Shown here: one piece after another, positions 1-64,000 of the stretch
How the letters are laid out: each line of letters opens with the position of its first letter
Position numbering within the stretch: position 1 is the first letter of the stretch
NCBI GenBank assembly: GCA_965202585.1
Contig: OZ241826.1
Coordinates: 56,358,001 to 56,422,000 of the forward strand
Length of the DNA: 64,000 nt
Direction: 5' to 3'
Source: Thalia democratica
Lineage: Eukaryota
Translations under genes and position numbers: made by a program
Notes under the pieces: model-generated
Seen by the model: the letters and a program-made list of their open reading frames with translations, nothing else
Databases searched by the model: none
What the model was told of the DNA's origin: nothing

Positions 1-167
1 GAAAAAACATATTTAAAGTAGCTTTACAGTATCTTTTCAAAGTTTTATACTATTTAACACATTTTCTTACCTTAAACTTGACATTAAACTAAAATATGAA
101 CTTTTAAAAACCTGGAAAAAATTTGCAAAACCTGGAACCAAGTTTGAAAAAAACGAGTGCAACCCTG
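1..167. mobile_element. Right end of a CAGGGTTGCCAC-family MITE (short CCTGG subfamily)
   Basis: Ends GAGTGCAACCCTG; aligns with 14221-14520. Confidence 0.7.
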
Positions 168-1137
168 ATTACAGTTGTTTTAAAAAAATAGGTTTTTATC
201 AAGCTTGATTCTACTATTTTGAGTTTGTTAGTTGATTCCAAAATTGTGTTTTAACAACACCAATTTGGGTCGTGTAACCGATGGGAAATATTTGTTCAAT
301 ATAATTTTTTATTTTCACTGTATTATATTTTAATGTTTGCTTCTATCTAAGTGCTCATTTTGTACTTGATTTAATTTTTTCTCTTAATTAAAACTTTAGA
401 TATTGTTTTTTCTAGTTTTGTTTGGTTTATACAGAGTTGTTTACGATAACTATAAGTTTGATATTTTTTCTAATGGTGCAATAGTATTCTTAATTAGTTA
501 TATTAAGTAATATCATTTAAAAGTAGAATATTTATAAATGTAAATTGTTGAAACGAGTACTTAAAAAAAGCAAAATAATTTCAGTTGGATTTGTTTTTTT
601 GCAAAATACTGAGTAGGTTAAGAAAACTGCTTGGCTGCTTTAATTAAAAATCTATTATAAATGCATTTCTTCAAGTAATATCTGCAAAAAAAAGCACTGG
701 TTATAATTATATATATCCATTTAGATTTTCTTTTTAATTATAAAATATGGTTGTTACTTTTTAAGGTTACACATGTTAATTCAGGCCGAGTCAGACTGTT
801 GAAAACTCACCCTTGTTCAAAGTTTTACATAAAACTGATGGCTCTTGTATTTTTAATGCAAAACTTCGTCTAGTTTTAATTTGAAAGTTTAGATAAATCA
901 TTAAAGTGTTTAGAAATATATATTTTTTACATTCTAGTCGTGTTCTACCGATAACTTTTTTTTTATATTGTGGAATATTTAATTTTAATTATTGAAAATA
1001 TCTTATGTCGAGTACAATTTACCACTATTTTTAAATTTAATATATGTATAATAAGTTTCAAAAGTTAGTAAATTGATCAATCTAAATGAAACGAGTAGCT
1101 ATAAGGCTATTCTATTCTTTGTAATAAAACTAGTTAA

Positions 1138-16253
<15,116 letters not shown>

Positions 16254-18220
16254 GTGCTGTTGCACAAATTAGTTAATGCTATATATTTTTCAAACTTATA
16301 GCAGTTTTTAATTGAAATGTTTTTTTATTTATTTGGTAGCTAACAGTCTTTATAATAACTGTATTATATAAATAGGACATAAAAAATTTTTGGATTAGAA
16401 GTCTTTGTAAAGATTTTATTCTTTAAATTGTATATAAGTTTTGTATTTTAGTAAAATAATTCTTGTAGAGCGTTTAAGTTAAAAAAAAAACGAATCGTGG
16501 AGTTTCTTTTTATAGTATGTTTAATTGGTACTTGAATATATTTTAAAGTCTTAATTACTTAAGTAATTAAAGATAAAAAAAAAACAAAGATTTTACTCAT
16601 TTAAAAATACTTTCGACATAAAAAAAAAAGTAAAATAGTTTAAAAAAAAAAACTGTTGAACTTCTAAGTTATTTAAGTTGAATTGAGTAAACCAATGTTT
16701 TATTAAATATTTTTGTTAGTTAAAAGTTTTTGGATATATGCATGAATACTTATTGAAGATAAAGTTATAAAAATAATGTTTAAATTCGAAGTACTTACAA
16801 AGTTTTAAATAAGACAGACTTATAAAAAAGATCTAACAAAAAGTTCAGTTTGTGTAAATAAATTATTTGTTTGTTAATTTTTCAAATGTTCTTTATAAGC
16901 TAAAATGTTGTTATTTTAATTTTACAAACTAATCTCCCAAAAAATTTTAGATCAGTCTACAACTGTTTACATAAGGACTATAAGGTTGATCCAAGTTTTA
17001 GTAAGTACTGGTTTTTCTTTATATGACAATTTATAATTTTCTACTGCAAAACTCCCAGTTTTTAATGTTTATTAAGTTAAGTTATATTGTAAGTATATAT
17101 TTCCTTGTTAAACCAACATTTTTTGAGTTCTGTAAAAACTAATTACTGCAAGAAAAAATTGATTACTACTGCCCTTTTTGATAAGAAATACAGTAACAAA
17201 ATAAAGTGAATAAACACATACTTAACCACGGGTCGGCGACCTTTTACAAGTAAATTCAATTTTCTAAAAGTTTGCTCGTGGGCTGGTTAGTTAAAAAAAG
17301 CCGCATATCAAAAGTATATGTAGTAATCTATAAAAATATTGAAACCATAATTTTATATAATAGTATTGCTCTAGTAATTATTAAACCAAGAGCCTAATTG
17401 TAAGTTTGTTTACTGTAAACTTTTTTATTCTTTTAAAAAAGTGAGCTTAAGCTGATAAGCACACCGCCGTAGATAAATGCGAGCTGCTGCTACTCTTGAA
17501 CTAAGAAAAGATTTTGTAAAATGTGTTAAAGATGTAATACAATTTACCAAAAAAACTAACATATCGATGAACATGCTAGGATAATCGAAGGATCTGAAAA
17601 AAAATTAGAACCACCAATGATTTGATGGGCCGTAGATAATTATTTTAAACTTAAAAAGTTCGATTTTCTGAACTTAATTAATACTAAGTTTAAATAGTTG
17701 AACTCTGTTTAAAGCTTATCGGATACAGAGTTTTTTCATATTAAATCCAGATCTAAAATGGCAATATCCAGCTGGAAGATCACTAATTTTTACATTTAAA
17801 GTTTCGATACTAAGAATCTATCATATACAATGTTGTTTATTAATTCTATTTATTATAAAACATACATAGCAGTACAGTATCTTTTCAACAGCTTTATAAT
17901 AGTACCATAAATTTATACTTAAAAATGGAAGAAAAAACTTGTACATTCAAAAACCTAGAAAAGTTTTTCTAAAAACATATGACAACTCTGTTGGACATCG
18001 ATGTGAAAATTTTATTATTTTCGCTTCGATAGTCCAAAAGTCGAGTTTATAAGTAATTTCATATTTAAATCCTTTTCTTTTACTACTAATTTTTAAAATG
18101 ATTAAAACACTTTGGTTTTTAAAAACATTGTTTCGAAAAATAATAACAACCGCTAGTTGACGCATTTTTGCCTTGTAGAATTAACTACCGATCACACCGG
18201 GTTTCATGCTTTAATCAGCA

Positions 18221-18590
18221 TGTTACATCATGCAACCATGTCTTGACCAGGCGATTGTTATGTAAGAAAGACGTATATAAACAGCAGAGCAAACGAGAAA
18301 GCAGATCATTTGGATTTCGACGTTAACAAGAAGCACCACTACGCCAGTTTGAAGCGTAAGCCGCCATCTTGGAAAAATAGCTGAACTCATGAAAAACTTT
18401 CTCTTGGCGCTGTGAGTGTAAATCGCCATCTTGGAAAATCTAGATGATTTCTGGTGAAACATTCTTACTCAAGTATTTGTTTGTTTGTCTGAAACATTTA
18501 CTTTGTACTTAACTTCATAACTTCGTAGTTTTTATATCTTGTTCTATATACATTTTGTATAATATTTTAGCAACGTCGACGGGGCGTACA
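18221..18590 (+). promoter_or_regulatory. GC-richer promoter-like or solo-LTR-like island with a TATA box and two YY1-type motifs
   Basis: TATATAAA 18274-18281; GCCGCCATCTTGG 18360-18372 and CGCCATCTTGG 18424-18434; TGTTACA start and GGGGCGTACA end, but no matching TSD. Confidence 0.4.
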
Positions 18591-19332
18591 ACTTGATTTA
18601 AGTTGTTAACGTGCCATACTCATAAGCCTACGCATACTGTAGCAGACAAGCAGCAACAACTTCCAGTTTGGATCATTTTGAACATTGAACTCGACCCATA
18701 AGCCCACGCATTCGGTGGCATAAACTTATTACTTTATTTCTAATTTTCTTTATTTGAATGTTATATCTTTTTATCTTGCGCGCTCTACATCCACTGTCAA
18801 CGAGGAAGTATAAGTCCTTACTTTCTGAACCAGTAAACTGTACGAGCAACCATTTGTTAGAGCTCAACTAGAATTGTGAACTGCAAGAAGTCTTCTCATA
18901 TAATAACTTTTATTATCGTTCTTTGATTGTATTGTATAATAAAGCATATAGATACTTGTTAGTCTATATTTAAACTTAAACTATAAGTAGAATGAGAAGG
19001 GTATTAGCTCTTACACCCTCTTGCACTCGGTCGCAGACCGAGGTAGTAACTAAAGATAAAGATGGCCCTGAAGCTACTGCTAATCTGGCTCCTGTCGAAA
19101 CTGCCGAACCTGTTACAGAGGCGGTTTCCCACAAAGCTAGAAACCGCAGTAGTTCGGAGTACATCAACTCTCTTATATTAAAAAAAATTGCAATACCAAA
19201 AAGTTAAAAATAAAGATTGAAAACGCAGGTTAGTAATATGCATTATTTACAAACAATTTTTTAGCGTGTTTAAAGTAGACAAAAAATTCAAAATAAAAAG
19301 AGTATTGCTTTACCGTTTGATGTAATTTGAGT

Positions 19333-19775
19333 GGCAACGGGTCTAAATCGCACGAGCTTACTAAAATGCACAAGGGGAATAAATTGCACGAGGGGACTAA
19401 ATTGAACTAGGTAACACAATTACACTAAGACGTTTTTGCACGATAGTAAATAAATACAGAAAAAAAAAAGTTACTGACCGAGGGTAAGCTTTAGGGGTAA
19501 CAGTGATAGTAAACATAAAAATAACTTATTAAAAATATTATTTAAAATCTTATTGAAAAAAAAGCTACCGACCGAGGGTTAGGGGTAACAGTGATAGTTA
19601 TAAAAAAAAAGTTTTTTTAAATAAATAATAACTTATCGACCGAGGGTTAGGGGTAACAGTGATTGTAAAAATAAAAAACTAAAAATTAATACAAAAAAAA
19701 TCCGTTCAAAATTGTCTGCTCGTTCAAAAGTATCTTCGTGCAATTTTGTCCTCTCGTGCAATTTAGACAGCTACC
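19333..19775. repeat. Non-autonomous element with inverted TTGCACGA arrays and a GAGGGTTAGGGGTAACAGTGATAGT core (three units)
   Basis: Left arm has TTGCACGA repeats, right arm has TCGTGCAA repeats; imperfect TIR ending TTTAGACAGCTACC. Confidence 0.65.
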
Positions 19776-20729
19776 TAATTTGAGTACTTGAATTAGGTTT
19801 TTGTTTCTTGATTAGTATAGATTCCAGGCTCTGTAAAATTTGTATTGTTATAAAACCCCAAAACTGTGGTACCACATCTGAGTTTTGGCCAATAAAATAA
19901 GGATCATATTTTACACTTATTTTAAATTGCTTCAGACATACTTCTGATATAGAATGATAGCTTCTTTCAAATGAAATCTTCAATATTTTTTTCAGATAAA
20001 ATTAGTAGGGAATAGCAAGTTATAAGTACAAGTTAATTAAGAAATACTAATTTGAAGATAGTTGGCTTTTGGTTGACTGTTAAGAGAAAAAATATTTTTT
20101 CAAAAGAATCATTAATCTTTGATTACTAAGTTTCCTACTTTTGTATACATCATAATGTAAAAACAAATAACTTGGTAGAAGTGAAAACTCACAAAGATTT
20201 TTTTTTACTCTACTATCTTTTATTATACCATATGTATTCGATGACCGGTGGTATTTATGAACACTGTCCTTGGACCACATTTTAAGACTAAATAACTCGT
20301 GTATATCTATATAAAAATATGAACTATTTCGAAGAGCGCGTTACGTACACTGAAATCAATAAAAAGCTGTATACAATCAAAATAGTTAATCCTTAATTGA
20401 TTTAACTAAACGTAAAAGAGAAAATTAGTAGGTTCAGCCAACATAGCTTTAGTTTTTATAAACAAGTTTATTACATAAACAAAAACTAAAGAATGAAAGT
20501 GATAATAATATTTTTAGAAAAGATTATAATTAAAAAAAATTTGTTTCAGAGCTGAAAGTAAAAAAGATCTTTAGTAAAGCACATCTGTACTACTAACAAA
20601 GCTTCAACTACTAACATTCTTGGTTGTCTGATAACACGTTTTAATATATCTATATAACAGTAGTAAGTTGAAGTTTCGCAGATATTCAAAATCAGATATT
20701 CGCACTTTGAAAAGATATTCGCTATAAAC

Positions 20730-22745
20730 AAGTTTTCGTAAAAAATTAAGGGAGCTTACAATTCTTGTTTAATATAGACAAAAAACATCTTAAACGACTC
20801 GTCTGGCTTTTTATACATTACATTTTTGGTTAAGATTAAATAAAATCATCAAAAAATATATATTTTTTGACCTCAAAGTTCAACTAATTTTTTTCTTGTT
20901 TATTCTTTATAAAACAACTAAGTTTCGTAAAAAAATTAATGGAGCTTACAATTCTTATTCAATATAGACAAAAAACATCTTAAACGATTTGCCTTGCTTT
21001 GTAGATATTACATTTTTGGTTTAGATTGAATAAGAACAACAAAAACTTACTTTTTTCTGACTTTAAACTTAGACTATTATTTTTCTTGTTTATTCTTTAT
21101 AAAACAACTAAGTTTCGTAAAAAGTTAATGGAGCTTACAATTCTTATTAAACTTAGGCAAAAAACATCTTAAACGATTCGTCTTACTTTGTAGATATTAA
21201 ATTTTTGGTCTAGATTAAATAAAATATTCTTTCTAATTTTAAAATGTTTAAATTTTCTTTAATTAAACAACTAAGTTTCTTTTAGCTTACAATTCTTTTC
21301 ATTTTAAATAAAAAACATCTTAAACGACTCGTTATTTTATTTATGACGTTTTTGGTTTAGATTAAAATATTGCAACGAAATAATAAATATTTTAATGAAA
21401 CTTAAAGAATTTTATTATTTTAATCAAAAAGATAAGAGTCTTTAAATCTCAACGATACACTTCGTGTTCATTTTTCTTTTGCTGCTTCCTTCTTTAATTC
21501 ATCTGTTGATGAAATTGCATAAAACTAATTATTAGAATTTTATTTTAGTTTATTTTATGCTAAAATACTTTTTCAACTGTTACAAACCTTCAGCTGCTAA
21601 AATAGAAATTTCAATTTTTACTCTTTTTTTATCCGATTTGTTCTCTGTATTGCTAAATTTTATAGTTTCATTTGGTTTTGTTGGAAACACTTTCAGTATC
21701 TCTTTAGCCATATGCATAGAATTTAATAAAATATTGAAATTAAATTGAAGTTTGAGCATTTTATGGTTTACTTAAAGTTTACACTTTTTAACCTCAACTA
21801 TATGAATTCCACAACTTTTCCCGTCCATTTGTTGCTCATGCTGAATATAACCTTCTTCCCAATCATTTAACCATTCAATGCTTCAATAATTTTTTTTTTT
21901 AAATAGCGCTAAAAATATATAAAACTGTTAAAAAATTAATTCTTTATGATTAAAATACTTAAGATACAAAGAGCTTTACTTCAGTTTTTCGGAGGCTTTT
22001 TTTGTGTTTCAAAGTTGATCAGACTCTCTTGTTATTAAGGGATCCAAAATGTAGACATTTTAACATTTAAATACTGATAAAAAAAGGTTTTTACATTTAG
22101 AACTGTATACAAATATTTGTACAAAACTGTTTACTTACAGTCTCCAGTGTTTGTCATTTACTTGAAAAAATGACAATATTGCCTCATGCATGTAGAGTTT
22201 ATCTGTAACTTTATGAATGTCTAAAGTTGAAGATTTACATTTTTTACTTTACTTTTAAATAATTTCTTACATCAGTTATAAATTTAAGTTGATTTTTATC
22301 AAAAGGAAGATCTAAATAGATATTAAATTTTTGTGTTTTATTGCTCCATATATTTTGTCTAAGTTTATTAAGAATTGTAAGCTCCATTATTTTTTTACGA
22401 AACTTAGTTGCTTTATAAAGAATAAACAAGAAAAAAAAATTGAAGTTTGAGGTCAAAAAAAAAACAGTTTTTTGTTGTTCCTGTTCAATCTAAACCAAAA
22501 ATGTAATATCTACAAAGCAAGACGAATCAGTTTATAAGACAAGTTTATAAGTTTATAGTTCAGTTTTATAGTTTATAAGCAAGACGAATACGTTTAAGAT
22601 GTTTTTTGTCTATATTGAATAAGAATTGTATACTCCATTAATTTTTTACGAAACTTAGTTGTTTTATAAAGAATAAACAAGAAATAATAAGTTTTTTGTT
22701 GTTCTTATTCTATCTAAACCAAAAATGCAATATCTACAAAGAAAG
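20730..22745. mobile_element. Foldback-like element: ~190-bp tandem units on the left (~20730-21390) and the same units inverted on the right (~22330-22745)
   Basis: Unit AAGTTTCGTAAAAAA..GGAGCTTACAATTC..CATCTTAAACGA.. occurs about 3.5 times forward and about 2 times reversed. Outer termini and TSD not found. Confidence 0.75.
21468..22220 (-). pseudogene. Spliced Ulp1/C48 (SUMO-type) cysteine protease relic inside the foldback element
   Basis: Exon-like blocks give VNDKHWRL (His 22149-22147), VYILDPL (Asp 22044-22042), HEQQMDGKSCGIHIVE (Cys 21813-21811), MAKEILKVFP...ILAAE and DELKKEAAKEK*. The last two introns are phase-consistent; frameshifts, stops and a mutated acceptor (CAT at 21714-21712) show decay. 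Confidence 0.75.
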
Positions 22746-22931
22746 TTTGATGATTTATCAATAATTCTTATCTCGGTAACAAAGGGCTACATTAGGGTCA
22801 TTAAGCGGTAGAGACGTTCACTTTTTCATTTTTCAAGTGTATAAAAACAACCGCTTTGATAGAACACCTAAAGCAGACATAAAATTGCGGAAAAACTACA
22901 GTACCTCGTTCGACTTTCAAAGAATTGTTTG

Positions 22932-24206
22932 AACAGCTTTTTTTCCGGTGCATAACTTACTAAAAATATATAACAGAATGCATTTCATTATCTTTAAATT
23001 TATTTAAGTACTTTCAAGTAGGACTCGTCAGAAATTGTTTCCTACTGGATTGGAATGAATACAAATTGAAATAAAATTATACTGCAGTTTAAAGTTTTAA
23101 GATATAAAATGACGTAATAATCAAATGTTAAAAATTAAATAAGTGCAAAACAATGCTAAATAATGCTAAACAAATTTGGTATACTAATAAAACTCGGTAG
23201 AATTAAAACAATCTAAATAAAAAAGCGATAAGAATTTTAAATTAAAACTATGCTTAAAAATAAAGTTTAACAAGAAACTAATTACTTTAAAATTACTAAT
23301 ATAAGGATTTAAAAAAGTCTAGTTTGGTAAACGAACTTTTTCTGCTTACATAAACTGGGCCTTAAAGATTGAATACATAAGGCTTCCAGAATATGCAATT
23401 GAAAAGAGTTCTCCGCTCTCACTAAGACTGAAAAATTGTCCTTTTTATAATTTTTAACACACTCAGGATTGTCCAACAAATGTTGCCCAATCGCCGAGAA
23501 GTATTTTTTAGTTGGTTTCTCAGAACGGCCATCAAACCACTTTTTCAAGACTTTCGGAACATGTTGATCGATTCTTACATGAAACCTTTGAGATGTTTTT
23601 CCCACGTAGTCACTACCACAGTGACAATTAAGTTTATAGATGATGTTTGATGGCCGTTCTGAGAAACCAACTAAAAAATACTTCTCGGCGATTGGGCAAC
23701 ATTTGTTGGACAATCCTGAGTGTGTTAAAAATTATAAAAAGGACAATTTTTCAGTCTTAGTGAGAGCGGAGAACTCTTTTCAATTGCATATTCTGGAAGC
23801 CTTATGTATTCAATCTTTAAGGCCCAGTTTATGTAAGCAGAAAAAGTTCGTTTACCAAACTAGACTTTTTAAATCCTTATATTAGTAATTTTAAAGTAAT
23901 TAGTTTCTTGTTAAACTTTATTTTTAAGCATAGTTTTAATTTAAGTTTTTATCGCTTTTTTATTTAGATTGTTTTAATTCTACCGAGTTTTATTAGTATA
24001 CCAAATTTGTTTAGCATTAGCACTTATTTAATTTTTAACATTTGATTATTACGTCATTTTATATCTTAAAACTTCAAACTGCAGTATAATTTTATTTCAA
24101 TTTGTATTCATTCCAATCCAGTAGGAAACAATTTCTGACGAGTCCTACTTGAAAGTACTTAAATAAATTTAAAGATAATGAAATGCATTCTGTTATATAT
24201 TTTTAG
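22932..24206. mobile_element. 5'-truncated Penelope-like element with an inverted duplication of the GIY-YIG end and 3' region
   Basis: GIY-YIG ORF NIIYKLNCHCGSDYVGKT...LHILEALCI. Arms 22960-23537 and 23645-24206 are reverse complements apart from a 16-bp indel. 13-bp TSD AAAGAATTGTTTG at 22919-22931 and 24207-24219. Confidence 0.92.
24135..24160 (+). ncRNA. Hammerhead-ribozyme-like core in the Penelope terminal repeat (mirror copy on the minus strand at 23006-23031)
   Basis: CTGACGA-gtcctactt-GAAA followed by the palindrome AAGTACTT; 4-bp stem I (attt/aaat). Stem II is imperfect. Confidence 0.5.
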
Positions 24207-24429
24207 AAAGAATTGTTTGTTCGCGTTAAAAACAGCGATTTTTGATTTGGTTATACATTGGTTTTTAATGTTTTTCAATAGTTAAATGTTTGCAACTATG
24301 TTATCTAACTAAGTAGCTGTTGTTACAACAATGAGAACATATTTTATGTAGTTGTTAAATTTATTATGTTTATATTAATTGTAATTTTAGCTCTGTTATA
24401 ATTCCGGTTTAAGTATACTGCTTATTTTC

Positions 24430-24966
24430 TTAACGGCGTCTTCTTTTGCAGGACCTTTTTCTTACGACGGTCCTCTTTTTTGGCTTGCATACCCTCTTTT
24501 TGGGTTTGCGACGACGGCGGCAGGTCTTCCTTTTAGGCTTTTTTGCCTTCTTGCAAGACCTCCTCCTGCGTTTTTTGGTCTTCTTGCAGGATTTTTTTGC
24601 CTTCTTGCGTCTGCGGGTACGCCTCTTCTTCTTGGGCTTGCAGGAACGCCTTTTCTTCTTGGGCTTGCAGCGACGACGTCTGCGTTTGCAAACCTTCTTG
24701 GTCTTCTTGGAAGATTTCTTCTTACCGGCAGATGGGTCGACGATTTGGAAGCTTCCGTTGTTGTTCTTCTCAACGACTCCCTTGGCGCACAACTTCTTAA
24801 GAACTTTAGCAGCGACTTTTGAGGCTTTCTTTTCTTTCAAACCGGCTGATGCAGCCAAAGAAGAAACGATTTCCTTGCTTTTGCCAGCTGAGACGCTCAG
24901 GGTATCCCTGACAACGTTCTCGTAGTTGGCTTCTTGAGCTTGGGTTTGTTGCTTTGATCGAACCAT
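24430..24966 (-). CDS. Histone H1-related, protamine-like basic protein (178 aa), copy 1
   Basis: Intact intronless, locally GC-rich ORF. N-terminal ~80 aa resembles a degenerate H1 winged helix (VLKKLCAKGVVEKNNNGSFQI versus H1 ALKxLVxKGxLxQ..GASGSFKL). The 97-aa tail has 38 K, 29 R and 8 C. AATAAA at 24360-24365. Confidence 0.8.
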   Translation of the reverse strand: MVRSKQQTQAQEANYENVVRDTLSVSAGKSKEIVSSLAASAGLKEKKASKVAAKVLKKLCAKGVVEKNNNGSFQIVDPSAGKKKSSKKTKKVCKRRRRRCKPKKKRRSCKPKKKRRTRRRKKAKKSCKKTKKRRRRSCKKAKKPKRKTCRRRRKPKKRVCKPKKRTVVRKRSCKRRRR

Positions 24967-25971
24967 GATGCTTCGCTTTTTTACTTAAATTTTTTCGTTT
25001 TTTGACATGACGTACCGGACTCGAACCATCTAAAGTTTGACATATAACCTGAAAAAGTTAAGTTTATAAGCATGAGTAGCAAAATAATTACACAAATAAA
25101 GTAACTTTTACGATTTCTATATAATGAAGATAAATATTTTTGTACAAATATTAATCTTGTATGTTTTTTGAACAGTTTTATCTTTGTGGAATATTTAAAT
25201 TTTTATAATTGACTTACTATTATTTAAAAATTTATAAGTAATTTAAATTTGTTTCTCATAAACGGATATTTCGCAGTGAACTAACCATAAAAAACTATAA
25301 AAAAATAGCTAGTGGTAATTAATTAAAATTAAAGTTAATATATAATACCGATATGTATGAGAGTATGTTTTAAAAAAAGTGTATTTATGAGTTGGTTTTA
25401 TATAACTTCTTTTAAAAATTTAACTATTTAACAAGGTGCACTGAAGATTAATTATGCTAAGAATTTTTTATAGACGCAATAACATTGACGTTTTAACAAA
25501 TAACATCTAGTTAAGTGTTTTGTAAACTTTTGAAAAGCTGACAAAGTTGATAATGGAAGAAAAAGATTGTTTACACTTTTGAAATTGATACTTTTACTTT
25601 ACATATGAAAATTGTATGTACAGGTAGAGAAAAAATGTTTCAAGAACTTATTAAAGGATTTAGTTTTAGTACTTTATTAAAGGCTCATGTTCCATAAATT
25701 ATAGCAATTTACTAACTGTGTACACCAGGGTTTCCCAAACTGTGGATATCGGATTTCAGGGGGTGTTAGTTTATAAGTTGGAGAAAAAGCAATTAAGTAA
25801 TAGTTAAGTACAGGGGTGATATCTTATAAATAAGGGAGATTTTTTATTCAATTTCTACCAATAGGGCGTGTAAGCATTAGATTCTTGTTCGCCGAATGAT
25901 ATAGAAAAAGAAGAGTTGTTTAATGTATCATAACATTCTACTTGAATAAGGCTATATTTAAGTAAATTAAT

Positions 25972-28770
25972 ATGTCTGAATTGGAAATAAAAAGTATCAT
26001 TGAAAACTGCTAAGTTAGTAAAGCAACAAAGGAAAGTTTGCTACAACTAGGAAGAAAAAATGATGCAAAATTTCAATCAATGGAAAAAGAAATTCATAAC
26101 TTGAAAAGTCAGTATGAAACTAAAATCAAGGAACTTGAAATCAGTATCCAGAATACACAAAAAACTCATGAGGAGGTCTACAAGAAACAAACTACAGAAA
26201 AGTCTCTTGATGACAAAATCAGTTCACTAAATGAAAGTTTTATGAAATTTAAAACAGAGTTCTGCAAAAAGTTTGATAATTTTGAAAAGAAACTTTCAAT
26301 GTATGCAGAAGCATCAACAAACTCCTTTCAAAAACAACCAGACTTTATCAGTAACATTGACTGTAAATTGTCACTAGTAACACATCAAATAAATGCTGAA
26401 CTGAAAAGAAATTGAAAGAAAAAAAAGCTTTAAATGTCATAGTATTTAATATTCCCGAAAACATTAGCAATACATCAGTTTATACGGTAGAAAATGCAAA
26501 AAATGACCTCAGTAAAATACAAAGTTCTCTAGGTTCCAACAAGATAGCTGAAACTGAATTAAATACATTATACCGTATTGGTATATACAACTGCAATAAA
26601 ACGAGACCAATAATTTTGAAACTACTGACACAATCTAGCAGAAAACGACTATTGAGTCTAAGAAACCTTAAAATACAGCATCTGGGAAAACAAATTAGTA
26701 TCTACATTAATATTGGTCGAACAAAATCAGAGATGGAACATTTTAGAAAATTGAGATTTGAACTAAAACAAAAACAAGCAGAAGCTGAAAGTAAAAATTT
26801 TAACATAAGATACCTTATAAAACAAAACAAAATAGTTGAAAGTACTCAACTGCCCTTTCGGTTTAACGCCCAGGATCTCTGGGCCTAATAAGTCAAGCTT
26901 CAACACTGACATGCACCTTAAGTCATCTAGTTTAATCTTTAATGGTTCTAATACAAAGGCCTCAGGCACAGTTTTTTCTAATAGTTTAACCTCTAGTAGA
27001 GATTTATTTTTAAATGTTTCATATACAAATGTAAGATCTATTTAAACAAGATAAGCTTCATTGAATGTTATATGTGTACACAAAATTTAGAGTTTTTTAT
27101 AACTGAAACATAATTAAATTCAAATGTTATTGATTCAAATTTTCGTCCTCTAGGGTATAATATAATCCGTAATGACAGAATAGGCAGGGGAGGAGGCGTT
27201 GCTGTTATATTTAAAAACTTTTTAAAATTAATTGAAGTAAAAACTAATTTTGTTTCATCTGATGGTTTTGATTTTTTATGTTTTGATTTGATTCTTAAAG
27301 GACTCAAATTGAGATTTTTATGTGTCTACATCCCTCCAAGTTCCTCTAAATCTCTAGCTGTTGTTTCAAACATGATCGACTTAATCAGAAACCTTATTCC
27401 AAAACAGTCTCCTTTTTACATTTTAGGTGACTTTAATTTGCCAAATACAGACTGGAATATCCCAAGCACAACCTACAATGACTGTCACAAATGTTTTATT
27501 AAATTTTGTTCAGATAATCTCCTTACACAACTTATTGACTCACCTACCCATAAGAACGGTAACATCCTCGATTTACTGCTTTGTAATTATATGGCATTAG
27601 ATAGAGTTAAGTTTCATTTGGTTGATTCACCTTTAACAAATATAAATGATCACAATGTTATTTTGTTTGGGATAAGTGTTCACAAAAGTAAAAAACCATC
27701 TCCTAAATCACTCTATCCAGATTTTCGTAGAGCAAATTTTGAGAATATTAATAAATTTTTATCAGAAATAAATTTGAAAGTTCTTTTTAACAACTCAAAA
27801 AATCTACAAATGTTTTATGATAAATTTATCAAAACAATAAATTTTTCAATCAAACAATTTGTGCCTTTAATTAAACAAGACAGAAAAATGAAAACATATC
27901 CTTCTGATATAAAAAAGCTGTTAAGAGAAAAACTAAAACTCTACAAACAATGTAAGCTAGATAAGCAGATGATACAAAAGTACAAAACTGTATCAAAAAA
28001 ATATGAAAAAGCAGTGAAAGTGTTCAATATAGAACATGAAAAACGTTTTTGCCAAAACACAAACTCAAAAAAATTCTACAGCTATGTAAAATCAAAGCTC
28101 AAGTTAACACCTTCTTTACCTGTATTAATTAATGAAAATAATTTTCCATTAATATCAGAACTTGATAAAGCCTCTTTTTTTAACAGGTCCTTTCAAAAGG
28201 TATTTATTAAAGATTGTGATGACAAAAATTTTAAACTTGTTAGTAAAAAGTGTTTGGAAATGAAAAACTTCTTCATAAGCAATGATGAAATAATTAAGTC
28301 TGTTAATCATTTAAAAGATAAAATAATCAGAACGCCTGAAAACATTCCTTCATATTTTATTAAATGTACTATTTATTCCCTTATTCTTCCAATTTCACTA
28401 ATTTTTAATTGTTCACTAGTTACATCCGCTGTACCAAACCAGTGGAAAGTCTCATATGTCATACCAGTGCACAAAAAAGGTAGTAAGTACAACCCTTTAA
28501 ACTACAGACCCATTTCTTTGACAAGCAGTTTTTGTAGAATTTTCGAACATATAATTTCTCTAAAAATACTCTATCATCTCTTTTTAAATAAGATAATTTC
28601 ACATAAACAGTTTGGTTTTCTTCCTAATCGATCATCTAGTTATCAACTGTTGAATTGCTTTAAACTCATGGTTTGTTTCATTTCTAAGCAATAAGTCAAC
28701 TAAAGTTATTCACACAGACATTCAAAAGTCTTTTGACTCTGTATCCCATTTTAAACTAATAAAGACTTTA
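25972..28770 (+). mobile_element. CR1-like LINE, decayed and 3'-truncated: ORF1 (25972-26888, stop plus frameshift) and ORF2 (APE endonuclease and start of RT)
   Basis: ORF1 with LNVIVFNIPE / YRIG / KTRPIILKL; APE motifs NVRSI, ITET, RNDRIGRGGGVAV, LGDFNLP, ILDLLL, NDHN; RT entry VIPVHKKG, NYRPISLTS, QFGF; homology ends at 28770. Confidence 0.9.
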
Positions 28771-29508
28771 ATGACCTCAGTGATGCGAACTGGAAACAAG
28801 GTATGGTTAATCGAGGCTCGTCTAGTATTATACTGACCACTTATGGTGGTTAATTGATTTTAGTAACTACTTTATTAAAACAAAAGTTATTTTTGTAATT
28901 AAACGTTAACTTCCTATGCTCTAACTTTAGAAGTTTATATTTACTTAATTATATCTTACTATTACTAAGTAGAGAATTAGCAAACTAAATTTATTTACAA
29001 TTTTTAAAAATACAATACGATATAAAAAAAGAGACACTCACACACGTGCAGGTCAGAGCCCAGAGGTTTTGGTGGATAATATCTCACTAGATTTTACTCG
29101 TGATTTGGTTTTAAAAGAACCAAATCAATCTAGGATGAATCTGATAGCAGTCGTCTAGGGGTGGTTTCTAACGCCGGTAGTCGTCTCGTGTTGAAACTGA
29201 ATCCCTGAATCGAACGTCTAAGCGGAATGGCTAAGTGGAAACTGCCTCTTCGCTGAATGTGTATACTCAAAGCCTTCTGTGAGATCTTATGCGAAATGTC
29301 TAAGTCATACGTCTTCGCTGAGTGTGTAATTATGAATGCCCGCGCCCTTACTGCGAAGTTTGGTTTTGTGCAATTTGGTTTGCGTAGAAAAAAAGATTCC
29401 TCTCTTCTCTCGGAAGCAGTGTAAAGCAGGCGCAATGCTTACACCATTATTAAAGTTTGTTTTGTTCGTTTTGCGAAAATGACTATACTCTATTGTCAAA
29501 ATGGCTTT
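28771..29508 (-). mobile_element. LTR-like terminal segment of the Gag-CSD element
   Basis: Begins TGAC and ends GTCA on the minus strand; GC-richer first half, AT-rich second half with AATAAA; its outer edge is exactly where CR1 RT homology stops. No second copy and no clear PPT in the window. Confidence 0.35.
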
Positions 29509-29539
29509 ATGATAATTGTTAAAAGTTTTAGACCTGCTA

Positions 29540-30640
29540 TTAGTAATTATGACTCTTTCTATTCTGTGTTACAATTTCTTTTTTATTAAAGGAATCAAAT
29601 ACTGCAGAATTGTTTTTCTCTTTAGCTAATATGTTGCTTGATACGCTAGTTTGCGATTTTGTTTTTGAAGAATTGTAATAGCCTGAGTCTTGTTTATAAC
29701 TTTTAAGCTGCACTGTTGGCACATGATATTTTGGCTCGCTATCATACTTTTTATTGTAACTGATATTTTTCTGCTGTTGTTTCTGGTGTTTTTCTTTGCT
29801 AAGTTTACCTTGTTTTGCTGTAAAAGAAAAAACTTGCTTATAAGCTCTATTAGCTTTTCTTTTCCGCTGTTGAGGGTTACTTGAATAATAGTTTCCGATT
29901 AATCTTTTTTCTTGAGACTTTTGGTTGTAGTTTGAATTCTTATCTACAGCATATTTAGACCCTTGAACTGTTTTACCATTAGGACCTGTCACGTTTGCGG
30001 CTTCTGACATGTTATTTTTACCTACAACAATATCAAACTGGACTTTTTCTCCTTGTGCAAGAGACCTTAAGAATTTGTTAGGGTTGTTTTTGACGATAGC
30101 TGTATAATGAACAAAAATATCGCTGTTACGATCATCCCGATGAATAAAACCGTAACCTTTGCGAACATTAAACCATACTACTTGACCAGTTACTCCAAAT
30201 GCTATAGTGTTTTTGGTTACCTGAGCTTTTTCTTTGACTGTGTGTGACGCTTCAGTTATATTAAATGTTTTTGTGGGTAAGTATTGATGACATGACAAAC
30301 ACTGTGCTATGTTAACAGTGTTACTACTATTCCCATTGTACGATTCTTTTGGTTTAACATTATCTCTATCTTGATTATTTTGACGATAATTGTAATTATG
30401 ATTAATACCATTATCTCTTAAATGAAAATGTTGTTGATTATTAGGACAAACTCGCTTATGGCAATTTATTTTAGACTTATAATGATTTTGCTCATACTGC
30501 TGTAGTCTATCGTAATTAAATTGATTAGGTATTAATGCGTTTTCTTTATAAGCATTCCATATGGCTTGTCCTTTTCTTTTAAAAACTTCTAAGCTTTCAT
30601 CAAAATGTTCCCTAATCTTATCTTTGATCGAAAAGGGCAT
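29540..30640 (-). CDS. 366-aa ORF with a Y-box-type cold-shock domain (CSD at ~30196-29942)
   Basis: [59 protein letters not shown]...[21 protein letters not shown] aligns with the YBX1 CSD, including RNP1, RNP2, the NNPxKxLRS loop and the VQGSKYAxD extension. Intronless. Confidence 0.88.
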
Positions 30641-31083
30641 TAAGTATGCAAGAAAAACTTAATTCTGTCCTGCTCTGGACATTTGGCCCAACTTACGGCT
30701 GTAGCAAATATTTTATTAAAGTTTGTACACTCATTCCAAATTGGAATTTTATCTAAAATTCCAACTAACTGGTTGTCCCTATTGATAAAAAAGTTTTTTA
30801 AAGAACTGTAGTTTCTTTCACCTCGTTCTGTCATTTTATAATAGTCTGACAACTCTTCTCTTGGCCAAAACCCTGTTAAAAACTTATACTTTTCTGTATT
30901 ACTAAAAATACCTTCATTTAATATTTCCTCCTTAAAATATCTTAAAGTGTCACGAGGGTTTCTTACAAAGTCTAACCTTTTAAACTTTTTACTCAGTCTT
31001 TGCGCCTTTAATGTGTCGCTAAAGTTATTTTTTAATTGTAAAAAAAAATGTTTTACTTGAACATTTTTTAAAGTTATTACCAA
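30640..31083 (-). CDS. Retrotransposon Gag/capsid-like ORF (coding-like from ~31018), upstream partner of the cold-shock-domain ORF
   Basis: [23 protein letters not shown]...YSSLKNFFI resembles the E..F...GI.S...KY..L...LP / Y..LK..L pattern of Ty3/gypsy Gag N-termini (pattern recognition, no search run). Its stop overlaps the next ATG (TAATG). Confidence 0.5.
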
Positions 31084-31249
31084 AGGATTGTTTGCTATTA
31101 TAAAAACAGAAATATTTTAGCATGAAGTTTTAGTAAGAAATACTATATTTAAACTTTCTGCAATTAAAATTTTAAAGTTTTAAGAAGTGTATTAAACAAA
31201 AGTTTTAAATTTTTTAGATTTAAAGTAATACAATAAAACAAATGTTTAT

Positions 31250-32665
31250 GCACTGCTTCGGTTTATTACCTGGTTTCGGTGAGCTGACCTTGTCAAATAA
31301 TAACAAAACAGTAAATAACATTTAGACAATGGCAGTAATGTGAATCTGAATTCATTGATGCGTAAAAACATAAACAAAAGAAGAATCTTCTTCTGATCTT
31401 TTATTAATGCAATTTTTATCCGCTTGAAGAATCATCAGTGCTTCCTTCAAGCACAATCTGCACGTTTCTATTCTGGGTATTGATTTATATTCTTTATCTA
31501 GTACTTTCCAAGTTAACTCGAAATTTTTATTCTCGTTTTTCAATTTGTGAATGTATTTTGATAGTTCAGTTACCTGTTGTATTGCAAATAATTGCGATCT
31601 ACTAGATTGCTGTTCATTGTTGTTCTGTGGGTTGCCACTCTTTTTTTAAATTGGTTGGCGCTTAGACCTCTATATGATTTAGTTTCATTGTCAGTTTTTA
31701 TTGTGGCTTGGTATATAACACTTTTTGCTCTACAGTTTCAACCTTACAAAAGACATTATTTCTCTTTGTTTCTACAGTTACATGTTTCATCTTCATTATT
31801 CTTGTTGCAATTTGTGAGCTTCTTGTTATGATTCTTTATGATCGTCTCAATGTTTGGCAAACAGCTGTAACTTAACTTAATGTTGTTCTTGTTCAAGTAT
31901 TTTTTGAAATTACTTTCTAGTCCAAATTATTTGATTATTATTTAGAGAAATTTTTTGCCAATGTTTGTTTTTATGGATTTGCAGTAAGGTGGATTAAATC
32001 ATATTATTTTCCCTTTTCTTTTTCTAGGCCGTTTCTTCTCTTCATCTTCACTTTTAAACTTTATTTTGTAATTGTAGCCACTTAACTTTGTCGCATCATT
32101 GTAACCCTTATTTATTTTATTGAATAGGTTTCATTGCTAGAGTTTTCGGAAAGCCTTTCTTTTATCCTTTTAGGAATTTGCTTCAGTATTGCTGGAGGGT
32201 GGTTAGACTTTGAATTAATATATATGATTTTGCTGTTTTCTTTTTTGTATGGGTGGAATGTATGGTTGTATACATTGAAGCTTAGGTCTAGATAGTTACT
32301 TTTACGTGAAAGATTTTCGATATCTAATTTTATTCCCATGTCTTTTGATATACTGTGCATATATTTTTTGATTTTCTCTATATCAACATTACTTTTGTTT
32401 TTCTCTATGACAATTAAACCGTCGTCGTGGTACAGTCCTGTTGTTAGATTTGGGAGCGCATTCTTAAGTTTATGTAGTATATAAAGACCTACTAGCTCGC
32501 ATATTTCTGCCCCATGCTTTCCTCCCATGGTGATATCGAAAAGTTCATTCTCTTCTGTGTTACTTTTTCTTTTTACCCAAACTTCTACTTTATTGTGCAA
32601 TACTGATTTAGATGCATTCAAAATAATTTTTATTTCCTGCTCGCTTAATTTTGTATTTATTTAAA
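31250..32665 (-). mobile_element. Penelope-like element (Neptune-type Cys linker), RT plus GIY-YIG, decayed; ends approximate
   Basis: RT motifs FDITMGGKHGAEICELVG, GLYHDDGL, NYLDL, FHPYKK, HPP; linker SYSCLPN, CNC; GIY-YIG VIYQATI..SYRGL; terminal CRLCLKEAL. Degenerate hammerhead core TTGACAA-GGT..ACC-GAAAC at 31296-31273. Confidence 0.88.
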
Positions 32666-33989
32666 GTAATTAAAATGATGATGAAAATTACCACTATATT
32701 TTTTAGGTTTAATTTATTTGTCGTAGTGTAGGTCGGATGTTGTACAAAGGAGTAAAAAAATTAAGCGACCTCCTATTGTATCAACAGGATTAGGCTTATT
32801 GCTTTCCGTGTTGTATCTTTACAAAAAAAAAACCTGCGAATTTTAATGACTTATTTAGAGCACACAGCCGGAGCATAAAATTACTGAAAGTTTCGTTTTT
32901 GTCCTTGCAGCAGGAAATCACTCTCCACGAAAAAATATTAGCGGAGCATTATAGCTGATACAGGCAAGACTTATCATCGTCGCAAGAGCTAGCGGAATGA
33001 CACTACAGTGACAGACCTGCTACACGGCTCAAACTTCAGGTTTTAGATCATAATTTTGCATACAACAATGATGCAATCTTCTTGATGAATCTTAATGAAT
33101 TGAATCATTTATCTAAGCTAAGAAGTTCCCTTTACCCGATAGTTAAAAAATTATTTTGTCTGCTTTATTTTCAGGGTTTACTCTCAAAGTCTCCACAACA
33201 CAGTTGGGCTTAGCAAAGGTTCTATGAGCTGGTAGCTAGACTAGCTCTAACTTATTAAGAAAAAAATTTAAATATAAACTACATTTATCACATAAGAGGT
33301 TTTTATTATCTAAGAATATCTAAAGATGACCACAGTCTACTTAAAAAATAGAATCATTTTAAACACTTTAAAATAACTTTGATGTTTATAAATAAGTTAA
33401 AAAGTAAGATTAAAAGTACACTGTCTACCGTTTAAAAGAAAAAATATATTTTTAAATAAATTTTAAACAGCAGACTTTTTACTGACGTTACTTAATGTAA
33501 CTTCTAAGATTTGTGCTTTTTTGCTTGCGTTTAAAACGATGTTTAGAGAGCTTAATGAAAAGCTAAACACAAAGAAAACTAGAAAAAATAACTTTAATTA
33601 ACAACTCATTTTGATACAATAAGTCCATTAAGCTTATCTTTTAGTTTACAAAACAGCAAAAAAATGTTTTTTTATTGCCAAATACAAAAACAGTATACTT
33701 TGGATGTTTGTTTTTACATAATTTTACTTAATACTTTTACAGGGTTATAAAAAACGTATAATTAAACATTTATTGTCGGTCATAAAAAATTATTAAACTA
33801 AACAGTATAAATAATCATAAAAACTGTTTATGTTTTTATTTAAGTAACACTACAAAAAACTACTTCCTTAATATTATTCATCAACAAAAAAGTTATGCAT
33901 AGATTATGTTGTATAAAAAGTAACATATAATAAAGTTTACTGTATTACTAAAAACAGCATTAAATTTGAAAAAAAAGAAAGTTGTACAA

Positions 33990-34363
33990 TAGGGTGCATC
34001 TGTTGCCCGACCCTCAAATTTCCGGATGATATTTTTTCAGCAAGGGGAATCACATTAAAAAAGATATTCTAGCTTTTACTACCATTGAGCTTTTGACATT
34101 TATCTGAAAACAACCCCTATGTAAATTTTATAGGACCTTGAAAATTCGACCTTCAACTTTTTGGTTGGAAATTTTTCTACATGTATTAATTATCACAAAA
34201 ACACATTCTACGCGTTTTAAGACGACTTGAAGATATTTTCGAGGAGGAATGTTTTGATTTTCTGTAATTTTTTATCATTTTTCGTTAATTTTGATTTTTT
34301 TTTCAGAAAACCAAGAAGTTCCTCTAATAAACTTTCATTACATTTCATAACAGATGCACCCTA
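33990..34363. mobile_element. hAT-like MITE
   Basis: Perfect 15-bp TIR TAGGGTGCATCTGTT; 8-bp TSD TTGTACAA (33982-33989, 34364-34371). Confidence 0.85.
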
Positions 34364-35439
34364 TTGTACAAGTTTAAACTATAAAATCAATTCCATAGAT
34401 AAATAGATAACTTTTGAAAGGTATAAGATGATTCTAAAACAAGTGTTGTATAAAATTTTTATTAAAAATAAGTACTATGTATGTACACATGAAAGTTTTT
34501 ATGAATTAAGTAACGATAATGATTGATTATTGACGATTCATTTTCACTATAAAGGTTTTTGTATTACTTTTACATTATTACTCATACGATTATATGTCTA
34601 TATACTTTTTAAATTTTATTCAAACGACAAATATTTCTTAATTGTTTAAAAAAATTATACAGCAACTAATTATAATAAAATACCAATTCTTGCTCGATGT
34701 AAAGGTTATAAATTACTTATTGTGTGTACTAAAGTATCTTTTATTATTTATAAATTAAAAAATAAATCTGTGATTTATATTTGGTTTTCGTTTTACTCTT
34801 TATTTGTCATCTGTTTAAGCGGCTCAAGCTTTGATGCCTGAGTCCAACATTGCACAGTAAATAAAAGAGTAATAAGTTTAAGACACTAAAAAGATTTAGG
34901 TTAACAAACTCAATCTTGTTTTTAAGCACTTAAAAAAGTTTTAAGCAAAGCTTCTGATAGTGTAGAAAAAAAAATTGCTAACAAAACAAGAATGCTATTA
35001 TACAAGGAGAAAATAAACTTGTTGTTGAGTTCATAACTAACTAAAAGAAAATAGTTTGTGGCTTTTAAGGAAAATGTTTCAACTTTTGAAACATTGATGT
35101 TGGAGTGCAACAAGGTTCAGTCTTAGCACCTTTATTGTATCTAGCACATGTTAGTGATTTCATAACAGTACCAGTTTAAGGGTTTAAAATTTTACTGAAG
35201 ACACATTACTATACAAAAACTTATACAAAAATTACATGTAAAAGACAGTGACAATCTTTATTTGGAATTTTAAATAGTTTAGACTAGTTTATTGTAAACA
35301 GACTTAAGTTAAATGTTGACAAAACAAGACGCATACTTTTTTATTTATCAAAAAAACTGGTTAAACATAAAAAGTAAAGAAAAATTAGGAAAAAAATTGT
35401 ATAATAAACAAGTAGTTATAAATAGTTTGGTATCATTCT

Positions 35440-35960
35440 GAATAATAATCTTAAATAGATGAAATATGTAGAAACATTAAAAACTAAGTTATTGAAAACA
35501 ATTGGTGTTTTACATAACGAGATACTTTTAAAATGAAAAATCTATGCATTTAATTTTTAAATTAGTGTTCACGAGTCACACTAGATACGATTTGTTGAGC
35601 TGGGACAAAGCAATTAAAACTAGACTCAATGAAGTTAATGTACTTATCAAGAAAGCTCTTATATGTATTCATTACAATTGATATGATGAAAGTATAAAAA
35701 CCTAAAAGAAACTATGTGTCTTTATGTGTAAAAATAAATACGACTTTTTACCACTTGATTTCAAAAACTATTTTTAAAGTGTAGATAAAGTTCATAACCT
35801 ATCAACAAAAACTTCTCAAAGAAACTTTTTCTTACCATGCTGTAATAAACATGGTCATAAATCTCTAGCTTATTAGGGTAGTAAACTATGGACTGATACG
35901 CCTAATGACTTAAAAGATCAAATTTATATTGAAAGATGTAAAATATTTTTTTATAAAAGA
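35440..35960 (+). mobile_element. L2/CR1-group LINE C-terminal relic; ends approximate
   Basis: KLLKTIGVL..R.FLN, SH.RY.LL.W, G.KLW patterns typical of the post-RT region; many stops. Confidence 0.55.
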
Positions 35961-38667
35961 ACAGTTGAATGAATAAACTAAAGATAATGCTTCTAAAAGA
36001 CAAACAAAAGCGCCTAAAACAATTGATCTTAGGTTTTTGTGTACGAAAAAACTTTTCGGTTATCGAGTCGTATACCACTTGAATACAGTTTTACGTCTTG
36101 TACTAGCACTAACGACATTATTTACACTATTTAGGATTATACTGATAATTACTATACTGTACTGAGTATCCTTGCTAAGTATGTATACTGGGTTCTGATA
36201 ACATTGATCTAGTCTAGCTGGTAGCAAGTACAATTAAAACTTTATTATCTTCAGACTTTAACTTAAGTTTAATTTACTAAGTTGATACTATTTTGTATGG
36301 TTAGATATATTTTCAAAGTCTTTGAAATAGTTACTTTAAAAATAAAGAGTAATTACATTATTAACTATACTACTGTTAAAATATGCATTAAAAAAAATCT
36401 TAGCTAGTATTTGTATTTTTTTTCTGATATACAAGTTATTTTAGTAAACAATTTATTGTATTTGTTTACGTGATTTATCTTCTAACAGCTGAATCTATAG
36501 GTATATATGTTTATTTAAAGTTATAAGTTTAAGAGTTTAAAACAAAAAAATACTTTTTTTTTTCTAAAAACACATAGATCTTAACTATTTTTATAATTCA
36601 AAACAATAAATAAGCCTAAGTTTCTAAAAAAATATTCTAAGAAAAAAATTATTCTACCATTGAAAAACCATTAACTTATTTTTCATGTTAAGTTATTCTA
36701 AGTTAAATGTCATACACTTTAATTTTTTTCTGTTAATATATGTTTTTCTTCTTGTTATGTACTTTATTTTTTTAAAGTTTTATTTAATATTTCTAAATAA
36801 TACGTTATCTAAAATTCATTATGTAACAAAAATAATTAAGAAAACAAGTTGTGTGTAGTTCAATGAACTTTCATTCTATATATCATTCCTTTGACCAAAA
36901 CTTTTCAGCATCGATTCCTTTATCGTGTTCAATTAAGTTCTACTTAATAAAACAACTTATAACGCGGCAAAATAATGAATTTGTTGCATTCGAATTAATA
37001 ATATGATTGTGTATATTGTACTTTTCTGTTTTTAAAGCGTGCGGGAGTAGTTTTAGGAAGTTATTTTACTATTTTCTGATGACAAAAAAAAATTAAAGTA
37101 CAAAAAATATATTTTTTAAACTATTTTTTTTAATGTCGCAACTATTACAATATATACTAAGAAATAGATACTAATCATACTATATTAAACTAACTGGCTT
37201 TTTTTTAGAAAATTTTAAAGCTACTGTTGTTAAATGTCAACAAGAAATTTTTACTTAATAAAAAATAAGTAATATTTTTAATAGAGTTTGTGGCTTTTCT
37301 AAATAAGTTGTTAGCTGTACAACGATAAAGTTTTGTAAATTATAAAGGTTAAGTAAGTCAAACTTAAAATGACCAACTCTGAAATAAACTAGTTTAAAAT
37401 GATCGAGTTTAAAAATATTATGTTCAAAATGTTGGAGTTAAAAATAATCATGTTAAAAATGGTCGAGTATAAAATTATTTATTTCGAAATAACTTGTTAA
37501 AAAAGAAAGTAAACTTTTTATAAGAAGAATGTTCTTCTTCATATATACTTAATTGTTAGAGGTCGTTCGACAACCTAGTTGGCTCTATTATTTCTGGTTT
37601 CTTGTGTAGAACTGATAAATATCTGAAGTATCCAGACTATCTATTTAACATCTTTTTTATAATAAAACTATCAAAAACTTTTAAAAAGTATTTTTTGAGT
37701 TATGCAGGAGCCCAAAACGTATTAAATTAGAAGCTTTAAAGTTGCTGATATTTTACATTACACAAATGTATTTTTGCAAGCTGAAAAGATTGGTTACTTT
37801 TTAGGCTTTACAAGATACTTAAGCCTGGTAAGTGGATTTTTTCGATGGCAGTTTTTTTTGTAATTTTTCATTTTCGTTATTAAACCTGTACCAGTTCTTC
37901 TTAGTGGAATTTTCTCCGATGCTACTTGGATGTTTCTTTACCTTAAGAACTGATAGGAGTTAATTCTAAGGAGTTTTATCGAACTGCCCTTAGCATTACT
38001 TGAGGTTAATTTTATTATGTAAGCCTGTTTGGAGTTTGAAATGTATTTTATTACAAAGTGCAAATGATTTAATCTATAGTTTAGTTTACTTTGCCTGGAA
38101 ACTAAAACAAAACACTTTTTAAAAGTTTACGTCAATAAAGTGATAAACTTTGTCAAAGAAATGATGACAATATATATAGCTTTATGTTTTTATTTATTTT
38201 AAAAATGTAGAAAATTGTATTTAATTTAATGTGAAAAAAATACTCTATTTACATGAACAAATTCAGATAAACTCTGCGAGGATTTAGGTTATAGACAAGG
38301 TTAAACTTTATTATAAACATCTATGTTTTAAAATTGTTTGCGCTATTTTTTGAAATATGAACCGAAGTTCACTGAAATCATTCATATTGATGTTTAGCTT
38401 GAATGCAAAAAGAGCACACCGTCTCGATTATTGGTTAACGTGAGATGGGAACTAACTCCGTAGTTTTTTTTTCGAAATAGTTTTTTCGCTTACGTCTTTT
38501 TGCGTGCTCTAACTTATAACTACGAATAAAGTTGTAATATTCAAAAATGTATGTGTAGCTATACTTTTTGGTGTCAAAACTTTGTGTACTGTACAGTAAC
38601 ATTAAAAAAAAGGTTTTGAGTTTAAATATTCAAAGTTGTTCTTAACTTTAGCAAATACAGCCTTGAA

Positions 38668-38905
38668 CAAGACGTTAAAAGGTACCCAAGTGGTGTGCGA
38701 CTCGATAACCGAAAGGTTCTTCGTGCACCAGGTCCTAATACCAAATATTTTGAGTGCTTTATTTTGTCGTTCAATAAACAATATATTGTTTATTTTATTA
38801 TTATCTTTTAAAGATAAAAAAGCGCTCAAAAAGTTTGGTCTAAGGACCTGGTGTACGAAACTTTCGGTTATCGAGTCGTACACCACATGCTTTTACAATA
38901 TCTTA
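38668..38905. repeat. Short palindromic MITE; half-copies at ~36005-36100 and ~41961-42097
   Basis: GGTGTGCGACTCGATAACCGAAAG...GCACCAGGTCCT versus AGGACCTGGTGTAC...CTTTCGGTTATCGAGTCGTACACC. Confidence 0.75.
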
Positions 38906-40467
38906 CGAGCTTTTACACATACTTTTTTATCATCTAAATATTTAGTAATAAAACAATCAATTAAACGGAATGAAAAAAGAAAACTAAACAAAAATTAATA
39001 GAATTTTGTCTTTAAAATGTACTTAAAAACTTGTTAAATAACATGTTAACTAAAAAAAATTATGTATATATATATATATATATATAACTTTAAACCAACT
39101 TCTAGAAGGAGATAAACAATACTAACAGCAAACATGTGAATACTTGAATGATAGGTTACAACTTCTTTAAAGAAGGTAAAAATGTAATACGCTGAAATAT
39201 TTTCACGTTAAATTTTATCAGTATTTTGTCAAAAAAATGTAACTTTTCTTTTCTATTTAATAATTTTACTTGAACAGTGAAGAAATTTTACATTTGAATA
39301 TATAAAATAAATTATTGCATAATTTTATAATAGTTTAAAGAAAAAATTCTACCATAACTGAACTTAACTTTTATAAATGAAAATATAAAGATAAGTACTA
39401 TAGCAGTTATGCACTTAATGAGAAAAAAACAATAATAATAAATAACATTAGTAACAATAACAACAAATTTCCTTCTATTTCAAAATATACTTTTTTATAT
39501 TTTGAATACTTTTTTAAGTCTAAAATTGTAATAATAGAAAGCAATAAATTTTTGCAAACATAAAAAAGAAGATATTTTTGTGATTTTCTTAAGAAAGAGT
39601 TTTTTAACATAAACTTGCTTAAAACAGTTATCTCAGCTTACTATTTAAATACTTAATTTTCTGTTAAAGTATATACATCTTTAACTTTTTTATTTACATT
39701 GGCATGCTAAAAAAGATTTTTAAAAAATAGTTTGCAAGTATTCTGAACTTAATTCAAAATATTAATCTTAAAAAATAATCTAAAGAACAACCCAGATAGA
39801 AAATGCTGCAATCTAGACTAAACCACTGTTTACAAGTTTATATATACAAGTGTTTATTATCTAATCAAATAGTTTGCGGAAAAGTAAAACAATCTACAGG
39901 TGAAACCTTATAATAAAAGTGAAAAAGCTTATATAGATTAGTCAATAAAAAAAAACAGCCAATTGTATTAAAACTTTAAGTGTCGAAAACTTTGAAAGTA
40001 TTTTGTAGCTTGTTTATAAACTAAATTTACTTCGAATAAAAACAACTTTAAGTTTGTACTCTGTTCAATGGTGTAGTTTGAAATTGTAAACAAGCAATCA
40101 TTCTTTTCAGTAGTGTTTGAAGTTAAAACAAAAATGAGTATTGTAAAAACATTCTTAGACTAAATTTTAATGTTTAATGAAACTTAACACAGATTATATT
40201 CCTAGGTTAGATAAAAATTGGAAAAGTAAAAAATGCACGTACGACAATTCAATTCGACATTTAAAATTTTTGAAATTCAAATGCGATATCCTTTACTATC
40301 AAATGCATCAGCTTGATTTACCAAAAAAATTTAGTTTAAATAAAATAAACTATTTCCTCTTTATGAAAATGTCATTCTTATCTAGTGATGTTTTAAATTG
40401 CTTTGTTGATAACATTAAAATATTTTGTTTGTTTTAAAATAAAGCTAATATATCAATAAGTATAAAA

Positions 40468-41020
40468 ACACGTATTGGTAAGGCCCCAGGCACTTTCGCT
40501 CGTTTGACTGGAAAAGTTTGGGATAACCGAAAGTTAATCATTAGTAACGTTTATTGCTCCTGTGTATGCAGTACTCTGCTATACGGTAGCGAAATATTGA
40601 CGTTGTCTAGCGTGCAGGAGAAGAAAATCAACAACTTCCACCTACAATGCCTTCGTCGAACCCTTAGAAATGCATGGCAACAAGGATCATCAACGAGAAA
40701 GTGTTGAGAAGTACTAGTCTTACTACCATGTACTTAACCCTCAGTCAGGGCAAGCTTCGCTAGTTTGGTCATGTTTTAAGTGAAGAGTGTATTTCAAAGT
40801 CTCTGTTTTGTGGGGAGTTGGTTGTTGGCAAACACAACCAAGGTCGCAAAAACTACGTTTTAAGGACGTATGCAACCGCTATCCAAAAAGCTTGAAAATA
40901 AGAACTGATGAGTGGGAGTTGCTTGCAGATGACCGTGTCAAATGGTGATCTACTGTACACAAAATACTGAAAGAGAGGGAAAACAATGCTTTAAGAAACC
41001 GAAGCAGACGAAGAAATGAG
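40468..41020 (+). mobile_element. RTE-clade LINE 3' fragment
   Basis: RIGKA..TFARL..KVW, STLLYGSE, FHLQCLRR, FGHV, GEL..G...QGR..LRFKDV, W..LADDR..W. Confidence 0.85.
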
Positions 41021-41109
41021 AAACAAAACATATATTTTATATATTTGTTTATATTCAATCAGTTTAAAATAAGCTAATAAACAATTTAAAAAACTTTAAG
41101 AGCTTCAGA

Positions 41110-42063
41110 TAAACGATTCAGTATAAACGATAAAAAAATTGAAAGACATCCTTGTTAAAGCCGACAAAACGACAAACTACTACCAAATTCCAAAAGACGA
41201 TTACAACAGAATGATACTAAAGAGTATAAGAGAAGATTACAAGAAATGCGATAATAGCATAATTGATGAAATAAACACTGAAGTTTTTGAAATTGCTAAA
41301 AAATTTAAGCTAGATAATAAAATAAACATCCTCCTATCGAAACAATGTTACATCACCTTGAAAGAACATAAGAATGACTTCAAAAGCAAAATGCAATCAA
41401 GACTAATAAACCCAACAGTCTCAGAAATTGGAATTATTAGTAAGAGAATAATCGACAATATAAACAAACAAAAAAGAAGCAAAAAAGAATATAACCAATG
41501 GATAAGCTCTGACGAGGTCCTAGCCTGGTTAATAAATTTAGAAAAAGGAAAATATAAACTGCTTAAATTTGACATCGCCAACTTTTATCCTAGCATTAGT
41601 GAAAGTCTATTAAGAAAAACATTAATATTTGGAAAAATATATGAAAAGATAGAAAATCATGAAATCAACATCATATATGAAAAATCATGCAACAAGATTC
41701 GTCCTTTACCATCAACTGCAAGTTTGGATCAAAACAAATAATAACAACAGCAGTAAACTATTTGAAACAACCATAGGAGGGAAGCACGGTGTTGAAAATT
41801 GCGAGTTAGTAGGCTTATACATACTGAATGGCATAAAAAGTAAACTAAATGGAATAAAAGTCGGTATTTATAGAGGTGATGGGCTTATAGCGATTGATAA
41901 AAATACAAGTGGACCAGATATCACAAAAATCAAAAAGAAAATCCACGAATTTGTCCTGGACATGACATTAAACTGTATCCTGGTGTATGACTCGATAACC
42001 AAAAGGTTTTTTTGTACACCAGGTCCTTGAATCAAATTTTTGAGCGCTTTTGTTTGTTTAATA

Positions 42064-42103
<40 letters not shown>

Positions 42104-42940
42104 ACGTTATAAGGCGTTAAATCCTGGAGATCCTGATAAGCTAAGCTTATCGGAATGTATATCACAGATGTTCTTGTGCTAAAACTTTATTCCGACTAAC
42201 GGCGTTTCACTGCTCTCAAATAAATTTAAGAACAGATCTACATATCTAAATTCAAGTAATGGAACATTCCATCCATACAGAAAGCCAAACAACGAAATCA
42301 AATATATTGATGTTAACTCAAACTACCCTCACACTATCATAAGACAAATACCAAGTATGATTGAAAAAAAGACCAACAAATATTCAAGTATTAAAGAACT
42401 ATTCGATTAATCAAAGTACGTATACAGTAAAGCACTAAAAAGAAGCGGATACAGCTAAGAGATTAAATACATCGATAAGAATAAAATTACAACAAAAAAA
42501 TTTAAAAATAGAAAACGAAAAGTATTGTGGTTCAATCGACCATATGACAAGGCAGTAAAAACAAACATAGGCATAAATTTCATCAACATAATAAACAAAC
42601 ATTTTCGTGAAAAGATTGAAATGAAGAAATTCATCAACAAAAATAATGTAAAAATCAGCTACTCCTGCATGATTAACATTGAATAAATCAGAAATGTCAT
42701 AACTCCAAAATCCTCCAAGCCAATAAAGATAAAAAATAGTTCAAAAAAGTGAAATTGCATAAAAAAAACACGAATGTCCATTAAAAAACAATGAGTGTAG
42801 AAGAGAAAATGTCATATACGAGGGAAAAATAGAGTCTAACAATGACAAAAAAGTATATATAGAACTAACAGAAAACGATATCTAAAAAAGAATCGCAGTT
42901 CATAAAACAACATTTAAGATTGACCCAGATAAGAAGAGTT
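41110..42940 (+). mobile_element. Penelope-like element (same type as 31250-32665), decayed and interrupted at ~41961-42230; ends approximate
   Basis: ADKTTNYY, RLINPT.SEIG.ISKRI, FDIANFYPSI, GGKHGVENCELVG, YRGDGL, FHPYRKPN, VLWFNRPY, SYSCM, CRRENVIYEG. Confidence 0.88.
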
Positions 42941-43843
42941 TTGTGTATCCAATTAAATTATTTATATTTATAACTTGTTAGTTTTATTTATTGCATCATT
43001 TTTTATATTTGTTATTGTTTGTTTTTATTTTTCTATGCACAATAAGTGTAGCCCATTTCGGCTGGTAGCGGGCCTAAAAACACGACAACTATTCAAATAA
43101 CACTAAGTATAATTATTGGTATGCATCATTATAAGCAGTTAACAGTTTTTGAACATTTGTTTTTCAGTATTCAAAGGTTTTTATGAAGTTTGTCTTTGAA
43201 AAATATAGAAAATTTTAATAATTAATTACCACTTTGTTTTTTATGATTCTTTTGACTACTTATTTTAATATTTATCAAAAATAATAATCTTATTTCAATT
43301 TAATTTTATTTTCAAACGTTTTCTAGTTACTAAAAATAAAGAATGAACTTCACCACACGACAAACAACACAGCATACGAGATAACCCGTCCGTGGGTTAT
43401 TTCAGATGCTGTTGTTGTTGGTTGTTGATAATGGCTGAAATAAATGCTGGTTAGTTACTAAAAGTTAACTAGTAACTAAATATATATGATCTATATGACG
43501 TAGTTTTGAAAACTTATTTGTAAAATTATTTTGAGTAATGTATTTTTTTTCTAAAACTTCTGGACGTTATGTTTTACTGCAAAATAAACACACCACAAAC
43601 CAGACGAACAAAAAAATAAAAAGAGAACTTTGTAATTTTTGTAAAAACTATGAATGAGCAGTAAATTAAAAACTGTTACATAGCTAGTACGAAATTTTTA
43701 AGGCAGAAACTATAGTTTAAGTTATTATTAAATATAGACAGCCGTTAATTAATTATAATAAAATTTAAAACTTTTAGTATACTTTGCTGTTATTTATTTG
43801 ACTTAAATATCATGTTATGATATTTTTCTTTACTGCTTAATTC

Positions 43844-44380
43844 TTAACGGCGTCTTCTTTTGCAGGACCTTTTTCTTACGACGGTCCTCTTTTTTGGCTT
43901 GCATACCCTCTTTTTGGGTTTGCGACGACGGCGGCAGGTCTTCCTTTTAGGCTTTTTTGCCTTCTTGCAAGACCTCCTCCTGCGTTTTTTGGTCTTCTTG
44001 CAGGATTTCTTTGCCTTCTTGCGTCTGCGGGTACGCCTCTTCTTCTTGGGCTTGCAGGAACGCCTTTTCTTCTTGGGCTTGCAGCGACGACGTCTGCGTT
44101 TGCAAACCTTCTTGGTCTTCTTAGAAGATTTCTTCTTACCGGCAGATGGGTCGACGATTTGGAAGCTTCCGTTGTTGTTCTTCTCAACGACTCCCTTGGC
44201 GCACAACTTCTTAAGAACTTTAGCAGCGACTTTTGAGGCTTTCTTTTCTTTCAAACCGGCTGATGCAGCCAAAGAAGAAACGATTTCCTTGCTTTTGCCA
44301 GCTGAGACGCTCAGGGTATCCCTGACAACGTTCTCGTAGTTGGCTTCTTGAGCTTGGGTTTGTTGCTTTGATCGAACCAT
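43844..44380 (-). CDS. Histone H1-related, protamine-like basic protein (178 aa), copy 2
   Basis: Same protein as copy 1; two synonymous differences (44009, 44123). AATAAA at 43793-43798. Confidence 0.8.
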   Translation of the reverse strand: MVRSKQQTQAQEANYENVVRDTLSVSAGKSKEIVSSLAASAGLKEKKASKVAAKVLKKLCAKGVVEKNNNGSFQIVDPSAGKKKSSKKTKKVCKRRRRRCKPKKKRRSCKPKKKRRTRRRKKAKKSCKKTKKRRRRSCKKAKKPKRKTCRRRRKPKKRVCKPKKRTVVRKRSCKRRRR

Positions 44381-47300
44381 GATGCTTCGCTTTTTTACTT
44401 AAATTTTTTCGTTTTTTGACATGACGTACCGGACTCGAACTGCCTAAGCTTGCTTTAGACTGCAACTGAAACAATTAAGTTTTGCACAACTTTTCGTTTT
44501 TTTGTACGAGACAGCTTAAAATTAATTTGTAGGTGTTATATAATGTTCTAACTTTATCTCGACTGTAAATTCATGAAAGTAAACTTGACTTTGAAAAATA
44601 GTTAAGTAGCAAAACTACTTATCTATGTTACAATTCAAATACTAGTTTTAAGCTTTTTACTAGTTTACCTACTCAAATTCTTTGAAGTGCTACAGTTAAT
44701 CGACATAGCTAATTTTTAAACCGCAATATGCTACATTAATAAAAATTCCGTCAAATTTCATATTTAGAGAGGTTTTTTAAAGCTTCATCTAAAAAATGTA
44801 TATCTTATTGTTGATTTTCTAAAGTTTTATATAAAAAAGTAAAACTTAGTTTACCACCTCCTGAACATTTCGTTAGTTTTCGTGATTGAAAATTTTTTGG
44901 CCATTCATTAACTTATTGCAGTGAGAAAAACATTAGTATTACGTTGTAAAACCAACTTGTTGAATAAGAAAAAATGACAACTGACATTAAAGTGTTGGTA
45001 GTTTTGTATGAAATGTTTGAAAGTAAGTTTTTATATAGATCTAACTAATACTATTTGAACAATAGAAAAGTATCAATTTATCTTATAAGTAATTTCTTAA
45101 TAATTTATGGTCAAAATTTGTAGGTTTATACTTAAAAATTCGTCTAACTTACATTTTTTATCTATTCTTTTCAGTAGACACATCTTGTTGGTCAAAGCTT
45201 CATAACAATAAAATATTTTACGCTCTTTTGGCATATTAAGTTTTTTTTAAGCTTAGGGAAAGTGGTGTATGATTTGCTGCAAAAATACGCTTCTAAAGTC
45301 TATAGAAGTTTATTCTGTTTTCAACGAACGTATTATCTGTCTTGACTTACACATCATGAAAACTACAGCGACCTAACATGCGCTCACGCTATTTGAGGAA
45401 GTGTAAGATGCATTTTGTCACTAGCTGATTTTTATTTAACCAATTTTCCAAACGTTACCAGCTTTTTATTCTTTGTAACTTTTATTATTGCAGGGTTTCC
45501 CTAAACTCATATTCATAACTAACCTCTTGGCATAAGTTTTTAAAATAAATTTTCTGGTTTCGTCTTTTTACTAATAAAATAATCATGTATATTTTTGTGA
45601 CCTTACTGTTTATTGAGCCCTAATAGTCAAAATTGCCCCAAGGGCGATATCGTTCACCCTTAATAGAAGTTTTGAGTGGTGAGCGTTGAAAAAAGCTAAG
45701 ATAGAACAAAAATTTTTAGAATCTAGCTTGCAAAATGAGTAATTAAAAAACTAAACAGTGTAGAAAAGACACAAATTTGACTACCAGCTGCTGTAGTACT
45801 ACTTATATATTATTGGCTAAAATTTTATTATGTTTATTTCTAGCGTAGTTAACTGTATTTAATTAGTCACAACTACATTTATTGTATGTTTGGGTAGGGA
45901 TTTTAAAGTTAGTAATGTACTGCTGTATTGTTCTTGCTTCTCATTTGCATAAATAAACCGTATTAAAAAAACGCACAGTACTACGACCCAAATTTTTACA
46001 AACAAAAAAGAAAGATTAAAAAAATCATAAATGCTAGCCGAAGTTTTGCAAAACAGACATCAAATTAGCAAGCATATTTTATAATCTTAATTACCCCGAG
46101 TGTGTAGCAAAGTTCAAAAACAGTGTTATGTTACAATCATCAGAATAAATCGCGCAAGTTATTGAAGCTTTTAAGTGTTGTTGCCCTTATGATGTCATGG
46201 TTATTACTGATATATACCAAATTAGTTAATTTGTACCTCCAAAAATTTTTCTTCACACTTAATAAAAACTCACAAAAATTTTCTTTTTTTTGGTTTTTCC
46301 CTTTGTGAAAACTTTTTCAGCTCGGTGTTAAAAAGTTTTGTTTTTATAAGGATCCTAATTTTCAATGATCTACAATAAAACTGGTTGAAAATTTATAAAC
46401 TAACAATTCTACATCTAATTTTTCTAAGCTAGAATATAACAGGTTAACTTCATAAATATCTAACTTTTAATTGGCATTAACAGTTTGGAAAACTTTCGGA
46501 TTCGACTAGAACCCTTGGATCACTATTTGATACAAACATTTTGACAAATTTTTTTTTATATTTTTGGTACGTGCATATTCTATGAAAAAAGAGAGTTGGA
46601 AAAAAAGATTTGACCAATTTGGTAAAATGTAACAAGTAGGTTATATTTTTCATTTTTTTTCATTTGCAAAGACTCAAGCGTCGAAAACAATATAAAACTA
46701 ACTACATACAAGCATTTTCCTCTTAATTTACTAATGATACAATTAGAAGAATAGATCAAATCCATATTAAATCGTTTACCTGAGGAGTCCTGCTGCTATA
46801 CGATAATGAAATAAAAACGTGATATGATTAGTTTTCTATTCAAACTTATGCTATTTCAATATACAAAATGTAGAATTTATTTTATCGTATATATTTAAAC
46901 GAACGAGACAAATACTAACAATATTTACTAAGTAAACATTTACCTATGTCAGTAATTAAAGTTTTTTTTTCTATATTTGTAAATTTGGTGGTTAAAACAG
47001 AAAATGCTTAAATTAATCTAATAGAATGTATTTTCAAAACAACAAAAAGTCTACATTTTTGTGATATTGAACTTATTAAACTAAAAACTAAAAGAGAAGT
47101 TTTAAAAAACTTCTGTCTAGATCTCTGAAACGAGTATTAGCTTCAATTATAAAAATAGTCAACATAAAAACTTACTTTAAATAAATTTGTTTTAAAATTT
47201 ACGTTAAACTCGCTAAAAACTTATTTCTTCGATCTAAGAAGTAAACATTTAAAGTCTTAAGAATAGTTCAATCAAAAAAAGGAACGAAAAAAAACAATGT

Positions 47301-47396
47301 TGAACTTTGAAATGTTTAGTTCGGTGTTAGATAAAAATATTTTTTTAGAATTTAAACAAAAAAAATGCAAAAATGTACTTTAGTTTAGCTAAAATG

Positions 47397-50300
47397 TTAG
47401 TTTTCTACAAGCTTTGATTCGAGTTCGTCATCGTCTTCAATATCCTTAAGTTGGATGATGTCTTTCTTGAAGTGGCTTTTAATTTGATCTAGAATTTCAC
47501 GGTCCTGGCTATTGGAGATAAAATTAACTGCAACACCGGATTTTCCAAAACGACCGGTTCTGAATTAGAAACAATTTGTTAATTTCAATTAAAACTTAAA
47601 AATTTGCATATAATATTTGAAAAACTATTCATAAGAAATCTACGCTAAAAACGTTACATCTTAGTTTTGTAGAAATTTGTCTATAGATAAATATAAAAAC
47701 TTAAAAGAAGTTATTGGTAAAAGTAATTACATACTACATACTTTTTCGTGTCAATAAAAGTGTTAACGAATAAGTTACTTATGGAATGCGTAATAAAATT
47801 ATAGGTAACCTTCCAATTCTATGTAGATAAGTTTCACAATCAGCAGTATGAGTGTCAAAGGTAATTGGCAAATCAAAGTTGATAACAAGTGTCACCTGTT
47901 CTACATCAATACCACGTGAACACACGTTAGTGGTCACCAGCCATTTCTCTTTTCCAGCCTTAAATCTAAAATAACAAGAACTTTTTATATAGTTTGTATA
48001 CAAAGTATAAACGTAGTTAAATTTATAAAACAACTTTTTTTTTTAATTTTTGTTCTAAAATTTGAAAGATTTGCTGTTATTATATTGAACAATACATTAA
48101 ATATAAATGTTATTTTAATGTAGTTTTAAAAATAAAATTAAGTATGCAAAAAATGTTTGTTTAAATGTTTGTAGTTTACCCCTTTGTTTGAAATAAATTT
48201 TTAAACATATTAAAGTTGTACATAAAACAACTTTGTTAACTTGAATATGGTATCTAACCTTTTAAGCACGTCAGCTCTGTCTACAACATCTAAGTCTCCG
48301 GTAAGCATGGAAACAACATATTTGTCGTTTAACATTTCTTCGGCTAGCCACTTGGCCATCTTTTTTGTTCGGCAAAATATTATACCTTGACCGACAGACA
48401 AAACTGAAGAGATACTGACAAGGGCCTGGTATTTCATCTCTGGCGACTTACATTCAACATAGTACTGTTTGATATTATCCAAAGTTTCTTCGTCTCGCCG
48501 TAACTGCAAAATTTAATTCAATTCGGAAAGTGCCATATTTTATTTAAATCTAATCAAAATTAGTTTATAAGATCAATACAGTTAATTAATGAATAAGGCG
48601 TTAATTCTGACGATCAAATCAAGTAAACAATATCTTTTAAGGGCATAGGAAAGTCTTTTTTTTTTTTTTAACATAAGTTAAAATTGGCTTTTATTTAAAA
48701 GCTTACTATACTATAAGATACTTTTTATAGAATAAATCTAATTTATTTTGAGATATAACAAGTTTTGTAAATAAATTTGATACAACCGTACAAAATAAAA
48801 AAATTCAAGACCGATTTTCTCTTAATTTCTAAAATTCACTAATAATCTATATTCTCCTTCATCTATAAGCTATTGACCTCAAGTTTCCAGGAAATGTCCC
48901 TTGCATTATAAGAAAAAATCATATTGTAACAACTAAAAAATAAATTTAAAAAATACCTTTATAATTAAAAGAATTAAAAATATCTATATTTTAATATTTT
49001 GTTTAATAAAAAATTTTTTACTCAAAAAGTTTTGAAAATTCCTACAATAGGATTGTTTGTTATGAAATTAAGTCTAAACTGAAAAAGTTTTAGAAAAATT
49101 GCTTAAAAACTGAAGAAGATAGATTTGTAATGAAATAGCCTTTTTAGCTTCACCCTTCCATAAAAATCCTATTTAGCTCTCTGACTTTGTCTCCGCATAT
49201 CTCAAAAACTAGTTTTAATTATAAGAAACGGCAAAAAGCAACTGATAGCTAAGTTGAAGACCTTTAAAAAAAAATCAACATGTAAAAAAAGTGCATTACC
49301 CATCCGCCTATGCGATCAATAAAAAATACTACTTCTGATTGATAACTGACATATACTTTTGTCAATTGACTATACAGGTACAATCAATTATATAGCACAT
49401 ATACGACTAAACGACTACATATACTACAGTAGACTACCGCTTAAGTACGCACTTTTTTTGGTACGCATCACGCCTTAAGTACGCACTTATCAAGAAAGGT
49501 AGAATGGCCAACCTGCTGAGTTAGCCTAAGACTTTCACAAATTTTAAATTAGGGTGAGTAATCCTGAGTAGTCTAAGTGGCCAATTGTGACAGTCCTGTT
49601 GCTAAATGTTAATAAACTAAATACTTATGTAGTGGTTACAGAAAAGTGAAAAGAATAATGATATTTGAGCTGTAATGCTATTAAATTAATAAATCTAGAT
49701 GACAAAGCTAAAAAACCTACAAATACAACATAGTTAAGTCATAACTTAATTTAAATGTACAAACATTGATGTTTTCAAAATGTTTGGTAAACACAATGTA
49801 GTTTGGTACTTTGCTTCTAACAAAACAAAATATGGCTTAATATTCTTTTTTATACCATTGACTGACATTGACTTTCTATATTAATAGTATGTATTAATTA
49901 TGTAGAAACTTTTTATAGACAAATTAATGTTTTTCAAATCTAATAAAAAGTTTTGCAGATTAGAATTATGTATTAAATGTTATTTAAAATAAAAAGACTT
50001 GTTTATTTGGCTTAATTATTTGGTGGCTAGTTTTAAGAAAGAAAACAAACAACTAAAGTTTATATTATACTTTGTCTTTAAAAAGTACGCACTACCCGTG
50101 CTAAGTACGCACTTTTTGGTCGGGTTCAATTTGCGTACTTAAGCGGTAGTGTACTGTATATGACTAAATGACTAAATACAACTGACTATACAGGTATGTA
50201 CAGGGTGGACACTAGTTTCTGGCAAATTTTCCGCAGGTTTTCAATATTTCTTCTAGGTTTTTCAGAATTTCTTCCAGGGTTTTGAAAGTACATCATTTTT

Positions 50301-53300
50301 TTGATTATTTTAAGTATTAAATTAATTTAAGTTAAAAAAATGGGATTTTTGATAGATTTACTCATTAAAACCTTGAATTATTAACGAACTTTCACAACTA
50401 AAATTTTAAAACAATAACAAATTTTTACAGTTGAACCTTAAACAATAAAGAACACAATTTTTTAGAATATGTAAACTTTGGCATAATCAAAATATAAAAA
50501 ACAATTAAATACTGATCTGAAAAAATACAATGGTTAGTCTGAGTTTGAAAACCCAAGTTTTACATAAAGTAACAGTTTTCTGTACAAATAATTCTAATCT
50601 AACACCTTAATACGAAGAATAAATTTACTCTCAACCAGTAATAATCTATTTATCTAACTAAAAAAGTAAACTTTAGTCAGACTTAGCATATAAGTTGTAA
50701 AGCAACCTAGAAGTTAAAAATATCTAATAATAAAAAGTATTTACTTAAAACATATTTTATTTATATAAATTGTTCACTTAGTTTAAAAAAATACTACCCA
50801 AACTATTTAAAAGAAAATTCTTAAATTAAAAATCAATTAAAAAAATGATATACTTAAGTAACTGTAAAAAAAAGACATAAAAAAGTAAACTATATATCTG
50901 TTGTATAAAATATTTCCTCTTATCATTTAGTATAAAGTTTGTAACAAATAAATATACTCTTATTTACTTTAAAAACTTAAGTTACTCTACAAAAAATACA
51001 AATAATAAATAAACTTAATCTTGGCATATTTCTCTCTCATAACTTATTTTATAAATTTAAACAACTTTGAAAAAATTATAAAGAGGTAAAGTATACACAT
51101 TAACTTGTTACATAAAATGCTAAACTAACTGCTTAGTTATAAAGAACTCAATTATTTACTTAAACAAAAAACATTTTGATTCTAAAATTATGCTAGATAA
51201 ACTTTTGTGTACATATCACAGTTTCACTATGGAAGTGTCCTTGCTACAGATCATCAATACTAAAAAGCTTACAAAATCTGCTTGTTCAAGTAGGGTTCTT
51301 GTTCAATATGTTAATAGAAATTTTTTGCAGTTTTATAAAGGATGTATTACTATTTTATACCAGTTGAAGGCATTGGAAATAAAATAAAAAAATCTTGCAA
51401 ATTTCTGGGAAAATTTTGGTATTTTTTTCTGACTTTAAAGAGGCTTTTAATTAATTTTTACCATTTGAAGGCTTTGGAAAACAAGGAATTTTGTAAATTT
51501 AAACTGACAAAATCTGACTTTTTTTTAATTTTATTAAATTTCCTGACTTTTGTCATTATTTAAAATTTTTCCTGACTTTTCCTGATTTCCTGACCGAGTG
51601 GCAACCCTGACCACAACTTAATAAAAACATTAAACCTAATTCAATGATATTTATTATAGCTTCTTTAAATAAACTAGGACTACTAATGATTTTGGTGGCC
51701 ACTGGTTTTTGGCAATTTTTCTCCAGGTTTTTGAAAAATTTGTTTGTGGGTCTATTTTTAATTTAAGATTAAGTTTAAGGTAAAAAACTGTGCTAAATAG
51801 TATAACAGCATTGAAAAATACTGTACAGCCAATTTAAATCAGTTTTTAAGATAAAAAGATATTGATGATGACAAAAATTTTCATATGACAGATTTTTTGT
51901 CTGTTATCGAAATTTCACTATTTAACATTTAAAAACTATTTAAAATTCCAGGAGTTTCAGTAACTTTTGTATAAAATTCAGGTTTAGTGGCGACGCTGTA
52001 GTAATGTCAATTTTTTTATGTGTGAATATCTTGTTATTTTTATCTTTTATTTTTATTTATATAAAATTTTTGTTTTTAAATCGACAATTTTAGTTAACTT
52101 ATAATTTTTGTTTGTCTGTAGAAAACATAGTCGAGGGTAATTAAAAATAATAAGTTAAAGCAAAAAACTGAAACACCTAAATATAATTTTCTACGCTTTA
52201 GATTTTGACACAGGTATTTGAACAACTTTTTTAACCGGCACATAAATTAATCTAAAATTATAACAAAACACATTTCATTTTTATCTATTTAAGTACTTTT
52301 AAATAAGGCTTATCAAAAAATATATCTTACTAAACTAAACTAAATTGAAACTGAAACAAATGTATATTGTAGTTAGAACTTTAATGATTACAAAGATTAA
52401 ATAACGTAATAATCAAGAGTAGACTTAAATATTAACTAGGTGCTAATACTAAACAACATGTGCTAATAAAACTTGACATATTAAAAAGAATAAATTAAAC
52501 CACCTGACATTGAAAATAATAAAACTAATTTTTTTTAAATATTCAACGAATAAATTACTATAAATTACTTGATATAAAGACTTTAAAGTCTTGTCTGGTA
52601 TACGAACTTATTTTGCTCACATAAACTGGGCCTTTAGCTAAAGATTTGAATGCATAACACTGTAATTTTCGACCACTTTACTAATTTAATAAATATAAGT
52701 AATGTGTTTAAAGAAAAGTAATAAAATTGCTTAAATAATTGTCAAAAAATACATAAGTAGTCAGTTAAAGTATATACACAATTATAAAAACTATAAAAAT
52801 ATACTTTTTTTATAAGTCATATGAACTTTTAAAAAACATAAGAAACTAGTAAATTTTCTATTTAATATGATTAAAATAGCAAAAGGCTTGATAAAAAAGG
52901 TCTGTTGGAATAATACATATTAACCCTTTTTTAAGTATAAGAATTCTAAAGAAATATACTAAAAATTTAACTAAAAAAACATTTTAATTTGTTTTGTTTG
53001 AGCTTAAAAGAATTATGCTATAGCATATGCGTACAAGTACTGGTTTACTTTTATTCAATAGCTAGAATTTTTTATCAACAAAAACAAATACATATTAAAA
53101 GCTGTGATAAATCGATTACATTAAAAATAAAACACGTGTAAATTTACCAAAATGAATTATTTGTAAATTTGAAGCGTGGGCTACAAACTTTAGTAAGTGT
53201 TTAGATAATTTAATAGCAGTTTATATAAATTGAGTTCAATTAAACCATAAAAAAACATCCACTATTATTAATTTTCTTAGCTAAACATCAGCTCTACAGT

Positions 53301-56300
53301 TTATTAGTTGCTAAAACACCGTAGTTTTTTGATTATTTAGTTTTTTATAAATAATTTAAAAAACGCCTTAAGAATAAATAAAATTAATTAGACTTTTTTA
53401 CAAAAAACAGACAAAATCCACTGTGTTCTCAAACCCTATTTCTAATTATCCTAAATAGTTTGATTCAGTCACGTAGCTTGGTAGTTTCTGCAAATCTACA
53501 GAAACGTAAAAATTTGTACGAAAAAAACTCGCTTTTGTTTCGATTATTTAGCTTTTTAGACCTTGTTTCTTTAGCTTTCAGTATTCGTTTATACTTAGTT
53601 TTGCACTCCTGAGAGATAATTTTTACAATAACTGTACTCTCTAGCACTTTTAGTGTCGTAAATATTGAACAAATTGAATACATCTAAATTGCATGGTGTA
53701 GCTTCCTGTTATCAAATAGCAAACTATAGTAAAAAAATCCATTTAAAAGCTGTAGATTTGGTTTAAATGATGTGAGAGAGTAAAAATAATAAGTAAGAGA
53801 GAGGATCTTGTACTATTAAAATGTTTGTGGTGAGTCCAAAAGAACTGATTTTTTTTTTGAAATTTACATTTTTGTGTTACAAAAGAGCAAATACAGATAG
53901 AAGATATATAACAAGATGAATTTTAAAGTAGATGAACCTCAAAGTAAACTAACATAGAGAATTAACTTTTGTTTTAAATCAAATTGACTCTCTGAGTTGA
54001 ATGTTTTAAGATTAAATCCCTGTGGTTGACAAATATACAAAAATGAAAAAATTTTGAAACAGTGATGATAATATCATTTCCTGAAGTTTTATCAAGAAGA
54101 TTAGAATCTATTAAATCAGAAAAATCAACACAATAAGACATATAGCTTGCAACAAGAAGACAATCTGAAAAACTCAATAATATAAAAAAAAATTCAAGAA
54201 TAATATATACAAATTATAGTTTTTTTTTTAATATTTTGGAACTTTAATTCTTAATTAAAACTTGTTTTAAAGATTTGAAAATGTTGAGACAGGTCATTTG
54301 GTGGCACATCAAATATTTAGAAAAGATTTTTATAAAAGTTGTTCTGAAATGCAGTTAGGTGAGTTTTTTAGTAATATTTTTAAGAAATTTATCCTTAAAT
54401 TAATATTAATAAGCTTAAGCCACAATTAAAAATTTATTACCAAAGAGATAGCTTATGGGAAGAATCATTGGAAAAATTATTAATAAAAATATATATATCA
54501 GTTTAATTCTTTGATCAATGTTTGATAAATGGTTTTAAAATAAGTTTTATATAACTTTTTCAATATAAGATTTAAAAGAATAAGTTAATAATGTTTATTT
54601 TAACAAGTGTATAGTGGTATTATTAATTCTTAACAAGTTTAAAAAAATAAAAAAATTAATATATTTTATGTTTTGAAATCTTTATGTTTGAATTTATTTA
54701 TATGTTTTAAATTGTATCTGAAAAATATTGATGTTTAATATTCAAAGTTTGTAGTTATTTAACCAAGTTGTTTTATTTAATAAATTTGTTTTCTATAAAA
54801 AAAGTTTGATTCTTTTTACAGCTTTTGTTTAACAATTTTTTTTTAGTAAGAAAATGTTTCATTCTTTTTTACAGCTTAAATCTTTATGCTGCCAAAGCTA
54901 AAAATTACATTTACAAAGCCATGTACTCTTCATTTCTTTATGAATTATTGTTGACAATAATAAAGTAATTGTACATCTGAATTTTATCTAATGTTGTGAA
55001 CTTTTTTATTTTTTATCTCTTTTTTTTTTTATTCAACTCCTAAAGTTTATGATTTTTCTCTAATAAAAGCAACAATTTTTGCAAATGTTTTCTGAATATG
55101 GGGAAACTGTTTTCTAAATTATATATTTTAGGCCTATCAGTAATACTATTAAAATTAGTATCTTAATTAATATTTTTATTTTAAATGAAAGGTTTTATAG
55201 GTTCATAAAAGTTGCCACACATAAAGAATTATAGGGGGTCAAGAGCAGTACAAATTGCCTTGTATTCAGTTGTTCATTATACTTCAACATTCTTTTTTTT
55301 TTAATTTTTAACAAAACTGCACTTTTTCATATAAAATTAAAGGTAGTTAAAACTATTCTATTTCCGTTATGACGTCATCGCACGTTATTCTTGTTTTTTT
55401 TTTGCAGATTCGTAACTTTTTTGAGCTAGCTACGTCCCTGGTTTGATTTATAAGTCTTTTTCAAACAGTTATTTATTACTATATATCAAGGGTCAGCAGG
55501 CATTTTGTTGTCGCGCGACAAATTTCAAAATTGAAAAGACCGTTTTACTCTTCATAACAAACCCCGGAATATCTATGTAAGTTTTAAATCTCCGTCAATT
55601 ATACCTTATATTTTTATAACTCTTTATTTCAAACCGCAGAATACCTAGTGTACGATTTTAATATTTTTCTAGCTGGCCAGATTTTCATGCAGATTGCCGA
55701 CCCCTGTACTAATAAAATATTTTTTTGTATGTTTAAAAAAAAACTTACTGTTAGCTTTATCGAAATCCATAAAAAAGTACATACTAAAGTTATACTCATA
55801 CTGAATGGGCAACCGCGTGTTTCATTTTATAAAAACAAAAAGATTTAAAAAAAATTATATTCTTGAAAATAAACACTCTTCTAAGTTATGTAAATAAAAA
55901 AATTGTCAAAAATACTAAGTTTTATATTAAAAAGGAGTAGCTTTCTTTGATATGCGTTTGAAACGGCACTAATCTTTCGATTTCGAGCAGTTACAAAAAC
56001 CGACTTTACGGAACACTGGATACTTACCAATATTTACTCAAAAAAAAATTGATTAGTATAACTTGTGAGCAAATTATCAAGTAGATCAATTTTCAATCAA
56101 GGCTCTATCGAGATCAACCAAATTATGATGTTATTATTGACAGTCAACCAATCGCTTACACAAAAGGGCTAACTTGTTTGAAACCAACTTATAATTTGAA
56201 GTGAAACCATATGTTATATACATGTTATGGAAATAATAAAAAATTAGTGATTTATTTTTACTTTGTGTTGTAATTCAGTTGTTTTGTAGTTTACACTACG

Positions 56301-59300
56301 GATTTTTACACATTGTTTCGGACTTCACAACATAACTTTGTACATGTATAAAAATATAACTAAATTAAAACCCATAACTTTAAAAAAAATCCTCGTGCGC
56401 TTAGTCTTGGATTTAGTCTTACAACTCGATCCAGGAGCAACAAAGTCACTAAAACTTTAATAAAGAACCTATTTATACACCAACAACCAACCAAGAGGTA
56501 TAATACAAAATTTCGGCACAACTTCTCAGCTTCATAATATACCAAAAGTTTGATTAAATATTATTCTTTGTTTATAATAAATTTTAGTGCAATTTTGTTT
56601 GTTTAAAATAACAATTTGAATAAAAAACGTTGCGTATAAAACTAGCCATAATTTTACACCACTTGTACTACAAAATTTTATAAGCGCTAACTACCTGTCA
56701 CCTTAGTAGAGTATCAAATTTAAAAAATATAACCTAACAAACCTTAATAACGTTTGGTTTTTGCACTACCCTCTTAGCAAAGTCCATGACAGCATCATCA
56801 TAAGTTGCACTGAACAATAGAACTTGACAAGTAGTTGGAAGGGACTTGTGTAGTTTAATACTCATTTCTTTGAAACCTTGTGTATCAATCATGACATCAG
56901 CCTCGTCTAATACAAATACTTTTATTTGCTTCATATCCACTACCTGAAAATTAATTTACGCTTAAGATTTTTAAATCTAAAAAATATTAAAATACTATTA
57001 GTTATAACGTAAGTCACACTTACACATTTTTATTTTTTCAAACATATATTAATTTTTTGAGTTGTAGCCCTTTAAACATATTTTTAGAATTTGAATTTTC
57101 ATGCAACCCTTTCTCCCTAGGACCTTAATACTGCATTACTTTTTTTAAATTCTAATATAAACATTTTGAAATTTTAGGATAGAGTAGTTTTTTAAACATG
57201 ATTTAGTTATAAAACTATTTTAAAAAATTCAACAAACATACTCGTTTTTTAATACACCACTCTAGCATTGTTCCAGGTGTTCCAATAATGATTTGTGATG
57301 GAATTTTGCTGTTTCTGCTTACTGTCAATATAAAAATTTATATTATTATAATAGTCAAAAGTTATAAAAAACAAACTATAGACCTATAGTTGGTATTAAA
57401 AAATTAAACATTTATGCCTAATTTAACAGATTTAGAAAAATTAAAGAAAATCTGAAAATAAAGTACTGTTTAATTAACTATTACAAAAATTTAATATATA
57501 TTAGTTGCTTAGACGTTTTCTAATGTTTTTTAATATCTAATCAACTTCAATACTAATACCAATAAATAGAACATTAGTTTTATATTTTCAGTAATGTAAA
57601 TAAATTCTGTTTGAGAATGTTTAGGTATTTCTGATTTTATATTAATTTTCTTTAAAACACATTCAGTCATAAATCAAATTATACATTTAAAACTTAATTT
57701 ATGATTACATGGTAAGTTTTTAAGTTACAATTAGTAAAAGAGTTTTTAAATAGTTTAAAAATGATTACTTAAGGTTGTTGTATGTTTCAAAATTCCTTTA
57801 ACCTAGATTAGAAATTCTTAGGATATGGAATGCTTATAAAAAAACAAGAATAATTTTAAATACTTATCTTGGTGAGATTAGACTCAGAAATTCTAAAAAC
57901 ATTTGATTAACAACTGTAGGAGAAAGTCTATTGTGGCCTTTCTATTTTAATTTTTCCATAAGGAAGTTGTTTAACTCTACAACTTAAATCTCAAATTTTT
58001 CTTTGGATTCTAAAAGAATTATTAAAAATAAACCGTTGCTTTATTATTAATGTAAAATATGACTAATTTTTGAAAAATAAATTACCTTTTCTATGGCAGT
58101 TTTGCCACTCTTATAGTCAAAAAAAACTATCCAGAGTGACCAGAAACTGCTTTAAGTGACTCTAAACTGTCCTGAGTCATCCTGAGGTATATAAAATTCT
58201 TTTCAAAAGTTATACATATATATAAGTTTTTGAACAACATTTGTTATATTATATCAAAATACAGAGACTGGAAAAACTAAATCTCATTCAAGATCAAGAA
58301 TAAAACTGGACTGAGATTCTTAAATCTTTAGACCTATCTTTAAATTTATTTTTTTATTTCAAGTAACCTTTTTTTTGCCTAAATTAAAAATATGATAATG
58401 TTCAACTATATCTTGCCACAAAAGCATTAGAAACATAAATAATTAAGAGAGGGTTGCCAAATGTTCTTGAAAATTTTTCAAGATTTATTAAATTTTATCC
58501 AGTTTTATTAAAAAATAATTTTTGATCTATTTTTAGTATGAAGTTCCAAAATTACAAAATACTATTGATATTTGAATATTGTACTAGCTAAATCAGTATC
58601 GTCTTGTAAATTTACTATGTTATGAGTTCAGCTATTAACATACTGTAAGATATAGATTGTTTAAAATTTATAAAAGTAAAGCTATATTTGAAAGTAAAAA
58701 CTAAAATATTCAGTATAAGTTATAACACTATATAAGGTAAATACAGAACTGTATTTCTACTATCTAGCTAATTAACAGATTTATATTAGATAAAATATTA
58801 ATAATTTTTAACTTCAAAACTCTACAATAGTTTTTTTAATGTTATACTACAAAATACTTATTTGAAAAAATATCTTTAACTAATAATTAGGAACGACTTA
58901 AAACCATGGAAAATACAAAAGCACACTGATAAATACTTAAACTTTAGCTCATTTAGAAATAAACTGTTCCCTTACCTTTATTACTTTTCACGGCATAAGC
59001 TACAGAAAGACCTTTTGCAGTTAAATGTTTTCCCATGTCATTTACTGTTTTTCCAGTCTGTAATGCCAATTCATAAGTTGGCAAAAGGCAAATGCATTGA
59101 GGTACTTGTCTTTCTAAATCAACTCTGTGCAACATAGTCAATACAAAGGCTGCTGTTTTACCAGTACCAGATTGAGATTGAGCAATCATATTCTCAGGTG
59201 GATTAGCAAGAAGCATGGGTAATGCAGTTTCTTGGATTCTTGAAGGGTGAGAAAACCCCATATCCCAAATTCCTTGCAGCAAATCATCCGGAAGGTGTAA

Positions 59301-59546
59301 ATCTTGAAAATTTTTTATGGAATAAAGAGGTGAGTTTGGATCTTTCTGTTGCACTTCTAATTTGACTGTATTGCTACCTATGTCAACTAGGGTCTGTCTA
59401 AGTTCTTTTTGAAGAAGAGATGTTTCAGCTTTAGTAGCAGTGTCTGCCTTTTCTTCTTCATTTACTGAATCTCCAGCACCATTTATTTTAAGATTTTTAA
59501 ACTTTTGTTCTTGTGCATCTGCAGCTGCTGCCCATTCATCTGCCAT
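47397..59546 (-). CDS. DDX19: DEAD-box RNA helicase DDX19/DBP5. Coding exons 59546-58976, 57321-57242, 56943-56743, 48503-48259, 47965-47810, 47559-47397 (stop TAA)
   Basis: Q motif and motif I ([20 protein letters not shown]), [48 protein letters not shown]; DDX19-specific [14 protein letters not shown] and [20 protein letters not shown] junctions with consistent phases. Confidence 0.95.
48641..49312. mobile_element. Diverged member of the TTAA/GGGCAT family in a DDX19 intron
   Basis: TTAA then GGGCATAGG start; internal blocks similar to 62459-63137; ends near cctatgcg. Confidence 0.55.
49427..50156. mobile_element. Tc1/mariner (pogo/Tigger-like) MITE
   Basis: TA on both sides; 25-bp TIR CAGTAGACTACCGCTTAAGTACGCA with one mismatch; subterminal AAGTACGCACT repeats. 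Confidence 0.85.
50201..51998 (-). mobile_element. Cluster of reversed CAGGG-family copies: ~50201-50430 (short), ~50740-51609 (long, reverse of 2431-3310), ~51692-51998 (short)
   Basis: Direct reverse-complement alignment to the copies above; terminus GTGGCAACCCTG at 51609. Confidence 0.8.
52310..52650 (-). mobile_element. Diverged 3'-end relic of the 22932-24206 Penelope family; ends approximate
   Basis: aaagtcttgtctggtatacgaacttattttgctcacataaactgggcc aligns with 23313-23360; acgtaataatcaa is also shared. Confidence 0.55.
55487..55706. mobile_element. Old hAT/Charlie-like MITE
   Basis: CAAGGGTCAGCA...TTGCCGACCCCTG termini; TSD not recognisable. Confidence 0.45.
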
Positions 59547-60063
59547 TGGTGCTTTTTGATTTTTTTTTAATTAAAATTTCTAAAAAATAACTACAACTTA
59601 AACTACAAATTAAAAATACTTTAATGTGCATGTTAAAATAATCATAATAAAAAATTACAGAAATATTTCTAGATCTGCTTTGTTAAATTAAAGAATCTAA
59701 ATTTTTATCTATTAAATCTTTTATTCATTATTTTCTATTATGATTAAATTAGATAAATTATAACTACTAGTACCTCCAATCAGATAAAATATTCTAAATA
59801 TCAAAATGATTGAAATTATATTTACTTTTTTTTACAAATGTCAAACCAATAAGCTATTACATTTAACACACTCACAAAGAAATAATCAAGGTTAAAAAAA
59901 CTTAAAACTATTATTTAGTGTCTTGTAGAGCTAAAATTATGCAATAATTATACATATTTTGTATTTGAAAATAGAATAAATCAATTAGAAATGTATGCAA
60001 AGGAGATTTTGAAGTTTCCAGTTCTTATTTAAAAATTTAATTTTAATAATGCTCTAATAAATA

Positions 60064-61707
60064 CAGGGTTGCCACTCGTTTTTTCAAAAATTTTTCCAGG
60101 TTTTTAAAAGTACACATTTTTGGGTTTATTTTTAGTTTAAAGTTAAGTTTAAGGTAAGAAACTGCGTTAAAAAGTATAAAAACATTGAGAAGATACTGTT
60201 AACAGGGTTTGTGCGTGAAATTTTTTTCATTTAGCCTGACTGAGACCAATTTAGCCTGACATTTTTTCAAAGTAAGGAAAATCTCTTTTTAAAAGTCATT
60301 TTAGGTATTGTGGGGTTTTGATTAGTACTATTGTTGTCTCCGACTTCAACCAGCTTAATCTCAAAAATAGTTTGAGCTTTAAAAATCTGCAAAAAGCAAC
60401 TCTTAGCTTAATAACAACTCAATAAAAAAAGACTAAATTGTGAAAAAGGTGATTAACCCCCCTGTGCCAATTACATAACAAATTAAGTGATAAGTTTTAA
60501 AATAAGTGTTATATCTAATCTATTACTTTTAGTGATTAGTTTTAAAATACTAAACACATTTGTTCAACTTAATTTAGCACTAAGTAAAAACATTATAACC
60601 AGAAGATTTATAATAAAATGATATGCATTGTCGTGTTTTATTAAAATTTAAAATGAGACGCTTACACGAGTATAAAGTAAGTAAAAAATGTTTACTATAG
60701 TATTTTGACTAATACTTAAAATTGATACATAATTATAAATCTTAAACTCTAAATAAATACAGTGATTTTTGATGTCGTATCAGTTTTAAAAAGCTTACAC
60801 TTAAATAAAAAAAAAAAATTAATATTTTGTTCTTGCAATAAAAATTGAATTGTACCTAAATTTTGTACTCCCACAAAACTTAGTACTTATATCTTAAAGC
60901 TAAGTTTTAGTGTTGTGAATATCTCTTATAACTTTAAATAAACATTAAACATACATAAAATGCTAAAAGTTTTAATTTGAAAAGTATATGGTATAAAGCC
61001 TTTTAATTAGAAATTAAAACAGTTCAACCAACTAAGCTCTAAAAACATAGCTGATGTAAACAAATTCAAACAAACAGCTAAGTTGTTGAACTAAACTGTA
61101 ATGTTTAAACTGTATTTTTTTATGAATTTTTATAATTATGACGTATATAATATACTCAAAACAAAATATAAAGATTCTTAAATTTTCTTTAAAGATTTAA
61201 CAAAAGGTTTCAAGCATTTATTTTAACAAATACTGACTGATTTTGTCTTTAATAACTTAATCTTTATTTAGAAATATTCTCACATCTCCATTTGATCTTA
61301 AAAGATTTCTCAATTTTTTTTAATCAAAAGTTTTTAAGCATTTGAACTGAGAAAAACTGAGGTTCTCAAATTTTTAAATAAAAAAACTGATTTAGCCTGA
61401 CGTTTTTCAACTTTTTTCAAAAAAACTGATTTAGCCTGACTTAGCCTGATTTAGCCTGACGCGCACGAACCCTGCTGTTAAGCTACTTTAAATATTTTTT
61501 TAAATAAAAAAAATTTTGATGATAGCAAAAATCATTTATTTATATGATAGATTTTTGGAGTCCAATCGAAATATTACTACTGAACATGTGAAAATTGTTA
61601 AAATTCCAGGTTTTTTTTAGTGATATTTGCTCAAAATTCCAGGTTTTTTTTGCCTAAATTGTCAAATTCCAGGTTTTTCGAGGTTTCCAGGTAAAGTGGC
61701 AACCCTG
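60064..61707 (-). mobile_element. Short-subfamily CAGGG MITE expanded by a nested insertion
   Basis: CAGGGTTGCCAC / GTGGCAACCCTG; 6-bp TSD TAAATA; the halves rejoin when 60203-61481 is removed. Confidence 0.85.
60203..61474. mobile_element. Nested CAGGG-terminated element with TTAGCCTGA subterminal repeats
   Basis: TIR CAGGGTTTGTGCG / CGCACGAACCCTG; 7-bp TSD CTGTTAA. Confidence 0.85.
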
Positions 61708-61724
61708 TAAATAAGTCAAAAGAA

Positions 61725-63300
61725 TATCAATTAGCCGTTAAAAAATACAATTTTGAATATGAATAAAAAATTCTGCAAAAACCCAAATTTAAAAAAGTTA
61801 TATAGTTAGGTAAAATCTAAACTTAAATTAAGTACTGCAATACCCCTTTGATATGACAATGATAAAGATAAAACATTAACCTCAGATTTTGAAATAGCCT
61901 CACTTTTTAACAGAAGTTTTCAAAAAATATTTAAAAAAGATGATATCCACCAAAGTTTTAAACTAACTGAAAAAAACTGTAGTAAAATGCAAAGCTTTTT
62001 TATAACCAATGAAGACATTAAAAAATCAATTAAGCACCTAAAAGATAAGGTCATTAGAACCCCAGAAAATATCCCACCTTATTTTATTAAGTAAGCAATT
62101 CCATCCATAATTTTTCCACTTTCATTGATTTTCAATTGCTCTATAGAATTAGCTGAAGTACCAAAACAATGGAAAATGTCTTTTGACATTCCAGACTATA
62201 AGAAAGGTAACAAAAACAATATACAACTATAGGCTAATATCTTTAACTAGTGGCTTTTCTCAAATTTTTGAACACATTATATCTATAAAAATTCTAAATC
62301 ATCTTTTTGAATATAATTTACTATCTGAATTACAATTTGGTTTTGTCCCTAACCACTTGTCAAACATTCAACTATTAACATGCTTACATTTATGGATAGT
62401 TCCTTATCTTAAAAACAAATGTATTTAAAGTAGTTTAGACTAATATTGAAAAAGCTTAGGCATAGGGGGGGTAAACACCCTTTTTTGGTTTTTGATCTTA
62501 TTTTATATAGTTTTTACTAAGCTACAAGATGCTTTTTATAGATTTAAAAAAATCAAAATAGTTTTTGAGATATAGCCGGTCAAAGTCAAAGCCAACAATA
62601 GGATTCTTATGGGAGGCGCAAACTAAAACGTCAAATAACTATAAATTACTAAAAATCTATCTCCTCCTACGTTTTTTGAGATAACTACCTCAAATTTTCA
62701 GGAAATGTTCCTTGCAGTATTTAGAAAATTCTGTCTGAAAAAAGTTAAAAATAATTAAAAAATAAAAAATTTATAACAAAAAACCAAAAAAAAACTGTTT
62801 TTTTTGTTTATTTTTTATATAAAATTTTAATTTTTAATTTTTAAAAAAATTCCTTCCGACAGAATTTTTTAAGTATATCAAGGAACATTTCCTGAAAGTT
62901 TGAGGTAGTTATCTCAAAAAACGTAGGAGAAGATAGATTTTTAGTGAAATAGTCTATTTTTGCCATTTTAGTTCGCGAATCCCATAAGGATCCTATTGTC
63001 GGCTTTGACTTTGACCGGCTATATCTCAAAAACTATTTTGATTTTTTTAAATCTGTAAAAAGCATCTTGTAGCTTAGTAAAAACTATATAAAATAAGATC
63101 AAAAACCAAAAAAGGGTGTTTACTCCCCCCTATGCCCTTAACAATATTAGTTCAAACATTGATACTAAATGTGATATGAGTTTATTTGCAGATGATACAA
63201 AAACTTTAGTGAGTCAAATATCTCTTTACAATCTACTCTAGATAATATCTACAATTGGCTAGAAAAAAGAAAACTCTATTTAAATCCTATAATTGCTAAA
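61725..63300 (+). mobile_element. CR1-like LINE RT fragment related to 25972-28770, split by a palindromic DNA element; ends approximate
   Basis: Aligns to 28010-28740 (VKSKLKL, IRTPENIP, YRLISLTS, QFGF); resumes after 63141 with INNISS...SLFADDTK. Confidence 0.85.
62459..63137. mobile_element. Palindromic non-autonomous DNA transposon, Kolobok-like (TTAA, GG...CC termini)
   Basis: ~290-bp near-perfect inverted arms; right end ATGCCC followed by TTAA (63138-63141); left end eroded. Confidence 0.75.
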
Positions 63301-64000
63301 TATACTGAATTGTAAAGAGCTCAAAGAGATTTTCATGCATGAATAAGTTTTCAAATAACATTATAGATAAGCAGCAGTGTAATGTCAGTTTACTATTTTG
63401 TTGTACTTGAAAAGGTCGCAATTTTTTGCTACCAAAACGTGGATGTAAATAAAATAATAAATTTGCACATCTTTATTTAGAATAGTACTATAAAACTATA
63501 TGAACTTCATAAAAATATATAAATACAACTTTTTATTTATATACATAAAAACATTAAAAATTATAAAGTTTTATTATTTCGCTAATGCTGTAAACAAAAA
63601 TAAAATTGTTTACTTTATAAGGTTTTCCTCAAGTCACAATAACAAAAAAAAATTGATATTTTCGTTTTTTTAATATCACGATAGTTATTTTTTGATACAA
63701 AAAGGCAAACCTAATTTTATATAAGTAAAAATTGACAAAATGAGTATGAGGCACAAACTGAAAAAACTACTTTTAACAAAGCTTTAATACCAAAATAAAA
63801 ATAAATTTACTTTAAATCAAAAATTTATTCAAACAAATTAAGTCAAAAAAACTTGCTTTAAATTTAGGAAAAATTTTAAAATTAGTCGGAGTTTTTTTTT
63901 TCAAACTAGTCTGAAAGTTTAGCAACTCTGTTTTATATCCTTGTCCTTCTTAAATAAACTTTTGACACTAATACCCTAAACTAGGTTTTAAATTTTGTAT

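Follow-up and report, generated by a model that had tools for sequence, protein, structure and literature searches.

A two-copy gene of the salp Thalia democratica for a candidate winged-helix sperm basic protein with periodically spaced tail cysteines

Described sperm proteins of similar design

H1-like sperm proteins of the PL-I type that contain cysteine have already been published (Zhang, Lewis and Ausio, 1999, cited in PMC11607694), and hence the design treated here, in which a winged-helix head precedes a basic tail with cysteines, is not new, as far as the citing account describes those proteins. Bivalve PL-I shares with the salp protein a winged-helix core and a tail rich in lysine and arginine, and according to the same partial account some of its members carry cysteine; it is the major protein of sperm chromatin, a role that for the salp protein is proposed by analogy, and its H1 core is easily recognised by sequence, whereas the salp head is invisible to Pfam. 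Within the tunicates, the H1-derived PL proteins of Styela and Ciona are the textbook case of the passage from H1 to protamine (Lewis et al., 2004; Saperas and Ausio, 2013; both as cited in PMC11607694 and PMC13148410). They belong to the same subphylum as the salp but are ascidian and not thaliacean proteins, and the comparison with them is by description, as given in the citing texts. Two insect proteins resemble the salp protein in several respects. Nv-PL1 of Nasonia vitripennis has 216 amino acids, begins with a winged helix that recalls H1 and continues in a disordered C-terminal half rich in arginine and lysine, with several cysteines; it is testis-specific and required for male fertility, as its RNAi fertility phenotype indicates (PMC13148410). 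Nv-PL1 and PpH1V1 of Pteromalus share with the salp protein the winged helix, the tail of lysine, arginine and cysteine, and a comparable size (PMC13148410, PMC12216123); however, an exhaustive search with the salp head revealed no sequence similarity to these insect proteins. Outside animals, Marchantia has a PL precursor that contains a winged helix and undergoes oxidation of its cysteines (PMC13251019).

In Drosophila, the chromatin of sperm is locked through disulfide bonds, which the egg thioredoxin Deadhead reduces (PMC5122968, PMC5133442), and disulfide stabilisation is held to have arisen independently in distant groups (PMC5122968). Mst77F, which is H1-family-like, and Mst35B are cysteine-bearing sperm basic proteins of Drosophila, with the same mechanism as the one proposed here; they differ in that Mst35B has an HMG box, in that the passages compared describe no regular cysteine period, and in their unrelated lineage. 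A regular ladder of cysteines at 11-residue steps finds no mention in the literature compared, parts of which were available as excerpts. A literature search on salp sperm chromatin yielded nothing useful.

Here we describe a gene of the salp Thalia democratica located in a stretch of genomic DNA of 64 kb (hereafter the window), the product of which combines an H1-like globular fold with a Lys/Arg-rich region and has a composition between that of histones and protamines, as PL-type proteins do. We give about even chances to the full reading, in which the gene, replication-independent, polyadenylated and present in two copies, encodes a PL-type sperm nuclear basic protein that is most likely descended from H1; the sperm role, taken by itself, is somewhat favoured. 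The origin of the design in the salp lineage was probably independent. What is particular to the salp gene is the regular period of its cysteines, the retention of this spacing in an ortholog, and a parent H1 that itself bears cysteine.

Gene copies, transcript and neighbourhood

The genome of Thalia democratica comprises 790.7 Mb and has a GC content of 25.3%, the lowest among 38 tunicates, a value that its coding sequences exceed by about 17 points (PMC13746493). Among marker domains, the arthropod cuticle domain PF00379 was absent from the assembly and the GH6 half of tunicate cellulose synthase was not detected exon by exon, neither of which is decisive. The window contains no N and has a GC content of 27%, as compared to 48% for the open reading frame of the first copy of the gene. 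This copy, taken from the list of open reading frames and its translation, is an intronless frame running from ATG to TAA at 24430-24966 on the minus strand and encoding 178 amino acids. A genome-wide six-frame search (801.8 Mb) revealed exactly two loci, both in the window and with identical proteins, and no further paralogs were found when the genome was searched with a profile of two head sequences, which returned the two copies alone. The second copy, with its coding sequence at 43844-44380 on the minus strand, was placed by whole-genome search, self-BLAST and alignment within a block at 43831-44440. According to self-BLAST the duplicated block measures 611 nt (24416-25026 versus 43831-44440) and is 99.3% identical, and the two coding sequences differ at two positions, both synonymous. 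In the two DNA runs that span the whole region, the depth of the gene contig is twice that of the single-copy flanks. The block takes in 60 nt upstream of the ATG and ends about 16 nt past the stop codon, and the flanks outside it are unrelated; such sharp edges are explained either by a very recent small duplication or by gene conversion restricted to the functional unit.

The upstream part of the block, which spans 60 nt at 24967-25026 on the minus strand and was delimited by alignment of the copies, by the end of the RNA contig and by motif search, is the same in copy 2. Given that these 60 nt agree in both copies while the flanks are unrelated, the core promoter and a short 5′ UTR probably lie there. 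An A/T-rich, TATA-like stretch is found inside it, together with TACGTCA, a CRE-like half-site located 42-48 nt 5′ of the ATG (25008-25014 and 44422-44428, both on the minus strand), which we take as a weak lead, since the window contains the motif 8 times where 3.6 occurrences would be expected. The sequence GGTTCGAGTCC upstream of the gene resembled the T-arm of a tRNA and was discarded as such, as ARAGORN and Rfam gave nothing in the window.

An RNA contig is colinear with 24342-24974, free of gaps and of introns, and begins 8 nt 5′ of the ATG. The 3′ UTR of copy 1 covers 24342-24429 on the minus strand, with AATAAA at 24365-24360 and a poly(A) addition site near 24342-24346; beyond 24342 the contig carries 18 non-templated T (on the plus strand), which represent a poly(A) tail about 18 nt past AATAAA. 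Transcription has been observed for the 3′ end of copy 1, and the RNA contig with the 3′ UTR of copy 1 bears the copy-2 base at 24709, which may be a polymorphism or the result of contig collapse. The gene sequence was found in 13 RNA runs, several made from oligo-dT or poly(A) libraries, in about 10 marine plankton studies, and its transcripts reach a word depth of about 1000-2700 in one bulk plankton RNA run (X7), figures that come from contigs of whole-plankton metatranscriptomes and carry neither expression level nor tissue. The Histone3 stem-loop of Rfam was not found in the window, nor around copy 2 even at E<=0.1. The poly(A) signal and the lack of a histone stem-loop, both pointed out in the earlier note, were borne out by the AATAAA and the non-templated T of the RNA contig on the one hand and by the blank Histone3 search on the other. 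Replication-dependent histone genes possess a 3′ stem-loop in place of poly(A), and by this usual criterion the salp gene is replication-independent, because the stem-loop is absent and a poly(A) tail is present, unlike in canonical H1.

These results also bear on whether the locus has a function at all, since a chance open reading frame, a pseudogene or a transposon fragment might be expected from a neighbourhood rich in repeats and retroelement pieces and from a duplicated block with such sharp edges. We regard this as highly improbable, given the polyadenylated transcripts in many independent studies, the restriction to exactly two copies with identical proteins and synonymous differences only, the excess of GC in the open reading frame over the window, and an ortholog, P0021, which has the same design and a head 39% identical.

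Several other features lie close to the gene. Just downstream of it, 23950-24220 is a very high-copy repeat, with a summed contig depth of about 100,000-330,000 in two DNA runs, the flanks being at about 75. An inverted duplication (22956-23537 versus 24210-23645, 96.6%) bears open reading frames in which the stretch YKLNCHCGSDYVGKT appears GIY-YIG-like by eye, with Pfam blank at E<=0.001. A LINE-type endonuclease fragment is located at 27288-28691 on the plus strand (E 1.4e-11), a 366-aa open reading frame with a cold-shock (Y-box) domain at 29543-30640 on the minus strand (E 8.6e-22), and an exon of a DEAD-box helicase at 58956-59546 on the minus strand (E 2.9e-16). Proteins of the Y-box and DEAD-box kinds frequently regulate RNA in the germline.

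The winged-helix head and its relation to histone H1

The head of the protein was modelled with AlphaFold2 twice, once within the whole protein alone and once as the head together with ortholog P0021, and both models show the same fold, with helices at residues 4-25, 30-41 and 45-62 and strands at 65-67 and about 72-75 (pLDDT about 85-90). The wing is a beta-hairpin bearing GSFQI. The domain occupies residues ~14-77, corresponding to 24736-24927 on the minus strand (AlphaFold2 and VIA-align), and the protein as a whole has the tripartite layout of the H1 type, with residues 1-13, 14-77 and 82-178 as its parts. The winged-helix-like core that the earlier note had seen, and for which it had proposed structure prediction, is thus what both models contain. 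Comparison by VIA-align with 48,161 PDB representatives gave Z values of 8-10 to many winged helices, the best of which (9-10) belong to cullin WHB, IclR-type and Z-alpha domains, with PadR too at or above the level of H1. Globular domains of H1/H5 reach Z 8.1-8.7, with the highest identity (22%) among the top rows; named linker histones include H1 on the nucleosome (9j8o_n, Z 8.7, 22% identity), GH5 (1hst, Z 8.6) and H1x (Z 8.2). Since other winged helices outscore H1/H5, structure alone gives the fold and not the family. When the full-length model was searched against Swiss-Prot folds, the top match was a sea urchin late histone H1 (E 4.5e-3) and five more H1s were among the top 20, and fold searches of the PDB, AlphaFold clusters and the ESM Atlas returned a generic winged helix and did not single out H1.

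At the level of sequence, the HMMER comparison with PF00538 suggested by the earlier note came back empty, with no match to the protein or to P0021 even at E<=10 and no meaningful Pfam family otherwise. H1 was not found in a profile search of PDB sequences, and BLASTP against the genome's own H1 aligned an 18-residue wing alone (E 0.3). More sensitive comparisons gave a signal of a different kind. When a profile of the two heads was aligned by hhalign with 19 diverse H1s, the whole domain fell in register with P=0.0024, the hhalign probability being just 8-12% (P 0.0024-0.004), and when the comparison was repeated with the globular part alone, the observed score was matched by 1 of 300 column-shuffled targets. 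An HMM of the H1 globular domain scored P0021 at 9.9 bits, a value as high being reached by 3 of 2000 shuffles (p=0.0015), and the salp protein at 4.8 bits (shuffle p=0.043). In these alignments KRGS of P0021 is matched with the turn KERKGSS of H1, and GSFQI of the salp protein with GSFKL of the invariant H1 wing. The language-model search listed nothing but clusters of linker histones (0.82), and we use this as a lead only.

Comparison with the canonical H1 of the same genome adds a further line of evidence. This H1 is present in over 150 tandem copies on contigs C7, C8, C10, C167 and C342 (for example L003:1243-1800, minus strand), matches PF00538 with 104-107 bits, and carries a histone stem-loop directly past the stop codon (31-34 bits). 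Its tail contains two KKCAPKK motifs and, three residues from the end, KKSCKK, a motif that is also found in the cysteine-rich tail of the salp protein, which itself ends in RSCKRRRR. The two proteins share the head followed by a basic tail, the GSF motif of the wing, cysteines in a lysine-rich tail, and KKSCKK; they differ in that canonical H1 has its many tandem copies, a stem-loop, a Lys/Ala/Pro tail almost free of arginine and a Pfam match, whereas the salp protein has two copies, a poly(A) tail, an arginine-rich tail and no Pfam match. Among close H1 sequences in public data (94-99% identical), 21 of 23 carry one to three tail cysteines, and in a related plankton species group of about 88-92% identity 15 of 22 H1s have a KKC terminus, some of the others being clearly truncated, as compared to almost no tail cysteine in 35 H1s that the same search returned from other phyla. 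Tail cysteines are unusual for a replication-dependent H1. The earlier note had started from the premise that tails of H1 and PL proteins are poor in cysteine, which fails in this lineage because its canonical H1 already bears one to three of them, and the cysteine ladder of the salp protein looks like an elaboration of a trait already present in the parent H1.

The blank PF00538 search and the hhalign probability of 8-12%, together with structural Z values tied with or below those of unrelated winged-helix families, would fit a basic protein of the sperm type with a winged helix of non-H1 origin and a convergent likeness to H1, and the weak profile signal could indeed come in part from features common to winged helices. 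Such an origin nevertheless appears rather unlikely to us, given the two family-typical H1 motifs that stand in register, the profile tests that beat the shuffles (p about 0.002-0.004), the H1 layout of a head plus a basic tail, the KKSCKK in common with the genome's H1, and the first rank of H1 in the unbiased Swiss-Prot fold search. We consider it likely that the head descended from linker histone H1. Of the claim of H1 derivation made in the earlier note, the part that stands is what the profile signals, the two motifs, the H1-like layout and the shared tail motif suggest, and the part that does not is any match to the Pfam Linker_histone family.

The cysteine ladder and its proposed role

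The basic tail, residues 82-178, is encoded at 24433-24723 on the minus strand and was characterised by its composition and by shuffling tests. Its 97 residues are 69.1% lysine plus arginine (38 K, 29 R) and include no aspartate or glutamate and no phenylalanine, tryptophan or tyrosine, which agrees upon recount with the 69% and the absence of acidic and aromatic residues given in the earlier note. Arginine makes up 30%, lysine 39% and cysteine 8% of the tail, and arginine makes up 17% of the whole 178-aa protein. True protamines are small, consist mostly of arginine and lack a globular domain; with its 178 residues, its overall arginine content and its folded head, the salp protein falls outside that group, and it is conceivable that the protein is cleaved into a protamine-like tail.

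Cysteine is found at residues 60, 93, 100, 109, 127, 138, 149, 160 and 173, and translation confirmed both the eight tail positions and the 11-residue steps among four of them that had been reported earlier. Successive cysteines of the eight in the tail lie 7, 9, 18, 11, 11, 11 and 13 residues apart, those at 127, 138, 149 and 160 following one another at exact steps of 11, and residues 93-178 can be divided into eight modules, each with cysteine first. At the DNA level a single 27-nt repeat is still recognisable in the tail, in 2.6 copies at 24601-24670 (Tandem Repeats Finder). The tail was shuffled 100,000 times to obtain p values. The evenness of the cysteine spacing, expressed as the coefficient of variation (CV) of the gaps, is reached with p=0.003, a minimum gap of at least 7 with p=0.009, and three equal gaps in a run with p=0.011; serine or threonine immediately N-terminal to cysteine, as seen for five of the eight, has p=0.0003. 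That lysine or arginine follows each of the eight is true as well, though near the composition expectation (p=0.045), because the tail is 69% K/R. The periodic tail cysteines are non-random.

Beyond same-species sequences, the sole relative found by HMMER among 1.84 billion representatives is P0021, a 152-aa protein from a Tara Oceans metatranscriptome, and word-based and exhaustive searches with the head yielded nothing besides same-species plankton sequences and this protein. When run accessions were compared, P0021 had none in common with the related species whose H1 has a KKC terminus. We treat P0021 as an ortholog, since in the salp genome it matches only the two loci. Its tail differs in sequence and consists of 60 residues (R 24, K 20, C 7, G 5, S 4), with cysteine gaps of 11, 11, 8, 11, 8 and 9, the CV of which has p=0.0002 and the minimum gap p=0.00006. 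Judged from the two sequences, cysteine spacing is conserved between the orthologs though the sequence of the tail is not.

Public catalogues hold further variants of the salp protein. P0006, a same-species in-frame variant from plankton RNA, has a tail 22 residues shorter in which two cysteine modules are absent and threonine replaces Cys149, giving gaps of 11, 11, 22 and 13; it hints at a polymorphism in module number, and as it derives from a protein-level assembler an assembly artefact is possible. All three forward frames stay open through the tail (24462-24773 and 24533-24691, both on the minus strand for the additional frames), and in P0002, P0004, P0007, P0011 and P0015-P0020 the correct head is fused to other tail frames, while in P0001 the wing is triplicated. 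The frame-shifted proteins that share the head were considered as isoforms and rejected, being read as chimeras of protein-level assembly at runs of lysine codons.

For the tail we infer cross-linking by disulfides or zinc, and phosphorylation. In the mechanism that we propose, the N-terminal winged helix would dock on DNA, and the tail of 97 residues, rich in lysine and arginine, would neutralise the charge of the phosphates and condense DNA during spermiogenesis. Its cysteines, about one per 8-11 residues, would with the 11-residue spacing come to lie on one face if the tail is helical on DNA. In an alpha-helix, 11 residues make three turns, and the stretch 113-141 is helical in the AlphaFold model, at only moderate confidence. 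After deposition, the tail cysteines may oxidise to inter- or intramolecular disulfides or bridge zinc, which would lock the compacted chromatin. The egg would then reduce the cysteine links at fertilisation, as in Drosophila (PMC5122968). The serine or threonine before most cysteines, in the context [KR][KR][ST]C[KR], would probably serve as phosphorylation sites that control deposition, and the [KR][KR][ST]C contexts appear to resemble sites of basophilic kinases. Phosphorylation cycles are usual for protamines.

A nuclear role in sperm has to be weighed against two others. Cysteine in a linker-histone tail is not sperm-specific in this genome, because canonical H1 has it too. Together with the frequency of the transcripts and their depth in bulk plankton RNA, this would suit a replication-independent linker-histone-like protein acting outside sperm, for instance in the oocyte or embryo, in cells that have differentiated terminally, or in the rapidly dividing stolon of the asexual phase; the cysteines would then be employed for redox regulation rather than for locking sperm chromatin. 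We regard this as a minority possibility, as the tail is much richer in arginine (29 of 97 residues) than the Lys/Ala/Pro tail of the genome's H1 and has no acidic residues. Known linker histones of oocytes and embryos are less basic. The nearest described designs, moreover, are sperm proteins (PMC13148410, PMC11607694). A function apart from chromatin, whether in the nucleolus, in RNA binding or as a precursor from which a histone-like antimicrobial peptide is released, is quite improbable in our judgement: winged helices do bind RNA and proteins too, such domains being among the fold matches, and peptides rich in lysine, arginine and cysteine can be antimicrobial, but the N-terminus is polar with no signal peptide by inspection, the tail is protamine-like, and the nearest neighbours in fold and features are DNA-binding chromatin proteins.

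Returning to the reading as a PL-type sperm protein, it can be extended to a speculative scenario, which we hold to be doubtful, in which salps possess a lineage-wide redox-sensitive linker-histone system and the tail cysteines of canonical H1 were expanded into a sperm ladder with an 11-residue period, arisen independently. If this is true, the ladder would act along the helices of the DNA-bound tails as a zipper of regular disulfide or zinc links, a geometry unlike that of mammalian protamines. Tunicates are the classic case of the passage from H1 to protamine, for which the data in the reachable literature come from ascidians, and the gene described here is a candidate sperm chromatin protein of a pelagic tunicate that would add one more independent gain of cysteine in sperm basic proteins. 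The cysteines in the tail of the ordinary H1 suggest a source for the ladder, and the fact that the diverged orthologs appear to have kept spacing rather than sequence offers a testable hint on how such a tail may be arranged along DNA.
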